Assembly (NCBI GenBank): GCA_002687175.1
Contig: NYZP01000001.1
Location: forward strand, 149,607-213,606
Direction: 5' to 3'
Origin: Parcubacteria group bacterium
Lineage (GTDB): Bacteria; Patescibacteriota; Patescibacteriia; Buchananbacterales; UBA6539
Length of the DNA: 64,000 nt
Below, in pieces: positions 1 through 64,000 of this stretch (position 1 is the first letter of the stretch; every line of letters starts with the position of its first letter). Below the pieces are notes generated by a model that worked only from the letters and a program-made list of their open reading frames with translations, had not been told where the DNA came from and made no database searches. The position numbers were made by a program, and so were the translations under genes.

Positions 1-531
1 CATCTTTGGCGCCACTCAAATCTAGACCAGCGAAAACTTTATATTCATTGGTTTGCTTATAATCTTCAATTAGGTTAGCCACGGTTTCTCTTAATCGATG
101 CCTTAAAGTAATATTAGTATAATCAGTAGACTTGTAGTTACGAATATCTTGATAGGTCAATTTATGAATGTAGTTAATAATTGTCTCAGCTGATAAAGCT
201 AAGCCGTTGCTATTGGTAATCTCTCCTTCGTCACGAATCATATCAATCAACTGATGGTAATCTTTGGCTTGACTAAAATCAACAACTTTACCTTCTTTAT
301 TTAAAAAGTCTTCCTTTTTCAGTTCTGGTGGCGCATTTTTCCCAACTTCTGCGGCTGGCTTTTTTTTCTTTCTCTCGGCTTCCTCGATATGCGCACTGAG
401 ATCTGGAACACCCCACTTTTGATCAAGTTCTGCTTGAACTTCTTCAAGATTTAATAATTCTTCTTCTGTTGGCTGAGCCTTTTCTGGTTCTTGTTCAGCT
501 AATGCTTGTCCTCCCTCAATGCTTTTTTGCA
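1..531 (-). CDS. Hypothetical protein, N-terminal part; the gene runs off the window start
   Basis: Open minus-strand frame with ATG at 529-531 (plus CAT). Translation begins MQKSIEGGQALAEQEPEKAQ..., acidic and Lys-rich. It is absent from the ORF track because it is truncated by the window edge. No recognisable motif. Confidence 0.3.
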
Positions 532-620
532 TATAGTTAAATTTTATTAAGTAAAACTAATTAAAAAATAACACAAAATTAGTCTTTTTTCAAGACTAAA
601 AATTATAAGAATTATCTCTA

Positions 621-1844
621 TTAATCTAATTGCTGTCTTAAATCAGTGATAGCACCAAAATAAGTTTCTTTATTTTCTTCAGCAATTCCTTTACTTGGAG
701 GGAATACCTCGCGTAACGGATTTATTTTGGTGCCATACTTGACCATCTCATAATGTAAATGGGGTCCAGTAGAAAGTCCAGTTGAACCAACATAACCAAT
801 GGTTTGACCTTGAGAAACTTTTTGACCGTAACTAACAGCTAAACGTGACATATGGGCATAATTTGTTGAGTAAGTGCCATTATGATGAACACTGACTTTA
901 TTTCCATAAGATCCATCCCAACCAGCAAAAGATATAGTGCCATCACCAACTGATCTGACCGGCGTACCATAAGTAGCAGCATAGTCAATGGCTCGATGAC
1001 CAGTAGAAATATTAAAGGCGGAAATGTATCGACTGCCAGTGGTAAACCCCGAGGTAATGTATTTAAAAGCGACCGGTGCCTTTAAGAATATTTTTTGAGC
1101 TGAATCACCGTTTTGGTCAAAAAAGCCTAAATTGTCTTCTGACTCTTGGTAGTAAAAAGCATAAAGTTCATCACCGTCATTAACAAATTTACCCGCTAAT
1201 ACCTGACCCGGCATAATATATTCACCATCAAGATATCGCTCTTCATATATAAATTTAAAAGTATCACCTTGACGAACTTGCCAAACAAAATCAACTGTCC
1301 ACTGAAAAGCTTCGGCAAAGGCAATCACCGCTCGCTCATCAATACCCTTAGCTAAAGCCGCTTCATACATTGAACTGTCAATTACTCCCTCGGCCGTAGC
1401 TATTTTAATTTCATAAGGTATGGCAATTCTGGCAGCCGACCAAATTGGGTCTGAAGAAGTTGCTGTTGTGCTTGTCCTAACTGTTTGACTGACGTATAAT
1501 TTTTCTTCACTGTCAATCTGATAAACTAATTGTTCAAGTTCATCGCTTTGCTTATTGTAAATTAAGTCAATGGTTCGGCCCAATCTCACTTTGCTTAAAT
1601 CATAAACGTCTTCAGCTGCCGTAAAAATTAACTGCCTAGTGCTAGTGGGAACTCGCGCCTCTTGCATTAAAATACCATAGGTTGACCCATCGGTAATTTC
1701 TATTTTTTTAGTATAGGTTAATTCTGGCTCTGGCTCTTTATCAGTAATACTTGAATCAGCTCCGGTGGTATTTGACTGCCAAATAAAAAATGCCAGGGCT
1801 CCCCCGACAATCAATAATATTATATTTAGCTTAGAAAACTTCAT
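621..1844 (-). CDS. M23 family metallopeptidase (LytM-like) with N-terminal transmembrane anchor
   Basis: C-terminal HRAIDYAA...GDG...HHNGTYSTNYAHM...GYVGSTGLSTGPHLHYE, the HxxxD plus HxH pattern of M23/LytM peptidases. N-terminal hydrophobic helix. Confidence 0.8.
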   Translation of the reverse strand: MKFSKLNIILLIVGGALAFFIWQSNTTGADSSITDKEPEPELTYTKKIEITDGSTYGILMQEARVPTSTRQLIFTAAEDVYDLSKVRLGRTIDLIYNKQSDELEQLVYQIDSEEKLYVSQTVRTSTTATSSDPIWSAARIAIPYEIKIATAEGVIDSSMYEAALAKGIDERAVIAFAEAFQWTVDFVWQVRQGDTFKFIYEERYLDGEYIMPGQVLAGKFVNDGDELYAFYYQESEDNLGFFDQNGDSAQKIFLKAPVAFKYITSGFTTGSRYISAFNISTGHRAIDYAATYGTPVRSVGDGTISFAGWDGSYGNKVSVHHNGTYSTNYAHMSRLAVSYGQKVSQGQTIGYVGSTGLSTGPHLHYEMVKYGTKINPLREVFPPSKGIAEENKETYFGAITDLRQQLD

Positions 1845-1903
1845 AGATCCTCATTATATCAACATTTCAAAAAACCGTCTACAACCTTTAATTAAATGAG
1901 AAA

Positions 1904-2815
1904 CTATTTTCTGGCTAACTGATTAACTGGAAAAGTAACTGTTACTTGAGTACCGGTACCTCTAATACTTTCTACCGTAATACTACCATTCATTAACTCA
2001 ACCAACTGTTTTGTGATCCAAAGTCCTAAGCCAGTGCCTTGAATAAACTTTGTTTTAATACTTTTTACCCTAAAAAATTTCTCAAATAATTTCTGCTGAT
2101 TTTCTGGAGACATACCGATGCCGGTATCTTTTACCTCAATGGCTACTTTGTTATTAACAACCTGAAGACTTACATCAACCGAACCTTTCTCGGTATACTT
2201 GATAGCATTACCAACAATGTTAATTAATATTTGTTTTAATTTATCAACATCAATATTAATTTTAGGAATACTGTCTTTAGCGCTAAAGTTTAATTTTAAC
2301 TTTTTGTTGTGGGCAGTTAATGATAGTTCATCAACGACGTCCTGAACTATCGCCGTAGGTACAACATTTTTAGAATTAAGTTGAATACGTCTTTGCTCAA
2401 TACGAGAAACATCCAATAAATTTTCTACCAAGTCACCTAAACGATTAGCCGAGGCCATAACTTTTTGGATTGCTGGTTTCATTTTGCTACTGACTTTACC
2501 TAAACTACCTTCCAGAATCAATGATAAATAGCCTTTGACCGCCGTAATTGGCGTTCGGAGTTCATGGGAAGCCATAGAAATAAATTCATCTTTCATTTGA
2601 TCAACCTCTTTAATTTTTCGATACAAGGTAGCATACCCCCAAAGCCTAGTACTAACTGCTAAAAATAAAATAGTAATCAAGATAGTCAAAGCTAACGAAT
2701 AAAGTGAAGATCTCCAAGTTAAATTAGCCAGATTATGAACTACTTGGGAAGATAAAGTGAGGCTTAACAAGGCCACTTTATTATTTTGGCTATCTACCAG
2801 TGGTAGAGAAATCAA
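1904..2815 (-). CDS. Sensor histidine kinase: TM helix, HisKA and HATPase_c (the catalytic portion)
   Basis: H-box SMASHELRTPITAVKGY and G-box GTGLGLWITKQLVELMNGSITVES. The ORF track uses a TTG start. Confidence 0.8.
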   Translation of the reverse strand: MISLPLVDSQNNKVALLSLTLSSQVVHNLANLTWRSSLYSLALTILITILFLAVSTRLWGYATLYRKIKEVDQMKDEFISMASHELRTPITAVKGYLSLILEGSLGKVSSKMKPAIQKVMASANRLGDLVENLLDVSRIEQRRIQLNSKNVVPTAIVQDVVDELSLTAHNKKLKLNFSAKDSIPKINIDVDKLKQILINIVGNAIKYTEKGSVDVSLQVVNNKVAIEVKDTGIGMSPENQQKLFEKFFRVKSIKTKFIQGTGLGLWITKQLVELMNGSITVESIRGTGTQVTVTFPVNQLARK

Positions 2816-3297
2816 CCAAAATCTCTCATCCTGCTCTAAAATTTCTGGGTTTACTTCCTCGCCGACTGAGGATAAGAGAAGCGAATTAGTTGCTAAAGCA
2901 TCATTACCTGTCTGTTGCCAGGCAAAAGTGTAATAATAAAAATTAATAACTTGGTTAATCGCTTCTGGCTTAGCACTGGCAATTACTTTAAAATCTGATC
3001 CTTGGGCACCAGGACCTGGAGATTTAAGATGTCCGGGCTAGCACCGCTAATTTCTTCAACCTTTTGTTGCAATAATACCTGATCATTAACACCATCTTTG
3101 ATAAATGTTGAAAAAATCCGGCCGACTAAAAGTCCTCGACGTTGCAAAGAAATATCAATCGTTTCGTTATAACGATTAATAATAAAAATGGCATTAAAAA
3201 TAATTACTAAAGGAATGAGTATAATTTAAAAAACTCCGTAAATAAGTTGAAACCGTTCATCACCCAGTAAAACTTTTATTTTTGAAGTGATTTTCAT
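1904..3297 (-). pseudogene. Disrupted full-length sensor histidine kinase; the N-terminal TM1 and periplasmic sensor part is broken by an in-frame TAA and a frameshift
   Basis: The minus strand from the ATG at 3295-3297 reads MKITSKIKVLLGDERFQLIYGVF, then TAA, then a TM helix IILIPLVIIFNAIFII and ~60 aa of sensor sequence. Around plus 3030-3045 the frame shifts. The shifted frame continues in-frame into the kinase ORF (..KSPGPGAQGSDFKVIASAKPEAINQV..ERFWLISLPLVD..). Confidence 0.5.
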
Positions 3298-3299
3298 GT

Positions 3300-5852
3300 T
3301 TACTCAACACCTCCATCAATTATCCCACCGGTAGTTTCATTGCTTGGACTACTTTTACGAAATTTAAGAAAATAAACAAACAACACGATGCCAGCGATAG
3401 TAAAGATAAAAGCCAATATGATGTAAATAAAAATTTGTTTACTTTGAGCACTGCTACGGGCAGATCGTTGAGCGGCAATAAATTCTTCTGGTGAAACCGC
3501 TTTAGCTTCTTCAATCAAAAAACTCAACGGATTACTCTTAGCAATAATCTTGCCTGTATTATCATTAACTGTCAGATAAATTTCGTGCTTACCGTCAACC
3601 AATGATCGTTGTAAGGTATATTCCCAGTTACCAAACTTATCTACATTGACCGTTACTACCAGAGGTAAATCACTATAAATATAAAGCGTCACGACACTAT
3701 CAGGAAAAGCTAATCCAGAAAATTTTTGGACTGTTATCCCCTCGGCGGCAAGTTTCACATCTTCAACATTTGTCACAATTAATTGACGGGAGATTGCTCC
3801 AGCTACTTTCGGCTGCTCGATGATTGCTTTATTAACTAACGCCTGCTCTGCCGGGGTTAAGTTGATTAGTAGATCACCACCGCCAGAGGGATTAAGATTT
3901 TTTCTTAATTCATCACCGTCAATAAACCCATCAGAATCAGTGTCCGCCAAAAATGGATTTGTTCCCAAACGACGTTCAATTTCATCGGATACTCCATCAC
4001 TATCACTATCAAAAATAATTACTGCCGAGGGAGTTTGCACTATTTCGTCGCGTTCGTTTAATAAAACCTGACTAACAGATGGTAGCAAAGTTATATTTGT
4101 GTCATCTTCAATAACAATTGGTACAAAATTTTCTATGCTATCTTCGGCCACTTCCTCGGTAACCTTTTGCAGGGTTACCGTTTGATTATTATTTTCTAGA
4201 ATTATTTCTTCAATAATTTGGTTCTGCTGCTGAATAATAATAAGATCATTTAAATGTCGTTCACGAAGTGCTCGGCTACATGTTTGGTCGTCCAGACCAT
4301 TGCAAGTAACGTCTGTTGCGTAGGTTTCTAAAATATGATCTTGACAAGCATCCACATCTGTTTTATCGGCCAAAGAACATTCTACATCAAGATATTGTTC
4401 ATTTAAATACTCATCACAGACACTCTGGTCAAGGATATTTGCACTCAAACATTCAGGTGATAAATAAAGTCCCGCTAAATAAATATCACAATCATCAACT
4501 GAACTAATATTTGCCTGACGACATTCATCTGGCAAAAAAGTATTTTTCAAAAACTGGTCACACTGTTCTTGATTTGTTATATTTGCTTCGATGCATTGTT
4601 GAGGAAGTAGGTTTTCTGGTGAGTCATCAATTAGTTGATTACTAATCTCAAATAAAAATCTGTTACAAGCATCGAAATCTACAATACCAGCAATAGCACA
4701 CTCTTCGGCAATCTCCGGATTAACCCTGTCCGGTTCTGGTTCTGGTTCCGGCTCTGGTTCTGTAGTTGATTCATTAAATTCCGTATCATCTTCCGGACTG
4801 TCACAATCAAAATCAACTAAATCGGTGTACCCATCACCATCGTTATCAAAACCGTCGGAACACTGTGTTGTTGTCTCTGGTTCTGGCGGTGGCGGTGGCG
4901 CTTCGGTTGGTTCATTAAACTCGTTATTATCTTCCGAATTGTCACAACCTGGATCATTAAGATCTATCAAGCCATCACCATCATTATCAATATAATCTGC
5001 ACAGGCAGTAACAAGAGTCGTAATAACATTTTGAATGTTAAAATTAATCTGGCTGCTAGCAAAATCTGGCGGATCATTAATAATCGCTTCGGCCAATAAA
5101 TTGTATGAACCGTCAGAAACACTATTAGTATCATATAAAATTTCCCAGCTTTCATCAGCTAACTGACTGGCAGAGCCAAGTGGTATATTACCAATACCAC
5201 TGACTAAAACAAAAGACAAAGAGTCAACTGGAATATTTGTTTCAGCATTAAATATTGTAATACCAGAAACTGTTGCTTCATTAACTGGTTCTTTAATTGT
5301 CACAGCAAGAGATTCCGTGATTGGGTTAGAAACTTCAACTGAAATTGGATCACTCCGGTAGGGGGATCCATCACTATCATCATAGGCAACTATAGTTATT
5401 GAGTAAGATTGATTAATCTCTCCTTCTGTCGACCAAACACCCTCCCAAAAAATATCATTCAAAGTTGTTGAAAGACGATAAACGCTTTCAGATTCTATCT
5501 CAAATTCAACATTTATCGGTTCTATCCCAAAAACTGTTGCCGAAAGTTCTTCTAGACCGGTGAGGATACTACCCTCAATTGGTGTTATAAAGGTAAATTC
5601 AACTGCGCCAGAACTAGAAAAACTACTTACATCAAACTCCTCATTATCTTCCAGGCTGACACAACCTGGATCATCTGGATAATCAATGAAACCGTTACCA
5701 TCATTATCAATGCCGTCTGTGCATTCGGTAAGTGTATTAGTACTTTGGGCAAATAAAATAGGGGTTGGTAAGACCCCAAATAAAGTAGCCAAAACAGCTA
5801 ACAAAAAAATAAAAAAAGTTGTATAAACTAGCTTAGATACAAACCTACTCAT
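3300..5852 (-). CDS. Large secreted/cell-surface protein with signal peptide, Asp-rich Ca-binding-type repeats, five tandem ~22-aa Cys repeats and a C-terminal TM anchor
   Basis: N-terminal signal MSRFVSKLVYTTFFIFLLAVLA. Three copies of C-x-DG-x-DNDG-x-G-x-x-D...PGC, a PEPEPEPEP linker, DTDSDGFIDGDE (thrombospondin-3-like) and repeats of C-x9-11-C-D-x-(F/Y)L. C-terminal hydrophobic helix plus basic tail. Confidence 0.6.
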   Translation of the reverse strand: MSRFVSKLVYTTFFIFLLAVLATLFGVLPTPILFAQSTNTLTECTDGIDNDGNGFIDYPDDPGCVSLEDNEEFDVSSFSSSGAVEFTFITPIEGSILTGLEELSATVFGIEPINVEFEIESESVYRLSTTLNDIFWEGVWSTEGEINQSYSITIVAYDDSDGSPYRSDPISVEVSNPITESLAVTIKEPVNEATVSGITIFNAETNIPVDSLSFVLVSGIGNIPLGSASQLADESWEILYDTNSVSDGSYNLLAEAIINDPPDFASSQINFNIQNVITTLVTACADYIDNDGDGLIDLNDPGCDNSEDNNEFNEPTEAPPPPPEPETTTQCSDGFDNDGDGYTDLVDFDCDSPEDDTEFNESTTEPEPEPEPEPDRVNPEIAEECAIAGIVDFDACNRFLFEISNQLIDDSPENLLPQQCIEANITNQEQCDQFLKNTFLPDECRQANISSVDDCDIYLAGLYLSPECLSANILDQSVCDEYLNEQYLDVECSLADKTDVDACQDHILETYATDVTCNGLDDQTCSRALRERHLNDLIIIQQQNQIIEEIILENNNQTVTLQKVTEEVAEDSIENFVPIVIEDDTNITLLPSVSQVLLNERDEIVQTPSAVIIFDSDSDGVSDEIERRLGTNPFLADTDSDGFIDGDELRKNLNPSGGGDLLINLTPAEQALVNKAIIEQPKVAGAISRQLIVTNVEDVKLAAEGITVQKFSGLAFPDSVVTLYIYSDLPLVVTVNVDKFGNWEYTLQRSLVDGKHEIYLTVNDNTGKIIAKSNPLSFLIEEAKAVSPEEFIAAQRSARSSAQSKQIFIYIILAFIFTIAGIVLFVYFLKFRKSSPSNETTGGIIDGGVE

Positions 5853-5898
5853 ATATTTACTTTATTATAACAAAAAACAGTAAAATTATCGACTATTA

Positions 5899-5927
5899 TT
5901 GACAAATTCCAAATATCATGATACTAT
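5899..5927 (+). promoter_or_regulatory. Sigma70-like promoter, TTGACA-N17-TACTAT
   Basis: TTGACA at 5899-5904, a 17-nt spacer, TACTAT at 5922-5927. AAGGAG at 5966-5971 lies downstream. Confidence 0.45.
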
Positions 5928-5953
5928 TGAATGTTGTTAAATAGCAACATAAA

Positions 5954-6247
5954 TTGCAACCTAAAAGAAGGAGTGATTACAATGATCCAAATTTCATGAT
6001 CGCAAATATCGTCGACTCTATCGTCGATTTCGTTGACAACTGGGTATGGATTTGGCTGATCGCTTCGGTCGCCTCGGTGTTGCTAATGCTGGCTTGTAGT
6101 AACGCGTGGGAAAAACTTGAGGACAAAAAGCATCAGCCTTTGCTGTGGGGCACTTGGACCTTCGGATTCCTTCGATTACCGTTCAGCATCTTGCTCATTG
6201 TTTCCGTTTATATCAACCTTATCAGGGCTTATGTCTATGTCGCCTAG
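5954..6247 (+). CDS. Small two-TM membrane protein of atypical (higher) G+C; the real start is probably the ATG at 5996
   Basis: Frame open from a TTG at 5954. Two hydrophobic helices (WVWIWLIASVASVLLMLA; FGFLRLPFSILLIVSVYINLI). Codon usage is GC-rich relative to its neighbours. It is preceded by a mini-ORF MIQIS whose TGA stop overlaps the ATG at 5996 (ATGA). Confidence 0.5.
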   Translation: MQPKRRSDYNDPNFMIANIVDSIVDFVDNWVWIWLIASVASVLLMLACSNAWEKLEDKKHQPLLWGTWTFGFLRLPFSILLIVSVYINLIRAYVYVA

Positions 6248-6278
6248 CGCAACCAATCGCCCTGAACAATGTTTATAG

Positions 6279-6330
6279 GCTGTCTCTAAGGAGACAAAAA
6301 CGACCCGCCTGTTAAGTGGTCGTTTTTTCT
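6279..6330. terminator. Bidirectional intrinsic terminator between convergent genes
   Basis: Hairpins GTCTC-taagg-GAGAC and AAACGACC-cgcctgttaagt-GGTCGTTT, followed by TTTTTT (6323-6328). Confidence 0.55.
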
Positions 6331-6350
6331 TTTATAATTTTCTGACTAAT

Positions 6351-7190
6351 TCAGGAATATTGACCGCGTTGATCTTCTGGTAGCATCTCGGCAATAACCT
6401 TTGCAACCTGATCAGCTTGTTTTTTTAGTTCTTGATGAACTTGGCTAAATTGTTCTCTTTCTTCTGGGCTAATTTTTTCACGATTTTTTCTTTTTTCTAA
6501 AACCTCCTCGATAATACTAACGTCAGTCTCCGGTAAATCAATAATATCTCCAACGTGATAGATAGCCTCTGCTCTCTTGGCTACACCCTTGGCCAATTCA
6601 AGTGGTCCTTCTAAATTAATTGAACCGCCTTCCAGTTCTAAGGCAGTGGGAATGATTTTAGCTCCGGTTTTGTGTGCTAAATATACTGAACCAATTTTTG
6701 GATCTTGCATTTCCTCTTCAAGGGTGAAAGGATGAATAGCCATCCAGGGGGTTTTGCCGTCTTCAATTTGTTCGGAAAGTAACTTAAAATCGTCAGGATT
6801 AAAAACTCCATGTTTCCCCTTTTTGGTTTTTTTATATTGTAAAGAAGTGAATTGATCTTTACCGGCTAGTCTAAAAAGCACTTCTTGTGGCGTTGCACCA
6901 CGCAGAACTGATTCGGTAGTAATCTGAATATCGAGTTTATCTCCTAAAGCTTTAATTGCCGCGGGGGCATCAAGGTTAGAAATATGTGAAGACGCCACTA
7001 TAAATTTCGAATCCGGTTCAACTTCCTGAATTTGTGTTAAATTTTCCTTACCATCAACCGTAAATTCCTTACAAAAAAGACCAAGAACTTTATCAACTTT
7101 ATTGCGTAAAGCCTCGTTAGTAACATTACTTTTTGCCTCTTTTGGTTGATTAGCTTCTGGAGGAATATAACTGGGAGTCTCTGGAGTCAT
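6351..7190 (-). CDS. Putative lysophospholipid/glycerolphosphate acyltransferase family protein (HX4D motif)
   Basis: VASSHISNLDAPAA contains H-x4-D. No other strong motif. TGA stop. Confidence 0.35.
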   Translation of the reverse strand: MTPETPSYIPPEANQPKEAKSNVTNEALRNKVDKVLGLFCKEFTVDGKENLTQIQEVEPDSKFIVASSHISNLDAPAAIKALGDKLDIQITTESVLRGATPQEVLFRLAGKDQFTSLQYKKTKKGKHGVFNPDDFKLLSEQIEDGKTPWMAIHPFTLEEEMQDPKIGSVYLAHKTGAKIIPTALELEGGSINLEGPLELAKGVAKRAEAIYHVGDIIDLPETDVSIIEEVLEKRKNREKISPEEREQFSQVHQELKKQADQVAKVIAEMLPEDQRGQYS

Positions 7191-7205
7191 ATTTTTCTAT
7201 ATTAA

Positions 7206-8789
7206 TTAAAAATCTTTCTTATGTCTAACTATTTTTTGATAATTAATAGCAAACCGATGAGCTTCGTCCCTGATTCGTTGCAAAAGCTTCAACGAGTCGG
7301 CTTTCTTGCTTAATCTTAACGGAAATTTACTATATAAAGTATAAATCTCCTCATTTTTCTTGGCAAGGGCAATTAGCGGAACATCTTGCAGACCTAATTC
7401 CCTTAAAGACTGCTTGGCTGCTGAAAGTTGCGGCTTACCGCCATCCACCATCACCAAATCTGGCATTTTTGATTTTTCTTTGGTGATTTTATAGTAACGA
7501 CGAAACACAACTTCTTTCATCGCATCAAAATCTGATTGACCACGAACAGTTTTAACTTTAAATTTGCGATAATTATTTTTATCGGGCTTGGCATCTTTAA
7601 AATGAACCATAGAACCAACTACTCCAGTTGGTCCAAGGTTAGAAATGTCAAAGCATTCAATTATGCGTGGCAACTTTGGTAAATTTAATTTATTTTGTAG
7701 CTCCAGTAAGCTGGAATCGCCGGCGGTTAAGTTAACTTCAATATTTTTCTTAACCATCTTTAACAATTTTAACTTGTCACCTTTCTGTGGCACAAACAAC
7801 ACCACTTTACTACCAGACAACTTTGATAAATATTTATTAATCACTTCAGCGTCAGCAAACTTAACTGGCACGATGATTTCTTGGGGAATGTCATTACTGT
7901 AATAAAACTGTTTGATAAACTCTGCTACTTCCTCGACCACACTACGTCCAGGAAGCTTTTGTAATTTAAACTCTTTACGACCAGAAATTATGCCTTTATT
8001 GATGTTAAACAGTTGTACAACAATTTTGTTCACTATTTCTAAGTAGTTGATAACGTCTTGATTATATCTTTTTTGCAGCTGAACTTTTTGACGAATAGCT
8101 AAATTTTCCAAAGCATTGATCTGATCACGACGCAGTTTGGCCAGCTCATACTTTTTCTGGGTAGAAAACTTTTTCATTTCTACTGCTAAATTTTTAACTA
8201 ACACTTTAGTATCACCTTTAAGTAGCAAGATTGCCTTGGCTAAATTATTTTGATAATCTACTTCGCTCATCTTTTGAACAAATGGTACCGAAGAGCTATG
8301 GTAATGATAAAGCTCACCCACCTTTTTTACTTTACCACCAACCCGTAACTTAAACAGTTGATTGGCTAACCGGATGGCATTTTGTCTGGCCGACCCAGAC
8401 GTATATGGTCCAAACACTTGATCACCTTTTTTTATCACTCTAGTCACCACCAAACGAGGAAAAAGTTCCGTCGTCACTTTAATATAAGCGTAGCAGACGC
8501 TGTCTTTAAGTTCAATGTTGTATTTTGGTTTATGTTGACGGATTAATCCGGCTTCAAGCAGTAAGGCTTCAACTTCATTGTCAGTTATTATAAATTCAAC
8601 GTCATTAATCTGTTTCACTAAGTCTTTAGTCTTAGCATCTTGATTTTTTGAACGAAAATAAGATGGAACACGCTTAGCTAAACTTTTTGCTTTACCAATA
8701 TAAATAACTTTACCCCCAGCATTTTTAAATAAATAACATCCTGGCTGCTTAGGTATTTTTTTTAATTTAGTTTTTAATAATTTTGTCAT
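7206..8789 (-). CDS. uvrC: Excinuclease ABC subunit C (UvrC), short form
   Basis: N-terminal GIY-YIG (GCYLFKNAGGKVIYIGKAKSLAKRVPSYF). C-terminal RDEAHRFAINY endonuclease motif. Confidence 0.85.
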   Translation of the reverse strand: MTKLLKTKLKKIPKQPGCYLFKNAGGKVIYIGKAKSLAKRVPSYFRSKNQDAKTKDLVKQINDVEFIITDNEVEALLLEAGLIRQHKPKYNIELKDSVCYAYIKVTTELFPRLVVTRVIKKGDQVFGPYTSGSARQNAIRLANQLFKLRVGGKVKKVGELYHYHSSSVPFVQKMSEVDYQNNLAKAILLLKGDTKVLVKNLAVEMKKFSTQKKYELAKLRRDQINALENLAIRQKVQLQKRYNQDVINYLEIVNKIVVQLFNINKGIISGRKEFKLQKLPGRSVVEEVAEFIKQFYYSNDIPQEIIVPVKFADAEVINKYLSKLSGSKVVLFVPQKGDKLKLLKMVKKNIEVNLTAGDSSLLELQNKLNLPKLPRIIECFDISNLGPTGVVGSMVHFKDAKPDKNNYRKFKVKTVRGQSDFDAMKEVVFRRYYKITKEKSKMPDLVMVDGGKPQLSAAKQSLRELGLQDVPLIALAKKNEEIYTLYSKFPLRLSKKADSLKLLQRIRDEAHRFAINYQKIVRHKKDF

Positions 8790-8826
8790 CAGTTTTATAT
8801 TTTTTATCTTAACACAGCAATTTTTA

Positions 8827-8855
8827 TTGACAAACCCAAATAGATATGATATACT
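8827..8855 (+). promoter_or_regulatory. Near-consensus sigma70 promoter, TTGACA-N17-TATACT
   Basis: TTGACA at 8827-8832, a 17-nt spacer, TATACT at 8850-8855. Confidence 0.45.
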
Positions 8856-8907
8856 AATGGTAGTAGATGTTCATCAATGTTTTTATATACTACTGGAGGA
8901 TTTTCTC

Positions 8908-9027
8908 ATGCATACGGACAGCTACTATCGCACATTTGGTAGGCAAAAACGCAGTCCACTCGATTTTTCCTTCGGGATTTATCACTTCTTCAGAAATTGG
9001 AGAGAAATAATTGGACTAAAGCCATAA
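8908..9027 (+). CDS. Candidate small basic/aromatic protein of 39 aa (or sRNA) with its own promoter, SD and terminator
   Basis: GGAGG at 8895-8899 is 8 nt upstream of the ATG at 8908. Product MHTDSYYRTFGRQKRSPLDFSFGIYHFFRNWREIIGLKP. Followed by the hairpin AGCGTC-tctcgaca-GACGCT plus a T-run. Confidence 0.3.
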   Translation: MHTDSYYRTFGRQKRSPLDFSFGIYHFFRNWREIIGLKP

Positions 9028-9140
9028 ATCCGAATGGATCCACTCGGCACAAAGCGTCTCTCGACAGACGCTTTTGCCATCTGTAAAATACAAGACGCCT
9101 ATTATTAAAAGGCTGTTTTTTTATTTCATTATCATTTGCT

Positions 9141-11969
9141 TTAGTATCTCAACATCCTTTTTAAGTATTTTCCAGTATAACTCCACTTGGCACACTTAGC
9201 TATTTTTTCTGGAGTACCTTCAGCAATCACCCGTCCACCTTTGTCGCCACCTTCTGGTCCCAGATCAATTACCCAGTCAGCACATTTAATGACATCTAAA
9301 TTATGCTCAATTACTACCACAGTATTACCTTTGTCGGTTAAGCGATACAAAACATTTAATAATTTATTAACATCATCAAAATGTAATCCAGTGGTTGGTT
9401 CATCTAAAATATACAGAGTATCACCACCTTTACGAGAAAGTTCGGAAGTTAATTTAATGCGCTGGGCTTCTCCTCCAGACAAAGTGGTGGCTGGCTGACC
9501 TAAAGTAATATAACCAAGCCCTACATCAAACAGTGTTTGTAATTTATTTTTGATGGCTGGAATATTTTGAAAAAATACCAGGGCTTCTTCAACCGTCATT
9601 TTTAAGACATCAGAGATGTTTTTATTTTTATATTTAATTTCCAAGGTATCTTCATTGTATCTTGTGCCTTTACATTTTTCACACTCAATGTAAACATCCG
9701 GCAGAAAATTCATCTCAATTTTTTTAACGCCATCACCTTCACACTCTTCACACCGTCCGCCATGAACATTAAATGAAAACCGCCCAGGTTTATAACCTCG
9801 AGTTTGGGCTTCTTTAGTTTTAGCAAATAATTCTCTAGTTGGTGTAAACACTCCAATATAAGTAGCTGGGTTAGATCTTGGTGTCCGGCCAATTGGTGAC
9901 TGGTCAACAATAACCGCTTTTTCTAATTTTCCAAATCCTTTAATTTCTTTATGCTTACCTGGTTTATCGTTTGTCGCCCAAAATATTTTGTATAAAGATT
10001 TATATAAAATATCGTTTATCAAACTACTTTTACCTGAACCGGAGACACCGGTAACACAGGTTAAAACTTTTAATGGAATTTTAACGTTGATGCTTTTTAA
10101 ATTATTCTCTTCAGCCTCAAAAATTTCTAAATAATCAAAAGCTCTACGTCTCTTCTCCGGAATTATAATATTTTTTTTATTACTGATGTAATCTCCGGTA
10201 ACTGAATTTTTAGCTTTAGCAATATTCTTGGGATCTCCCGAAAAAACAACTTCCCCACCGTGAATCCCTGCTCCTGGACCTAAATCAATAACATGATTGG
10301 CGGCATGGATAGTTTCTTCATCGTGTTCGACTACCACTACCGTATTTCCTAGGTCACGTAATTTTTTTAAGGTACTTATTAACTTTTCATTGTCTTTTTG
10401 GTGTAAACCAATTGATGGTTCATCTAAAATATAGAGTACTCCGCGAAGTTCTGAACCAATTTGAGTAGCTAAACGTATTCTTTGGGCTTCACCACCAGAT
10501 AAAGTCCGAGCACTACGAGCTAAGTTCAAATAATCTAGGCCAACATTAATTAAAAACTGCAACCGACTATAAATTTCTCGTAAAATTAGCGTGGCAATGA
10601 TCGTTTCTTGTTTATTGAGCTTTAAATCCTTAAAAAATTTTAATAACTTATCAATTGATAGCTCACTGATTTGCCAAATATTTTTGTCACCGACAGTGAC
10701 CGCTAAAATTTCTGGCTTTAATCTTTTACCGTCACAGGTTTGACAAGGTCCAGTACGCATATACTTTTCAATTTCCCGACGACGATACTCTGACTCCGTT
10801 TGATTATATAATCTTTTCAGTTGAGGAATAACACCTTCAAACTTACCGTACCAGTTATAGCTTGATCCTGTTTTGCTGGAGCTTAGATTAAATCTCATTT
10901 CTTCATCTGACCCATTTAAAATGATGTTCTGGACTTTTTTAGATATATCTTTCCAGGGAGTGAACATATCAAAACCATGTTTATCGGCCAAACCATCCAG
11001 CAACTGTTTGCGCCAACCCTCGCCATGGGTTTGCCATGGTCTAACAGCACCTTCAGATAATGATAAATTTTCATTGGGTATTACTAATTCTTGATCAACA
11101 CTTTGTAAGAAGCCGAGACCGTGACACTGTTCACAGGCACCAAATGGTGAGTTAAAAGAAAATGACCGCGGTTGAAATTCTTCCATCGAAATACCACAGT
11201 CCAAGCAGGCATTGTGTTGGGAAAATAATTTTTCTTTCTTGCCCACTATAGCCAAAATCAAACCATCGGCTTCGTGCAACGAAGTTTCTACCGCTTCCGA
11301 CAACCTATTGTTTATTCCTTTTTTTAAAGCCAAACGATCAACAATTATTTCAATATCATGTTTGACCTGTTTGTTAAGTTTAATTTTATCGCCATCAGAT
11401 AATTCATAAACTTTATTATCAACACGTACCCGACTAAAACCACGTTCCTCGAAATCTTTAAATAACTGTTCATATGTCCCTTTTTTGCTTCTGATAACCG
11501 GTGCTAAAATCTGTACCTTTGATCCTATTTTTTCTTGCAACAAAATTTTGGTAATAGTTTCCGCTGATTGTGAGTAAATTCTTTTCCCACACTTTGGGCA
11601 GTGCGGTACTCCCACTCGAGCATAAAGTAAACGCAGATAATCAGAAACTTCAGTAATGGTACCAACCGTTGATCGCGGATTCTTGGAAATTGATTTTTGT
11701 TCAATCGAAATGGCTGGAGATAAACCCTGAATCTTGTCAACGTCGGGTTTATTCATTAAGCCCAAAAACTGCCTGGCATAAGCTGACAATGATTCAACAT
11801 AGCGACGCTGACCCTCTGCATATAAAGTGTCAAATGCTAAAGTTGATTTGCCTGAACCAGACAAACCAGTAATTACGGTTAATTCATCGATTGGAATTTC
11901 AACGTTAATATTCTTAAGATTATGCTCTCTGGCACCTTTTATAGATATTTTATTACTGTTCTTGGACAT
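9141..11969 (-). CDS. uvrA: Excinuclease ABC subunit A (UvrA)
   Basis: [35 protein letters not shown]. Two ABC modules with LSGGE signatures and zinc-finger Cys pairs. 942 aa. Confidence 0.95.
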
Positions 11970-11983
11970 AATTTAACTTTTCA

Positions 11984-12012
11984 TTGACAATTTAATTAAT
12001 TTATGATATAGT
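11984..12012 (+). promoter_or_regulatory. Near-consensus sigma70 promoter, TTGACA-N17-TATAGT
   Basis: TTGACA at 11984-11989, a 17-nt spacer, TATAGT at 12007-12012. AAGGAG lies 9 nt before the ATG at 12060. Confidence 0.5.
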
Positions 12013-12059
12013 GCGTAGTTAAAATAGAAACTAAAACGTTCTTCAAGGAGATCTTTAAC

Positions 12060-12533
12060 ATGATTACGTTCATGGAGAAGCCCGCTACACAAGAGGTAAT
12101 TACTCCTACTCAAGCCAGAGACAGGATCTCAAACAGGGAAACGCTCAGCGGTTTTAAGATCAACGGTGATCTGGACCTACGAGGTCTTAGAACTCCTGGA
12201 CATCTGAACATTCGTGGAGTCACCATCGATGGCGATCTCCTGCTTACTGGGGCAAACATTGGCCAAGGCCTAGATATTGGCGATGCCGATGTTTGGGGTC
12301 TAGTCAATCTTTCTCGGATCAATGTCGGCGGAAAACTTTTCCTACTTGGTACTAAAGTTGGCACATCGTTGAGCTTGTTTCGAGCCACCATCGTTGATGA
12401 CATCAATCTGCATAAAGCAGAAGTGGCTGGCATGATCGACCTAACCGGTACAAACATCGTATCTGGAAAATTAATCACCGGCAATATGCAAGTTGGTCGT
12501 GTCCACGGAGGTGTTGCTCTCTTGGCTTCTTAG
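12060..12533 (+). CDS. Pentapeptide-repeat-like protein of atypical (higher) G+C
   Basis: Continuous 5-residue periodicity (GDLDL RGLRT PGHLN IRGVT IDGDL LLTGA NIGQG LDIGD ADVWG LVNLS RINVG ...). GC-rich codons (ctg, ggc, atc), unlike the flanking uvr genes. Confidence 0.55.
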   Translation: MITFMEKPATQEVITPTQARDRISNRETLSGFKINGDLDLRGLRTPGHLNIRGVTIDGDLLLTGANIGQGLDIGDADVWGLVNLSRINVGGKLFLLGTKVGTSLSLFRATIVDDINLHKAEVAGMIDLTGTNIVSGKLITGNMQVGRVHGGVALLAS

Positions 12534-12560
12534 TCATCTGGCAAAAACACGCCACATACC

Positions 12561-12600
12561 CCCTCAATGAATTTTATTCGTTGAGGGTTTTTATTTTTAT
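12561..12600 (+). terminator. Intrinsic terminator
   Basis: CCCTCAA-tgaattttattcg-TTGAGGG followed by TTTTTATTTTTAT. Confidence 0.55.
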
Positions 12601-12602
12601 AA

Positions 12603-12690
12603 TTTTTCTTTCAACTTTTCAACCTTATCTCTTAACTCAATAGCCTTTTCAAAATCTAACTCTTCAGCGGCAGCGGTTCTCCGGTAGCAG
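12603..12690 (-). repeat. Diverged duplicate of the uvrB 3' end (UVR-domain remnant) just downstream of the uvrB stop
   Basis: The minus strand in the +1 frame reads ..AAAEELDFEKAIELRDKVEKLKEKL*. The authentic UvrB C-terminus (12697-12790) reads ..AAEELDFEKAIDLRDKIDSLKNKLK*. By eye the DNA is about 70-75% identical. Confidence 0.6.
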
Positions 12691-12696
12691 ACTTCG

Positions 12697-14673
12697 CTAC
12701 TTTAATTTATTTTTTAAACTATCAATCTTATCTCTAAGGTCTATGGCTTTTTCAAAGTCTAATTCTTCCGCCGCCACTCGCATCCGCCCTTCCAGATCTA
12801 AGATCACTTTATCAAGTTCCAGCTCTTTTCCTTTCTCTCCTGGCTCAATCACCACTTCTTCTTCAGCAATAGCTTTAACTATTGATTTTGGAGTAATACC
12901 GTGTTTTTTATTATAATCTGCTTGAACTTTACGACGACGGTTAGTTTCATTGATCGCATCTCTGATTGAACCAGTCTGACGGTCAGCATACATGATAACC
13001 CGGGAATGAACATTTCTGGCCGCCCGACCACTGGTTTGAATCAAACTCCTGGTATTACGTAAAAAACCTTCTTTGTCAGCATCCAAAATTGCCACCAGGG
13101 CCACTTCCGGAATATCCAAGCCTTCTCGTAACAAATTAATTCCCACTAAAACATCATACTTGCCAACTCTAAAATCTCTAATTATTTTAATTCGTTCCAT
13201 TGATCCAATATCAGAATGCATATAAACCGCTTTAATGTCATTATCAATCAAATGATAACTTAAATCCTCGGCCATTCTTTTGGTTAAGGTAGTTACTAGG
13301 GTACGGTGACCCTTCCTGATTACTTTTTTAATTTCTGTCATCACATCATTAATTTGTCCATCAACCGGTTTAATGGTAATTGGTGGATCAATTAGGCCAG
13401 TTGGTCGTACTACTTGCTCAACAATTTTTTTACTATTTTCAATCTCGTAATCTCCGGGGGTGGCAGAGGTGTAAATTACATGATGTAAATATTTCTCAAA
13501 CTCCTTAAACTTTAACGGTCTATTATCTAATGCACTGGGTAAGCGAAACCCGTAATCAACTAAATTTTCCTTTCGGGCTCGATCACCATTATACATTCCA
13601 TGAACTTGGGGAACACTTTGATGACTTTCATCAATGACAAACAACCAATCTTTTTTAAAACGATAATTAAAAAAATCTAGCAATGTGTAAGGTGGTTCTC
13701 CAGGCTGACGATTGTCAAAATGACGAGAATAATTTTCAATCCCTTTACAATAACCAAGCTGTTCAATCATCTCTAAATCATAATTTGTTCGTTGTTTTAA
13801 ACGATGAGACTCAACCGTATCAAGTTTTGGTAAACGCTGCTTTAACTCTTTTCTAATTGATGATAAGGCCTTAGGAATTCGTTCACTGGGTACGACAAAT
13901 GGTCTAGCCGGATATATCCAAACATCTTTTAAATCTTCTAGCTTTTGTTTGGTCATGGCCTGAATTTTAGTCAGCTTATCAACTTTGTCACCTAGTAAAT
14001 TAATCCTGATTAAATAGTTACTGGCATAACCGGGGAATAGATCGATCGTGTCACCTTTAGCTCGAAATAATCCTGGTTTAACTTCCATATCATTTCGCTC
14101 ATACTGAATTGAGATTAATCTACTTAGTAATTCTTGGCGATCTATTTTTTGACCTTTTTTTAAATAGAAACTTTCATTTTCAAAATCTTGTGGTTGACCA
14201 AAGCCATAAATGCACGAAATAGACGAGACAATAATAACATCATCTTGCGACAGCAATGAAGTGGCTGCTTCTAGCCTAAGCTGCTCAATCTTTTCATTAA
14301 TATCGGCATCTTTTTCAATATAAGTGTCCGAAGCTGGCAAATAACTTTCTGGTTGATAATAATCATAATAAGAAATAAAATAATTAACTTTATTGTCTGG
14401 AAAAAATGTTTGAAATTCTTGATAAAGTTGAGCCGCTAAAGTTTTGTTATGAGATAGTACTAGAGTCGGCTTTTGAATTTTATCAATAACATTAGCAATA
14501 GTATAAGTTTTACCAGATCCGGTCACACCTAAAAGCGTCTGATTACTATTTTTATTATAACCAGACACCAATTGTCTTATCGCCTTAGGTTGATCTCCTC
14601 TAGGGGGGTTAGCTTTGTTTAACTGAAACTTAGACATATTAAGCTTAGAGGACCGCAAGCGAGTCCCCTTCAA
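12697..14673 (-). CDS. uvrB: Excinuclease ABC subunit B (UvrB)
   Basis: LLGVTGSGKTYTIANVI Walker A, helicase motifs and a C-terminal UVR domain. 658 aa. Confidence 0.95.
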   Translation of the reverse strand: MKGTRLRSSKLNMSKFQLNKANPPRGDQPKAIRQLVSGYNKNSNQTLLGVTGSGKTYTIANVIDKIQKPTLVLSHNKTLAAQLYQEFQTFFPDNKVNYFISYYDYYQPESYLPASDTYIEKDADINEKIEQLRLEAATSLLSQDDVIIVSSISCIYGFGQPQDFENESFYLKKGQKIDRQELLSRLISIQYERNDMEVKPGLFRAKGDTIDLFPGYASNYLIRINLLGDKVDKLTKIQAMTKQKLEDLKDVWIYPARPFVVPSERIPKALSSIRKELKQRLPKLDTVESHRLKQRTNYDLEMIEQLGYCKGIENYSRHFDNRQPGEPPYTLLDFFNYRFKKDWLFVIDESHQSVPQVHGMYNGDRARKENLVDYGFRLPSALDNRPLKFKEFEKYLHHVIYTSATPGDYEIENSKKIVEQVVRPTGLIDPPITIKPVDGQINDVMTEIKKVIRKGHRTLVTTLTKRMAEDLSYHLIDNDIKAVYMHSDIGSMERIKIIRDFRVGKYDVLVGINLLREGLDIPEVALVAILDADKEGFLRNTRSLIQTSGRAARNVHSRVIMYADRQTGSIRDAINETNRRRKVQADYNKKHGITPKSIVKAIAEEEVVIEPGEKGKELELDKVILDLEGRMRVAAEELDFEKAIDLRDKIDSLKNKLK

Positions 14674-14730
14674 AAAATCAGTAATAAATTTGTTACTTTA
14701 TTATAACAGAGCTTAAAATAAAGTCAAAAT

Positions 14731-14964
14731 CTATAGACCGAGAGCTTCCGTCAGTCCTTTTTGATCAAAACCAACCATAATTTTACCATCAATATCAATG
14801 ACCGGTACTCCCATTTGGCCTGATTTATCAATCATCTCTTGAGCCTTTTTTTGATCTAAGGATACATCAATCTCAGTATACTCAACATTATTTTCCTTAA
14901 AAAATGCTTTAGTTTTTTTACAGTAAACACAAGTTGGTGTTGAATAAATAGTTACATTCTTCAT
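14731..14964 (-). CDS. Glutaredoxin-like protein (NrdH/Grx-like)
   Basis: 77 aa with a TCVYCKK CxxC motif in a thioredoxin fold. Confidence 0.7.
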   Translation of the reverse strand: MKNVTIYSTPTCVYCKKTKAFFKENNVEYTEIDVSLDQKKAQEMIDKSGQMGVPVIDIDGKIMVGFDQKGLTEALGL

Positions 14965-15423
14965 AATTTTATCTTTAATAATTTCAACTTATTTAAAGCT
15001 TTCAGTTGTGATGTTTCAATATGAATTTCTGGTCTTTTTTTTCTAATTTTGGCAACTGCTTGTTTAACAGTTAAACCTTGACTGACAAAATAGGTGGCTA
15101 ACATTGTTGGCGCCCGACCATGACCATTCTTACAATGCATGTAAGTCTTGATTTTATTTTTTACTAAATAATCAATTTGTCGAATACCCAACAACAACTG
15201 ATGTTTTTTTGGTGGGTTGTGGTCTTTTGTAGGCAACCACAAAAAATAATCCACCCCCCCCCCAAGCAGCATCAATTCTTTTTTCTTCTAAACTAATATC
15301 AGCCCGAATGCCTTTTTCTAATAACTCTTTTTTGAAATGCATTTGACAGCAAGAATTACTGCCAACATAAATCATTGGGGTAATTTGATTATATTCCATT
15401 TTAACACCATGTTTTTTTGCCAT
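14961..15423 (-). pseudogene. Dual-specificity protein phosphatase (CX5R) split by a frameshift inside a G10 homopolymer; candidate phase-variable gene
   Basis: ORFs 15172..15423 and 14961..15275 overlap in different frames. The downstream one carries HCKNGHGRAPT (HCx5R). The two frames meet at C10 on the plus strand (15254-15263), which is G10 on the coding strand and encodes a Gly run. G9 or G12 would give one ~165-aa ORF. Confidence 0.6.
15254..15263. repeat. Homopolymeric C10/G10 tract inside a coding sequence
   Basis: Plus strand reads ccaCCCCCCCCCCaag. Confidence 0.9.
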
Positions 15424-15428
15424 ATCAT

Positions 15429-16394
15429 TTAGCCCTCAGCCGGACTTCCTTTCTTTAGATCTAAAATATAAGAATAAGCTGCTAAAGCGGCTCTAACACC
15501 GTCGCCAACCGAAATATTATTCTGTTTATAGGGATCATTGGAAACATCGCCAGCCGCAAAAATTCCTGGATGTGAAGTTTTGGCATGCATTGCATCAATT
15601 TTAACTTGTCCCCAATCGTCAATATCAACAACCCCTTTAACAATCTCTGAATTTGGTACCGAGCCAATTTCGACAAAAACTCCACCAACTTTTAACTCTT
15701 TTTCCTCCCCGCTTTTAGTGTCTTTATACTTCAAACCAGTTACCATTTTATCACCTAAAATCTCGACGGTCTCCGCGTTGGTAATAATTTCTACTTTAGA
15801 ATTTTTTTTGATTTGCGCTTGGGTTACTGGATCGCCGCTCAATTTATCACCACGTTGCAATAGATAAACTTTAGTGGCGTAGGCAGATAAATCAACGACT
15901 GCCTCCAAACCTGAATTACCACCACCAACCACCACCACATCCTTGTCTTTAAAAAGCGGGGCATCACAGGTTGAGCAGTATGATACTCCTTTACCGTTAT
16001 ACTCATCTTCGCCGGGTACTTTCAACTTTCGATGTCTGGCACCAGATGCTAAGATAATTGCTTTACCCATGTATTTACCTTCTCCAGTCTCAACTTCAAA
16101 ATCACATTCCCGATGATGGTCAAGACATTTATTATCAGAAATTTTTGTGACTTTTTCCGGCGACTTGATTGTTACCATATCAGGAAAACTTCTGGCATGT
16201 TCTTCTAATTTTTTGGCCAGATCAATACCGGAAATATTTTTTTCACCAATCCAATTGCCAATATCATCAGACACAATTGATTGACCACCAAACTGATCAG
16301 TAATTAATAAAGTTTTAAGTTGTTTCCTAGCAGTGTAAACCGTCGCCGCCACTCCGGCCGGTCCACCACCAATAATAATGACATCATACAGCAT
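15429..16394 (-). CDS. trxB: Thioredoxin-disulfide reductase
   Basis: N-terminal GGGPAG FAD motif, redox-active CSTCD and a second NAD(P) Rossmann motif (VVVVGGGNSG). Confidence 0.85.
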   Translation of the reverse strand: MLYDVIIIGGGPAGVAATVYTARKQLKTLLITDQFGGQSIVSDDIGNWIGEKNISGIDLAKKLEEHARSFPDMVTIKSPEKVTKISDNKCLDHHRECDFEVETGEGKYMGKAIILASGARHRKLKVPGEDEYNGKGVSYCSTCDAPLFKDKDVVVVGGGNSGLEAVVDLSAYATKVYLLQRGDKLSGDPVTQAQIKKNSKVEIITNAETVEILGDKMVTGLKYKDTKSGEEKELKVGGVFVEIGSVPNSEIVKGVVDIDDWGQVKIDAMHAKTSHPGIFAAGDVSNDPYKQNNISVGDGVRAALAAYSYILDLKKGSPAEG

Positions 16395-16404
16395 AATTTT
16401 ATAT

Positions 16405-16917
16405 TTATTCTTCTAGCAAGTAAGCTAATTCTTCGCCAAATTCAAGAGCCGCCTCTGGTCCTTTGGCGGTCACAATTTTACCATCCACTTCAACTGGCAT
16501 CCCGGTATAATCAGCCCCTTTGTCACGTAAATTTTGTTCTTGACTGGGAAATGACGTAGCTGTTTTACTGATCAGCAGTCCAGCATTGGCTAAGATTGAT
16601 GGCGCAATACAAATTGCCCCAACAATCTTTCCCGCTTGTTTAAAATCTTTAGCTAAGTTTAACACTGTTTCATTGTTGAAATAGTCAACTGCTCCGGCCC
16701 CACCAACAAATGCGACAGCATCAAAATCTTTTACCAAAATTTCGGGAATAGCTAAGTCTGGACTAATTTCCGTCCCCAGCTTTCCTTTGGCTTTATTCCT
16801 GGTTTTTGTTGCCACTTTAACCTCAATCTTTCTTTTGATTAGAACTTCTTTAGGCTTTAAAAGTTCTTCATCTCTAAAATTATTTTGGGCCACAATAAAT
16901 ACCACCTTTTTTGACAT
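16405..16917 (-). CDS. DJ-1/PfpI family protein
   Basis: AICIAP nucleophile elbow and FVGGAGA motif. 170 aa. Confidence 0.7.
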   Translation of the reverse strand: MSKKVVFIVAQNNFRDEELLKPKEVLIKRKIEVKVATKTRNKAKGKLGTEISPDLAIPEILVKDFDAVAFVGGAGAVDYFNNETVLNLAKDFKQAGKIVGAICIAPSILANAGLLISKTATSFPSQEQNLRDKGADYTGMPVEVDGKIVTAKGPEAALEFGEELAYLLEE

Positions 16918-17018
16918 AGCTTGAAAATTATTTAAATATCAAAAATATTATAGCATAATAAAAGAGGACAAGCCAATATTATTGAGTTGTCCTCTTTATA
17001 TTATACAATAAATATTAT

Positions 17019-17516
17019 TTAACGACTGACTGTAATAGCCGGTCTTTCACCAGCAATATCCTCTTCGTTACATGACCCAACGGTAATTCGGCCACTGGCC
17101 GAACGATAAACAAAATAATCAGTGTCTGCAGCATCAGGTGTTAAAGGGTCTTCAGGAATTTTAGAAAGATAGGTTGGTACTAAATCACTACTGAGATCAA
17201 TACAGGCGACCGGGGTGGTAGTGGCAACACCAGCAAGTCCATAAGTGCAATCATCACAATCAAGAGTACCGGTACCAAGTTTGTATGTTCCGGTGAATTC
17301 ATTTGTTAAAGCAGTTGGTAAAACTCCTTTATTATCAACCGTATATTTCAAAATACCATTTAAGATAGCGTTAGTTGAGCTCCACCTTTCGGCGTTTCTG
17401 GCTTCAGATAATCGCCTAGCTGGATCAACAACCACATATATAATAGCGGCTAAGATGGCGATGATGCCAATAACTATTAAAAGTTCGATCAGAGTAAAAC
17501 CTTTATATTTTTTCAT
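17019..17516 (-). CDS. Type IV pilin-like protein (prepilin N-terminal methylation motif)
   Basis: KGFTLIELLIVIGIIAILAAI. Confidence 0.7.
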   Translation of the reverse strand: MKKYKGFTLIELLIVIGIIAILAAIIYVVVDPARRLSEARNAERWSSTNAILNGILKYTVDNKGVLPTALTNEFTGTYKLGTGTLDCDDCTYGLAGVATTTPVACIDLSSDLVPTYLSKIPEDPLTPDAADTDYFVYRSASGRITVGSCNEEDIAGERPAITVSR

Positions 17517-17593
17517 AAATTCACCCCCTTCTTTAATTAAATTATTTTTATATTAATTTACTAACTAAATTATAACATAAAACTGTTTAATTG

Positions 17594-19444
17594 TTATTCC
17601 ACCTTATCCACATAAACTGAAGAAATCCAGCCTTTTGTACCTTCCTCAAACTCAATCTGATACCAACCTTGTGATTCATCAAGTACTGCAAACTCCTCAT
17701 CAGGCAAAACTTCACCAATTTTAGCATTGCCTGTTCCCGGACCCTCTCTGACATTTAAATACCCTAAGCTGGTATCGTTTATTATTATGCTTATCTTAGG
17801 CACTGGCTCAGGTTCAACAACTTCTTCCGCTTCTTCTTGAACCTCTCCGTCTTCAGTTGACTCATCTTCAATTAACTCTGGCTCAATAAGTTCGGCAAAA
17901 TTAGAAGATACCCATCCAACCGTTTCTTGATCTAACTCTATTTGATACCAATCATCTTCTTCGGCAATAAACAAATACTCTTCGCCGGGCAAGGCTTGAC
18001 CAATTTTTGGATTATTAGTCCCTGGCCCTTCTCTAACATTCAAAAATCCGGTGCCAGTATTAATAATCTGAACTTTAATTTCTGGTTCAATAGCTTCGGT
18101 CTCTTCCTCATCAATTTCCTCTTCTTCAGAATCGATAAACTGCTGACGTAATTGGTCTAAGGAATCAAAATTAATGTTTTCAAAATTAGCCTGAAAAGTT
18201 GGCTGGGGAAATAATTTTCGGTAAAAGTCCTGACCTTGTTTTTGGGCAAATAATAATCCACCAAATATTACAACCAGAATAACAAAAATTGCTAAACGAA
18301 TATATATAGATTTCCAAGCCTTTTTTTCTTCTTTCGGCGGTGCTAAAGCAAACTTCATCTTGCTACTAGGCAATAGGTTAATGTCGCTACTTACTGGATC
18401 TTTACTGATCCCTCGTAAAGCTAAGCCAGTAACATTGGAAAATAAAACTGACTTACCTTTTAGTTTAGCTAAATCATTAGGATCAGAAATTTTGGTAAAT
18501 GGTTTACCAACAGTTGTTTCAATATTAAAATTATCTGCCAGATACTGATCGATTGCGGGCAGTAATGATGATCCACCGGCTAAAATTACTTTGTCAATTT
18601 GTCCTTGTTGCTCCGTCTGAAAATAATCAATTAATTTCTTAGCTTCCTCAATAATTCTCTTGAATTCGTTCTGTAAAACTAACAACACTTTACCTTGTTC
18701 TTGTTTTGGATTAAAACCACTTTTCATTTTTAGCTCATTTGCTTTTTGAGGCGTAACCTTTAACTTGCTGGAAATTGCTTTGGTAAACCGATCACCAGCA
18801 ACATTGATTGATACACTTTGCCGAATACCACCATGACTAAAAATATTTAAATTAGTTGTTCGGTCTCCAATATCCATTATTAATTTAGCACCGGCAGATT
18901 TTTTATTACTATCTACTACGGCTCGAGCTAAGCTGATTGATTCTAAATCAAAGGCTAAAGGATTTAGTCCGATACCTTCTAAAACTGCTAAATAGCTATC
19001 GACCACTTTAATTGGCACGGCCACATAAAAAACTTCTTGGGTTTCACCTTCTTGAGCAATTGGTTTAAAGTCAAAATAAATTTCTGAGGTCTTAAAAGGA
19101 ATTACCTCTTCGGCCTTGAAGGGAATAGTATTTTTTATTTCATCTCGCTTTAAACCAGATGGTAGCTTAAAAATTGTGGTAAAAACCTGTGACTCTGGCA
19201 GTGATATTACGCAATAAGGTGTACGAATTGGTTTAGGCACCCCTGATTCCAAAAGTTTGAATATACTGTCGGCTAACTTTTCTGGTTTTTTAATAATGCC
19301 ATTTTTTATAATTTCTCCACGTAAAATTGTTCTGGCGTAAGAGGTAATCTTTGGTTTACCAAAAAAAGGCTTAGTTAAAACTAAAGCCTCTATTGAATGA
19401 TCAGAAATATCAAGCCCAAAAATTTGTTTTTTTATTATTTTCAT
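17594..19444 (-). CDS. PilM-like actin-fold protein fused to a PilN-like TM segment and two C-terminal SH3b-like domains
   Basis: N-terminal FGLDISDHSIEALVL..GGS (PilM/FtsA-like). Mid-protein TM helix AIFVILVVIFGGLLFA. Two repeats of LNVREGPGT(N/G)..KIG..LP.EE....E...WYQIE......GW.SS. Confidence 0.6.
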   Translation of the reverse strand: MKIIKKQIFGLDISDHSIEALVLTKPFFGKPKITSYARTILRGEIIKNGIIKKPEKLADSIFKLLESGVPKPIRTPYCVISLPESQVFTTIFKLPSGLKRDEIKNTIPFKAEEVIPFKTSEIYFDFKPIAQEGETQEVFYVAVPIKVVDSYLAVLEGIGLNPLAFDLESISLARAVVDSNKKSAGAKLIMDIGDRTTNLNIFSHGGIRQSVSINVAGDRFTKAISSKLKVTPQKANELKMKSGFNPKQEQGKVLLVLQNEFKRIIEEAKKLIDYFQTEQQGQIDKVILAGGSSLLPAIDQYLADNFNIETTVGKPFTKISDPNDLAKLKGKSVLFSNVTGLALRGISKDPVSSDINLLPSSKMKFALAPPKEEKKAWKSIYIRLAIFVILVVIFGGLLFAQKQGQDFYRKLFPQPTFQANFENINFDSLDQLRQQFIDSEEEEIDEEETEAIEPEIKVQIINTGTGFLNVREGPGTNNPKIGQALPGEEYLFIAEEDDWYQIELDQETVGWVSSNFAELIEPELIEDESTEDGEVQEEAEEVVEPEPVPKISIIINDTSLGYLNVREGPGTGNAKIGEVLPDEEFAVLDESQGWYQIEFEEGTKGWISSVYVDKVE

Positions 19445-19447
19445 TTT

Positions 19448-19822
19448 TTACTCTTCCCAAGATGTTACCTCTAAAGTATCATCAACTTGGATTTTTATTT
19501 TTTGTTTAAATATATCAACAGTTCCCGTGGCTGCTAAAGTAGCATTGCTACCATTAACAACTATATCTATTATACACGAATCTTGATCAATTGCCAAAGA
19601 ACCGGAGTAATTAGACCAATTAACTCGTAATCTTTCAAGTCCATCCTCAATACAACTATTTGTTATTGATTTTGCCCTGGCCGCCTGGCTAGTACCAAAA
19701 CTTAACTGTACTTCTTCAATCCCTCCTAAACTTAAAGCAATGCCGATGGTCAGTCCAGTGGCTGACACAAGCAACAATGCGATCAATGCAATATATCCTT
19801 GTTGATTATTATTATAATACAT
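19448..19822 (-). CDS. Hypothetical pilus-associated protein with N-terminal hydrophobic segment
   Basis: YIALIALLLVSATGLTIGIALSLGG. It sits inside the pilin cluster. Confidence 0.3.
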   Translation of the reverse strand: MYYNNNQQGYIALIALLLVSATGLTIGIALSLGGIEEVQLSFGTSQAARAKSITNSCIEDGLERLRVNWSNYSGSLAIDQDSCIIDIVVNGSNATLAATGTVDIFKQKIKIQVDDTLEVTSWEE

Positions 19823-19835
19823 AAATTAGTGATAA

Positions 19836-20402
19836 TTAACGGTAGCCCCTTAATTCGACTGAAAAATTTGCCGTGGTACTGGCATTATAATCCGGTAAAT
19901 TACTAGGATTTTTGTAAGACACAATAAGTTCAATATTGATATTTTTTGTTCGAGTTAAATAAGATAAGTCAGTAAAGTTACCAGTAATATTTACTCGCGT
20001 ACTGTTTAAATCCTCGGCCGTGGCTACCCCCAACTGTCTGGTTATTTTATTATCTAGTGAATCAAAATTATAAGTTATATCATCTCCCGGCATAGTTAAA
20101 ACTAAGGTGTCGGCGGCTAAACTACCAATCGCCTGAGCCGATTTTATGTCTTTGGTTAAGGTATTAGAAATAAATCTTATATTTTGATTAACGTCGCTAC
20201 TGGCATAACCACGAATTTGACCACTAATTAAATCTAAAATTAAATAGGAGATACTAACCAAAATAATACCAACAATTAAAATATAAATTATCATTTCAAT
20301 TAATGTAAACCCACCACCTTTTTTAATAGTTGAGTATATCTTTTCTCTCTTTCCCCATAAAAGGTGGGGGGTGAACCCAGATTTTAAGTTAGATTTATTC
20401 AT
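19836..20402 (-). CDS. Pseudopilin with prepilin-type N-terminal domain
   Basis: GGFTLIEMIIYILIVGIIL. Confidence 0.6.
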   Translation of the reverse strand: MNKSNLKSGFTPHLLWGKREKIYSTIKKGGGFTLIEMIIYILIVGIILVSISYLILDLISGQIRGYASSDVNQNIRFISNTLTKDIKSAQAIGSLAADTLVLTMPGDDITYNFDSLDNKITRQLGVATAEDLNSTRVNITGNFTDLSYLTRTKNINIELIVSYKNPSNLPDYNASTTANFSVELRGYR

Positions 20403-20909
20403 GGTGTGTAATTAATTTTAATTTCTTGAAATATTGGCGTGTCTAATCCGTCACCACTCAAAAAAAGTTTATACTTTAGCCATTGATCATCATTATGACC
20501 ATTGGTTAAAGGAATTAAAATCTCGGCTCCATCATCATAAAAACTTCCCGCCCCAGTCGGCCCCATCCAGGCTGACCAAGTACCAGGTGAACCACCGTCG
20601 TCAGGAGCTGTGGCAAGTTGTACTTGGATATCTTCAGCCCCTGAAGGCAGGGTCTCTAGTCAAAATAAAAAATTAAATGATGCGACATTAGTAGTATCAA
20701 AAGCTGATGATTCTAAAATACCGTTAGTGGCATAACCCGAACCTGAATCTTCTCCCCAGCCAATCCGTACATTGTCAAGCTGAACTTGTTGACTACCATC
20801 GCCAGTTAAAAAAGCCTGAAACGTAATCTCATGAAATAAAACGACGATACTGCTACTTAGTAATATCGTTGATGTTTTTTACACTCTTATATTGTGATTA
20901 ATCGAGAGA

Positions 20910-21698
20910 CTATACTTCCGGATGAACCGTTTTAACCAATAGCCTTAGAGCTTCAACTAGCCTAGGGCCTGGTCGATTTAGCAAGGAATCATTAAAGACA
21001 AAAATATTGTTATTTTTAACAGCCGTTAATTTATCATAACCAGGACGTTTTTTCACTGTTTCAATGCTGGCTTGATCGGCAAAACCGCACCAACTTAAAA
21101 TAATGTACTCTGGATCAAACTCAATTAACTGCTCCGTGGTAACCGCTGTGCTGTAAACCCCTGATTTTATCAAAGGGTAATCAGTTTGGGCCATGGCTAC
21201 AATATCCGGTACCCAATTACCAGAAACCGTTGGTGGCTTATGCCATTCTTCAATATATAACCGTGGTTTAGTTGTTGCATACTGCAAACTGTCTTGAATC
21301 TCGTCAAATTGGTTAACCATTTTTTCAATCAATATTGTAGCCTGATCTTCTCTGCCAGTTAACTGACCAATTTGAAAAATACTGTCATACACTTCGTCTA
21401 AAGTTTTAGGCCGAACAGCCACAATATTTAAATCTGAATCTTGATAACGTTTAGTTATATCATCCTGAACAAAAGTGGAAGTTAAAATCAAATCTGGGTG
21501 TAAGGAATTGACTAGATCATCATTAACATCAATCCAGCCACCAACCATTTTTTTTGAGTTAGCGTCATTAGGAAAATCGCAAAACCGGGTTACCCCCACA
21601 ATACTTTCTTCTAAGCCTAAAGCGTACAAAATTTCAGTATTGCTTGGTGCCAAACTGATGATCCGACGATATTTTGTTCTGATCATATTAAGTAACAT
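20910..21698 (-). CDS. ABC transporter substrate-binding protein, TroA/BtuF/FecB-like
   Basis: SLAPSNTEILYALGLEE..VGVTRFCDFP...LHPDLIL is typical of cobalamin/Fe3+-siderophore binding proteins. Confidence 0.5.
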   Translation of the reverse strand: MLLNMIRTKYRRIISLAPSNTEILYALGLEESIVGVTRFCDFPNDANSKKMVGGWIDVNDDLVNSLHPDLILTSTFVQDDITKRYQDSDLNIVAVRPKTLDEVYDSIFQIGQLTGREDQATILIEKMVNQFDEIQDSLQYATTKPRLYIEEWHKPPTVSGNWVPDIVAMAQTDYPLIKSGVYSTAVTTEQLIEFDPEYIILSWCGFADQASIETVKKRPGYDKLTAVKNNNIFVFNDSLLNRPGPRLVEALRLLVKTVHPEV

Positions 21699-22069
21699 TA
21701 TAATCCAAAAAATTTCTTAGCATCTTTAATATCTTTTTTAATTTGTTTTTGTAATTCCGCTATACTGGGAAATCTTTCCACTTCCCGGAATCTAAAAATT
21801 AATTTTTTTTCAACAGTTTTATTATATAAGTCTTGTCTTAAAGTTAATAAATGTGTTTCACAGGTAGCTCCTTTTAAACTAAAAGTTTTGGTCGGTCCTA
21901 AATGGGTGATCCCGGGATAAAATTTTTCTTTAATTTTAATTAAAGAAAAATATACTCCCCACTGCTTCTTCTTTATACTGTTAGGAACTGCAATATTAAT
22001 AGTTGGAAAACCTAACTTTTTTCCCTGACGCTTACCTTTTTTTACCTTGCCTGATAAAGTAAGAAACAT
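21698..22069 (-). CDS. Riboflavin kinase (monofunctional, RibF C-terminal-domain-like)
   Basis: GKRQGKKLGFPTINI...GVYFS...GITHLGPTKTF....ETHLL. Confidence 0.6.
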   Translation of the reverse strand: MFLTLSGKVKKGKRQGKKLGFPTINIAVPNSIKKKQWGVYFSLIKIKEKFYPGITHLGPTKTFSLKGATCETHLLTLRQDLYNKTVEKKLIFRFREVERFPSIAELQKQIKKDIKDAKKFFGL

Positions 22070-22074
22070 AGAGT

Positions 22075-22809
22075 TTATTGTTTGGTGATAACTCCTAAAT
22101 TAACAACCAACAGCTCAAACACTGAAGCTAATATAGTTAATAACACCAGACCTAAAAAAGTAATGACTAATAACTGATTTTGAGCACCACCGGCCAAGCT
22201 CAATACTCCGGCAAAGAAAATTAAAATTACTAACAGTGGTAAGATAGAAATTAGTACCACAATAGATGAATTTAAAACTCGTCGTTTTTTAAAACGATCA
22301 CCTAAAATCTGACCAAAACGATACCACACAATGGCACTACTGGCGGCAAACAGAAAAACTACCAGCAGCGGGATAAAAGCGATAAAAATTCCCTCGACTT
22401 CAAATAATGAACCTAGAATTGAAAAACCAATAAAGCCGAACAGAAATGCCAAAAATAAGGCAATATTAAAACCAAAGAGTACCAGCCCATTTTTCAAAAT
22501 TTGTTCTTTAGCCTTTTCTCGATTTCTTTGCTTTACTTTTTTTATTACCCCCATAAAATTTTTTGTTATTTTTAAATTATTGATTCTTTCTCTAATTTTT
22601 AATAAACGACGGTTGACTTTTGGCGTGATTTTACTGTAATCACTTTTAATCATCAACGAATACAAGGCAACCGCAAAACCAATCAAGAAAACTCCTGGTA
22701 AAATTGGCAAAAACACGCCTAGGGCTCCCAGCAATAAAACAAGTAAGATTATAATTAATAGTACAAACTCAATGGCCAAGGCTAAAATTAAGGTGATGTT
22801 CTTAAGCAT
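22075..22809 (-). CDS. Polytopic membrane protein, hypothetical
   Basis: Multiple hydrophobic helices. No motif. Confidence 0.4.
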   Translation of the reverse strand: MLKNITLILALAIEFVLLIIILLVLLLGALGVFLPILPGVFLIGFAVALYSLMIKSDYSKITPKVNRRLLKIRERINNLKITKNFMGVIKKVKQRNREKAKEQILKNGLVLFGFNIALFLAFLFGFIGFSILGSLFEVEGIFIAFIPLLVVFLFAASSAIVWYRFGQILGDRFKKRRVLNSSIVVLISILPLLVILIFFAGVLSLAGGAQNQLLVITFLGLVLLTILASVFELLVVNLGVITKQ

Positions 22810-22852
22810 TTTATTGACATTTTTGTTTTATTGGCTACCAAATTGATATTTT

Positions 22853-23806
22853 TTATTTCTTTCCTAAAAATTTTCTAACCTTGGGAAGCTGTCCAGCACT
22901 GCCAAGTTTCTTATTTTTGTTAACAATATACTTAGCATATTCGGCCATAAAGATTTTGCCTGGACCACGTAAGTCAAAAACTTCTGGTTGATCACGAAAA
23001 ACTTCACGGTGAACTCTGGTCCAAACTAATCGACCATCGGTATCAATATTAACCTTGGTCACTCCTAACTTAGCGGCTTTTTTAAACTGATTTTCATCAA
23101 CTCCTTTAGCACCGCCTAACTTTCCTCCGGCGGCATTAATTCGCTTAACCTCATCCTGCGGTATAGAACTGGAGCCATGCATCACTAACGGAAATTTAGG
23201 TGCTAATTTTTGAATTCTTTTTAAAATATCAAAATGGATGGCCTGACTACCTGAAAACTTATAGGCTCCATGACTGGTACCAATGGCACAAGCCAAGCTG
23301 TCACAGCCAGTCTGGTTAATAAAATCTTTAGCCTCTTCCGGATCAGTCAAATGAGCATCCTTCTCATCAACGGCAATGTGCTCCTCCACTCCTCCCAATT
23401 GACCAAGCTCGGCTTCAACAGTAATTTTTTTGGCATGAGCGGCCTTTACTACCTTTTTAGTTATGGACACATTATTTTTAAAATCTTGATCTGAAGCATC
23501 TATCATCACCGAAGAGTAAAAACCACTTTTGATTGAGTCTAGGCAGCTTTCTAAATCTCCATGATCAAGATGAACGGCAAACACCGCCTTAGGAAAAATT
23601 TGTTCCGCCGATTTTATCATGCCTTCTAATAAAAGTTTATCAGTATAAGCTCTGGCACCTCTAGAGATTTGAATAATGAAAGGTGCTTGGCTGTCAATAT
23701 TACCACGGAATAATCCCATGATCTGTTCGGCATTGTTTATATTGTAAGCGCCAAGGGCATATTTACCATAAGCGTGTTGAAATAATTTTTTGGTTGAAAC
23801 AATCAT
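22853..23806 (-). CDS. fba: Class II fructose-bisphosphate aldolase
   Basis: YALGAYNINN...HLDHG...GSS..; 317 aa. Confidence 0.9.
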   Translation of the reverse strand: MIVSTKKLFQHAYGKYALGAYNINNAEQIMGLFRGNIDSQAPFIIQISRGARAYTDKLLLEGMIKSAEQIFPKAVFAVHLDHGDLESCLDSIKSGFYSSVMIDASDQDFKNNVSITKKVVKAAHAKKITVEAELGQLGGVEEHIAVDEKDAHLTDPEEAKDFINQTGCDSLACAIGTSHGAYKFSGSQAIHFDILKRIQKLAPKFPLVMHGSSSIPQDEVKRINAAGGKLGGAKGVDENQFKKAAKLGVTKVNIDTDGRLVWTRVHREVFRDQPEVFDLRGPGKIFMAEYAKYIVNKNKKLGSAGQLPKVRKFLGKK

Positions 23807-23814
23807 AATGTAAT

Positions 23815-24765
23815 TTAAATTTTATGATGAGTAGTGATATAACGGACAGTACCTGATTTTCCTCTCATTACCACTGAGTGGGTTATCAGATGATTCTCTT
23901 TATAGATTATGCCATCGATTAAAGGACCCCCCAAAATTCCAGTTGCCGTGAAGGTTAATTGATCACCTTGAGCCATGCTTTCAGCATTAAATAAATAGTT
24001 AATGTCTTTAATCTTGGCTTTAGTTAAACATTTTAAAATATCCTTTTCGTCCTCATCAGAACGTGGGTTAAACCGACAAATAATTTCACCGCCATAGATC
24101 TTCATTGGTACAGCAGCCAGAACCGCTTCAGTACTACCACCGACCCCCATTAATAAATCAATCCCTGAATCGGGCATACAAGTAGCAATCGCTCCAGCCA
24201 CATCACCATCAGTAATAAATTTTATCCTAGCACCAGCCTGTCTAATTTCCCCAACTAATTTTTTATGTCGAGGTCGATCCATAACCATTACGGTAATCTC
24301 GCTCACTTTTTTACCTAACGCTTTAGCAGTTTTTTTGATATTGTCTTTGACTGGAGCATCGAGCTCAATTACTTTAGCCGCTTGTGGCCCAGCGGCAATC
24401 TTATTCATATAAGTATCTGGGGCGTGTAAAATTTTGCCTTTAGCCCCGGTGACAATCATTGATTGGGCATTACTACGACCGTGAGCTACGCTGTCGGTTG
24501 CTTCAAGAGGATCAATTGCTAAATCCATTTTTGGGCCTTTACCAGCACCAACTTTTTCGCCGGTATACAATTTTGGGGCCTCATCTTTTTCACCTTCACC
24601 AATCACCACTTCACCTGCAAAATCAACTTGATTAAATCGATCACGCATTTCATCCACTGCCGCTTTGTCAGCCGCCTTAGGATCTTTTTTCCCCACCCAT
24701 TTAGCGGCGGCAATTGCGGCCGCTTCGGTCACTCGGACAAATTCTAAAGCTAGGTTACGGTCCAT
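23815..24765 (-). CDS. glpX: Class II fructose-1,6-bisphosphatase (GlpX)
   Basis: MDRNLALEFVRVTEAAAIAAAKWVGKKDPKAADKAAVDEMR matches the GlpX N-terminus. 316 aa. Confidence 0.85.
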   Translation of the reverse strand: MDRNLALEFVRVTEAAAIAAAKWVGKKDPKAADKAAVDEMRDRFNQVDFAGEVVIGEGEKDEAPKLYTGEKVGAGKGPKMDLAIDPLEATDSVAHGRSNAQSMIVTGAKGKILHAPDTYMNKIAAGPQAAKVIELDAPVKDNIKKTAKALGKKVSEITVMVMDRPRHKKLVGEIRQAGARIKFITDGDVAGAIATCMPDSGIDLLMGVGGSTEAVLAAVPMKIYGGEIICRFNPRSDEDEKDILKCLTKAKIKDINYLFNAESMAQGDQLTFTATGILGGPLIDGIIYKENHLITHSVVMRGKSGTVRYITTHHKI

Positions 24766-25213
24766 AAATTCATTAAATAATACTCGTTAATTATATCAAA
24801 AAACCGCCCATAAGGCGATTTTTCGTACCTCTGAAAGTTCGTTTTTTATGTCTTCATACTCTTGGTATCCCTTCGGGGAGCTACTTTTGTAACCAAAAGT
24901 AGCCAAAAGTTCCGGGGGCCTTTATTCGCCTTATGGGCGGTTTACCTATAGCTCTCTCGCCAGGGGCTCAGAACGGCCCCCGGACCCCCGCCCACAAGAA
25001 CATTACTGTGGTATTAAATCTATAGAGGCAAAATCATTAGCAAAAAACTAATAAATGGGGGTTTGGGGGCGGCGCCTTAGCGCCCCTATAGATACGGCAG
25101 AGGGTTAATCAACGTGATAGCGATTCGCCGCCCCCAAGAGTTTTCTGACCACTTTTGCGGCCAAAAGTGGTCACCGCCGTCAGGCAGAACAATACCACAC
25201 GGGTGACAAAAAT
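24766..25213. other. GC-rich, ORF-free, hairpin-dense block (candidate structured RNA or MITE-like element) of undetermined family; on the minus strand it forms the leader of glpX
   Basis: 18-bp perfect inverted repeat AAACCGCCCATAAGGCGA (24798-24815) with its complement at 24920-24937. 9-bp hairpins CTACTTTTG/CAAAAGTAG and CCACTTTTG/CAAAAGTGG. A UUCG tetraloop hairpin (cccTTCGggg). GGGGCGGCG/CGCCGCCCC long-range pair. CCCCCAAACCCCC on the minus strand. No ORF of 60 aa or more. Confidence 0.4.
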
Positions 25214-25699
25214 TTAAATCTGATCAGCAATAGCAATATCGTACTTTTCCGAAATAATCTGCTGAATTGTTTTGAGGTGCTGCTCACCAACTTCTTCAGT
25301 AATAGCGGTGGCAAAATATTCAGCTAATAGTGGATTACCATGACCTTCTAGAATTTCACCAATGCACTCACCACAAGGATGCCTGCCATCAACAATATCA
25401 ACTAAACAATGACAACTAGCTCCCTCACCATGGCCAGGAGTTTTTTCCAAACAGTAAGTACAAGGTTTCTCTAAACAACAAGCATAATCACCATGGGTCA
25501 TCATTTCTCCCATCATCGAATTCTTCATGGTAATAAAATGCTCTCGATTATGTTCCATATTACCAAAACTGATATCAGCCATCATATGATGTCGGCTACC
25601 GCTGAAACCACCAAAAAAACCAAAGCTAATAACAACTATTACCGCTAAAAGCAAAACCATACTAGAATAAAACGGAAATTTATTATTTAAGTTATTCAT
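25214..25699 (-). CDS. Cys/His/Met-rich secreted or membrane-anchored protein, putative metal binding; start probably MNNLNNK
   Basis: HHMMADISFGNMEHNREH and CCLEKPCTYCLEKTPGHGEGASCHC...CGEC. Confidence 0.35.
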   Translation of the reverse strand: MNNLNNKFPFYSSMVLLLAVIVVISFGFFGGFSGSRHHMMADISFGNMEHNREHFITMKNSMMGEMMTHGDYACCLEKPCTYCLEKTPGHGEGASCHCLVDIVDGRHPCGECIGEILEGHGNPLLAEYFATAITEEVGEQHLKTIQQIISEKYDIAIADQI

Positions 25700-25709
25700 G
25701 TTTTTGAGA

Positions 25710-26192
25710 TTAAAAATTAATTGAATTAGTAACTGCACCATCATGCAGGGCAAAGATCTTAAAATCTCCCCTCTTAATTCCTGGCATGCCTGATGAACCA
25801 GCCGGCATTCCCGGCAAAGCAACAACCTCTAAATCAGGGTTTTGCTCTCTAATCATGGTTACGGCATCCAAAGGAACATGACCTTCAATAGCCACGTCAT
25901 CCATTACCGTAGTATGACAACTTTGCATGTTGTGCGGGATATTATACTTATCTTTAATATCAGCAGTATCGTTAGTAGACACTACCGTGACATCATAACC
26001 ATTTTTCTTAAGATAAGAAATATAGTTAACGCAACAACCACATGACAGCGATTTATAGACAGTTACTTTTGGACCTGTACCGTTAGATATTGGATCGGTT
26101 GAATCACCAGAAAAGACTAGAGCAATAATAACCGCAATCATTGCACCCCCAATGAAACCATACATTAAATTTTTATTAAGAGTATTATTCAT
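25710..26192 (-). CDS. CopG-like CxCC protein (DUF411-like), copper-associated thioredoxin-like fold
   Basis: VYKSLSCGCCVNY...CHTTVMDDVAIEGHVP pattern. N-terminal TM helix. Confidence 0.45.
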   Translation of the reverse strand: MNNTLNKNLMYGFIGGAMIAVIIALVFSGDSTDPISNGTGPKVTVYKSLSCGCCVNYISYLKKNGYDVTVVSTNDTADIKDKYNIPHNMQSCHTTVMDDVAIEGHVPLDAVTMIREQNPDLEVVALPGMPAGSSGMPGIKRGDFKIFALHDGAVTNSINF

Positions 26193-26262
26193 AAAATATT
26201 TTGATTAATCATAACAAAAAAACCTACTCTTAAATTCAAAGAATAAGCTTATTAAATCTTAG

Positions 26263-26670
26263 CTAGTAAATTTTGGGATGAATACTCCCCTGACTAAATA
26301 GAGGGGTTAAATAGACAAACAGTTTAAAATCACCAAACTGTTGATGAATATTTTTAAAATAATTATTGACTGAATTTAAATTTTTATATAAATGCTTAAT
26401 CAGCAGTAAGAATAAAACGCTTACCGATAAACCTAAAATCAAGACATCAGCTGTTGCCAGAACAGTATTTTTGATTACTCCTAAATATTGGGCTTGGCAC
26501 ATGTTCTGATGACCCATCATTAAACAATGAGAATGGGATCCAAAGATTACAAAAATACTGGCATAAAGTAATATACCAACCATGCCAAAAACAAAAGCGG
26601 TCAGTATGGTGGTTCTGCCAATATTTTTTAAATTTTTAATCATATTAATTCTTATAATATTATTATACAA
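26263..26670 (-). CDS. Small polytopic membrane protein with HSHCLMMGHQNMC motif
   Basis: Three hydrophobic helices. Confidence 0.35.
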   Translation of the reverse strand: MYNNIIRINMIKNLKNIGRTTILTAFVFGMVGILLYASIFVIFGSHSHCLMMGHQNMCQAQYLGVIKNTVLATADVLILGLSVSVLFLLLIKHLYKNLNSVNNYFKNIHQQFGDFKLFVYLTPLFSQGSIHPKIY

Positions 26671-26704
26671 CTACATTTAGTAGTAGTCAAATTAAGTGAA
26701 TTTT

Positions 26705-26746
26705 TTAAATTAAAAAATCTCCCTTGTTCATCCTTGAACAAGGGAG
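26705..26746 (-). terminator. Strong intrinsic terminator
   Basis: 12-bp perfect stem CTCCCTTGTTCA-tcc-TGAACAAGGGAG with an adjacent A/T run. Confidence 0.6.
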
Positions 26747-26764
26747 GTGGTACCGCGGCAAGAC

Positions 26765-27421
26765 TTACAAATCTCTGGGTTTGAAACCACCCATGGACGT
26801 TTGTGTCATACTCATGGTTGCGTCTCTGACACCTTGTGGTGTGGCCACTACAGTTACTGCGTGCTCGTCATCCGTTGGAAAACCCATGCCTTTGGCCAGT
26901 TCCTTGGCATCAATACCAATGCCGAAAGTCAAAAGTTCCCAACCCAGTGACTGTGCCTCGGCGGCGATGGCTTGCAGCGCTTCCGGCTGCAAAGATTTAT
27001 CCGATTCATTATCATCGCCGTCGCTGAAAACACCGATCACTACTCTGGTATCATCCCGCAATTCTGTCGGAATTCGCGACCGGTAAAAATTGAGAAGATC
27101 GTTAATGGTCTTATTGACCGTTTCCCAAAGTAGGGTCATGGCATGAGGACGATAGCCCTCAAGCATACCGAAGTCTTCCACTGGCATCAAGGGAATCTTC
27201 ACCTCATTGTCACTGGCGAAAGTGATGACCGCACAAAGATATTGTCGTCCATCATCACATTTCCTTAATGCTTCGTGATGGGCGTCCATCGCTTCCGGCG
27301 GTGTATTTCCATACTCCTCCATCGAGCCTGATTCATCAAGAATCGATACAGCAATAGTGGTCGCCTTCCCAGTGGTAATCTTCGTTTGAGCTGGTACTAT
27401 CGCAAACCCATTTTCGGTCAT
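26765..27421 (-). CDS. von Willebrand factor A (vWA) domain protein of atypical (higher) G+C
   Basis: MIDAS motif ILDESGSM (DxSGS), vWA fold spacing. Likely start MTENGF, preceded by AAAGGAGGG. GC-rich codons. Confidence 0.6.
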   Translation of the reverse strand: MTENGFAIVPAQTKITTGKATTIAVSILDESGSMEEYGNTPPEAMDAHHEALRKCDDGRQYLCAVITFASDNEVKIPLMPVEDFGMLEGYRPHAMTLLWETVNKTINDLLNFYRSRIPTELRDDTRVVIGVFSDGDDNESDKSLQPEALQAIAAEAQSLGWELLTFGIGIDAKELAKGMGFPTDDEHAVTVVATPQGVRDATMSMTQTSMGGFKPRDL

Positions 27422-27587
27422 AATCCAGCCCTCCTTTCTTGTTAGTGAAACCTCCATCAAGAAGTTGACATCAGCAAAATACTGAGCAACTGTTGATGTT
27501 ATACTAATTATTAAATTTTGTCAATACTAAAAACCGCCTTTCCTTGTTAATTCGCCACACCAGTGATTTAACAAGATAAACGGTTTA

Positions 27588-28751
27588 TTACCTAAAAATA
27601 TTTGGATTAATTTTTATAATTTTATCGTCATTAAAACGCATGGTACCCCGACCATCGGTATTAGAAGTAGTTAAGTACATAAATCCGGCATTGTCTAAAA
27701 CCACTGCCCTCAACCGACCAAACTCTTGAAAAAAATGAGAACTAAGTTCACCGCTAGCTAAACTAAATTCATATAAAGCTTCGCCACGTAAACCGGCAAA
27801 AAAGATACTGTCATTCCAAAAAATTGCTCCGGCCGGGGCCCAAGTAACATCTGGACCAGAGTGAATTCGCGGGGAAATCATTTCGACTTCTTCTTCGTCC
27901 CCTTGAACAACCGGCCAACCATAATTCTTACCAGGCTCAATTAAGTTCAATTCATCTAAACCGGAAAGTGCTCCTGATCGGCCATGTTCGGTAATCCATA
28001 GTCGATCAAATCGATCCCAAACTAACCCTTGAGGATTACGGTGACCATAAGAGTAAATCTCTGTACCAAAAGGATTATCTTCAGGCACTGAACCATCAGC
28101 ATTAAGCCGTAAAATTTTACCACCTAAGTAATCTAGATCCTGAGCCTTGTCACTTTGACCGGCATCACCAGTAGTGATATATAATTTATCATCAGGGCCA
28201 AATTCAATTCGACCACCATCATGAAAACGAGCCCCGGGAATATTATCAATAATTATGGTCTTATTTTCTAAACTGTTGCCAACTAATTGATAGCGTTCAA
28301 CTCGATTGATCAAACCATCTTTGGTCTTGGTGGTTAAGTATAAATAGATTAAATTATTATTAACAAAATCAGGATGTAAGGCCAATCCCTGTAAACCACC
28401 TTCACCAACATGCTCTACCCCAGAAATTTTAATCACCGTTCTGTCTTGGCCAATTTTTAATAAATTACCTGGTCGTTCGGTAACTAATAACTCACCAGTT
28501 GGTAAAAAAGTTATCTCCCAAGGTATTTGAAGGTCACTGACAATTATTTCGATATCTTCGGTTTCTGCCATTTCCTCTGAACTGACACCAATGTTGCCAC
28601 TTGGACCAGTTGGTGTAAAAACTTCAACTACAATTTTTTGACGAAAAAAATAAGCACCTGTTAAAATAATGGCCGCCGAAATAATTATAATTAATAAAGC
28701 TTTTTTTCCGCCAGAGGCGGATCCGCCTTTGGCGGACATATTATCTTTCAT
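27588..28751 (-). CDS. Soluble glucose/sorbosone dehydrogenase-like (PQQ-type) beta-propeller protein with N-terminal TM anchor
   Basis: GLQGLALHPDF, NRVERY, HDGGRIEFGPDDKLYITTGDAG, GKILRLNADGS.P.DNPF, YSYGHRNPQGLVWD, ITEHG. Confidence 0.6.
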   Translation of the reverse strand: MKDNMSAKGGSASGGKKALLIIIISAAIILTGAYFFRQKIVVEVFTPTGPSGNIGVSSEEMAETEDIEIIVSDLQIPWEITFLPTGELLVTERPGNLLKIGQDRTVIKISGVEHVGEGGLQGLALHPDFVNNNLIYLYLTTKTKDGLINRVERYQLVGNSLENKTIIIDNIPGARFHDGGRIEFGPDDKLYITTGDAGQSDKAQDLDYLGGKILRLNADGSVPEDNPFGTEIYSYGHRNPQGLVWDRFDRLWITEHGRSGALSGLDELNLIEPGKNYGWPVVQGDEEEVEMISPRIHSGPDVTWAPAGAIFWNDSIFFAGLRGEALYEFSLASGELSSHFFQEFGRLRAVVLDNAGFMYLTTSNTDGRGTMRFNDDKIIKINPNIFR

Positions 28752-28757
28752 AGATCT

Positions 28758-29294
28758 TTATTCAAAAATTACTGGCACTTCAAGCTGATCATCAAGTTCT
28801 CTAAGATCGGAAGGATTATCTTTTTGTAAAATCAACTTTCCTTTACCGAAACCAGGAGAACTAAAGTCAAGCTCTGCCTCAAAAGACACAAAATCTTCTG
28901 TCATCCATTCGCCTTGCGCTGTGGCAATACCAACAGCAATTTGCTCGCCAGCGGCGTTCAATAATCTAACTGGAAAATCTCCTTCAAAAAACCAAACCCC
29001 ACTGGCACTTCCGATAATTTTTAAAGGACTCCTAATAACTTGACTTGGTCGTGGTGATTCAATCCTGATTAAATCCATTTTTTCCAGTTCATTACCAATA
29101 TCCTCGACGAAAATTTGATCACCGGCTCGACATTGCCTAGGGTAACTTTTCATAATAGAATTTCCAGCCGCTACACAATCTTCAAAACTTAAAATTTGGT
29201 CATTATTAGTGACAAGATCATCTTTAACATAATAAAAATAACCAACAATCAAAATTGCTAATGCTAAAATAATTAAAAGAAAATATTTTTTCAT
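28758..29294 (-). CDS. Hypothetical exported/lipoprotein-like protein
   Basis: N-terminal hydrophobic helix. No motif. Confidence 0.35.
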   Translation of the reverse strand: MKKYFLLIILALAILIVGYFYYVKDDLVTNNDQILSFEDCVAAGNSIMKSYPRQCRAGDQIFVEDIGNELEKMDLIRIESPRPSQVIRSPLKIIGSASGVWFFEGDFPVRLLNAAGEQIAVGIATAQGEWMTEDFVSFEAELDFSSPGFGKGKLILQKDNPSDLRELDDQLEVPVIFE

Positions 29295-29540
29295 CTATAA
29301 ATTAAAACCAAATACATAAAATGCTAAAAAAGTATGGATCAATACTGAAACAAAAAAAGCCCACCAATAATAACAATGATACTTATATACTTTCTTAAAC
29401 CATGAGTATCTAAACAACCAAGTTGTAATTTTTTGGCCGGCTAAACAACGGCAAGAAAAAAACACTAACAAAATAAAAATTACGTTAGCAATACCAGCCC
29501 AAAATAATATTTTTACAGCCAGAGCAGTATCAAGCATCAT
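29295..29540 (-). CDS. Small membrane protein
   Basis: 81 aa with two hydrophobic helices. Confidence 0.3.
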   Translation of the reverse strand: MMLDTALAVKILFWAGIANVIFILLVFFSCRCLAGQKITTWLFRYSWFKKVYKYHCYYWWAFFVSVLIHTFLAFYVFGFNL

Positions 29541-29553
29541 TATGATTTAATCA

Positions 29554-30120
29554 CTAGTTAACAATCAAAGTTCCTTCCATGCTACCATGGCCTGAGCCAC
29601 AAAAAACTGAACAGAAAAACCTGAAGCTACCAGATTTATCAGCCACAAACTCAATAGTGGTTATTTCACCAGGATTTAGATCTGAATTAACCCCAAATTC
29701 AGGAATGGCAATGCCGTGTTTTACATCGATACTGTTAATAATCATTTTAACGGTATCGCCTTTATTGACCGTAATAGTTGATGGTACAAAATCCCACTGT
29801 TTGGCTACCATGTCAAAGGTCTTTATGGTTGATACTGGATCATTATCACCGGCAACATCTTCGGGGTCAGGTGGCGGTGGCGGTGCTGTATCAAGATTAG
29901 CATCACCATCGGCTTCGGGATCAGGTGGCGGTGGTGGATTATCAGTTAATGGAAAATCACCGTCTGTTTCGGGATCAGGTGGCGGTGGTACATTGTCGAG
30001 ATTACCAGCTTGATCGCCCCCAGTGCCGGTAGCATCATTATTCGCCGTTCCCTGGTTTAAACAACCACTGATCACCAATCCAGTGATTAATAAGCTGAAA
30101 AGTAAGAAAAATTTTTTCAT
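29554..30120 (-). CDS. Cupredoxin-like lipoprotein with CuA-type ligand motif
   Basis: Lipobox LITGLVISGC, Pro-rich PPPPDPE repeats, C-terminal FFCSVFCGSGHGSMEG (C-x3-C-x3-H-x2-M). Confidence 0.5.
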   Translation of the reverse strand: MKKFFLLFSLLITGLVISGCLNQGTANNDATGTGGDQAGNLDNVPPPPDPETDGDFPLTDNPPPPPDPEADGDANLDTAPPPPPDPEDVAGDNDPVSTIKTFDMVAKQWDFVPSTITVNKGDTVKMIINSIDVKHGIAIPEFGVNSDLNPGEITTIEFVADKSGSFRFFCSVFCGSGHGSMEGTLIVN

Positions 30121-30148
30121 ATTTTTTTAATTAGTTATTTAATTTATA

Positions 30149-30415
30149 TTAAGGTAATGTTTGACGGTCAGCAATTTCAGCTATTACATCACTTTCCGTC
30201 TGGGCTTGCTTACGGGCCATTGTCTCCTCATTAGATAAACGCTCGTCAACAATTGACCTAATATCTTCAACAACATCTCCGTTACCACTACCAATTGCTT
30301 TAGCCAACTCATCAAATTTATCTTCTTCTAGTCTCAAAGCCCCTTTGCTTAAATATGGAAGATTCTTTTTCAAAACCGCTGTTTTGCCTTCGGCAATTAA
30401 TGTGGCCATCATCAT
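30149..30415 (-). CDS. Hypothetical protein
   Basis: 88 aa, overlaps the upstream gene by 4 bp. No motif. Confidence 0.3.
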   Translation of the reverse strand: MMMATLIAEGKTAVLKKNLPYLSKGALRLEEDKFDELAKAIGSGNGDVVEDIRSIVDERLSNEETMARKQAQTESDVIAEIADRQTLP

Positions 30416-31281
30416 AATCCGTTCCTCGGCCTTAGCTCTTTTAGCCCGACGGTCAGAATATTAATCATAAAATCTTGCAGTTTCTTTATTAAGACATCTT
30501 TATCTTTTAACATTTCAGCTTTCATCTCAGCGGGTATGGCTTTAACAAAAACCTCAGCCGCTTCTTGAATGCTGGCCACACCATAATTTAAAACGGGATC
30601 TAAATCTACCGGGACAGTTTCACCATCATCGCCTTTAATCTCAATTTTGCTATGACCAATTTGAACTTTTTTTAATAAGTCATGTACCTCCTCGTCTGGC
30701 TTTGGAGCAATGATCGCAAACTCATCCCCGCCAATACGGTAGGCAACACTTTTAAGTTTATCGTCGCTCACATCTGGTTCCTCTTCGGCAATCACCTCAG
30801 TCATATCATTGGCCATTTCTTCTAAAATTTTATCACCACCACCATGGCCACCACCGAAGTGCTTGGTAATTTCAGGATCTTCATTATACTTACTCAAAAA
30901 ACCTAGATCGATTGAAGTTACTGAAAAATCGATTTTTCCTAAATGTTCTAAATCTTCATCACTTAATGAATCCTGTTCAAGCAATTTTAATAATTTATCA
31001 TCATTATCTAAATGACCCTCTAAATTATCATATAACCTATTAAAAAAGTTACCTCTGTTTTCCAGCCCCGTTAAGGTGTCTCGTTTTAACTTCTCAATCT
31101 GTTCTTTAAGATCTAATACTTCGCCTTCCAATTCTAATTTTTTTCTTTCGGCGGCATTAACTCTTCTTTCTCTGCGTTCATTCTCTGTTTTTGATTCAGC
31201 AAGCTCTTGCTCTAAACGAGCAATCTTTTCCGCATCGCTTTCTTTGTCTGGTGATCCAGATCCACCTTCCGGAGATACCAT
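30412..31281 (-). CDS. GGDEF-domain protein (putative diguanylate cyclase) with N-terminal coiled coil
   Basis: LTGLENRGNFFNRL and RIGGDEFAII. Confidence 0.65.
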   Translation of the reverse strand: MVSPEGGSGSPDKESDAEKIARLEQELAESKTENERRERRVNAAERKKLELEGEVLDLKEQIEKLKRDTLTGLENRGNFFNRLYDNLEGHLDNDDKLLKLLEQDSLSDEDLEHLGKIDFSVTSIDLGFLSKYNEDPEITKHFGGGHGGGDKILEEMANDMTEVIAEEEPDVSDDKLKSVAYRIGGDEFAIIAPKPDEEVHDLLKKVQIGHSKIEIKGDDGETVPVDLDPVLNYGVASIQEAAEVFVKAIPAEMKAEMLKDKDVLIKKLQDFMINILTVGLKELRPRNGL

Positions 31282-31335
31282 AATTTAAGAATTATTTATA
31301 AAAAAGAATGCAAGGGCCGTATAGATCCTTGCATT
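31282..31335 (-). terminator. Intrinsic terminator
   Basis: Minus strand: TGCAAGG-atctatacggc-CCTTGCA followed by TTCTTTTTT. Confidence 0.5.
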
Positions 31336-31674
31336 TTAAGCAGAAGAGGTAGCGGTAGGTGTTTGATTTTCAGAAGTGACAGAAAAAGCAGAGCAGGTTG
31401 ATGTCCAAATTTCATCAAAGTCAATCTGTCGTCCGTCAGTAAGACGGTCTAATTCTTGTTCGTTTGTGACGCCCAGGGCTTTCATCAATAAAGACAACGC
31501 AGAATCCACACCTCGTGGAGACCACCCTCTCTTTAATCCCTCGATTTGCTCCCTTGCGGTAGCGTGTGTTGATGCCTTTTTACTTGCCATCAACCTTGAC
31601 GCCGGGTCCGCACGTGTCGGAAACAGCTCTATGGGTGTAAGTTTTTTTGTAGTATCCATAATAACTGTCTCCAT
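31336..31674 (-). CDS. Small hypothetical protein of atypical (higher) G+C; start METVIMDTTKK
   Basis: Own TTGACA-N17-TATTAT promoter and RBS. GC-rich codons. No motif. Confidence 0.4.
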   Translation of the reverse strand: METVIMDTTKKLTPIELFPTRADPASRLMASKKASTHATAREQIEGLKRGWSPRGVDSALSLLMKALGVTNEQELDRLTDGRQIDFDEIWTSTCSAFSVTSENQTPTATSSA

Positions 31675-31695
31675 TTCCTTCTTGTGCTTAAAAAT

Positions 31696-31724
31696 ATAAT
31701 ACAATGGAGACCTAAAATTGTCAA
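31696..31724 (-). promoter_or_regulatory. Consensus-like sigma70 promoter, TTGACA-N17-TATTAT
   Basis: Minus strand reads ttgacaATTTTAGGTCTCCATTGtattat. Confidence 0.5.
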
Positions 31725-31741
31725 TGAATATTTTACATAAA

Positions 31742-31785
31742 ATAAAAAGCCCCATGTTCTTAATTTTGAACATGGGGGTCGTGAT
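31742..31785 (-). terminator. Intrinsic terminator
   Basis: CCCCCATGTTC-aaaattaa-GAACATGGGG followed by CTTTTTATTTT on the minus strand. Confidence 0.55.
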
Positions 31786-31809
31786 GTTTCTCTGCAATGT
31801 CGCGGAGTG

Positions 31810-32379
31810 TTAGAGTGTGTAAGGAACAGCGCCACCAGTTACGGTGTCAATACGGATCGCCTCCGGTGGTTCAAAGCCAGTGGCTCCGGCTATTGCGACG
31901 ATCTCGTCTTGGTTAACACCGTCACCACTTACGCCAAGGCCACCGACCAATTTTCCATTAATATAGAGCGGAACGCTTCCGGGAAATTCGATGATCCCGT
32001 GCTCGCGGTTACTGTTGCCGATCTGCCACAAATCTCCGTCAGGCTGTGAAAGTAAGCCGATTGAATGGGAGGTTAAGGCATTTTCATCGCTAGAAAAAGC
32101 CATGGCGGTAAAAGCTTTAGATTTGGCAATACTTATGCTGCCAAACCAAGCACCGTCCATTGATCGGTGATCCATTGTCATTTCATCAATGCGAGAGACA
32201 CAGAGTTCCATCCTGCAAGTCTGAGGCTTGCCCTCGGCATCCACGCGCAGTAGCGAAAGAAGACCGTTTGCCGTCGATTCCGCCTGATCTAAGATCTTAT
32301 TGACCATCTGTTCCGACAGAACATTTTCCTTATCTTGACTCGAAACACTGTTGGCCAATGCTGTCAGAGGTAGCACCAC
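31810..32379 (-). CDS. GlcG/HbpS-like DUF336 protein of atypical (higher) G+C, possibly secreted
   Basis: LYINGKLVGGLGVSGDGVNQDEIVAIAG and AKSKAFTAMAFSS patterns. The in-frame upstream extension KKLLLSRKSSIIITFLVVLPLTALA looks like a signal peptide but has no ATG. Confidence 0.5.
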   Translation of the reverse strand: MVLPLTALANSVSSQDKENVLSEQMVNKILDQAESTANGLLSLLRVDAEGKPQTCRMELCVSRIDEMTMDHRSMDGAWFGSISIAKSKAFTAMAFSSDENALTSHSIGLLSQPDGDLWQIGNSNREHGIIEFPGSVPLYINGKLVGGLGVSGDGVNQDEIVAIAGATGFEPPEAIRIDTVTGGAVPYTL

Positions 32380-32620
32380 GAGAAACGTGATTATGATGCT
32401 GGACTTTCGGGAAAGTAAGAGCTTCTTTATTGGTAATCCTCCCTTGCAAAGTTTTTACACAGTTAATATTTCTGAAATATTACTCTGTTTAATTTTCCTC
32501 CCTTTTCTCCTTTCGCTAATTGGCTGAGTGCTAATTAGTTGTTGTTTTACACTATTTTTTAAAAAATGTCAATAATAAAATAAAGGACCAAATAATCAAG
32601 GTCCTCTATTTAAAAATATA

Positions 32621-33946
32621 TTAAGCTAGATAATGCTTGTGTACTGATCGAGTGTTAGCATAGCTCTGGCAATCATCAATTTCCTCCAACACAATATCAG
32701 CATATGCCTGGTGCATGGTGCCAAGTTTATCAGCCAAGCTCTGATTATTTGAGTATTCTTGATAAGCCTCCCAGAGATTACGAGGTAACATGGTAAGTTT
32801 TTGTTCTTTAATCTCCTGTGGGCTAAGTGCCGAAAAATTTATATTTACAAAACCGGGAAATGGCAATTGTTGTTCGATACCACCTAAACCAGCAGCAATA
32901 AATCCGGCTGACATTAGATAGGGATTAGTTAAGGGATCAGGAAAACGAAACTCGGCTCTTAAAGCTTTACTCTTAGTTGTGGCATCAGCGATGGCCGGAA
33001 CTCGACAAGCAGCTGATCTATTATGGGCACTAATAGAAGCTATGACTGGTGCTTCAAATCCGGGAACTAACCTGGCATATGAAACCTCGGTTGGATTAGT
33101 GATAGCGGCTAAGGCTCTGGAGCTACTTAATATCCCAGTTAAAAATTGCAGCCCCTTAACGGAAAAATTCATATCAGTGCTTTCGGCATCATAAAATAAA
33201 TTTTCTTTATCACTTTGGACTGAGACATGGCAGTGCATTCCCGAACCGTTTCGATTATGATATGGCTTTGGTAAAAAAGTTACATCGTAACCAAATTTTC
33301 TGGCTACTTTGTGTACCATTAATTTGTAGTACTGAATTCTGTCAGCATTTCTTTCCGCACGATCATATTTCCAATTAGTTTCAAACTGTTCATCTCCAAC
33401 TTCCGTATGAGCTCGTTCAATCTCAAAATTCATCTGGTTAAGGACATTTGAAATTTCAGTAATAATCAAAGTTCGAGGATCTTTGGGGTTAAAATAATTT
33501 GAATTTCCACCACCTTTAGTAAACCCCTGCTCATGAGATATAAAGTATGATTCTGGCTCACTGCCCATAAAAAGTTTACCACCGCCCCAAACCCGTTCAA
33601 GTTCTGTCTGTAAACGTACCAGTTGACTTCTGGCACAATTAGGATGTGGTTGATGATCAACCGTCTGAATATTACAAATAATCATATATTCGGCTTTCTC
33701 CGAATCGGCAAATTTTTGTGGTATTTGAACTAAGGTTTCTGGAACACCAACCAAGATAGAGTCCGAACTCTCAATGCTATTAATGCCAGAAAAGCTGGAA
33801 CCATCGTAAGCCATCCCTGAACTGACAATCTCGTTTAACCTTGAAGTATGAGATATAATCTCCTTAAAACTGCCTGATAAATCAGTAACCATTACTTTTA
33901 GAATAGCGTCCTCCTTAACTATCATGTTTATATCTAGTTGTGACAT
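32621..33946 (-). CDS. glnA: Glutamine synthetase (type I-like)
   Basis: NGSGMHCHVSV matches the GS catalytic motif (E. coli GSGMHCHMS). 441 aa. Confidence 0.8.
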   Translation of the reverse strand: MSQLDINMIVKEDAILKVMVTDLSGSFKEIISHTSRLNEIVSSGMAYDGSSFSGINSIESSDSILVGVPETLVQIPQKFADSEKAEYMIICNIQTVDHQPHPNCARSQLVRLQTELERVWGGGKLFMGSEPESYFISHEQGFTKGGGNSNYFNPKDPRTLIITEISNVLNQMNFEIERAHTEVGDEQFETNWKYDRAERNADRIQYYKLMVHKVARKFGYDVTFLPKPYHNRNGSGMHCHVSVQSDKENLFYDAESTDMNFSVKGLQFLTGILSSSRALAAITNPTEVSYARLVPGFEAPVIASISAHNRSAACRVPAIADATTKSKALRAEFRFPDPLTNPYLMSAGFIAAGLGGIEQQLPFPGFVNINFSALSPQEIKEQKLTMLPRNLWEAYQEYSNNQSLADKLGTMHQAYADIVLEEIDDCQSYANTRSVHKHYLA

Positions 33947-34060
33947 AAAAATATTTGAGTTTAATCTTTAAATAGTTTATTATCTTACACTAATTAAAGA
34001 TTCAAAGCAAATAAAAAAAATCAGCCGTCATATGTTGATTACAGCTAATTTTTAATTAAG

Positions 34061-35599
34061 CTAATTTTTAAGAGAATCTTTGATATAGGAAAAAGCCATG
34101 GATTCGGTCATAAATTCTACGGGTGCTTTATCGTCGGTCAAAGTTATCAGCTTGTCACTGTAATTTATTTTCTCGGTTTTTTCAATCATCACTAACGTTA
34201 AGTCAGATAATTCCGGATTGACTGTTTTATTACTGATCGAGTTAAAATCAAGCTCCGTCTGTGAGGCAGTTATTAAATAGTTCCAGCTATTGTCCGATAG
34301 CGAAGTTAAATAAGTATGATCGAAAACACTGGCAATAGTATTAGAAATTGAATTTAATAAATCTGACTGCCTAACGATAGAATTAACATTAATCGTAATC
34401 AAACCATTATCAGTTAGCCTGTCTTTAATTAGAGTCCAAAATTCTTGGGTGGTTAAAGTCCAGGGTATATACAATTCCTTTTGATAAGCATCAACTATTA
34501 CTAAGTCATATTTGTCTTCGCTAACAGAATTACGTAAAAACATCCGTCCATCTTGATTATAAATATTAACTTTTGAGCTATCTAATCCAAAATATTCTTC
34601 GCCAGCATTAATTACTTTTTGATCAATTTCAACTCCATCTATAATAATTTCATCTTGAAAAAAATAGTTTAACTGACTGGCAATTGTTCCACCAGCTAAA
34701 CCAATGACCAAAACTCTCTTTTGACTATTTGTTTCTATTAAATATGGCAGTAGATTAATATTATCAAAATAGTTACCGGTTAAAATACTGCCATGACGTT
34801 TAACTGACTGGACTCCGCCACCTTCATTATAAACCAAAAATCTGTCTCCCTGGTTGTTCTGAAAAACACTAATATATTGATAGGCTGATTCATCTTCAAA
34901 AATTAAATCGGCGTTATCTTTAATACCAAGCTGGGCCGAATAAAATGCCAGAAATAAAAATAGTAATATACTGCCTAAACGAAACTTTATATTAATAAAA
35001 CCTAAGCTTCCTAAAACAATTAACACCATAGCAAAAATATTAATCGTCGCCTTGGTGCCTAAAACCGGAATAAAATACAAAGTTGGTAAAAAGGTTCCTA
35101 AAATACTACCGATGGTTGAAACGGCAAAAATTGTACCGGCCATTTGTCCAATATTTTCTTTCTCTAGGAGAGAATATAATTTAATTATAAAAGGACTAAC
35201 CATTCCTAAAATAAACAAGGGGATTGCAAAAAGAATTACTGTTACAATTAACGATGAAATAAAAATTACTACAGATGCTGTTTGTAAATTAGAAATTCCT
35301 AAATCAACAAATGAGGTCAGTGGCTTTATCACCATTGGAATGACTAAAAGTAAAATTCCAGCCAGCAGAATTAATTTAAGTAAAATATTAATCTGGGGTT
35401 TTTTATCAGCTAATTTTCCACCTAGGTAATAACCCAAAGATAAAGCAATTAAAACTACGCCAATAATATTTGTCCAAACAAATAATGATGTCCCGAAGTA
35501 TGGTGCTAACAACCTGGAAGCTGATATTTCCATGGCCATAATCGCAAAGCCGGCAACAAAGCTGATAAGTAACAAAAGACGAGGTGATGATTTAATCAT
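34061..35599 (-). CDS. Spermidine-synthase-like (aminopropyltransferase fold) protein fused to an N-terminal polytopic membrane domain
   Basis: VLVIGLAGGT...DGVEID and a ~7-TM N-terminus. Confidence 0.55.
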   Translation of the reverse strand: MIKSSPRLLLLISFVAGFAIMAMEISASRLLAPYFGTSLFVWTNIIGVVLIALSLGYYLGGKLADKKPQINILLKLILLAGILLLVIPMVIKPLTSFVDLGISNLQTASVVIFISSLIVTVILFAIPLFILGMVSPFIIKLYSLLEKENIGQMAGTIFAVSTIGSILGTFLPTLYFIPVLGTKATINIFAMVLIVLGSLGFINIKFRLGSILLFLFLAFYSAQLGIKDNADLIFEDESAYQYISVFQNNQGDRFLVYNEGGGVQSVKRHGSILTGNYFDNINLLPYLIETNSQKRVLVIGLAGGTIASQLNYFFQDEIIIDGVEIDQKVINAGEEYFGLDSSKVNIYNQDGRMFLRNSVSEDKYDLVIVDAYQKELYIPWTLTTQEFWTLIKDRLTDNGLITINVNSIVRQSDLLNSISNTIASVFDHTYLTSLSDNSWNYLITASQTELDFNSISNKTVNPELSDLTLVMIEKTEKINYSDKLITLTDDKAPVEFMTESMAFSYIKDSLKN

Positions 35600-35631
35600 A
35601 AGTTAATAATATAAATCTTCATATTTTAATA

Positions 35632-36072
35632 TTAAACTAAAATATAATCAAAGTAAAAAATTTTTAATATATGACGTCGGCAAACCGCAGTCTTTGGCTC
35701 CTTGAACCACTGTTTTTCGGTACTGGTGCTAGGTAGATCAATCTTTTCCTGATTTTTTTTGAAATAAACAATTGCTTCAATCACTTTACCCTCGTTGTTT
35801 TTTATTTTGAAATTATTTCTACCATAATAACCAGGGTAGCCTTCATGAAAATCAAGAGCGTCTAAATCATTTTGACTAATATCGTAAACTCCTCCCCAAA
35901 CCACATCACCAGGAGACTTTATAATATTTGCTACTGAGCCATCCCATTTTTTAGCATAACCTTCATAAACAAATTTAAAATCTTCAAGCAAGGCCGGCAT
36001 CATAAATTTACTGTCAAGACAACGCTCTTTGATTTGCTTATGATTTAAATTTGATCCGTAGGCAAAATATAA
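35632..36072 (-). CDS. Gamma-glutamylcyclotransferase/AIG2-like protein
   Basis: MLYFAYGSNLNHKQI is typical of the GGCT/AIG2 fold. The ORF-track extension to 36129 is probably upstream read-through. Confidence 0.45.
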   Translation of the reverse strand, partial: LYFAYGSNLNHKQIKERCLDSKFMMPALLEDFKFVYEGYAKKWDGSVANIIKSPGDVVWGGVYDISQNDLDALDFHEGYPGYYGRNNFKIKNNEGKVIEAIVYFKKNQEKIDLPSTSTEKQWFKEPKTAVCRRHILKIFYFDYILV

Positions 36073-36476
36073 CATAAAAAATATAAAAAAAGAAGAACTA
36101 AGCTCCCAACTACGGTCTAGTCCACCCACATCGGCGTTTTTGGGAGGTTTTTGGGGTATAAATTCGGAGTGAAATAACGCAGTACGGTCGGGGTAAATGA
36201 GACAAATGAGACAGTATAAAAAGGAACAAAATATAAATCAAAAATGTAATACAACAAAAAGCCCCAAATAAGCGTAATTTGACAGTATTTAAAAAGTGGT
36301 AGATAATTAATACAACGGTAGCGATGTCCTCTTTTACGAAAGAGGATCAACATCAAAAGCCATTCTGATAAGTCAGAGAAATTTCTCGACTTTTTAGTTT
36401 GGCTTTTTTTCGTGGAGTTTTTTCTTCTCATTAATTAAGTCATCTAAAAAGACTAATTAATAACTTTTTCAAAGAT

Positions 36477-37802
36477 ATGAAAGAGAAAAAACTTAAGGTG
36501 GTGCAGGTATCCACCAACCAACTAAAACCTGCGACTTATAATCCAAGGAAATGGAATCAAAGTGCAATTGATCAGTTAACCGAAAGCGTTAAGCGATTCG
36601 GATTAGTTGATCCAATCATCTGTAATTCCTCTCCTAAACGCCATAACATTGTTATTGGCGGACATTTTCGTTTAAAGGTCGTCAAAGATTTAAAAATCAA
36701 AGAAGTTCCAGTTGTCTATTTAGACATCCCCGACATTAAAAAAGAAAAGGAACTTAACCTCCGTCTTAATAAAAATGTCGGGGAGTTTGATATGGATTTG
36801 TTAGCCAAATTTGATGAGAACTTCCTATCCGACCTTGGTTTCAACAGTGAAGATTTAGATGAGATATTTGAGATTGAAGATAATCCGGAAAAATTTGATC
36901 TCAAAAAAGAGCTAGAAAAACTAGACATCAAAAAAATTGAGATTAAAAAGCAAGATATTTGGAAACTTGGTAATTCAAAATTAATGTGTGGTGATAGCAC
37001 CATAGAAGCTGATGTGTTAAAGCTCATGGCTGGCGAAAAAGCGGTTATGTGCTTTACGGATCCGCCTTATATTTTAGATTATCTTCGTGGGAAAAAGAAA
37101 AATGGTAAGGTGACGGAAGGATTTGGCCTAAAACGAGATCGAAAGTATCTTGAAACTGATGTCCTGCCCGACAATTTCACTGAACTTTGGATGAATAGTA
37201 TTTCTAAAATTCAGAAAAAAGATTTCTCAATTATTATTTTTGAAAATCCTAAAAATCTCCGTACTATTTGGAACGAAATGGAAAAACACTGGAAGTATCG
37301 CAATACTATTGTTTGGCATTTACCAAATCGTGTTCAGGGATTTGCCGCAAAGTATAAATTCTTCAATAAGCACGACATCGCTCTTGTTGGCACCAAAGGC
37401 AAGACGCCAATAAATATTGAACCCGAAGATCCTTTATTTCAAGAAGAATATGAGAATGCATTATTTGCCACCTCGGGTACTCCTACATGGGAATCATATA
37501 AAAAAGGAAAGAAATATTGCCCAACTGATTTCATTGACTATAAAGCCAGCGATGAAAAAAGCTCCGGCCAAGGAATTATCTTTGGTACTAAGCCAATAGA
37601 AATATTAATTCCCTATATCAAAGTTCTCACTAAGAGAGATGATTTAATTGTGGAACCTTTCGGCGGAAGTGGATCAACTCTTATTGCGGCCACAAAAATG
37701 AAACGGAGATGCTATATCATGGAGAAATCCCCTGTCTATGCTGAGGTAATTAAAAAACGTTGGGAAAAACTAACTGGTCAAAAAGCAAGGAGGGTTAAAT
37801 AA
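36477..37802 (+). CDS. ParB-like nuclease domain fused to an N6-adenine/N4-cytosine DNA methyltransferase
   Basis: N-terminal ParB-like domain (..NQLKPATYNPRKW..FGLVDPIIC..IVIGGHFRLKV). MTase motif IV TDPPY and motif I VEPFGGSGST. Confidence 0.75.
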   Translation: MKEKKLKVVQVSTNQLKPATYNPRKWNQSAIDQLTESVKRFGLVDPIICNSSPKRHNIVIGGHFRLKVVKDLKIKEVPVVYLDIPDIKKEKELNLRLNKNVGEFDMDLLAKFDENFLSDLGFNSEDLDEIFEIEDNPEKFDLKKELEKLDIKKIEIKKQDIWKLGNSKLMCGDSTIEADVLKLMAGEKAVMCFTDPPYILDYLRGKKKNGKVTEGFGLKRDRKYLETDVLPDNFTELWMNSISKIQKKDFSIIIFENPKNLRTIWNEMEKHWKYRNTIVWHLPNRVQGFAAKYKFFNKHDIALVGTKGKTPINIEPEDPLFQEEYENALFATSGTPTWESYKKGKKYCPTDFIDYKASDEKSSGQGIIFGTKPIEILIPYIKVLTKRDDLIVEPFGGSGSTLIAATKMKRRCYIMEKSPVYAEVIKKRWEKLTGQKARRVK

Positions 37803-37803
37803 T

Positions 37804-38256
37804 ATGGAAAAAGAAATAAATCCTACAATTCAAAAACGACAGGATAAAAATAAGGGTTTAATTATTGAGCAGTTAAAGAAAACTCCAGTGATTGAAATTG
37901 CTTGTAAAAAAGTTGGTATTGGTCGAGCCACCTATTACAGATGGAAAAAGGATGATATAGATTTCGCCGAAAAAGCAGGGATATCCCTTGAAGATGGACT
38001 GGGCATGATTTCCGATTTGGCTGAATCAAAACTTATTAGCGCTATTCAAGATGAAAATATGACAGCGATAATTTTCTGGCTTAAATCACATCGCAATGCT
38101 TATAGGAACAGGGTTGAACTAAGTACTTCTGAAAAACCAAAAGAAGAACTAACTCCCGAGCAACAACAAGCAGTAGAAAAAGCTCTTACCCTAGGTCAAT
38201 TGACCGACGATCATAAAGAAAATCAAGATGACAAAGATAATATCCCCAACAAATAA
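37804..38256 (+). CDS. Phage terminase small-subunit-like HTH protein
   Basis: IEIACKKVGIGRATYYRWKKDD HTH. It sits immediately upstream of the large-terminase gene, with a 29-bp overlap. Confidence 0.45.
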   Translation: MEKEINPTIQKRQDKNKGLIIEQLKKTPVIEIACKKVGIGRATYYRWKKDDIDFAEKAGISLEDGLGMISDLAESKLISAIQDENMTAIIFWLKSHRNAYRNRVELSTSEKPKEELTPEQQQAVEKALTLGQLTDDHKENQDDKDNIPNK

Positions 38257-39673
38257 TATCCTAGAAAAAATATATAAGGATAGATTAATTAGGTCATCAG
38301 TAACTGAAAAAAGTCATCAGTGGTTTTTTCATATTTATTTTGGCAATTATGTTAAATATCAGACTGCTCCATTCCAGCAAGAGATATTAAAATTAACTGA
38401 GGATCAAACTTTACCCTTGGTAGCTATAATGGCATTTCGTGGATCAGGTAAATCAACAATTGTTACCTGCTCCACGGCCATTTGGTCTGTGCTTGGATCA
38501 CCAAATAAAAAATATGTGGTCATCCTAACTAAAACCCAGCAACAAGCTCGACAACATTTAGCTAATATAAGGTACGAGTTTGAAAATAATGAGTTACTAA
38601 GAAATGATTTTGGCCCATTTGAAGACAAAAATTCTGAGTGGACTTCTTCATCTTTAACTCTGCCAAAATACGGAGCTAAAATCATTGCTGTTAGTGCTGA
38701 GCAAGGAATTCGTGGATTAAGACATAGAGAGTACCGACCAGATCTACTATTGGTGGATGATGTTGAAGATGATCAAAGTGTTAGAAACAAAGACAGCAGA
38801 GACAAAACTTATGATTGGTTTGTGCGAGAAGTAATACCTATTGGCGATGAAAATACCAAAATTATAGTTGTGGGAAATTTACTTCACCGAGATTCACTGA
38901 TGATGAGAATTAAAAATGATATTAGTAAAAAAAATAGAGAAGGAATATTTAAATCCTACCCAATTATAAATGATGATAAATTAATTAGTTGGCCAGCAAA
39001 ATTTCCATCATCAAAAGAAGTGGAAGATCTTAGATTAAAGATTGGTGATGAAAAAGCTTGGAAACAAGAATATGTTTTAAAAATTGTCTATGATGATAGT
39101 AGAGTAATACGACCAGAATGGATTCAGTATTATAATGAAATAAAAGAACATGAAGATAGTCTAAGATACAATGCTATCGGTGTTGATCCAGCTATATCTG
39201 AATCCACTTATGCTGATTACACCGGCATCGTATCAGCTAAGGTTTATGGCAATAGAGAAAATCTGAGGATATATATCCTACCCAATCTAATAAACCAAAA
39301 GATGAATTTCCCAAAATCAGTGGAAACCATAAAAAGCTTATACAAAACCATGAGCCATTGTGAAACCACTAAAGTTTTTGTTGAAAGTGTAGCTATGCAG
39401 GGAGCTGTTGCTCAAGCACTTAATCACGAGGGTATCCCCGCGGAAGAAATTAGAATCAAGGGTGATAAGAGAGCTAGACTAAGTGTATTGGGTGGAAATA
39501 TCCAAAAAGGCCAAATTCTATTTCCCAAAATTGGAGCTGAAGAATTAATAAATCAAATGATTGATTTGGGAACACATGGCCATGATGATTTGGCAGATGC
39601 ATTTAGTTTGTTGTGTAATAAGCTAATAGAAGAAGATGAGAATTTCACTATGCCAGATTTATATATTCTTTGA
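38228..39673 (+). CDS. Phage terminase large subunit
   Basis: Walker A AFRGSGKST, Walker B LLLVDDVED and a C-terminal RNaseH-like nuclease region. Confidence 0.75.
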   Translation: MTKIISPTNNILEKIYKDRLIRSSVTEKSHQWFFHIYFGNYVKYQTAPFQQEILKLTEDQTLPLVAIMAFRGSGKSTIVTCSTAIWSVLGSPNKKYVVILTKTQQQARQHLANIRYEFENNELLRNDFGPFEDKNSEWTSSSLTLPKYGAKIIAVSAEQGIRGLRHREYRPDLLLVDDVEDDQSVRNKDSRDKTYDWFVREVIPIGDENTKIIVVGNLLHRDSLMMRIKNDISKKNREGIFKSYPIINDDKLISWPAKFPSSKEVEDLRLKIGDEKAWKQEYVLKIVYDDSRVIRPEWIQYYNEIKEHEDSLRYNAIGVDPAISESTYADYTGIVSAKVYGNRENLRIYILPNLINQKMNFPKSVETIKSLYKTMSHCETTKVFVESVAMQGAVAQALNHEGIPAEEIRIKGDKRARLSVLGGNIQKGQILFPKIGAEELINQMIDLGTHGHDDLADAFSLLCNKLIEEDENFTMPDLYIL

Positions 39674-39683
39674 TTACTTATAA

Positions 39684-40070
39684 TCATAAAGACTTTTTTA
39701 TATCTTCATCAGACCAACCAGCATTTACTAGATTCTCTTTGATTTCTTTTCTCTTCATTCCAGAGGCCTGTGCCTTGCTAACATAATCTTGAAGTGCGCT
39801 TGAAATATTTTCCTCTCTATTTAAAAAAGTTGACCCGGATTGATTATCATCCTTAAACTTATCAATAATACTAAAAAATATTGAGCCAATAGCATATGAA
39901 ATAAAAATAATAACTACCCCTCCTATACCAACAGTACAAACAGTAGCTATAAATAGAAAACCAAAAACACTTTGAATATTACCAAGAAATATTAATAAAA
40001 TAACAACGAGAATTAAAAATCCAACAAGGGTTTTTAATAACTTACTCTTTGGCTTATTTATGGAATTCAT
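39684..40070 (-). CDS. Small membrane protein
   Basis: Two hydrophobic helices. No motif. Confidence 0.3.
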   Translation of the reverse strand: MNSINKPKSKLLKTLVGFLILVVILLIFLGNIQSVFGFLFIATVCTVGIGGVVIIFISYAIGSIFFSIIDKFKDDNQSGSTFLNREENISSALQDYVSKAQASGMKRKEIKENLVNAGWSDEDIKKSL

Positions 40071-40080
40071 ATTTTATATA

Positions 40081-40890
40081 TTAATTTTTATTATCTAATA
40101 TAATTTCCCAATACCTAACGAAAGTAATTACTAGTGCCAAATACAAAGGAATGGCAAATAAAACCTCAAATGCCAATACGGTCCCCGGAACCATAAAACC
40201 CATAAAATTATTTGTTAAACTTTCACCATATTGCCTAACTCCAGTTGCAACTAAAAAATTTTCAATTGGTATAGTAATAACAGTTAATAGAACAAGGTAT
40301 GCTATAAATCTTTTAACTAAATTTTCCTTAATCATAAAATAATCAACAATAGAAGTTGAAACATAAATCAAAAACACCCAACCAAGTGTGATTATAAAGC
40401 TAATATCATGATAGATATATGACCAATTTGGTAGATTGGCATTAATCACCATTGGTTCTATCATAACCTCATATAACAACACACCAATTATTGCAATAAT
40501 TAAATTTCTAATCCACTTATTTTTATTGATTGGTAAAATTATTTTTTTCGATAAATGTAAATCCCAATACTTATAAAACGCAATTATTAGACTCATAAAT
40601 ACTGGAATATAATAAAGTGACTCAATTGGAAGTTTTAAAAGTGGAATGTTAATATTAATTAGAATATTAGCCACTTCTGGGGCATAAGTTCTAATCCCAA
40701 TACCAACAACCCATGCCTCACCCAATAAACCCAAAATTGTCGCAATTACTAAATAAACAAAAAATCTAGTTCTTTCTTTAATAGTCTTGAAAAAATAATC
40801 ACCAGCAATTACTGCCAAAGATATCAAACCAGTCCATCCTAAAGTTAAAATCCAACTAACATCATAATAAACATAAGCAAAACGACCCAT
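40081..40890 (-). CDS. Polytopic membrane protein
   Basis: About eight hydrophobic helices. Confidence 0.35.
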   Translation of the reverse strand: MGRFAYVYYDVSWILTLGWTGLISLAVIAGDYFFKTIKERTRFFVYLVIATILGLLGEAWVVGIGIRTYAPEVANILININIPLLKLPIESLYYIPVFMSLIIAFYKYWDLHLSKKIILPINKNKWIRNLIIAIIGVLLYEVMIEPMVINANLPNWSYIYHDISFIITLGWVFLIYVSTSIVDYFMIKENLVKRFIAYLVLLTVITIPIENFLVATGVRQYGESLTNNFMGFMVPGTVLAFEVLFAIPLYLALVITFVRYWEIILDNKN

Positions 40891-41546
40891 ATTATAACTA
40901 TAACCATGACATTAGCGGCAATGTCGACTGGAACTAAATTAACATACCCACTGAGCTTAGGGAAACGCACTACATCATTAGTGGAGTTTAACGCTTTAAT
41001 AAAGGCTCCTAAAGCAAGATAAAAGCCGCTAAAATTAATAATTTCACCAGTCCTGCTGTGCCCGGTTAAAATTGATGGTCTAAAAATTGTACTCGAAACT
41101 TTAGAATTTATGAGAATCTCTTCGGCCTTACTTTTATCTTCCTCATACTGGTTGCTAAAAGGCTCTTGATTTGGTTTATAAAGATACGCTGTACTAGCAT
41201 AGGATAATTGTATGTCGGAATTATTAATGTGCTTAATAAGATTCATCATCATTCTTTGATTAGAATCTTTGGCGTCATGAAAATGAACGATACCAGCGCA
41301 GTGAATAATTGCGCTGGCATTTTTTATCACAAAAGAGGGCAGCGGGTCTTTTACAAGGTCACAAAAGACAACTTCTTTAAAACTGGATAAATTATTAAAA
41401 CTAGTCTTTAACTTGCCTAAGCTCTCCTGAGAGCTTAACACGGGAACTACTCCATAGTTTTTAGATAGTAGCTTTCTTCCAATCTCCGCTCCAAGGTTGC
41501 CCGTCACTCCTGTAAGAATTATATTCATATCTGTATATTTTACCAA
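40845..41546 (-). CDS. NAD(P)-binding Rossmann-fold protein (short epimerase/SDR-like)
   Basis: ILTGVTGNLGAEIGRKL glycine-rich motif. Confidence 0.4.
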   Translation of the reverse strand: MVKYTDMNIILTGVTGNLGAEIGRKLLSKNYGVVPVLSSQESLGKLKTSFNNLSSFKEVVFCDLVKDPLPSFVIKNASAIIHCAGIVHFHDAKDSNQRMMMNLIKHINNSDIQLSYASTAYLYKPNQEPFSNQYEEDKSKAEEILINSKVSSTIFRPSILTGHSRTGEIINFSGFYLALGAFIKALNSTNDVVRFPKLSGYVNLVPVDIAANVMVIVIIWVVLLMFIMMLVGF

Positions 41547-41591
41547 AAAATCGCCTTATTGGCGACTTATCTGGCATTTTTAGATGTCGGG

Positions 41592-42434
41592 TTAATCAAA
41601 CTCGCGAATTCTTTTTGAGAACTCCTTACCCACAACTTCATTGCCCAGTGCACGTGCGCGGTCATTAACATAGTAGTAATCTCTAATTTTCTTCCACTCT
41701 AGGTCACTATCAATCATGTCTAAATTGTACGCCAAGTGATCGGAGTACCCAGGAAAAATTGTTCCAACATGCCATTTAGGAACTCTACTCGGCAGCAAAT
41801 CATTAACGTGTTGAATTAAAGTGCTAGTGCAGTTATGAGTCAGCGTATTATAAAATTCTGGTTTTTGCCTTAATTCATTTGTGCGTTCCAACATGGCAAC
41901 GAATACATGACGCATTCTCTCCGGAGTAGTTTTGATTGGATAAAGATGAACAGCTTCATTTTCTCGATAATTTGTACGAACTTTAATAATATCATTTTCA
42001 TCACCAATTTGGTAAATAATTTCATAGGCGTTAGCCAAACCAGTCAACGGTGAGTACTCTTCTCCTTCTTCCATTCTGGTCTCAACTGAAACGGAGATAT
42101 ATTCATCATCAGTAAATCCAAAACTAACAAAAGTGTGAGCAATACCTCTCCATGACTTAAAAGGATTTACTCCGAGCCAAGCTGATTCAATGTTACTTAA
42201 ATCAAAAGTCTTATCGTAGTAATCGGGAGTAATATCTAAATGATCTTTGCCATACTTAAAATTACGAATATTGTGGATTGTCACCAAATCTCCGTCAAAA
42301 GTAGTGTAAGGCATTATTGAATCTTCAATCGCCCAATTGCGATCATTGGATGGTCGCCTTAGAGAAATAAAAAAAGATCCTACAATGACTCCTACTACCA
42401 AAATTAACATAATGGAAACAATTGTTTTCTTCAT
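41592..42434 (-). CDS. Membrane-anchored hypothetical protein (DUF4105-like?)
   Basis: N-terminal TM helix. No catalytic motif recognised. Confidence 0.3.
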   Translation of the reverse strand: MKKTIVSIMLILVVGVIVGSFFISLRRPSNDRNWAIEDSIMPYTTFDGDLVTIHNIRNFKYGKDHLDITPDYYDKTFDLSNIESAWLGVNPFKSWRGIAHTFVSFGFTDDEYISVSVETRMEEGEEYSPLTGLANAYEIIYQIGDENDIIKVRTNYRENEAVHLYPIKTTPERMRHVFVAMLERTNELRQKPEFYNTLTHNCTSTLIQHVNDLLPSRVPKWHVGTIFPGYSDHLAYNLDMIDSDLEWKKIRDYYYVNDRARALGNEVVGKEFSKRIREFD

Positions 42435-42469
42435 AATTCTATTTTACCAAAAAACCCATGATTAAGCGA

Positions 42470-42497
42470 TTTGACCGTTGATTGGACTCGAACCAAA
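42470..42497 (-). other. Orphan tRNA 3'-end-like fragment (T-arm plus acceptor 3' strand), possible att-site remnant
   Basis: The minus strand reads TTGGTTCGAGTCCAATCAACGGTCA (GGTTCGAGTCC T-loop motif) with no matching 5' half nearby. Confidence 0.35.
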
Positions 42498-42522
42498 AAT
42501 TTTTACTAAAATAAGCCATCCG

Positions 42523-42594
42523 CTCCGAGGGCCGGATTCGAACCGGCAACCAATTGATTAACAGTCAACTGCTCTACCATTGAGCTACCTCGGA
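42523..42594 (-). tRNA. tRNA-Asn(GTT), copy A
   Basis: Minus strand reads TCCGAGGTAGCTCAATGGTAGAGCAGTTGACTGTTAATCAATTGGTTGCCGGTTCGAATCCGGCCCTCGGAG. Anticodon loop is CUGUUAA. Confidence 0.85.
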
Positions 42595-42683
42595 GCACAT
42601 GGCTCATTTTTTACTCTATTGCGCTATATTCTAATTTTAAAGTCTTTGACGGAAACCGGTCGGTCAGAAACGCTTCCGGTCTC

Positions 42684-42755
42684 CTCCGGGGGTCGGATTC
42701 GAACCGACAACCAATTGATTAACAGTCAACTGCTCTACCGTTGAGCTACCCCGGA
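42684..42755 (-). tRNA. tRNA-Asn(GTT), copy B (variant stems)
   Basis: Same fold with compensatory changes (CCCCGGA..GTCGG/CCGAC). Confidence 0.8.
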
Positions 42756-42845
42756 GCACATGGCTCATTTTTTTGCTCTACAAACTATATTTTAAATTTT
42801 CAAGCCCCTGACAGGAACCGGTCGCTTTGGAAAGCGTCCGATCTC

Positions 42846-42917
42846 CTCCGAGGGCCGGATTCGAACCGGCAACCAATTGATTAACAGTCAACTGCTCTAC
42901 CATTGAGCTACCTCGGA
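42846..42917 (-). tRNA. tRNA-Asn(GTT), copy C
   Basis: Identical to copy A. Confidence 0.85.
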
Positions 42918-42957
42918 ACTTAATTCTCCTTAATTACTTTTACCTTCTAAACCTTGA

Positions 42958-44220
42958 TTAATAATCTTTTAATTTACCAATCAAGTGATGTTTTTCAATC
43001 TTTTCTAGAGCCTTGGCCTCAATTTGTCTAATTCTTTCGCGAGTAACATCAAATTCTTGACCGACTTCTTCAAGGGTATGAGCGATTCCATCTTTCAAAC
43101 CAAAACGCATTTCTAAAATCTTTTGTTCTCGGGGAGTTAAGTCTTGGATAACATCAGTGACATAATCACGTAAAAGTTGTAAGGCCGCTACCCGGTCAGG
43201 AGTAATTGTTTTAACATCTTCGATGAAATCTTCAAGCGTGCTGTCTTCATCGTCTTCACCAACAGAAGTTTCAATTGAAATAGTATCCTGACTAATTTTA
43301 ATAATATGTAAAATTTTATCAAGTGGCTGGCTCATCTCAGCGGCAATTTCTTCTGGCAAAGGTTCCCGACCAAGATCTTGAATCAACTGTCGTTCTGCTT
43401 GCTTGAATTTATTAATCGTTTCCACCATATGCACTGGAATCCGAATTGTTCTTGATTGATCAGCCAAGGCTCTAGTGATCGCCTGGCGAATCCACCAGGT
43501 AGCATAAGTGGAAAATTTATATCCACGCCGGTAATCAAATTTTTCTACCGCTCGAAAAAGACCAATGTTACCTTCTTGAATCAAATCTAGCAATGATAAG
43601 CTTTTCCCGGTAAAACGTTTAGCAATAGAAACTACTAATCGTAAATTTGCTTCTATTAATTTTTTCTTAGCTTCCTTATCACCATGCTCAGATTTTTTAG
43701 CTAAATTAATTTCTTCATCTGCTTTAAGTAAAGACACTTTACCGATTTCTCGTAAATACATCTGGATTGAGTCAGCCGAGATATCTGATATATCAATTCT
43801 TTTTTTACCCTTTTTAGCAAGCCCAATTTTTTCTAATGCCTCAGATCTTTTTTCTTCAGTTTCTAAAAGTCCAGCTTCCGTTTCTACAACGCTTAAACCA
43901 AGTTTATCAATAGTAAATAAAAAATCCTCATACTGGTCAACATACTCCTCAATTTCGGGAAAAGCATGTAAGACCTCTACTTCAGTAATAAATCCTCTGG
44001 TGTTACCTTTTTTAATCAGTTTGTCAATATCTTCTTGATTAGAAGAAACTTTAACTTTAGTTCTTTTAGTAGAATCAGGCTTCTTTTTTTTAGCTGTGGT
44101 TTTTTTAGCTGTGGTTTTTTTGGTAGCTTTTTTTACCTTGCTTTTTGTAGTCTTTTTCAAAACTTTCTTCTTTTTAGTTACCTTTTTTGCCACTTTCTTG
44201 GTTGTATTTTTAGCAGGCAT
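42958..44220 (-). CDS. rpoD: RNA polymerase sigma factor RpoD (sigma-70) with a Lys/Thr-rich N-terminus
   Basis: Regions 2 to 4 including [14 protein letters not shown] and the region 4 HTH. Confidence 0.9.
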
Positions 44221-44227
44221 AAATATA

Positions 44228-46015
44228 TTATTCTAAAACATTTAACTGAGCAATGACTTGATTAAATTGCTCAATTAATTTTTTTACTTCTTCACTCTCT
44301 CCTTTGTTTTCCGCCGTTTTTATCTGTCCTTCAATTTCTTTAAGTTGAAAATTATAATGATTTTCTTTACAAAACTTAGTTGCTTTAATCAACTCATCTC
44401 TAATTATTTCTGAATCGAAATCAAAAAAATCCTTCTCTGCCAAGAGAACGAGTTTATCAGCAATGACATCGAGGCTGTCGGCTTTAAGTTTATTATGAAA
44501 TTCTTGATAATCAAAATTATCTATATTATTATCAATGTCTTCAGTATAGTAAATAATGAGCTTTTTGTAAAGGTCATTTAAACTATCATCAATAAATATT
44601 TCTGGTTCTAGGTTATCAATTAGATAAGGCAGATTTATCGGATATTTTAAAACCATGGCTAAAACCTGCTCCAACAACATTGTATTACGACTTTTAGTTA
44701 CCTGAACAGTGGCTTCAGTTTTTTCAGGAGATTTTTCTGGTTCTGATTTTGGTAAAGACTCACGTAAGATTGATTCAGTAACATTTAATAAGCTGGATAA
44801 TTTTTGTAGCCAATGGGTCTGTTCTATTTTGTTACTTATTTTGTTGATGATTGGCAACAATATTTTGGCGGCTTCTTTTTTACCCTCAACATTACCTAAA
44901 TTAATACGGTCTAAAGTTTGATCAAAGTAATAATCCATGATTGACTTAGCATTTTTATTAGCTTCTTCCCAAACCTTTTTATCAGCTTTAATAACATCGT
45001 CTGGATCTTTACCGTCAGGCAACACAATAATTTTAACATTTAGATCTTCAGATAAAGCTAAAGCAATGCCCCGCTTAGCGGCTGATTCACCGGCAACATC
45101 AGTGTCAAAAGCAATTTTAATATTTTTAGTATATCTTTTCAATAATTTAAGTTGATCTAAAGTAAAAGCCGTTCCTGATGCTGCAATAACGTTCTTTGTT
45201 CCAGCCTGCCAAGCAGCTAAAACATCCATTTGACCTTCAACCACAATGGCGTAATCATTTTTTTTAATATACTCCTTGGCTTTATCTAAATTATAAATAA
45301 CTAAACTTTTATTATAGACTAAAGTTTGTGGCGTGTTGATATATTTACCACCTTTTTCATCAGTTTTTAAAGCTCGGGCAGAAAAACCAACTGGACTACC
45401 ATGAGCATCATTGATCGGAAACATTAAACGACCACGGAACCGATCATAAAATCCTTGACCTCGTTCTTTCTTAACCGTTAAACCAGCTAAAAATATTTCT
45501 TGCTCATTGAAACCTTTACTCTTCAGATGGTTAAACATGTTACCCCAAGAATCATGAGCATAACCTAATTTAAATTCTTCCGTTGTTTCTTTATTAAGTT
45601 GACGATCATTAATTAAATATTCATTAATTTTCTTTGCCGATTCTGGCTTTAAATTCTCAGACCAAAATCTGGATGCCTCTTGGCAAATATCTAAAATCTT
45701 ATTCTTCTGACTGGCTAGCTTTGGATCTTGCGCTACCAACTTGACTCCAGCTTTTTGGGCTAACAGTCTTAAAGCCTCTGGAAAATCCATCCCTTCCATC
45801 TTCTGGACAAACGTAAAAATATCACCGCCTTCACTACAGCCAAAACAATGAAAAATTTGTTTGTCTTTAGAAACAACAAAAGATGGAGTTTTTTCATTAT
45901 GAAAAGGACATAGCGCTTTCCAGCTATTTGTTCCCGCTTGTTTTAGCCTAATATATTCTGAAACTAACTCAACTATATCAAGTCTATTTTTTATCTCTTC
46001 ACTTTGATTCGCCAT
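44228..46015 (-). CDS. dnaG: DNA primase
   Basis: Zinc finger [25 protein letters not shown] and a TOPRIM domain. Confidence 0.9.
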
Positions 46016-46123
46016 AAAAGTATTGTCATTGTACTCTAATTATCGTTATTTAGGCAAGAAGACTTTGACTAATTAGTGATTTTCTGCTTTAATAGTATAG
46101 TATTAAAAACTTTTCATAATAGA

Positions 46124-46185
46124 GTGGAGGGGTGCCCCCGGCAGCTTGCCCCGTTGAAGAACGGGGCCGGGGCAGGCTCCGTGGT
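46124..46185 (+). other. Degenerate GC-enriched tRNA-Ser-like fragment
   Basis: GGAGGGGTGCC...CTTG...GGGGCAGGCTCCGTGGTC shares its start and the CTCCGTGG block with the tRNA-Ser at 46544 but lacks a T-loop. Confidence 0.35.
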
Positions 46186-46208
46186 CTATAAATATTTATT
46201 AAGAACAA

Positions 46209-46247
46209 AGCGGAGGGGTGCCAGAGTGGTCGAATGGGACAGTCTTG
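46209..46247 (+). repeat. Exact 39-nt duplicate of the 5' half of tRNA-Ser(TGA), truncated inside the anticodon loop
   Basis: AGCGGAGGGGTGCCAGAGTGGTCGAATGGGACAGTCTTG is identical to 46541-46579. The copy ends after CTTG of the anticodon loop and is followed by two GC hairpins (CCCGCC-agag-GCGGG and TCCGCC-ttcg-GCGGA). Confidence 0.85.
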
Positions 46248-46295
46248 CCCGCCAGAGGCGGGTCCGCCTTCGGCGGAAAAACAACTACCTTGAGT

Positions 46296-46580
46296 ATGCC
46301 TTGCACTTATATTTTATATAGTAGGTCAACCAACAAATTTTATACTGGATCAAGCAGAGAAAAAGCCGCTAATAATCGTTTAAAATCACATAACGCCGGA
46401 AAAACTAAATCGACAAAAGCTGGCCGTCCCTGGATAATTATTCATCAAGAAAAATACCAAAATTATACTGATGCCAGAAAAAGAGAAATTTTTTTAAAAT
46501 CAGGTCAAGGACGCAAATATATTAAAACTTTAAACAGCAGAGCGGAGGGGTGCCAGAGTGGTCGAATGGGACAGTCTTGA
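46296..46580 (+). CDS. GIY-YIG nuclease family protein (~94 aa); its 3' end overlaps the 5' half of tRNA-Ser
   Basis: MPCTYILYSRSTNKFYTGSSREKAANNRLKSHNAGK...RPWIIIHQEKYQNYTDARKREIFLKSGQGRKYI gives the GIY...YIG...R...E...N pattern. Confidence 0.55.
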   Translation: MPCTYILYSRSTNKFYTGSSREKAANNRLKSHNAGKTKSTKAGRPWIIIHQEKYQNYTDARKREIFLKSGQGRKYIKTLNSRAEGCQSGRMGQS

Positions 46581-46630
46581 AAACTGTTGAGGCAGCAATG
46601 TCTCCGTGGGTTCGAATCCCACTCCCTCCG
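46544..46630 (+). tRNA. tRNA-Ser(TGA)
   Basis: GGAGGGG-TG-CCAGAGTGGTCGAATGGG-ACAGTC-TTGAAAA-..., long variable arm, GTGGGTTCGAATCCCAC T-arm. No encoded CCA. Confidence 0.85.
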
Positions 46631-46656
46631 CTCTGCTGTTTATTTAACTTATAAGA

Positions 46657-46748
<92 letters not shown>

Positions 46749-46766
46749 TTTTACATTCAGCGAAAT

Positions 46767-48119
46767 ATGGTAGACTCAGCAATAGAACGCGCGCAAAACG
46801 AAAACGAAAACTACGATCGCCTTATTGGCGAGAAAAAAATATTAGAATACCTCAATACTGTATTGAAAGGAGAAAAACCTGAATCGTTTATTGCGCGGCC
46901 AATGAGCCAAGATTGCAAAGTAGCTGTAATGATTCCTGCCTATAATGAAAGTGCGTCAAATATCTTGCGTTCTTTGTCATCTTTAGCAGAACAAGAAGAA
47001 GTCGACCCTAATTTATTTGAGGTTGATTTGGTTGTAAACAATCGCAGAATTGATGCCGAGCAAAACACTCCTGCGTTTTTAGCAAATCAAGAATCAATAA
47101 GATTAATAAAATACATAAATGGCGAATCTCAAGAAATACCAGAAGGTTTAACTACTGAACAAGCTGAACAGATAGAAAAAATAAGAAAGGCGGAAATAAA
47201 AATCAACGTCATTGATAAATCTTCAGTAAATACATCAGATGAAGAAAATAATGTTGGCGTCGCAAGAGATAGGGCTGGGGCTGAAATCCTTGATAGGTTT
47301 ATGAAATCGTCTGGCAACACAGAGGGCGCTCTTGCAATCACTGATTGCGACTGCACATTTTCCCGCAATTTTATAAAGTCGTTAATTCAGTCATTTGAAC
47401 AACATAAAATCAACGGGGTTTCTGGTAATTTAGAGTTTGAAATTGATTCCTCATTGCCCAACCAAGAGTTGATTAAAAAAGCTTTTGATATTTATATGGG
47501 TAAGAACGGGCCCAAACAAGATTATTCAGGTGAGCCTAATTTCAAAATTCAAAAAGAAGGTGCCCTGCAAGCCGGTGCGAATATGGCTGTAACCGCAAAG
47601 GCGTGGGCAATGGTTAATGGAATGCCTAGAATCGCTGGCGGTGAAGATATTCGCTTTGGCAAAAATATTGAAGATTTACGGGGACAAGTAGCAAAAAATT
47701 ACGACTACACTATTACATCCCTTATACGCGTTTCAGAGCGTACCGGCTTGCAGGGCAATGGAAGAATAGTTAAAAAAATAAAAGAATCCGTGGACGATTT
47801 TGTTGCGGGTAAAACAGATAGAATCGTTGTTGAAGATAGAGAAATGGTTGATAAATTTTTTAATGGAGTTTTACGAGCAAATGAAAGTAAGGCGTTAAAA
47901 GGAAAATTATTTTTAGATTTAATGAAAGAATGCAATTTTAAACAAAATAATATTCCTGAGGCAGAATACGATGAACTGGCAAGTGAAATTAATACAGAAT
48001 TGGAAAAACCAAGGTCGGAGCAAGAATTGAAAAAGATTGAAAGATTGATTTTAGAGAAAATTTATCCTTACTATCCAGAAAGAGATGTAACTGATAAAAT
48101 AGTAAAGAAAGAATCTTAG
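46767..48119 (+). CDS. Glycosyltransferase family 2-like protein
   Basis: VAVMIPAYNESASNILRSLSSL GT2 N-terminal motif and ITDCDC. Start taken at the first ATG after the tRNA, since the ORF-track start at 46689 overlaps the tRNA. Confidence 0.5.
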   Translation: MVDSAIERAQNENENYDRLIGEKKILEYLNTVLKGEKPESFIARPMSQDCKVAVMIPAYNESASNILRSLSSLAEQEEVDPNLFEVDLVVNNRRIDAEQNTPAFLANQESIRLIKYINGESQEIPEGLTTEQAEQIEKIRKAEIKINVIDKSSVNTSDEENNVGVARDRAGAEILDRFMKSSGNTEGALAITDCDCTFSRNFIKSLIQSFEQHKINGVSGNLEFEIDSSLPNQELIKKAFDIYMGKNGPKQDYSGEPNFKIQKEGALQAGANMAVTAKAWAMVNGMPRIAGGEDIRFGKNIEDLRGQVAKNYDYTITSLIRVSERTGLQGNGRIVKKIKESVDDFVAGKTDRIVVEDREMVDKFFNGVLRANESKALKGKLFLDLMKECNFKQNNIPEAEYDELASEINTELEKPRSEQELKKIERLILEKIYPYYPERDVTDKIVKKES

Positions 48120-48469
48120 GCGGCGCGCCAACTTCGTTGGCACGAAATTCGGCGACGGCGGAAAGCGAGGGCGGGCAAAAATTCCTTCCCCCCCCCAACC
48201 CCCTTCCTTTTTGCCCGCCCGAGCGTTGGGGTGGGAAGCGGCTCGTCTCTGCGTCAGCAGAGAAGCAAAGCTCGCAAAAATTGTTTCCTTAATTAAAATT
48301 TGCGCGCGCCCATTAAAAGAAAAAGAAATTTTTGCGAGCTTTGCTGGCCGCCGTCAGGCGGCGAGCCGATGGGCGGGTTCACTCAGCGAAATCCGTAGGA
48401 TTTTGCTCAAACATTGTTCGAACTTCGTCCAAAAAACACCGCCACTATTAAAAATCTAAAAAATTATTT
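48120..48469. other. GC-rich, ORF-free, hairpin-dense block of undetermined family between convergent genes
   Basis: UUCG hairpin GCCAAC-ttcg-GTTGGC. Long stem GCGAGGGCGGGCAAAAA...TTTTTGCCCGCCCGAGCG enclosing a C9 run (..TTCCCCCCCCCAACCCCC..). CTCTGC-gtca-GCAGAG and GCCGCC-gtca-GGCGGC hairpins. A ~20-bp long-range pair GAAGCAAAGCTCGCAAAAATT / AATTTTTGCGAGCTTTGC. Shares CCGCCGTCAGGC and the CCCCCAA(A)CCCCC motif with block 24766-25213. Confidence 0.4.
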
Positions 48470-48520
48470 TTAATTAAAAAAATACCCGCTAGATCAATTC
48501 TAGCGGGTATTTAAAATTAA
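48470..48520. terminator. Bidirectional intrinsic terminator
   Basis: ACCCGCTAG-atcaattc-CTAGCGGGT flanked by A-run and T-run. Confidence 0.55.
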
Positions 48521-48524
48521 ATTT

Positions 48525-49268
48525 TTAGTTTAACAAACCATCAATAATTGTAGTAAAGGTGGCCAGAGGATAAGCTCCTTTTACTAATTCACTGTTAACG
48601 AAAGTTCCCGGGGTTCCAGTGATTCCAGCTGCTTGAGCTTCGGCTGCTTGACCATTAACTTTACTGGCATACTTATCTGAATCAAGACAGCTATCAAACT
48701 GACTTTGATTTAAACCAAGATTACCAGCGTATGATTTAAGATTAGTGATTTGTAAAGCAGTTTGATTTTCAAACAAGGTATCATGATATTCCCAAAATTG
48801 GCCCTGTTCACCAGCACATTCAGAGGCCTCGGCCGCTTTTTGAGCTTGAGGGTGAATTGAGTTTAAAGGAAAGTGTCGGTAAACCAATCGAACGTCACCT
48901 TCATACTGTTCTAATACTTGTTCAAGGGTTGGGATGTGTCTTTGACAAAATGGACACTGAAAATCAGAGTACTCTATTAACGTTACCGAAGCATCTACAT
49001 TACCTCTAATGTGATCAGCGTCAGTCACTTCAGCCACCTTGGAACTATCTCCAGTAGAAGGCGGGGATGGAGGTGTTGGTGAAGGCGTTGGAGCAGTGTT
49101 AGTACCGGCTACTGAATCACTGGTAGTTCCTGGTTGATTATCGGTTAACATAACTGCTAGAGCAATAACACTAACAATGGCAATACCTCCTACCAAACCC
49201 ATTACCAAACTTTGCTTGGACGACATGTCAAAAAAATCTCGTTCAGACATAAATTTCAAATTAATCAA
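48525..49268 (-). CDS. DsbA-like thiol:disulfide oxidoreductase with N-terminal TM anchor
   Basis: YSDFQCPFCQRH CxxC motif. Confidence 0.65.
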   Translation of the reverse strand: MINLKFMSERDFFDMSSKQSLVMGLVGGIAIVSVIALAVMLTDNQPGTTSDSVAGTNTAPTPSPTPPSPPSTGDSSKVAEVTDADHIRGNVDASVTLIEYSDFQCPFCQRHIPTLEQVLEQYEGDVRLVYRHFPLNSIHPQAQKAAEASECAGEQGQFWEYHDTLFENQTALQITNLKSYAGNLGLNQSQFDSCLDSDKYASKVNGQAAEAQAAGITGTPGTFVNSELVKGAYPLATFTTIIDGLLN

Positions 49269-49306
49269 TAATTAAATCTTTTTTATTATATGATAACTAT
49301 GTTATT

Positions 49307-50779
49307 TTAGTCAACATTGGGCTTTTTGGTGTGCCAATCAGTTGCCTGCTGATATTGATGCCCAACTCTTAAAATAGTTCCTTCGTCAAACTGCTTTCCA
49401 ATAATTTGCAGACCCACGGGTAGCTCTTTTTCGCCATCTTTTGGTTTAGCCATGCCACACGGCAGAGAAACTCCAGGCAGCCCAGCAATATTAGCTGTTA
49501 CTGTAAAAACATCATTTAAATACATAGTGATAGGATCTTCAATTTTTTCACCTAATTTAAAAGCTGGCGTAGGAGTTGTGGGGGTTACCAAACAATCAAC
49601 CTGTTTAAAAACATTTTCAAAATCTTTTTTAATTAGAGTTCTAACTTTTTGAGCTTTTAGATAGTAAGCATCATAGTAACCAGCAGATAATGAATAGGTT
49701 CCAACCATTATGCGTCTCCGTACTTCATCTCCAAAACCAGTTGCCTTAGTTTTTAAATATTGATCTAAAAGATTTTCTGCTGGTTCAACACTACCATACC
49801 TAATACCATCATAACGTGCTAAATTTGAACTTAATTCGGATGGCATAATAATATAGTAAACCGGTAAACCATATTTAGTATGAGGTAAGCTAACATCAAC
49901 AATTTCTGCTCCTAAATCTTTTAATTGATCAATTGCTTGTTTAACAACTTTTTCAACTTCTGGATCAATACCTTCAATAAAATATTCTTTTGGTATTCCA
50001 ATTTTTAATCCTTTAATGTCTTTATTAATTTCGTTAACATAGTCAGGAACATCTTTATTTACTATAGTGGAATCTTTTTTATCCAAGCTGGCAATTTGTT
50101 TTAAAACAATAGCTGCGTCTTCTACCGTTTTCGTTACTGGACCAACTTGATCTAAAGATGATGCCATGGCAATTACTCCATAACGGGAAACTCGTCCATA
50201 AGTTGGCTTTAGTCCTACCACGCCTGTCAGAGAAGCTGGCTGTCTAATTGAGCCTCCAGTGTCAGTACCAAGAGCATAAATACATTGATCAGCTGACACC
50301 GAAGCGGTTGAACCTCCAGAGCTGCCACCAGGAACCCTCTCTAAATCCCAGGGATTTTTGGTCTGGCCAAAGTAAGAAGTTTCAGTTGATGATCCACAAG
50401 CAAATTCATCCATATTAGTTTTACCAACAATAACTGCATCATCCCCTAAATTTTTAACCGCTGTTGAAGAGTACGGTGGGGTATAATTTTCTAAAATTTT
50501 TGAAGCGGCCGTGGTTTTAATATCCTTAGTACAAAAAATATCTTTTATGCCGACAGGAATACCGGACAAGGGATTTTCAAAATTTTCTGCATCATCAACC
50601 TTCTTGGCCTTAGCCAGGGCTTCATCTTTAGTAACCGTAATAAAAGCTTTTAGCTTTTCGTCTGTCTTTTCAATATTATCTAAACAAACTTGGGTTAACT
50701 CAACTGAAGAAAATTCTTTTTTCTTCAAACCTTCATTGGCCTGTTTGATTGTCAGTTCGTTTAAATTCATACTATTCAA
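49307..50779 (-). CDS. gatA: Glu-tRNA(Gln) amidotransferase subunit A
   Basis: Amidase signature [11 protein letters not shown]...[12 protein letters not shown]. 490 aa. Confidence 0.9.
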
Positions 50780-51065
50780 ACACTGCTTTGGTCTTAATTA
50801 AATCATCTTCGGTTTTGGGTGCTTGCTTAAGTAATTTATCACGGACTTCCTTGTCAGTTTCTTCAACTGAGTCTTCACGCATCACATTTTCCAACCCAGT
50901 CACTTGAGCACTTGGCTCAACACCATCAGTCTTAACTTCTTTTAACTGTTCAACATAATCTAAAATAGAGGAAAGCTGAGTAGTAAACTTCTCTTTTTCC
51001 TCTTCAGTTAAGCCCAGACGGGCTAATATGGCTATTTTTTCGACTTCTTCTTTAGATAAAGACAT
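50772..51065 (-). CDS. gatC: Glu-tRNA(Gln) amidotransferase subunit C
   Basis: 97 aa, [21 protein letters not shown], overlaps gatA by 8 bp. Confidence 0.8.
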
Positions 51066-51168
51066 AAATAATACCTATATAGTATAGCCACAATTTATCC
51101 ATTTGACAACCTAAAACAGTAATGATATCATTTTTATTATTCCAATAAACTATTTTGTTTTATTGGTA

Positions 51169-51293
51169 GGGCTTGTAGCTCAGGGGTAGAGCGTCTGAGA
51201 CCAACATTTTAATCAATCAGTGAGGGTACCCGATCTGTGCGATGATGTTGGAAAATCAGAAAGTCAGGGGTTCAAATCCCTTCAGGCCCACCA
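51169..51293 (+). tRNA. tRNA (Ile-like acceptor and T-arm) with a ~50-nt intervening sequence in the anticodon loop; anticodon unresolved
   Basis: GGGCTTG-TA-GCTCAGGGGTAGAGC-G-TCTGA-[57 nt: GACCAACAT...ATGTTGGAAAA]-TCAGA-AAGTC-AGGGGTTCAAATCCCTT-CAGGCCC-A-CCA. The insert has a 7-bp stem CCAACAT/ATGTTGG. Followed by TTTTTT. Confidence 0.55.
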
Positions 51294-51310
51294 TTTTTTG
51301 TTCTTAAAGA

Positions 51311-51390
51311 GCTGGGGTAGCTCAGTGGTAGAGCTGTTGACTTCTTCGGATAGTTGATGGTCGGGGGTTCAAATCCCTCCTCCAGCTCCA
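51311..51390 (+). tRNA. Atypical tRNA, candidate tRNA-Arg(UCG) with an apparently extended (8-bp, G:U-rich) anticodon stem
   Basis: GCTGGGG-TA-GCTC-AGTGGTA-GAGC, anticodon loop CUUCGGA, GGGGG-TTCAAAT-CCCTC T-arm, CTCCAGC-T-CCA. There are 28 nt between the D and T stems where 22-23 are expected. Direct repeat GTTGA...GTTGA. Confidence 0.45.
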
Positions 51391-51394
51391 ATTA

Positions 51395-51953
51395 CTTTTG
51401 ATCCGGTCCCCGCTGAAAAGTGGCGATACGTCTATTTGACAGAACCGAGGGGTTCTCCAAACAGAGAAGACAGGGTAATGTCACCGGATCTTGGAACGGA
51501 TGTCCTCGGACATAGTGTTCTCCCCCTATCTAGGGCGAACTAATGCGCAAGCATTATTACTTCAGACTTTGGTCTGACCGTTCCGCCAATGTTTCAACTT
51601 TGTCTCGAATTCGCAAGAGGCGAGACGAGTTGACCCCGGACACTCAGACTGCACCCCCAGCCTGAGTGTCCACTCTACATTTTTTCCAGCCTGAATCCCT
51701 TGCGGCCAGGCTGTCACCTGGGGTCACCTGGATAACCCGAGTCTGGGTGACCCCTCTATTACAATGTCCCGCGCTCAAGCGCTTGGCATAGGCACATCTT
51801 TATCTTCAAAAGCCCAAACAAACTCGACGAGACCATGATTTGGTGCAACCCTTCAAAAGAGGATCCCGGGATTCTCTGGCGCTAGGCGTTCAATCCTTTC
51901 ATGTCTTTCGAAAAAAAATCGCTCTTAGCTGTGAGCGGCGTAACGGGCTCCTA
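51395..51953 (+). other. GC-rich, ORF-free, hairpin-dense block ending in a plus-strand terminator; candidate structured RNA of undetermined family
   Basis: Perfect 10-bp hairpin GGACACTCAG-actgcacccccagc-CTGAGTGTCC, GGGTCACC...GGTGACCC, GTCTCG-aattcgcaagag-GCGAGAC, GAACC-gagg-GGTTC. No RNase P (GGAAAGTCCGGGC / ACAGAA..GCTTA in the right order), tmRNA or SRP (GGAAGGAAGCAGC) hallmark was found by eye. Confidence 0.4.
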
Positions 51954-51979
51954 GAAGGTGATGTGCCTTCTTTTTTTAC
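51954..51979 (+). terminator. Intrinsic terminator
   Basis: AGAAGG-tgatgtg-CCTTCT followed by TTTTTT. Overlaps the ligA stop on the opposite strand. Confidence 0.5.
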
Positions 51980-53997
51980 TTTAATAATTTTAAAAACTCT
52001 TTCTCCTCAATAACCTTAACTCCCAAGTCCTTGGCTTTTTGTAACTTTGATCCAGGGTTTTCACCAACTACCAGGTAATCAGTATTCTTAGAAACCGAAG
52101 ATACCCAGTCCCCTCCAACTTGTCGGATTTTCTGTTTAGCTTCATCGCGAGATAAAGAAGAGAGTGAACCAGTAACCACAATTTTTCTACCAGTTAATGG
52201 TCCAGATTTAATTGAAACTTTTTGATTCTGGACATCAACTCCAACACTTGCTAAATCATCAAGTAACTTTAAATTATTTTTATCACTAAACCAATCGGCG
52301 ATACTTTGTGCCACAATCGGACCAATATCTTCCACTGATTCTAAGTCACTGTCTGATAATTTTTTAATCTTGGCTAAACTGCCAAATTTATTTGCCAAAG
52401 CAATCGCCGTTTCTTCACCAACGTTAGCTATTCCTAAAGAATATAAAAATTTAGGTAAAGTTATTGTCTTAACCTGGTTAATTGAGTCAAGCAAGTTGTC
52501 AGCAGATTTTTCAGCAAAGCGTTCTAAGCCAACCAGGTCATCTTTTTCTAATCTAAAAATATCGGCCGGAGTTTTTAGTAAACCTTCCTCCATTAATTGA
52601 ACCACAATTTTTTCTCCCAACCCGTCAATATTAAAAGCCTTCTTGGATACAAAATGAATTACTCCTCGTTGTTGTTGAGCAAAACACTGTTTATTGGTAC
52701 AAAACAGATCAACGCTATCACTACCTTTCTCAGCGCGTTTTTGAGTTATTGCCGAACCGCAAGCCGGACACTTATGAGGCATAACAAACTTCTTTTCTTT
52801 ACCTGTTCGTAGCTTTGTTAAGACAGACACCACTTCGGGAATAATTTCTCCAGCCTTACGAATGACTACAGTATCACCAATTTTCACTCCCAAGCGTTTA
52901 ATCTGGTCTTCATTATGTAACGTTGCACGCTTGACCGTTGTTCCGGCCAGTTTAACCGGGCGGAGGTGGGCCACTGGCGTGAGGGTGCCAAGCCGACCGA
53001 CTTGAACCGTAATATTTTCAATGACCGTTGTAACTTTTTCAGCGGCAAATTTGAAAGCAATGGTTGATCGAGGCGCTTTGCCAACAAACCCTAAACGATC
53101 TCGATAATCAACACTATTAATTTTAACCACCACCCCATCAATCCAATATGGTTCTGACTTCCGTTTTTTATCCCAAGTTTTCCAGAAACTGATCACTTCC
53201 TCTAAATTTTTACACACCTGGTAATGCTGATTAACTTTAAAACCTAATTTTTTTAGCTCTTCAAGTTTTGCCAACTGATTAGTTGGTATTTTATCGGTAC
53301 CGCCAGACCAGGAATAAATAAAACAGTCCAGTTTTCTTTTAGCCGCTACTTTAGGGTCTAATTGTCTAATGGTACCGGCCGCAGCGTTACGAGGATTAGC
53401 GAATTCTGGTTGGCCATCTTTCTTTCTTTGTTTATTAATCAAATTAAGCTGTTTTTCTGACAACCAAACTTCTCCTTCAACGATAATGTTAGCTGGTTTT
53501 TTTAATTTTAATGGAACGCTTTGAATAGTTTTTATATTTTTGGTAACATCTTCGCCAATCTGGCCATCACCACGTGTAGCCGCCGTCACTAAAACTCCAT
53601 TTTCATAAGTGAAAACAATGTGCAAGCCGTCAATTTTAATTTCACAGACATATTCTAGCTTTGGCTTATGCCCTAAATTTTTAATTAATAATTTTTCAAT
53701 TCTTTCTTGCCAATCAAAAAGTTCCGCTTCCGAAAAAGCATCATTAAAAGACCACTGACGTACTTGATGTTTTACTTTTACAAATTTATCAAGCGGTTCT
53801 CCGCCAATTCTTTCCAATGGAGAATCAGCACGTTTTAAATCCGGAAATTCTTTTTCTAACTTAGCTAATTCTTGCTGCAAAGAATCATAAACCTCATCAC
53901 TCACTGCCGGATCATCCAAAACATGATAGCGCTTCCGCAAATCATCAATTTGTACAACCAGTTTGTCTATTCTGTTTTTAGCTGACTTTTTATCCAT
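51976..53997 (-). CDS. ligA: NAD-dependent DNA ligase
   Basis: KIDGL adenylation motif, Zn-finger cysteines, HhH and C-terminal BRCT. 673 aa. Confidence 0.95.
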   Translation of the reverse strand: MDKKSAKNRIDKLVVQIDDLRKRYHVLDDPAVSDEVYDSLQQELAKLEKEFPDLKRADSPLERIGGEPLDKFVKVKHQVRQWSFNDAFSEAELFDWQERIEKLLIKNLGHKPKLEYVCEIKIDGLHIVFTYENGVLVTAATRGDGQIGEDVTKNIKTIQSVPLKLKKPANIIVEGEVWLSEKQLNLINKQRKKDGQPEFANPRNAAAGTIRQLDPKVAAKRKLDCFIYSWSGGTDKIPTNQLAKLEELKKLGFKVNQHYQVCKNLEEVISFWKTWDKKRKSEPYWIDGVVVKINSVDYRDRLGFVGKAPRSTIAFKFAAEKVTTVIENITVQVGRLGTLTPVAHLRPVKLAGTTVKRATLHNEDQIKRLGVKIGDTVVIRKAGEIIPEVVSVLTKLRTGKEKKFVMPHKCPACGSAITQKRAEKGSDSVDLFCTNKQCFAQQQRGVIHFVSKKAFNIDGLGEKIVVQLMEEGLLKTPADIFRLEKDDLVGLERFAEKSADNLLDSINQVKTITLPKFLYSLGIANVGEETAIALANKFGSLAKIKKLSDSDLESVEDIGPIVAQSIADWFSDKNNLKLLDDLASVGVDVQNQKVSIKSGPLTGRKIVVTGSLSSLSRDEAKQKIRQVGGDWVSSVSKNTDYLVVGENPGSKLQKAKDLGVKVIEEKEFLKLLK

Positions 53998-54006
53998 AAA
54001 AACTAA

Positions 54007-54924
54007 TTAATTTTTTTCAATTTTTTCTTCGGAGAATAATACAAAATCATAAAGGCCAGAAAGTGACGGACGAACTGGAGCTCTGACTTTTACTCGCTGA
54101 AATGAGTTACCAAAAATTGACTCCGAATCAATTAGCAGTCGGCCGGGAATTGGTAGCTGAGCACCTGAAGTTTTATTAAATACATTTAATACAAGCGAGA
54201 CAGGCCCATCATATTCATCTATAGGATAACCAAACTTAAATGTATAAGAGCACTGTTCTAAAATACTTATCCTATCAACTGAAGTAATTGGAAAAGGAGA
54301 GAAAGATATTGGTGTTATTTCTTTTAAAACAGGCGGTTTAGTTAAACAATCGGAAGCTTGAGGATTTGTAACATTTAAAATCTTAGTTAAGTTAATCAAC
54401 TCAGTATTCCAATATATTTGAAGATTATCGATTACTAATTCTAGGCGGCCAATGTCAGATTTGAATGATTGGAATGGATTAAATAAATCAATTTGAAACG
54501 AATCACCCTTTTTTAAAACAATAGAAAAATCAAAAGTGTTAGTGGCATTAACCGACCAGTCACCCCGGGCACTTAAACCACTATCATCTATATTAACACA
54601 GGGAGCTGTTGGTTCATTAGTACAAAATCCCGTATTTTGACAAGCACAAAGTGCCGGAGGGTTACAAGCAATATCGGGAAACTCTTCAATAATTCGACAG
54701 TCCCTAACTGCTTCACGGTGTCTAATCTGTTGCAGTGCTCGCTCTACGCCACTTTCTGCTAAGTAGCGAGATTGGATTGACTGATCTATTAAGCGTGATT
54801 GCAAGATATCCCTAATAATCAAATTAGAAAATAAAACCGCTCCGCCAATGGCAACCGCAATCAAAATAACGGCTAAGATTAAAATCATTCCCGATTGATT
54901 TTTTGGTTGAGACTTTATTTTCAT
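54007..54924 (-). CDS. Pseudopilin/minor pilin-like protein
   Basis: N-terminal hydrophobic helix GMILILAVILIAVAIGGAVLF. Cys-rich middle. Confidence 0.45.
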   Translation of the reverse strand: MKIKSQPKNQSGMILILAVILIAVAIGGAVLFSNLIIRDILQSRLIDQSIQSRYLAESGVERALQQIRHREAVRDCRIIEEFPDIACNPPALCACQNTGFCTNEPTAPCVNIDDSGLSARGDWSVNATNTFDFSIVLKKGDSFQIDLFNPFQSFKSDIGRLELVIDNLQIYWNTELINLTKILNVTNPQASDCLTKPPVLKEITPISFSPFPITSVDRISILEQCSYTFKFGYPIDEYDGPVSLVLNVFNKTSGAQLPIPGRLLIDSESIFGNSFQRVKVRAPVRPSLSGLYDFVLFSEEKIEKN

Positions 54925-54927
54925 AAA

Positions 54928-55731
54928 TTATCTTTTATAAATTCGGCTTAAAACCGTAGTTTGCAAAAAAACTATTTTTCTGTCTTCTGGTCTAACGGTT
55001 ACTGACTCAAACCCTACGACAATAGTTACTCGAGGTTGATTATCAAAAGGTAGACAAATTCCAACACCGCCAGGATCCGGACAATTGTTAGTGGAACACT
55101 CTGAATCTTGACTACATTGACAAAATCCAATTTCGGCAACATCAGAACATTTTCCACCTGGACATTGAATATCGCTGGTACAAACATTACCGGCATTACT
55201 ACCACCTTCACAAACTCTTTTTAAAGTACATGAATTACTTAGGCAATCGGTATCTTCATTACATCGATCGGCTGTGGAAAATGGGTTAGTTGTCGGGTCA
55301 ATATAAAATAAAAGTTTAACGACATTTATTTCACTTGGATCCGTAAATGAAGAAACTTGTTCCTTAACTTTTATTTTCACCACACCTTTACCACTACCGC
55401 TGTCAGTTTCTAGAAAATAACTAAACTCATTATTACTTTCATCGACAAGATGTAATTCTTTTTCATCATCCTGGATTCCGGCAACAGTATCCAAGTCATA
55501 AGACTTAGTATAATCAATCTCTGATATTCTAATTTGTTGTGCCATACTTTCCATAGTAAAGCGTAAGTTATCAATTGATGTTTGCCTGAAAGAGGCTTGA
55601 CGTTGAGATTGCAAAGATAAAATAAAAACTGTAATAATTACGGTCACCAGAACAACAAAAATACCCATGGCAACAATAATTTCCATTAAGGTGAACCCCT
55701 GTTTATTATTATTCAAATTATTTCCAAGCAT
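54928..55731 (-). CDS. Type IV pilin-like protein with a Cys-rich C-terminal domain
   Basis: QGFTLMEIIVAMGIFVVLV prepilin motif and more than 14 cysteines C-terminally. Confidence 0.6.
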   Translation of the reverse strand: MLGNNLNNNKQGFTLMEIIVAMGIFVVLVTVIITVFILSLQSQRQASFRQTSIDNLRFTMESMAQQIRISEIDYTKSYDLDTVAGIQDDEKELHLVDESNNEFSYFLETDSGSGKGVVKIKVKEQVSSFTDPSEINVVKLLFYIDPTTNPFSTADRCNEDTDCLSNSCTLKRVCEGGSNAGNVCTSDIQCPGGKCSDVAEIGFCQCSQDSECSTNNCPDPGGVGICLPFDNQPRVTIVVGFESVTVRPEDRKIVFLQTTVLSRIYKR

Positions 55732-56287
55732 AAAGAAAACTTTCTAAAGTAACTTGTCGATCTCGGCCCCGCTCCAGCCAGCTTACTTCCGAGGTAACCT
55801 TAACACCAATTTTCTGTCCTGTGCTACATGGCGGTGAAACTTCAATGGTTTCACCATCATCTAAACAAATATCGTCTAGAGTTAAAATACGACGAAACTC
55901 TGATGGCTGACCACTGCCATCATGACTATAAAGACCTCGGCTAAGACCACTGGATATATACAGCAGATCATCGGTAAAATCAAAATTTAAACTCCAAGTA
56001 TTAGTAACAATATCAAATTCGGCCGTAGCGACATTTTTAGTCGCGTCAGTCAGACCTTCATCCCAAGCTACTCCGGCCAGCCAATTACTGTCACGAATAC
56101 TACGAACAACTTCAATACCTTCACGCGCCAAATTATTAGCCACTATCTGAAACTCACTTTCTTTCTGCCCAACAATGTTAGATGTTGTCAGTGCTAAAAC
56201 AGCCGAGAGTGCCATAACTAAAATTGTAAGAGCAATAACTACCTCTAATAAACTTTGGCCTGATTGTGACTCTTTCAAATTTTTCAT
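55718..56287 (-). CDS. Prepilin-type N-terminal domain protein
   Basis: GQSLLEVVIALTILVMALSAV. Confidence 0.55.
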   Translation of the reverse strand: MKNLKESQSGQSLLEVVIALTILVMALSAVLALTTSNIVGQKESEFQIVANNLAREGIEVVRSIRDSNWLAGVAWDEGLTDATKNVATAEFDIVTNTWSLNFDFTDDLLYISSGLSRGLYSHDGSGQPSEFRRILTLDDICLDDGETIEVSPPCSTGQKIGVKVTSEVSWLERGRDRQVTLESFLYAWK

Positions 56288-56928
56288 AAACTAAAATCAC
56301 TAACCACTAATCCAGAGAGAACCGACACATAGAAATAAGCCTCTTGGCCAGTTTCCGTATGTCTAATTTTTCCACCAACAAAAATAAATTTAGTACTAAA
56401 ATTATCTTCAGACGGAACAGCCGTAATCTCACCTGGTGCCGAAAAAATTATTTCTAGCGGATTGATTGATTGACTTAAGGTGTCCCAGTTTCCCTCACAG
56501 GGAAGTCCGCTAGCAACTGTATCATCTGTCAATCCACAAAATTCTATAAACTCAATCTTGTCTAATTCAAACTTATCAATTTCGATTTCACCGGTAGTAT
56601 CAACGGCAAATAAAGTTACTTCATCGGGTGTGGGGCTTGGTAAAATTTCAAAACGAATACCATAGCCACCATCAGGAAAAATTTCATTCGGTGGTGGCAC
56701 TGGATTATCGATCAATTGCCCACCTAAATTCATATTACGCACAGTGGTCACTCCATTTACAATTTTTTTTACAATACCTTCAAAATTAACAATATTTTCA
56801 GCGGTGTTAAAATTGACCAACACAAAACTAAATAAAATTATAATAATTGATATTGACACAATCAAATCAATAACCGTGAATCCTTTATTATTTTTTAAAA
56901 AGTTATAAGACCGTCTAAATTTAAACAT
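56284..56928 (-). CDS. Prepilin-type N-terminal domain protein
   Basis: KGFTVIDLIVSISIIIILF. Confidence 0.55.
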   Translation of the reverse strand: MFKFRRSYNFLKNNKGFTVIDLIVSISIIIILFSFVLVNFNTAENIVNFEGIVKKIVNGVTTVRNMNLGGQLIDNPVPPPNEIFPDGGYGIRFEILPSPTPDEVTLFAVDTTGEIEIDKFELDKIEFIEFCGLTDDTVASGLPCEGNWDTLSQSINPLEIIFSAPGEITAVPSEDNFSTKFIFVGGKIRHTETGQEAYFYVSVLSGLVVSDFSL

Positions 56929-57670
56929 AGAGCAAACGTAGATACCAATTTAATATAACCTGACCATAAATAAGGCTAACTAAAGTTGCCACAGTTAGAA
57001 ATGGACCAAACGGAACTTGGGATGACATCTTTTTTTTATTAAGAGCAATTAAACTTAGGCCAAAAATTGCACCAATTAAATAGGCCAAAAATAAAGCCAC
57101 TAACAAGAGCTGCCAACCAAGTATTAAACCCATTAGTATTCCTAAGCGAATGTCGCCACCACCAACCCACTTACCTTTAGAGATAAAATACTGAGCTGCA
57201 AAAAAACCTCCCCCAATTAAAGCACCAATAATCAAATTAAATAAACTCAACCCAAGGATTAAATTTGCAACAAATGCCACTACCATCGCCGGCAGCGAAA
57301 CCTTGTCCAGAATTAAATAGTGTTTAAGATCATAAACAAAGATGATAATCAGAAAACTGACAAAGACTACATAACTAAAAAATTTAAAAGACAATCCAAA
57401 ATTAAAATAGAGTAAGACAAAAATTAAGGCCGTAGCTATTTCAATAACTAAATATTGCCACGATATTTTTTTATCACACTGGCGACATCGAGCTTTTAAA
57501 ATTAAGAAACTTAAAACCGGAATATTATCGTACCAACTAATTATTTTTTTGCAATTTGGGCAGTGTGATCTGCCTCCTAAAAATGATTTTTTTGTTCCTA
57601 AACGTAAAATAACTACATTTAAAAAACTTCCGCTGGCTAAGCCAAAAAGAAAAATAATTAAAAATATCAT
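56921..57670 (-). CDS. pilD: Prepilin peptidase (A24 family)
   Basis: CPNC...C..C zinc-binding N-terminus, polytopic, ~250 aa. Confidence 0.8.
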   Translation of the reverse strand: MIFLIIFLFGLASGSFLNVVILRLGTKKSFLGGRSHCPNCKKIISWYDNIPVLSFLILKARCRQCDKKISWQYLVIEIATALIFVLLYFNFGLSFKFFSYVVFVSFLIIIFVYDLKHYLILDKVSLPAMVVAFVANLILGLSLFNLIIGALIGGGFFAAQYFISKGKWVGGGDIRLGILMGLILGWQLLLVALFLAYLIGAIFGLSLIALNKKKMSSQVPFGPFLTVATLVSLIYGQVILNWYLRLLYV

Positions 57671-57825
57671 GCCTTAATTTTACCTTGAGGCATTAAATAA
57701 GGCAAACTTAAATTTATCTTAAACTAAACCAAAAACCCTGCAAAAAAAGCAGGGTTTTTAATTGAATTTATTTGTGAAATTCTGAATCTTCTGTAAATTT
57801 ATGACCAGAATAATAACGTTAGCTA

Positions 57826-58401
57826 CTACGGGCAAACACCGTCTGAGATACCTGAAGGTGTCGCACATTTATCACCACCACTTAAATCACCCGCTCCACC
57901 TTCTAAGTAAAAGTCTATTGTATAGGTGACACATTCCCCAAAATCTTCACAAGCTATAGGTACCTCATCACCAGTCTCGGCCGCGTAAACAAAATCATAA
58001 GTTGGTGATTGTGGATCATCTGGTACTAAACCAATATATATCGGATCACTGCAACTTGTATCAAATCCACCACCATCAAGACAATCTACATCTACTCCTA
58101 AGGTATAGCTGCTACTAGCACCGAGATCTGGATAGCTGGTGTTAGAATTAAAAAATAGCTCAAGGGCTGTCTGAATATTTTTAACGTCAGCGACCCTTTT
58201 GGCATCTCGTGATTTCTCGCGAGCTGAGTCTAAAGCAATAGCGGCAAAAGTTGCTAACAGGCCAATAATAGCAATAACCACTAAGAGTTCTATTAAAGTA
58301 AACCCAGCACCTTTTTTAGATGTTAAGTGGTTAGATTGTTTATGTCCCAGCAAAAGGTGCTGGGTAAAACCTTTTTTCTTCATGTTTCCACCTCCTTTCA
58401 A
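57826..58401 (-). CDS. Type IV pilin
   Basis: KKGAGFTLIELLVVIAIIGLLATFA. Confidence 0.65.
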   Translation of the reverse strand: MKGGGNMKKKGFTQHLLLGHKQSNHLTSKKGAGFTLIELLVVIAIIGLLATFAAIALDSAREKSRDAKRVADVKNIQTALELFFNSNTSYPDLGASSSYTLGVDVDCLDGGGFDTSCSDPIYIGLVPDDPQSPTYDFVYAAETGDEVPIACEDFGECVTYTIDFYLEGGAGDLSGGDKCATPSGISDGVCP

Positions 58402-58483
58402 GCCTTTAATATAAATAAAGGCTTTATTTTGATGTTAATTTATATACTTAATTATACTAATTTTTCACAATTTTAACAATAAG

Positions 58484-60301
58484 TTATTCACTATCTTCTA
58501 GCCAGTCCCCTCGATAGTCAATATACCTACGATACTCATGATTAAATGGTAAAGGATCAAAAGCGATTGCTTTAACTAAAAACTCTTGAGATTTTTCTAT
58601 TTGTCCATCATTTAAATAAAAGGTGGCTAAGTTGTAATAATAATGAGAAGCCAAACCAGTGTCCGGATAACTACTAAACTCATCAATTTCATCTATATTT
58701 CTTAAGGTCACATTATAGCCATCCAAATCCCCTTTTTTGGCCTCAGCAAAATTAGAATAAATCTTATGAACATAACCATTAGATCGACTAAAAATATCCA
58801 GAGCAAAATCATCATTAGTTACTGAAAAATTTGTATATATCGGTCTGTCTTCAACCTCCTGCAAAAGACCAATAATCTCATTTCTTTTTTCATCAAACGT
58901 AAGAGCATAGTGATCCTTAGGTACGCGCATCGCCACATCTTTATAAAAAAAGTTATGCTCAGAAATAATATCAATGTCTGACCTTAGATTTTCCACCATT
59001 TTGAAATAAATTATACTAAATATTTCTGAATCCCCCTGTAAAGTTTCGTCATATGCAAAATAATATAGACTATCTGGTTCCATACTATTTAGTAGGTTTT
59101 TACCATAATCATAGGCCAACCAATAATTACTTAGATCGGATCTTTTATAATTCATTATTAAAAAACTTATTGGTAGCGAGAACAAAACTATAAAAAAAAC
59201 TATTTGAAAAAATTTAAAGGATAAGACAGAACTTTTTTTCAAGGCTTTAACGAAAAAAGTATAAAGATACTCTGCGGTATGAGCAAACCAAAAAATAATA
59301 ATCATGAATACTGGCAAGTAATAAACTCGGTAGGTGTACTCAATACCAATAGTCCAACCAAATTTTCTTAAATATATGATGGCCACACCATTAAGTAAAA
59401 AAATACCGATAGTTAATACCGCCAAAGCCCTGGACTTTTTTAGTAAATAAACTGCTCCACCAAAGGCTAGCAATAAAGTTGGCAGAAAAAATTGCTGATA
59501 AATTTCAAAGAAAAAAGTTATGACCACACCAGTTTTACTGTAAGTGTTAACTAACGGTGAAAAATCATCATACTGAGCTCGACTAATATGATTCCAAACG
59601 TCCGGCCAAGCAGTGATAGGTCCCCAATTAAAAACTGGTGATTGGGAAGCCCTGAGTGGTAAATAAAGATAAACTGTTAAACCTAATAGAAATAAAAAGA
59701 ACATTTTAAAAATTAATTTCCAATTGGTATTAAAACTTTTGTCGCTCAGTAATATATAAAGTCCAAAAGCCGGGGCCAACAAAACTGACATTGTGTGATT
59801 TGTTAAACTCAAACCAAATAAAAAAGCAAACCACAAAAGATATTTATTTTTTTTATTTTCTTGCCAAATTAGCAAGATTAAAATCAGTAAAGCTACGAAA
59901 AAAGTGTTTAAAGTATAAACTTCCGCAATAAGACTTTGAGACCAAAATACCGGACTAAAAGCAAACATTAATGAAAAACTAAAAGCAATAATTTTATTTC
60001 TTGTTGTTTTATGAATTATTAAATACAACAAGGCAATAGTCAGGGCGCCAAAAAAAGCTGACATCAAATTAACTCTCCAGGCAATTGATCCTAAAGGAAT
60101 AAAGGTAAATAATTTACCTAAAATAACATACAAGGGGAACCCCGGGGGATGAGGAATACCTAAAGTATAGGCAGCTGCGACTAATTCACCGCTATCTTCC
60201 ATAGTGATACTAGGGGCTAAAGTAAATAAATAAACAACACCAGAAATCAAAAAGATTATTGATGATAACAAAAAATTAATATTAAACTTTTTCAAATTCA
60301 T
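58484..60301 (-). CDS. Polytopic membrane protein, DUF2723/TMEM260-like putative glycosyltransferase with a C-terminal soluble domain
   Basis: N-terminal MEDSGELVAAAYTLGIPHPPGFPLY motif and about ten TM helices. Confidence 0.45.
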   Translation of the reverse strand: MNLKKFNINFLLSSIIFLISGVVYLFTLAPSITMEDSGELVAAAYTLGIPHPPGFPLYVILGKLFTFIPLGSIAWRVNLMSAFFGALTIALLYLIIHKTTRNKIIAFSFSLMFAFSPVFWSQSLIAEVYTLNTFFVALLILILLIWQENKKNKYLLWFAFLFGLSLTNHTMSVLLAPAFGLYILLSDKSFNTNWKLIFKMFFLFLLGLTVYLYLPLRASQSPVFNWGPITAWPDVWNHISRAQYDDFSPLVNTYSKTGVVITFFFEIYQQFFLPTLLLAFGGAVYLLKKSRALAVLTIGIFLLNGVAIIYLRKFGWTIGIEYTYRVYYLPVFMIIIFWFAHTAEYLYTFFVKALKKSSVLSFKFFQIVFFIVLFSLPISFLIMNYKRSDLSNYWLAYDYGKNLLNSMEPDSLYYFAYDETLQGDSEIFSIIYFKMVENLRSDIDIISEHNFFYKDVAMRVPKDHYALTFDEKRNEIIGLLQEVEDRPIYTNFSVTNDDFALDIFSRSNGYVHKIYSNFAEAKKGDLDGYNVTLRNIDEIDEFSSYPDTGLASHYYYNLATFYLNDGQIEKSQEFLVKAIAFDPLPFNHEYRRYIDYRGDWLEDSE

Positions 60302-60981
60302 AAATTAATTTTTTTTACTCTAAATACAATTATTTTCCACATATTAAAAATAATATTTTTTTCTCCTACAATAGAAAACCCTTGATCTTCAAAAAGCTTA
60401 AAACCTTCTTTCTTAAAATCATGTACATGAATATCGTCCCAAACTTTTCCTCTTAATCTAGTCCAAAAAAACCAAGCTAATTTAAATAGAAAATTCTCAC
60501 TTGGTATACCTACTACTAGATAGCCATCTTTATTTAGCAATCTTTTAATTTCTGCTAAAACATCTGGTAAGTCTGGAACATGCTCTAAGACGTCAAAGGC
60601 TGTTACGGCCTGAAAATAGCTATCACTAAAAGGAGAATTTCGTGGAAAATCATTATAAATAAAAGTAATTTTGGAAAATCGAGATTTAGCGTAATCAATT
60701 GCTTGAGGAGAAATATCTATGCCATAGACCTGACAGTCAGTAGCTTTATTGATAACATTGGTACGATCACCGCTGTGACACCCTAAATCTAATATCTTGC
60801 CATTCAAATTCAAATTTTTAACTACTCGGCTAATGTGCTTAATACAACTGCCGTGCCAATATTTCTGAAAAATATTTGTTTTAACACCTCGCTGATAATA
60901 ATCAACTGGGACAGATTGATGCTTGTGATCCAACTCTTCTTTAGTGATCATGATTATTTTTAAGCTTAGGCAAGACATCAA
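60298..60981 (-). CDS. Class I SAM-dependent methyltransferase
   Basis: ILDLGCHSGDRT motif I. Confidence 0.65.
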   Translation of the reverse strand: MMSCLSLKIIMITKEELDHKHQSVPVDYYQRGVKTNIFQKYWHGSCIKHISRVVKNLNLNGKILDLGCHSGDRTNVINKATDCQVYGIDISPQAIDYAKSRFSKITFIYNDFPRNSPFSDSYFQAVTAFDVLEHVPDLPDVLAEIKRLLNKDGYLVVGIPSENFLFKLAWFFWTRLRGKVWDDIHVHDFKKEGFKLFEDQGFSIVGEKNIIFNMWKIIVFRVKKINL

Positions 60982-62335
60982 GTTTATAAATTTCTAAAAC
61001 AATTAGAAGAATCAAAATACCTGATATACCAAAATAATAATTAGTAAAACCTCTCTTAATTAGATAAAGGGACAGTAAAAAAATTGTCCCCGAAAAGATA
61101 ATTCCACTTAATGTTCGCTGAGTTTTAATTAATAAAAATAGCAATAAAAATATTAGAGCAATAATCATAGCAGTTAAAGGGATACCGTCATAAAAAATAA
61201 TTTTATTTAAAGAATTAAAAGACAAAGAATGAAGAGCGTCTTCATATTGTAATTGATCAAGGAACACATCATAGATAAAATCATTAAAATTCCATACCGC
61301 AAATGGTAAAACAATAATAACCAAAGTAATAAGTGTTAGAAAAAACTTTTTAAAATTTAATTCTTGAAATCTGGCCAAAAATGGTAAAAAAATTAGATAA
61401 GGTTGCTTGGAAGATAAAAATAATCCAAACACTACGTAAGGGACATACTTATAGCCACGCAATACTAAAAAAACGAATAGATAAAGTAGGAATAGCGACA
61501 ACGAATCAACCCAGGTTTGTTCTAAAACATATAAACTTAAAGGTAAATAAAGAATAAGTAAGGAGCTTAACTCGGCAATTTTTAAATTATTTGAAAATTT
61601 CTTCTTAAGTAACGAATAAATTATGGCAGCGGTACCAAAAATAGAAAAAACAAAAGTAAATCTAATATCACCAAATAAAAATTTAAAAAAAGTAGTGGCG
61701 ACCATGGTTGATGGTAAATAAGAATAATTATCATTCTTGCAATCAGGATCCTGGTACAGGGCTTCACATTCTGCCGGTGAATAAACATTATAAAAATCAC
61801 CTGAATATGGGTTATTACCAGTGATTAATGAATCACTAGCACCTTGTAAAAGCCAAAAAATATCAATTCTTGGCTGAGGTGAATAAAAAATTGTAGCCAG
61901 ACGTAAAATTAATGCTAAAGATACGAGATAAACGAATTTGTACTTTTTTAAATGGATTAAAAAAATACTAAAAAAATTTTTCTGTTTAAAACTAAAATCA
62001 ACCAAATACAAAAAAAATAAACTTATTGCAAAAAACTTCAACAAAACTGTATTATTATAAGCCTGGTTTGAGATTAAAAAAATTCCACCATCAATGAAAT
62101 AAAATAAGACAAAACTGATTAAATTTGCTGTCAGTAATAAAGTTAATGGATTTAAGTTAAAATTAAAATTCAACCAAAATTTTTTTAAAAAAATCAATAC
62201 TAAAACCAGTAAACCTAAAAATAAAAACCAAAGCTGAGCTTGATGAATAAATAAACCTTTGTTCATTGAATATCCTAATAAAATTAGAATATGAGCAATA
62301 ATGAGATATGATAAATTTTTTGATTTAATTTCCAT
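60941..62335 (-). CDS. Polytopic membrane protein, hypothetical
   Basis: About ten hydrophobic helices. Confidence 0.3.
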   Translation of the reverse strand: MEIKSKNLSYLIIAHILILLGYSMNKGLFIHQAQLWFLFLGLLVLVLIFLKKFWLNFNFNLNPLTLLLTANLISFVLFYFIDGGIFLISNQAYNNTVLLKFFAISLFFLYLVDFSFKQKNFFSIFLIHLKKYKFVYLVSLALILRLATIFYSPQPRIDIFWLLQGASDSLITGNNPYSGDFYNVYSPAECEALYQDPDCKNDNYSYLPSTMVATTFFKFLFGDIRFTFVFSIFGTAAIIYSLLKKKFSNNLKIAELSSLLILYLPLSLYVLEQTWVDSLSLFLLYLFVFLVLRGYKYVPYVVFGLFLSSKQPYLIFLPFLARFQELNFKKFFLTLITLVIIVLPFAVWNFNDFIYDVFLDQLQYEDALHSLSFNSLNKIIFYDGIPLTAMIIALIFLLLFLLIKTQRTLSGIIFSGTIFLLSLYLIKRGFTNYYFGISGILILLIVLEIYKLDVLPKLKNNHDH

Positions 62336-62337
62336 GT

Positions 62338-63918
62338 TTACTGATTAACTTGCTTCTTCTGATTAATAAAGTAATAAAGTAAATATAAAAATAAAATAAG
62401 AATAGTTAGCAAAGTTAGTAGCTTGCCAATAAAGTAGGGCATTGATTTAAATAAAAATTTTATCTCGTGCTGTCCAGCTGGAATTTTAATCGCTGTAAAA
62501 GCGTAATTAGCTCTAACAATTTCTACTTCACTATCATTAATATAGGCTTGCCATCCAGGGAAAAATGCTTGGCTTAAATAAAGATATCCTGGATCAGAAA
62601 AATTGGCTGTTAGCTTAAAACTGTTATCAGTTTGTTTAATTATTACAACCTCAGCCGTAGACTCTGAAGTCTGATCATTTAATAAAGGCTGGCCGGAAGC
62701 AATCACTGTCTGGTGTTCCGGGTCAAAATTTTCTTCAAATAATAGACCGAGTGCCTGATCGGTACTTGATGATTCTACGACATCAAATATTCCAAAGGTA
62801 AAGGGTAAAAAGTACTGATTTTCGTAAATCTTTAATGATGGTAAAAAATCTCGACGTATCTCCTTAACAAGCTCCAAATTTTCATTTTTTAAATCTTTAT
62901 ATGATAAAACATATTTAACATTTCCTAAACCAAAAACTTTTAAAGCTTGATCACTGATAGTAATTTTACCTTCGCTATCTTGATCAGACCAACTAGCAGT
63001 AACTAAACGGTTAATTAATAAATGATTTTCCCTGACTAACATCCCTCCCTCAGATGACGCCCTGTCTTGTACCGAATTGATGCCCCAAAAAACATTTAGG
63101 TTAGGGGGGATTAACTCTTTTCCCGAAACAAAAAAATCTAAATTATTTTGCCAACCGCCTGATACTTGATAAAGTGAGTGCCAAGCTCCCGGCCAGTCAA
63201 TGCTATAAATTCTAAAAATATCATTGTCTTGTTTTAAAAATTGGGCACTGTCTGATGGTGTAAAATATTTTTTGTAATCCATCGAACCAAGATAGTTAAA
63301 GGCAACAAAAAATAAATCTACAGCTACTATTAAAATTATCAAAGATGGTAATAAAGTAGAAAATAACAATTTGGATTTTAACATTCTTTTAGATCGTTTT
63401 TGCCAATCTTGAAGCTTTTGCCATAAAAAATCAAAACCAAAGCCAGCCAAGACAGTAAAACAAACAAGGGCTAACAATAAAAACCGTTGAGGAAAACGAA
63501 ACATTTGAAAACCGGGAATTACATTCCAAAAAATTATAAACAACGGACTAAAGTCACCAAAAGCAAATAAAAAGGATATAGTCAATAAAATGAATAAAAA
63601 TCTAACCACTTTATTTCTGGCGAAAAGAAAAAATATAGCAATGAGTGACAGGGCAAGTGGTGCCAACCCAAAATATATATTATTCTCCCAAAAAATGCCA
63701 AAAATATTTATTTCAAGAGGGTAAGTATTAAAGGCCGGGTTGCCCCAAAAATAGGGAGCAACAAAATTAATTATACTTGATGCTGGATAAGGAAAACTGG
63801 TTATATCCCCGTAGGTCATAGTTTGACTACGACTAGAAATTGCTGAATAAAAAAAGGTTGGTAAAAGTTGAATGGCAACTAAACCAAATAGCATTACCGC
63901 TAACAGCAGCCACGGCAA
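62338..63918 (-). CDS. Polytopic membrane protein, hypothetical (YfhO-like?)
   Basis: Hydrophobic N-terminal half, soluble C-terminal half. Confidence 0.3.
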   Translation of the reverse strand: MPWLLLAVMLFGLVAIQLLPTFFYSAISSRSQTMTYGDITSFPYPASSIINFVAPYFWGNPAFNTYPLEINIFGIFWENNIYFGLAPLALSLIAIFFLFARNKVVRFLFILLTISFLFAFGDFSPLFIIFWNVIPGFQMFRFPQRFLLLALVCFTVLAGFGFDFLWQKLQDWQKRSKRMLKSKLLFSTLLPSLIILIVAVDLFFVAFNYLGSMDYKKYFTPSDSAQFLKQDNDIFRIYSIDWPGAWHSLYQVSGGWQNNLDFFVSGKELIPPNLNVFWGINSVQDRASSEGGMLVRENHLLINRLVTASWSDQDSEGKITISDQALKVFGLGNVKYVLSYKDLKNENLELVKEIRRDFLPSLKIYENQYFLPFTFGIFDVVESSSTDQALGLLFEENFDPEHQTVIASGQPLLNDQTSESTAEVVIIKQTDNSFKLTANFSDPGYLYLSQAFFPGWQAYINDSEVEIVRANYAFTAIKIPAGQHEIKFLFKSMPYFIGKLLTLLTILILFLYLLYYFINQKKQVNQ

Positions 63919-64000
63919 AATTATTTTATGAAAAATTTTTTTTAATTTAAAATTATCTTTTCCTTCAAAAAAAACTTTTAAACAAAAATAAATAAAGGCG

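Follow-up and report, generated by a model that had tools for sequence, protein, structure and literature searches.

A tRNA-shaped gene at the gatC-ligA locus of a marine Patescibacterium whose anticodon loop is replaced by a conserved hairpin

The window analysed here, a stretch of 64,000 nucleotides (64 kb), carries between gatC and ligA a tRNA-shaped gene that we call tL1. Its neighbours are rpoD, dnaG, gatA and gatC on one side, and ligA together with type IV pilin-like genes on the other. Comparison with LigA homologues places the organism, which is marine (Tara) and uncultured, in the Patescibacteria/Parcubacteria, near Candidatus Buchananbacteria; no LigA with 75% to 100% identity was found in a collection of 5.8 billion proteins. 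The GC content of the genome is about 0.36, and that of the tL1 locus 0.47. The locus comprises the following features, all on the plus strand.

51103..51131, plus strand: promoter-like site, TTGACA-17 nt-TATCAT with a TG extension, 11/12 consensus matches
51169..51293, plus strand: tL1, a tRNA-shaped gene of 125 nt with a cloverleaf and an encoded CCA, in which a 57-nt structured extension replaces the anticodon loop
51199..51255, plus strand: insert of tL1, 57 nt, analysed by fold prediction, alignment to the relative L098 and covariation
51222..51230, plus strand: invariant apical core of the insert, GAGGGTACC, identical in the window and L098
51311..51390, plus strand: tL2, a second aberrant tRNA-like gene of 80 nt with an encoded CCA, 49 bits with the Rfam tRNA model
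51391..51952, plus strand: structured RNA region of about 560 nt, ORF-free and GC-rich, with four multibranch domains
51953..51978, plus strand: intrinsic-terminator-like hairpin AGAAGGTGATGTGCCTTCT with a T run; it adjoins the 3' end of ligA, a convergent gene

Outside its anticodon loop, tL1 has the make-up of an ordinary tRNA. It reads GGGCTTG TA GCTC AGGGGTA GAGC G TCTGA [57 nt] TCAGA AAGTC AGGGG TTCAAAT CCCTT CAGGCCC A CCA, which gives an acceptor stem of 7 pairs (GGGCTTG/CAGGCCC, including one U.G), a D arm (GCTC-AGGGGTA-GAGC) preceded by U8 and A9, an anticodon stem (TCTGA at 51194-51198, TCAGA at 51256-51260), a variable loop (AAGTC), a T arm (AGGGG-TTCAAAT-CCCTT), an unpaired discriminator A73 and the encoded CCA. 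Direct reading of the sequence finds all elbow and core nucleotides canonical (U8, A14, G18-G19 and G15/C48), as are those of the T arm and acceptor end (T54-T55-C56, A58, G53-C61, the T-loop TTCAAAT, A73 and CCA); the alteration is confined to the anticodon loop, and the nucleotides of tertiary interactions are intact. Both tL1 and tL2 keep the standard 7/5 acceptor/T geometry, with no 8/4 or 9/3 arrangement, E-loop or G-1. An earlier note on this DNA had described canonical acceptor, D and T arms, an encoded CCA and 57 nt between TCTGA and TCAGA, all of which proved exact; its label of tL1 as 'Ile-like' presumably has as its only basis the likeness of the acceptor stem to bacterial tRNA-Ile.

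The Rfam tRNA model (RF00005) matches tL1 at 51169-51290 with 53.7 bits, where the gathering score is 29 (E = 9.8e-9 for the scan of the 64-kb window), and covers model positions 1-71 completely. The alignment shows '[57]' at the position of the 7-nt anticodon loop. The earlier note had proposed that tRNA predictors be run and that its description stand or fall with their finding a tRNA fold: the Rfam model recovers that fold, whereas ARAGORN in its default mode does not call the gene. Judged as an elongator tRNA, tL1 is not canonical, having 57 nt instead of a 7-nt anticodon loop with U33 and purine 37. In the minimum-free-energy fold, the cloverleaf is kept and the insert becomes one long, irregular hairpin. 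Three independent assemblies (ENA ERZ909154, NCBI GCA_002434675.1 and Logan SRR5321589) agree with 100% identity over 920 bp of the locus, implying that tL1 is not an assembly artefact; with all three available copies identical, no population variation of tL1 was seen among them.

From its base upwards, the insert is built of an internal loop (GA/AAAA), a helix, a 3-nt bulge (TTA), a second helix and an apical element. The first helix, CCAACATT/GATGTTGG, pairs 51201-51208 with 51244-51251. Within it lies the 7-bp hairpin CCAACAT/ATGTTGG that had been noticed before, here extended to 8 pairs by a U.G. The second helix (ATC..CAG/CTG..GAT) is interrupted by internal loops. The apical core, which reads GGGTACCC in the window, contains the palindrome GGTACC, and RNAalifold closes a GUAC loop at the tip of the insert with GG/CC. 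Together with the anticodon stem, the insert folds better than 199 of 200 shuffled sequences (z = -2.96). A search of the window for targets complementary to the apical motif gave 9 matches with at most 2 mismatches, against 6.6 expected, which is the level of chance. Several known motifs were considered for the insert and rejected: a K-turn at either the internal loop or the bulge of 3 nt, because on reading the sequence the required tandem G.A pairs are missing; and a hammerhead-like core (CUGAGA...GAAA), because one core position is missing and L098 shows no likeness to it. A phage origin was likewise rejected, a search of IMG/VR with a specific pattern having returned no viral match.

Comparison with relatives, which the earlier note had suggested as a check, revealed a homologue that retains both the insert and its structure. 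It lies at the syntenic gatC-ligA locus of L098 (JGI Ga0272443_10000238), whose LigA is 72% identical to that of the window, and it has an Rfam tRNA score of 53.4 bits and 59 nt at the anticodon-loop position. The two inserts align almost without gaps and share the invariant core GAGGGUACC. Each begins with an A-rich basal internal loop (GA/AAAA in the window, A/AAA in L098) and an 8-9-bp helix, after which come a bulge of 3 nt in the 5' strand, another helix and the apical element. In the common structure, 94.3% of cells are paired, compared with 33-47% in controls in which the pairing partners were slid. Moreover, eight pairs have changed on both sides and still pair; the acceptor stem accounts for five of them, the anticodon stem for one and the helices of the insert for two, namely pairs 34-84 (C-G to U-A or the reverse) and 44-77 (A-U to G-C or the reverse). 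Such pairing and covariation values were reached by at most 3 of 500 column shuffles, in a comparison of two sequences only, for which the statistics are weak. RNAalifold, run without an imposed structure, gave the same cloverleaf and extension. The five acceptor-stem changes could in part stem from different parental tRNAs rather than from selection on tL1.

This conservation is local. In an all-against-all BLAST of the gaps, no similarity was found beyond the promoter region and the tRNA-like genes, while column identity between the window and L098 is 84% within tL1; an element this well conserved in a gap that is otherwise beyond alignment points to constraint, that is, purifying selection, on tL1. 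A covariance model built from the pair (R1), which scores 141 bits on tL1 of the window and 149 bits on the L098 gene, was then searched over 169 loci (about 1.18 Mb). Apart from the two intact genes it found a single match that bears the extension, at L178 (38 bits). In this copy, the anticodon stem, variable loop and CCA are the same, but the insert no longer folds, the D stem is broken and the apical core is degenerate (AGAGGACAT), so the element can be lost. It is also dispensable, being absent from several close relatives (L006, L010 and L016). The tL1 family thus has two intact members and one decayed member among the 169 loci. The fold of tL1, its conservation in L098 and the lack of any restorable canonical anticodon loop (see below) are the firm results of this comparison.

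Turning to the surroundings of tL1, a 17-nt AT-rich spacer separates it from tL2, in which the anticodon-loop position holds 13 nt (CTTCTTCGGATAG), with a C(UUCG)G mini-hairpin, instead of 7 nt. The Rfam alignment of tL2 shows '[10]' in this loop, and the anticodon arm is predicted to be a closed hairpin; ARAGORN calls the gene Lys(CTT) by default and Arg(TCG) under stricter spacer rules. On neither strand do the 585 nt that follow contain an ORF of at least 60 aa, and no Rfam family matches this stretch at E <= 10. The structured region folds exceptionally well, with a minimum free energy of -229.6 kcal/mol compared with -173 +/- 7.3 for shuffled sequences (z = -7.7), and its first two domains are closed by 8-bp and 7-bp stems (at about 51400-51490 and 51493-51584, respectively). 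At the other end, the promoter-like site lies 38 nt upstream of tL1 and is the only strong site on the plus strand within 50700-52300; it is divergent from, and overlaps, a promoter-like site of gatC on the minus strand (51109-51081). The terminator-like hairpin, at 51953-51971, is the only one on the plus strand in the region. From these motifs, the site at 51103-51131 would act as the promoter of the unit, and the simplest reading of the sequence is that promoter, tL1, tL2, the structured RNA of about 560 nt and terminator make up one predicted non-coding transcription unit. The aberrant tL2, the RNA that follows it and their likely union in a single transcript had all escaped the earlier note.

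The same arrangement, in many variants, is found in relatives. The order pilin genes, ligA, gap, gatC and gatA is kept across the close clade, and a TTGACAAG-type -35 box that points away from gatC stands beside that gene in almost every close relative. Where the gap of a close relative is of sizeable length, this box is followed by GC-rich long hairpins and then by a terminator, which in L006, at the equivalent place, is GATGTGCCTTCTTTTTTT, nearly identical to that of the window. The sequence of the hairpin RNAs is not conserved, that of the RNA of about 560 nt included. Many of these gaps open with tRNA or tRNA-like genes: the gap of L006 begins with a normal tRNA-Gly, and that of L093, the closest relative, holds five such genes, among them a normal tRNA-Trp and a gene with an 8-nt anticodon loop. 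The other L093 genes carry, respectively, an insert of two hairpins, about 38 nt long, within the T loop together with a 4-nt anticodon loop; a 57-nt insert where the T loop should be ('[65]' in the Rfam alignment, which scores 47.4 bits); and an insert in the D loop together with a closed anticodon arm. L098 has three tRNA-like genes in its gap and a structured RNA of about 190 nt upstream of its tL gene; L008 has a tRNA-like gene with a D-loop insert, and L103 an anticodon-loop insert of about 114-120 nt. In L015, L144 and L008 there are tRNA-like genes with unusable anticodons (AUU, AAA and ACU, respectively). No tRNA-like genes were found in the gap of distant CPR relatives (LigA identity of 57% or less). 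A hairpin in place of a tRNA loop is thus a recurrent feature of the gatC-ligA locus, with tL1 its best conserved case.

How should such a gene be read? One suggestion of the earlier note was a novel small intron, so that tL1 would be a real tRNA gene from which about 48-57 nt are removed, by a protein or an RNA activity, to give a decoding tRNA. The position of the insert, exactly between the halves of the anticodon stem, invites this reading, and ARAGORN, when introns are allowed, forces a Ser(GGA) call with a 48-nt intron at position 31/32. However, each of the eight ways to cut the insert out fails to give a 7-nt loop with U33, and this is true of the window and of L098; the forced calls differ between the homologues, Ser(GGA) in the window and Pro(AGG) in L098; since homologues should not yield different amino acids, these forced solutions are not real. 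They also depend on shifting the stem and accepting a G.A mismatch in it, and the variable region of the Ser model is short, unlike the long variable arm that is normal for tRNA-Ser in bacteria. A group I intron or its remnant was rejected, as Intron_gpI (RF00028) has no match in 50900-52400 at E <= 10, no combination of boundaries in the window obeys the group I rule that the 5' exon ends in U and the intron in G, and at 57 nt the insert is much too small to contain any known group I core, in keeping with the size argument made previously. An archaeal-type intron was rejected in the absence of a bulge-helix-bulge motif at the insert borders: a strict scan for two 3-nt bulges with a 4-bp helix between them found no motif in tL1, tL2, genes 2 and 4 of L093 or the L008 gene, and its single match, in gene 5 of L093, corresponds to the frequency in shuffled sequences. 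Similarly, no Rfam model of a self-cleaving ribozyme (hammerhead, twister, pistol, hatchet or HDV-like) overlaps tL1 or its insert at E <= 10; the sole row of the ribozyme class is CoTC_ribozyme at 50908-50982, within the gatC coding sequence, with 18.8 bits against a gathering score of 58 (E = 0.86). It is true that tRNA introns are plentiful in Patescibacteria, where group I introns, of which many interrupt tRNA genes, are present in about 40% of genomes (PMC13011429), and this weakens the premise that bacterial tRNA genes are normally uninterrupted. Yet that study describes no tRNA introns other than self-splicing ones of group I, identified by means of the Rfam group I model (PMC13011429), and we found no literature report of EndA in Patescibacteria. 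Taken together, these data do not support the intron reading of tL1, which we regard as very unlikely.

Three further explanations leave the insert in place. In one, it is a small palindromic mobile element of the MITE, REP or RPE kind that has landed in a tolerant loop of a tRNA-like gene. Inserts at this locus do form hairpins and sit in different loops of different genes, and the gatC-ligA gap of one relative contains an IS200/IS605 transposase; but the inserts of different genes are unrelated in sequence, and neither the insert nor any downstream hairpin has a second copy in the 64-kb window, for which reason a dispersed palindromic element was rejected. The presence of the same insert at the same site in lineages at 72% LigA identity, moreover, indicates vertical inheritance under constraint rather than recent mobility, and makes this explanation extremely improbable. 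Decay offers another route to an aberrant tRNA. tL1 could have arisen by duplication of an Ile-like tRNA, taken up an insertion in its anticodon loop and since been drifting as a pseudogene, in a locus that would be a graveyard of dead tRNAs. This would account for the wealth of defective tRNA-likes in the relatives, with anticodons AAA, AUU and ACU, loops of 3, 4 and 8 nt, degenerate T loops and missing CCA, as well as for the erosion of the L178 copy and the absence of tL1 from several relatives. In the window and L098, by contrast, all stems are kept, with eight pairs compensated on both sides; the nine core nucleotides of the insert have stayed the same, while the intergenic DNA around the gene can no longer be aligned; and the changes are limited to one loop of an otherwise intact tertiary framework. 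Furthermore, the insert folds well and is rich in GC while the genome has only about 36% GC, and since neutral decay in an AT-rich genome would lower GC, the GC-rich locus counts against decay. The suggestion of a pseudogene, already made in the earlier note, therefore suits the decayed copy in L178 and agrees poorly with the conserved, compensated copy in the window, for which simple decay seems unlikely from its sequence. Finally, tL1 may be one domain of a single long, unprocessed non-coding RNA that comprises tL1, tL2 and the 560-nt region, its tRNA-like folds being architectural (T-loop/D-loop elbows, for example, could serve tertiary contacts) and never excised. A single promoter-like site and a single terminator bracket 51169-51975, the downstream region folds very strongly (z = -7.7) into multibranch domains with closing stems of 7-8 bp, and relatives too embed tRNA or tRNA-like units among hairpin domains, as L098 does with its RNA of about 190 nt. 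Against this, the encoded CCA, unpaired discriminator, 7-bp acceptor stem and AT-rich 17-nt spacer are hallmarks of excised units, and tL1 is conserved between relatives where the downstream RNA sequence is not, which argues that the two are not evolving as one molecule. We accordingly hold this last alternative to be conceivable, if rather doubtful.

The explanation that we favour, and to which we would give about an even chance, is that tL1 is a functional, non-decoding, tRNA-shaped RNA, in which the tRNA body scaffolds a conserved hairpin of about 57 nt that replaces the anticodon loop. This proposal follows from what has been kept and what has been exchanged: the parts needed by RNase P, 3' processing and the CCA end are conserved, and the part needed for decoding has given way to a rod. 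It also agrees with the earlier note's notion of a tRNA-derived element, as insert and cloverleaf are conserved with compensatory changes in the distant L098. In outline, a sigma-70-type promoter beside gatC would drive one non-coding transcript carrying tL1, tL2 and the RNA of about 560 nt, which, to go by the motifs, would stop at the intrinsic terminator. As the elbow and acceptor-end nucleotides are canonical, tRNA-processing enzymes should excise tL1: RNase P at the 5' end and 3' trimming to the encoded CCA would release it as a stable 125-nt RNA, and the same cuts would separate it from the downstream RNAs. Mature tL1, lacking a 7-nt anticodon loop, would be unable to decode. Its anticodon arm, as covariation shows, is prolonged as a rod of roughly 20 or more extra base pairs, and this extension would be the working part of the molecule, with the apical GAGGGUACC (containing the palindromic GGUACC) and the basal A-rich internal loop as candidate contact sites. 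Candidate partners are a protein, another RNA or a second copy of tL1; the GGUACC tip could drive loop-loop dimerisation or form a protein site. We thus infer that tL1 is transcribed, processed and left uncharged, and that its apical motif has a role. In the same proposal, tL1 would belong to a set of tRNA-derived genes peculiar to this lineage, which carry hairpins in a D, T or anticodon loop and head the gatC-ligA unit in related CPR bacteria. More tentatively, it is possible, although we would not yet call it probable, that Buchananbacteria-like CPR make a new class of non-coding RNA, consisting of excisable tRNA bodies in which structured cargo takes the place of a loop (the anticodon loop in tL1, the D or T loop in its relatives), arrayed with fast-evolving hairpin RNAs, and that tL1, with its GAGGGUACC tip, is the first conserved member.

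The closest natural parallel to tL1 lies in soil Acidobacteria, where polycistrons of irregular, apparently non-translating tRNAs are transcribed (Mukai et al. 2017, PMC5389517; reviewed in PMC7609411), some of them apparently charged and yet outside translation (PMC5389517). Like these, the gatC-ligA loci contain tRNA-shaped genes with non-standard features in tandem, with two co-oriented irregular genes in the window, five in L093 and three in L098, and co-transcription is suggested here by the one promoter-like site and terminator. The Acidobacteria tRNAs, however, depart from the norm through 8/4 or 9/3 geometry, extra loops or G-1 and keep a 7-nt anticodon loop; none has a hairpin of 40-120 nt for a loop, and they belong to another phylum and to toxin-antitoxin neighbourhoods. 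In its architecture, tL1 matches the engineered tRNA scaffold (the Ponchon and Dardel approach), used for recombinant RNA in PMC3753655 and PMC3401473, in which a foreign structured RNA is exchanged for the anticodon stem-loop and the acceptor, D and T arms provide processing and stability in bacteria. That scaffold, unlike tL1, is a laboratory construct. In the literature we found no natural, conserved bacterial tRNA scaffold and no tRNA-like gene with a conserved hairpin for its anticodon loop.

Other systems share single traits with tL1. The group I tRNA introns of Patescibacteria occur in the same phylum, at the anticodon-loop site, and are missed by standard tRNA finders; unlike the tL1 insert, they are mostly of subgroup IA, start after U, end at G and restore the loop (PMC13011429). 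In the bacterial Y RNA-like YrlA (RF02553) and in tmRNA, a tRNA-like module (T arm, D-arm-like element and acceptor) is likewise joined to a long helix, which lies where a tRNA has its anticodon stem. In contrast to tL1, YrlA is circularly permuted and has its two ends in the long stem, with its acceptor closed, and tmRNA has a coding module (the tag-peptide frame) and pseudoknots. Both were rejected as identities for tL1: the YrlA match has the wrong topology, stretching between the T arm of tL1 and the D arm of tL2 and so across two genes, and scores 23.4 bits, far below the gathering score of 69; and neither ARAGORN nor Rfam detects a tmRNA in the window. Co-transcription of a tRNA-like unit with structured RNAs, with ends set by tRNA-processing enzymes, is also known from MALAT1-mascRNA (PMC8457004) and the tRNA-miRNA chimeras of gammaherpesviruses (PMC4337559). 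These differ from tL1 in being eukaryotic or viral, and processing of tL1 is a prediction.

If tL1 is expressed and processed as proposed, bacteria would be using the engineers' trick of mounting a functional RNA on a tRNA body that tRNA enzymes cut out and stabilise. It would then represent a new family of non-coding RNA in the CPR, a large radiation whose RNA biology is already unusual, with introns in rRNA and tRNA genes and reduced machineries. The annotation of CPR tRNAs would also call for care, because intron-aware finders can make spurious Ser, Pro or Lys tRNAs of such genes, and such calls would distort inferred tRNA sets and inferences about the genetic code. More broadly, the gatC-ligA locus would provide a natural series in which to follow the recruitment of tRNA genes to tasks other than translation, or their death. 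D-loop and T-loop insertions, such as those in L093 and L008, should disrupt the elbow, an observation that suits a 'tRNA graveyard' and a family of scaffolds equally well.

The tRNA-shaped gene in which a 57-nt insert replaces the anticodon loop (tL1; window 51169-51293, + strand) is followed immediately downstream by a second tRNA-like gene, tL2, and the two lie within a predicted non-coding unit in the gap between gatC and ligA. Other features at this locus are as follows:

Window 51081-51131: promoter-like sites arranged back-to-back, between gatC and the non-coding unit.
Window 51311-51390, + strand: tL2, an aberrant tRNA gene adjoining tL1 (tRNA model, 49 bits; encoded CCA).
Window 51391-51975, + strand: a 585-nt ORF-less stretch with raised GC (MFE z-score -7.7).

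In tL2 the anticodon 'loop' (CTTCTTCGGATAG) spans 13 nt and includes a C(UUCG)G mini-hairpin. Since the ARAGORN call for this gene switches between Lys(CTT) and Arg(TCG) with the settings used, an automatic annotation as tRNA-Lys would be unsafe. In the closest relative, L093, the gatC-ligA region carries an array of such genes:

L093 5026-6164 (JGI Ga0118719_1014571), - strand: five tandem tRNA(-like) genes behind one promoter.

The first of these, with an 8-nt anticodon loop (CTCTTAAA), looks like the counterpart of tL2. The second has a two-hairpin insert within its T loop and an anticodon loop of 4 nt, the third is a normal tRNA-Trp, the T loop of the fourth begins with a 57-nt insert, and the fifth, which lacks CCA, combines a D-loop insert of ~50 nt with a closed anticodon arm. 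In two cases at this locus, removal of the T-loop insert restored a perfect T arm. Further tRNA-like genes were found at the same locus in other relatives:

L103 3458-3648, - strand: anticodon AUU, split by ~114 nt.
L015 5272-5346, - strand: anticodon AUU, uninterrupted.
L144 1660-1732, - strand: anticodon AAA.
L008 12533-12650, - strand: anticodon ACU.

These anticodons are not normally used by bacteria, and in some of the four genes the T loop is degenerate or CCA is missing.

The Rfam YrlA (Y RNA-like) family gives weak matches at window 51239-51367 (23.4 bits) and L098 4848-4918 (29.7 bits), both below its gathering score of 69. They result from the T arm of a tRNA-like gene standing just ahead of the next gene's D arm, and are probably an artefact of the tandem gene arrangement.

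The stretch downstream of tL2, for which no Rfam match was found, folds into four multibranch domains, the first two of which are cloverleaf-like, with closing stems of 8 bp and 7 bp. Relatives have long GC-rich hairpins and a terminator at the same place, with no sequence similarity. The 585-nt stretch is a candidate for a non-coding RNA that evolves fast, or for a small-RNA array. The -35 box directed away from gatC (TTGACAAG) is kept clade-wide, even where the RNA downstream is wholly different, and equivalent back-to-back sites are present in L006, L008, L011, L016, L093-L096, L098, L103, L178 and L179.

Elsewhere in the window, downstream of rpoD, lie uninterrupted tRNA genes:

Window 42522-42918, - strand: three tandem tRNA-Asn(GTT) genes, ~161 nt apart.

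In many Patescibacteria genomes, tRNA-Asn is reported to be interrupted at position 35/36 by a group I intron (PMC13011429); all three copies here are intron-free.

Two insertions were seen in relatives:

L094 5121-5558: an IS200/IS605-type Y1 transposase, within the gatC-ligA gap.
L006 13159-13515: a 23S_rRNA_IVP/bAvd-family gene, between gatC and gatA.

This neighbourhood is therefore tolerant of insertions.

What the first reader, a model, noticed from the sequence alone, without database searches (positions are those of the whole stretch)
51395..51980. ~560-nt GC-rich ORF-free block downstream of two tRNAs, ending in a clean plus-strand terminator
It contains multiple perfect 8-10-bp hairpins and its own terminator, which is consistent with a discrete plus-strand RNA gene co-transcribed with or following the tRNAs. 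The size and lack of recognisable RNase P, tmRNA, SRP or group II domain V signatures make the family unclear. It could be a novel large ncRNA or a decayed element.
Basis: seen in the sequence. Interest (0 to 1): 0.6.

Follow-up and report, generated by a model that had tools for sequence, protein, structure and literature searches.

The report
Orphan structured RNA behind tRNA-like genes
A ~580-base, GC-rich, very strongly folding non-coding stretch sits behind two defective tRNA look-alikes in a tiny-genome (Patescibacteria) bacterium; it looks like a real but lineage-specific RNA gene that matches no known RNA family, and its function remains unknown.

Summary
Window 51391-51980 is 51% GC against 36% for the window. 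It has no credible ORF and folds far better than shuffled controls (z = -11.2; coding controls run -2.1 to +2.4). It lies between a strong sigma-70-type promoter (51103-51131) and an intrinsic terminator (51953-51978).

Rfam 15 finds nothing there, even at E<=10. RNase P, tmRNA, 6S, SRP, group I/II introns, ROOL, GOLLD and YrlA are all excluded.

The two upstream "tRNAs" cannot decode. One has a conserved 50-nt extension of the anticodon arm. The other has a cUUCGg hairpin in place of the anticodon loop.

The organism is a Buchananbacteria-like CPR bacterium, and no relative closer than 75% LigA identity exists in any collection searched. Related genomes keep the gatC-ligA locus, the promoter and, in one relative (L003), an identical terminator helix. 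They also carry equally strongly folding GC-rich non-coding RNA there (z -4.5 to -11.4), but the body sequence is not alignable.

Best reading: a tRNA-punctuated, fast-evolving structured ncRNA unit. Expression and function are unproven. A neutral hairpin-rich trailer remains a serious rival.

The parts
51103..51131 (+). Sigma-70-type promoter: -35 TTGACA, 17-nt spacer with TG, -10 TATCAT (11 of 12 matches).
   Evidence: The TTGACAAG block and the sequence upstream of it align with the same position in L003, L085, L088, L130, L163 and L006.
51169..51290 (+). tRNA-like module 1. It has a normal acceptor, D arm, T arm and encoded CCA, but the anticodon loop is replaced by a ~50-nt extension of the anticodon arm. 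The apical loop carries the palindrome GGGUACCC (51224-51231).
   Evidence: Rfam tRNA 53.7 bits with a 57-nt insert. Cloverleaf plus long arm in the MFE. One homologue in L084:5482-5605(-) keeps the arm, with both-sides changes at 3 arm pairs and 5 acceptor pairs. The covariance model finds only these two copies in 70 sources.
51311..51390 (+). tRNA-like module 2. It has a cloverleaf and encoded CCA, but a 13-nt 'anticodon loop' CUUCUUCGGAUAG that can form a cUUCGg-capped hairpin. ARAGORN's call of 'tRNA-Lys CTT' is forced.
   Evidence: Its D and T arms are near-identical to module 1 (D3/D4).
51391..51952 (+). Body of the GC-rich structured RNA. It has four predicted domains: D1 51400-51490, D2 51493-51584 (a closing helix enclosing four hairpins), D3 51585-51787 and D4 51790-51968.
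   Evidence: MFE and z-score. Helix list with base-pair probabilities, most above 0.9, and GNRA loops at 51415, 51547 and 51613. No Rfam, phage, plasmid or viral match.
51790..51968 (+). 3' domain, closed by AGGCACAUC / GAUGUGCCU (9 bp, 161 nt apart). These are the only parts of the block with sequence identity to a relative (L003).
   Evidence: I9; 19 of 19 identity to L003 at the equivalent terminator. One search shows the same 5' arm in L003. Searches show terminators of similar design, GGCGCAGUC..GACUGCGCC, in L163 and L164.
51953..51978 (+). Intrinsic terminator of the plus-strand unit: stem AGAAGG/CCTTCT followed by a T run. The T run abuts or overlaps the ligA stop codon (51976-51978).
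51912..51937 (-). Intrinsic terminator of the convergent ligA gene: CGCTCACAGCTAAGAGCG plus T8. It lies inside the block, so the two transcripts would overlap by about 65 nt.
   Evidence: The overlap itself is an inference.

Best explanation
This is a lineage-specific, plus-strand, non-coding transcription unit in a Buchananbacteria-like Patescibacteria genome.

Proposed sequence of events:
1. A conserved sigma-70-type promoter (51103-51131) drives an ~840-nt primary transcript.
2. The transcript holds two tRNA-shaped modules that can no longer decode.
3. It continues into a ~560-580-nt GC-rich, four-domain structured RNA.
4. It ends at an intrinsic terminator (51953-51978) that abuts the stop codon of the convergent ligA gene.

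Inferred mechanism: the tRNA-like modules act as processing punctuation. RNase P and tRNA 3'-end maturation would cut the precursor and release both the modules and the large RNA. The large RNA then persists as a stable, self-contained structured RNA acting in trans, as a scaffold, a decoy, or a partner of the ligA 3' UTR.

Shown here: the composition, the extreme foldability, the promoter and terminator, the tRNA-like anatomy, the absence from known families, and conservation of the locus architecture.

Inferred only: transcription, processing, and any trans function.
For: 1. The block is 51% GC in a 36% GC window where ordinary intergenic regions are 28-35% GC. That is hard to maintain without selection in an AT-rich genome.
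2. Its z-score of -11.2 is the most extreme in the window. Coding controls run -2.1 to +2.4 and AT-rich intergenic regions 0 to -2.7. Most helices have pair probability above 0.9.
3. There is a strong promoter and a terminator on the plus strand. Three of eight tetraloops are GNRA on the plus strand against none of six on the minus strand.
4. The locus architecture is conserved. In relatives with 62-75% LigA identity the gatC-ligA spacer is mostly 500-1700 nt and non-coding. The promoter block aligns. The spacer bodies fold with z from -4.5 to -11.4. The terminator arms are identical in L003, and L163 and L164 have terminators of similar design.
5. The tRNA-like modules keep the cloverleaf through compensatory changes but have no anticodon loop, as expected for processing or structural modules. 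Module 1's extended arm is conserved in L084.
6. It is not coding. There is no Pfam match and no peptide conservation.
Against: - There are no expression data.
- The body is not alignable with any relative by nhmmer --max, blastn or tblastx. No covariation supports the predicted fold.
- The amount of RNA at this locus varies from ~130 nt (L006) to more than 1.5 kb (L087, L164). That argues against one conserved molecular machine.
- Both strands fold equally well, and G.U counts do not favour the plus strand.
- The C>G skew of the block equals the window background.
- Small direct repeats inside the block (D5, D7, D8) suggest that hairpins arise by local duplication. That could be a neutral process.
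- Two other GC-rich hairpin-rich spacers exist in the same 64 kb, so this may be a general genomic habit rather than a specific gene.
Confidence: 0.5

Rival explanations
1. It is a neutral or selfish hairpin-rich spacer. A permissive trailer behind a tRNA operon accumulates GC-rich inverted repeats by local duplication, template switching, or insertion of small palindromic elements (comparable to mitochondrial GC clusters, RPE, or REP/MITE). It is transcribed only incidentally and has no function of its own.
For: - The body has no sequence conservation among relatives, and its length varies from 130 nt to more than 1.5 kb.
- Both strands fold equally well, as DNA-level palindromes would.
- The block contains small internal direct repeats, including the tandem GTCACCTGG pair and the CCAGCCTGA pair.
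- tRNA genes at this locus in relatives carry hairpin insertions in the D, anticodon and T loops.
- A shared GCCAGAGGCG..CCGCCTTCGGCGG module occurs at window 46250 and in L005.
- An IS200-type transposase sits in the same spacer in L164.
Against: - No hairpin of the block recurs elsewhere in the 64-kb window. The best non-self hit is 20 nt at 90% identity, E = 0.11.
- High GC persists at this locus across diverged AT-rich genomes, where neutral DNA should decay towards AT.
- The promoter is conserved across relatives, and the terminator arms are identical in L003.
- GNRA loops are enriched on the plus strand only.
- Perfectly nested long-range helices enclose multi-hairpin domains, and those helices have high pair probability.
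Confidence: 0.25
2. It is a structured 3' trailer whose role is local. It would act as a multi-hairpin barrier that ends and stabilises the tRNA-like transcript, insulates it from the convergent ligA transcription, and perhaps couples the two through the ~65-nt overlap of their 3' ends.
For: - The two terminators face each other inside the last 70 nt.
- The only sequence in the block shared with a relative (L003) is its terminator helix.
- Short versions of the locus (L006, L089) are little more than a promoter, one or two long hairpins and a U run.
Against: - About 560 nt and some 16 hairpins are far more than termination or insulation needs.
- Domains D1-D3 lie 180-570 nt upstream of the terminator and are not followed by U runs.
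Confidence: 0.15
3. It is a remnant of foreign or coding DNA: a decayed gene, or the scar of an element that integrated at the tRNA gene.
For: - It has foreign-looking GC content and lies directly 3' of tRNA-derived genes, a classical integration target.
- An IS200-type Y1 transposase lies in the same spacer of L164.
Against: - There is no Pfam match in any ORF fragment and no tblastx similarity.
- There is no similarity to phage, plasmid or viral contigs.
- There is no integrase, no att-like direct repeat of the tRNA 3' end, and no mobile gene between 48.5 and 55.7 kb.
- A decaying gene would not give z = -11 or GNRA-capped hairpins.
Confidence: 0.05
4. It is a highly divergent member of a known RNA family that the models miss. 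Candidates are RNase P RNA, tmRNA, 6S, a group I intron such as those recently described in Patescibacteria tRNA genes, ROOL or GOLLD.
For: - Patescibacteria RNAs are often divergent.
- Group I introns are common in their tRNA genes (PMC13011429).
- ROOL averages 581 nt and lies near tRNAs (PMC5737381).
Against: - None of these families appears even at E<=10 with relaxed filters on 951 nt.
- ARAGORN finds no tmRNA.
- No tRNA 3' exon follows the block, so it is not an intron in a tRNA.
- Relatives' loci also give only tRNA hits.
Confidence: 0.03

Closest known systems
ROOL and GOLLD ('ornate large' bacterial RNAs; Rfam RF03087, RF01998)
   Same: It is a large non-coding RNA of ~580 nt (ROOL averages 581 nt). 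It is predicted to form several multistem domains. It lies next to tRNA genes and shows up as a GC-rich spacer (PMC5737381).
   Different: There is no covariance-model match even at E<=10. There is no prophage context; the neighbours are gatCAB and ligA. It has no conserved core: ROOL and GOLLD are recognisable across phyla, whereas this body is unalignable at 75% LigA identity.
tRNA-punctuated or tRNA-linked non-coding transcripts (the MALAT1-mascRNA arrangement; bacterial tRNA-operon spacers such as the 3'ETS of leuZ that act as RNA sponges; cited from my own knowledge)
   Same: tRNA-shaped modules share a transcript with a functional non-tRNA RNA, and tRNA-processing enzymes could define the ends. 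The modules here keep the cloverleaf and CCA but not the anticodon.
   Different: The known bacterial cases are short spacers (tens of nt) in operons of genuine tRNAs. Here the trailer is ~580 nt and highly structured, and the tRNA modules themselves are non-decoding. Processing was not tested.
YrlA / bacterial Y RNAs (RF02553)
   Same: They are also non-coding RNAs that contain tRNA-like D and T arms. A weak hit spans the T arm of module 1 and the D arm of module 2.
   Different: The score is 23.4 bits against a gathering score of 69. The hit is simply two adjacent tRNA halves. No Ro/Rsr gene lies at the locus, where the neighbours are gatC and ligA.
Repetitive GC-rich palindromic elements of AT-rich genomes (REP/BIME with RAYT transposases, Rickettsia RPE, mitochondrial GC clusters)
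   Same: It is a cluster of GC-rich hairpins in an intergenic region of an AT-rich genome. A Y1 transposase lies in the equivalent spacer of one relative.
   Different: The hairpins here are all different from each other and are not repeated in the 64-kb window. They are nested inside long-range helices.

Membership tests
ROOL (RF03087) | Match to the family covariance model (conserved multistem junctions and pseudoknots). | tested here: not met
   ROOL is not listed at gathering score or at E<=10 on 51100-52050.
ROOL (RF03087) | About 580 nt, adjacent to tRNA genes, often in prophages. | tested here: inconclusive
   Length and tRNA adjacency fit. The prophage context is absent; the neighbours are gatC, gatA, DsbA-like and ligA.
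GOLLD (RF01998) | Match to the family covariance model. | tested here: not met
Bacterial RNase P RNA (RF00010/RF00011) | Covariance-model match, including the conserved P4 core. | tested here: not met
tmRNA | tRNA-like domain formed by the two ends, plus a tag reading frame. | tested here: not met
   ARAGORN found no tmRNA in the window. Rfam found none.
Group I intron in a tRNA gene (as in Patescibacteria, PMC13011429) | Catalytic-core model match, with tRNA exon halves flanking the insert. | tested here: not met
   There is no Intron_gpI hit. The block follows a complete tRNA-like 3' end with CCA, and a terminator and ligA follow it rather than a 3' exon.
6S RNA (RF00013 and relatives) | A single ~180-nt irregular hairpin with a central bubble; a model match. 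| tested here: not met
   No hit. The block is a four-domain, ~580-nt structure.
YrlA / Y RNA (RF02553) | Model score at or above gathering (69 bits); linkage to rsr. | tested here: not met
   Score 23.4 bits, E = 0.023, spanning two adjacent tRNA-like genes. The neighbours are not rsr.
tRNA (for the two upstream genes) | Cloverleaf recognised by the tRNA model. | tested here: met
   53.7 and 49.0 bits against a gathering score of 29.
tRNA (for the two upstream genes) | A 7-nt anticodon loop with U33 and a readable anticodon. | tested here: not met
   Module 1 has 57 nt between the anticodon-stem strands, folding into a long arm. Module 2 has a 13-nt loop, CUUCUUCGGAUAG.
Repeated palindromic elements (REP/MITE-like) | The same element is present in many copies in the genome. 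| tested here: not met
   No second copy of any hairpin occurs in the 64-kb window. The rest of the genome was not available.
Intrinsic terminator (3' end of the unit) | A GC-containing stem-loop followed by a U run. | tested here: met
   (51953-51971 plus a T run).
Structured ncRNA gene in general | Covariation supports the fold across homologues. | not testable with these tools
   No alignable homologue of the body exists in the collections searched. The only other copies, L001 and L002, are 100% identical.
Structured ncRNA gene in general | The RNA is transcribed and accumulates. | not testable with these tools
   No expression data are available.

The most novel reading that the evidence does not exclude
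The gatC-ligA spacer of Buchananbacteria-like Patescibacteria could be a dedicated expression site for a new class of large, fast-evolving structured RNAs. In this reading the RNAs are made as a tRNA-punctuated precursor. The tRNA-shaped modules have been converted from decoders into structural or decoy RNAs. Module 1 displays a conserved long arm whose apical loop carries a self-complementary GGGUACCC, which hints at kissing-loop dimerisation. The ~580-nt body would be a ROOL/GOLLD-like ornate RNA, possibly self-assembling or involved in a host-parasite arms race, which would explain its rapid sequence turnover under a conserved promoter and terminator.
Probability: 0.15. Interest if true: 0.75.

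Novelty: new member of a known kind. Interest (0 to 1): 0.45.

Why it matters
Patescibacteria have about 1-Mb genomes under strong reduction, so a 0.9-kb non-coding locus kept across genera, with its own conserved promoter, is unexpected baggage. If the RNA is expressed, three things would follow:
- An uncharacterised large structured RNA would be added to a phylum where almost no ncRNAs beyond the universal ones are known.
- It would give a bacterial example of tRNA genes recycled into non-decoding processing or structural modules.
- It would give the ROOL/GOLLD question (why large ornate RNAs sit next to tRNAs) another independent case.

If it is only a hairpin-rich trailer, it is still a caution for annotation. 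ARAGORN and Rfam call the two modules as tRNAs (one as tRNA-Lys CTT), although they cannot decode.

Tried and rejected
- **Known RNA families.** I ran Rfam at gathering score on the whole window and at E<=10 on the locus, plus 20 related loci at gathering score. Only tRNA hits came back.
- **YrlA.** The 23-bit hit is an artefact of two adjacent tRNA halves.
- **Group I intron.** This was suggested by PMC13011429. There is no core match and no 3' exon.
- **Sequence homologues of the body.** I used nhmmer --max, blastn with word size 7, and tblastx against 166 loci from genome, metagenome and assembly collections. Apart from the identical copies L001 and L002, the only match is the 19-nt terminator arm in L003. 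Phage and plasmid collections and two viral-contig pattern scans gave nothing, or tRNA only.
- **Closer relatives.** The best LigA relative in 5.8 billion proteins is 75% identical.
- **Shared k-mers among the syntenic blocks.** Only terminator words and a few C-rich words such as CCCTCACA are shared, barely above shuffles.
- **Repeat-family test inside the window.** Negative.
- **Anti-Shine-Dalgarno sponge idea.** I dropped the idea that C-rich loops sponge Shine-Dalgarno sequences, because few genes here have such a motif.
- **Strand assignment from folding.** Energy, G.U pairs and the G-poor unpaired fraction are not informative. Both strands fold equally well, and the C>G skew equals the window background.
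- **Pseudogene test.** No Pfam match in any ORF fragment.
- **First z-score script.** It timed out and was rerun.
Full report
**Observation**

Window 51391-51980 lies between gatC (minus strand, 50772-51065) and the 3' end of ligA (minus strand, 51976-53997); both were identified by Pfam.

- Composition: the stretch 51395-51980 is 50.9% GC against 36.3% for the window. 200-nt windows reach 0.50-0.57 while the flanks are 0.33-0.39.
- Coding potential: no ORF exceeds 57 aa. No ORF fragment has a Pfam match, and tblastx finds no conserved peptide in relatives.
- Folding: as plus-strand RNA it folds to -229.6 kcal/mol against -171.4 +/- 5.2 for dinucleotide shuffles, z = -11.2.
- Controls: twelve 580-nt coding segments of the same window give z between -2.1 and +2.4. 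AT-rich spacers give 0 to -2.7.
- Predicted structure: four domains, most helices with pair probability above 0.9. D1 is 51400-51490, D2 is 51493-51584 (a closing helix around four hairpins), D3 is 51585-51787 and D4 is 51790-51968.

**Transcription signals and strand**

A near-consensus promoter (TTGACA, 17 nt with TG, TATCAT) lies at 51103-51131 on the plus strand. An intrinsic terminator lies at 51953-51971, followed by a T run that reaches the ligA stop codon.

The scan also finds ligA's own terminator on the minus strand inside the block (stem 51937-51920, T8 at 51919-51912). The two convergent transcripts would therefore overlap by about 65 nt; this is an inference.

Three of the eight predicted tetraloops on the plus strand are GNRA (GAAA at 51415, GCAA at 51547, GCAA at 51613). 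None of the six on the minus strand is. A rough binomial estimate of my own for 3 of 8 at 1/32 each is about 2e-3.

Some other measures do not discriminate the strands:
- The minus strand folds to -226.1 kcal/mol.
- G.U counts are similar on both strands.
- The C>G skew of the block equals that of the whole window on this strand.

The strand call therefore rests on the promoter, the orientation of the tRNA-like genes, the terminator and the GNRA loops.

**The two 'tRNAs'**

Rfam scores both as tRNA: 53.7 bits at 51169-51290 and 49.0 bits at 51311-51387. Neither has a normal anticodon loop.

Module 1:
- It has 57 nt between the strands of its anticodon stem. These fold into a long extension of that arm.
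- A homologue exists in one relative (L084:5482-5605, minus strand). It keeps the arm and its GAGGGUACC core.
- Eight pairs changed on both sides with pairing kept: five in the acceptor stem and three in the anticodon stem and its extension.
- A covariance model built from the two sequences finds no further copy in 70 sources; all other hits are ordinary tRNAs.
- The apical loop carries a self-complementary GGGUACCC (51224-51231). In L084 it is GGGUACCU, which remains self-pairing through G.U.

Module 2:
- It has a 13-nt loop, CUUCUUCGGAUAG, that can form a cUUCGg hairpin. ARAGORN's call of 'tRNA-Lys CTT' is forced.

Both modules encode CCA. Four of the five genuine tRNAs in the window (three Asn, Ser1) do not; Ser2 does.

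At the same position the closest relative (L163) has an ordinary tRNA-Lys(CUU) with the same anticodon stem as module 1. The modules therefore look like tRNA genes converted to non-decoding RNAs that still keep the tRNA shape.

**Known families**

- Rfam 15 gives nothing but the tRNA hits, at gathering score on all 64 kb and at E<=10 with relaxed filters on 51100-52050. A 23-bit YrlA hit simply spans two adjacent tRNA halves.
- ARAGORN finds no tmRNA.
- ROOL averages 581 nt and, like GOLLD, often lies near tRNAs (PMC5737381). It resembles the block in size and context but not in sequence or structure.
- Group I introns are frequent in Patescibacteria tRNA genes (PMC13011429). The block follows a complete 3' end and has no 3' exon after it.
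- Phage, plasmid and viral-contig searches give nothing beyond tRNA similarity.

**Relatives**

The window is identical over the overlapping stretches to two other contigs: NCBI GCA_002434675.1 contig DJKP01000039 and one ENA contig. The nearest other organisms are Buchananbacteria-like Patescibacteria with at most 75% LigA identity. That holds in GTDB species genomes, JGI metagenomes and a 5.8-billion-protein collection.

In these relatives gatC and ligA remain neighbours. The spacer is usually long and non-coding:

| Locus | Spacer length |
|---|---|
| L087 | ~1720 nt |
| L164 | ~1750 nt, including an IS200-type transposase gene |
| L163 | more than 1100 nt |
| L004 | 915 nt |
| L085 | ~780 nt |
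| L003 | ~760 nt |
| L084 | 723 nt |
| L088 | 693 nt |
| L130 | 502 nt |
| L006 | ~220 nt |
| L089 | ~190 nt |

What is and is not shared:
- The promoter block (…TAGTATATAAGCATTTT…ATTTGACAAG) aligns among WIN, L003, L085, L088, L130, L163 and L006.
- Behind the promoter come zero to five tRNA or tRNA-like genes, then GC-rich RNA, then a long terminal hairpin with a U run.
- The bodies fold with z from -4.5 to -11.4.
- The body of the window's block does not align with any of them.
- The exception is the terminal helix. AGGCACATC … GATGTGCCTTCTTTTTTT is identical in L003.
- L163 and L164 have terminators of similar design, GGCGCAGTC … GACTGCGCC. I read this as resemblance, not demonstrated covariation.

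The architecture and the property of being highly structured, GC-rich RNA are conserved. The sequence is not.

**Interpretation**

The most economical reading is a non-coding transcription unit whose tRNA-shaped modules serve as processing or structural elements. Its ~580-nt trailer is then a stable structured RNA that evolves fast.

Evidence for selection:
- High GC persists in AT-rich genomes.
- The promoter is conserved, and the terminator arms are identical in L003.
- The foldability is extreme.
- GNRA loops are enriched on the plus strand.

Evidence against a defined machine:
- There is no alignable body.
- Length varies about tenfold.
- Small internal duplications (D5, D7, D8) could generate hairpins neutrally.
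- Two further GC-rich hairpin-rich spacers lie in the same 64 kb (24790-25213, z = -6.3; 48120-48440, z = -3.8).

Status of the rivals:
- A repeat-family origin is not supported within the window. The rest of the genome could not be searched.
- An anti-Shine-Dalgarno sponge role for the C-rich loops is unlikely, because few genes here carry such a motif.

**Verdict**

This is a real, unannotated, orphan candidate for a large structured ncRNA. It belongs to no known family and is linked to two non-decoding tRNA-like modules. Expression, fold and function are unproven. Interest is moderate.

The decisive data are strand-specific RNA reads on this contig and genomes close enough to test covariation.

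Noticed in passing
window 51169-51290 and 51311-51390; L084:5482-5605(-): Both 'tRNAs' upstream of the block are non-decoding tRNA-like genes. Module 1 has a conserved ~50-nt extension of the anticodon arm with an apical palindrome GGGUACCC (51224-51231). Module 2 has a cUUCGg hairpin in place of the anticodon loop. Both encode CCA, whereas four of the five genuine tRNAs in the window do not. ARAGORN annotates module 2 as tRNA-Lys(CTT).
   Followed up: yes
window 51912-51937 (minus strand): ligA's own intrinsic terminator lies inside the block. The plus-strand RNA and the ligA mRNA would therefore overlap tail to tail by about 65 nt.
   Followed up: partly
window 24790-25213: A second GC-rich (about 47-55%) ORF-free spacer folds strongly (z = -6.3 plus strand, -5.5 minus strand). 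It has no Rfam match even at E<=1. It is another orphan candidate for a structured RNA.
   Followed up: partly
window 48120-48440: A third GC-rich (up to 61%) hairpin block lies between convergent genes (a glycosyltransferase-like gene and a DsbA-like gene). It includes a long hairpin with a poly-C-rich loop (ccttcccccccccaacccccttcc). Its z-score is about -3.8 on both strands.
   Followed up: partly
window 46212-46631: A duplicated 5' part of tRNA-Ser(TGA) starts at 46212 and matches the complete gene up to CTTG, which by my count is position 35/36 of the anticodon loop. It is followed by a GC-rich hairpin module (GCCAGAGGCG..CCGCCTTCGGCGG), then a GIY-YIG nuclease ORF (Pfam E = 1e-10, 46299-46541), then the complete tRNA-Ser (46544-46631). 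Position 35/36 is the group I intron insertion site reported for Patescibacteria tRNA-Asn and tRNA-Asp (PMC13011429). Rfam detects no intron here.
   Followed up: partly
window 42522-42918 (minus strand): There are three tandem tRNA-Asn(GTT) genes at a 161-162-nt period. My impression, not checked here, is that this is unusual redundancy for a reduced genome.
   Followed up: no
L163:5412-6016(-), L089:3461-3648(-) (= L090:2633-2820), L004 spacer: tRNA genes in the same gatC-ligA spacer of relatives carry 40-115-nt insertions in the T loop (L163, two genes), the D loop (L163, L004) or the anticodon loop (L089, 188-nt gene). These are too short for group I introns and have no Rfam intron hit. 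L130 has tRNA-like genes with A34 anticodons (AGC, AAA).
   Followed up: partly
L164:5121-5558: An IS200/IS605-type Y1 transposase gene (PF01797) sits in the same spacer between the non-coding RNAs and ligA in one relative.
   Followed up: no
L005:5765-5800(-), window 46250-46285: The module GCCAGAGGCG-N-CCGCCTTCGGCGGAAAA is shared between the window and a relative with 71% LigA identity, in non-homologous places. GCCTCTGGCA hairpins also recur in L005 and L085. This hints at a small mobile or recurrent GC-rich hairpin element in this clade.
   Followed up: partly
L163, L164 and L003 spacers next to gatC: Long AT-rich perfect palindromes (40-80 nt) lie between the gatC start and the conserved promoter in several relatives. 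They are absent from the window.
   Followed up: no
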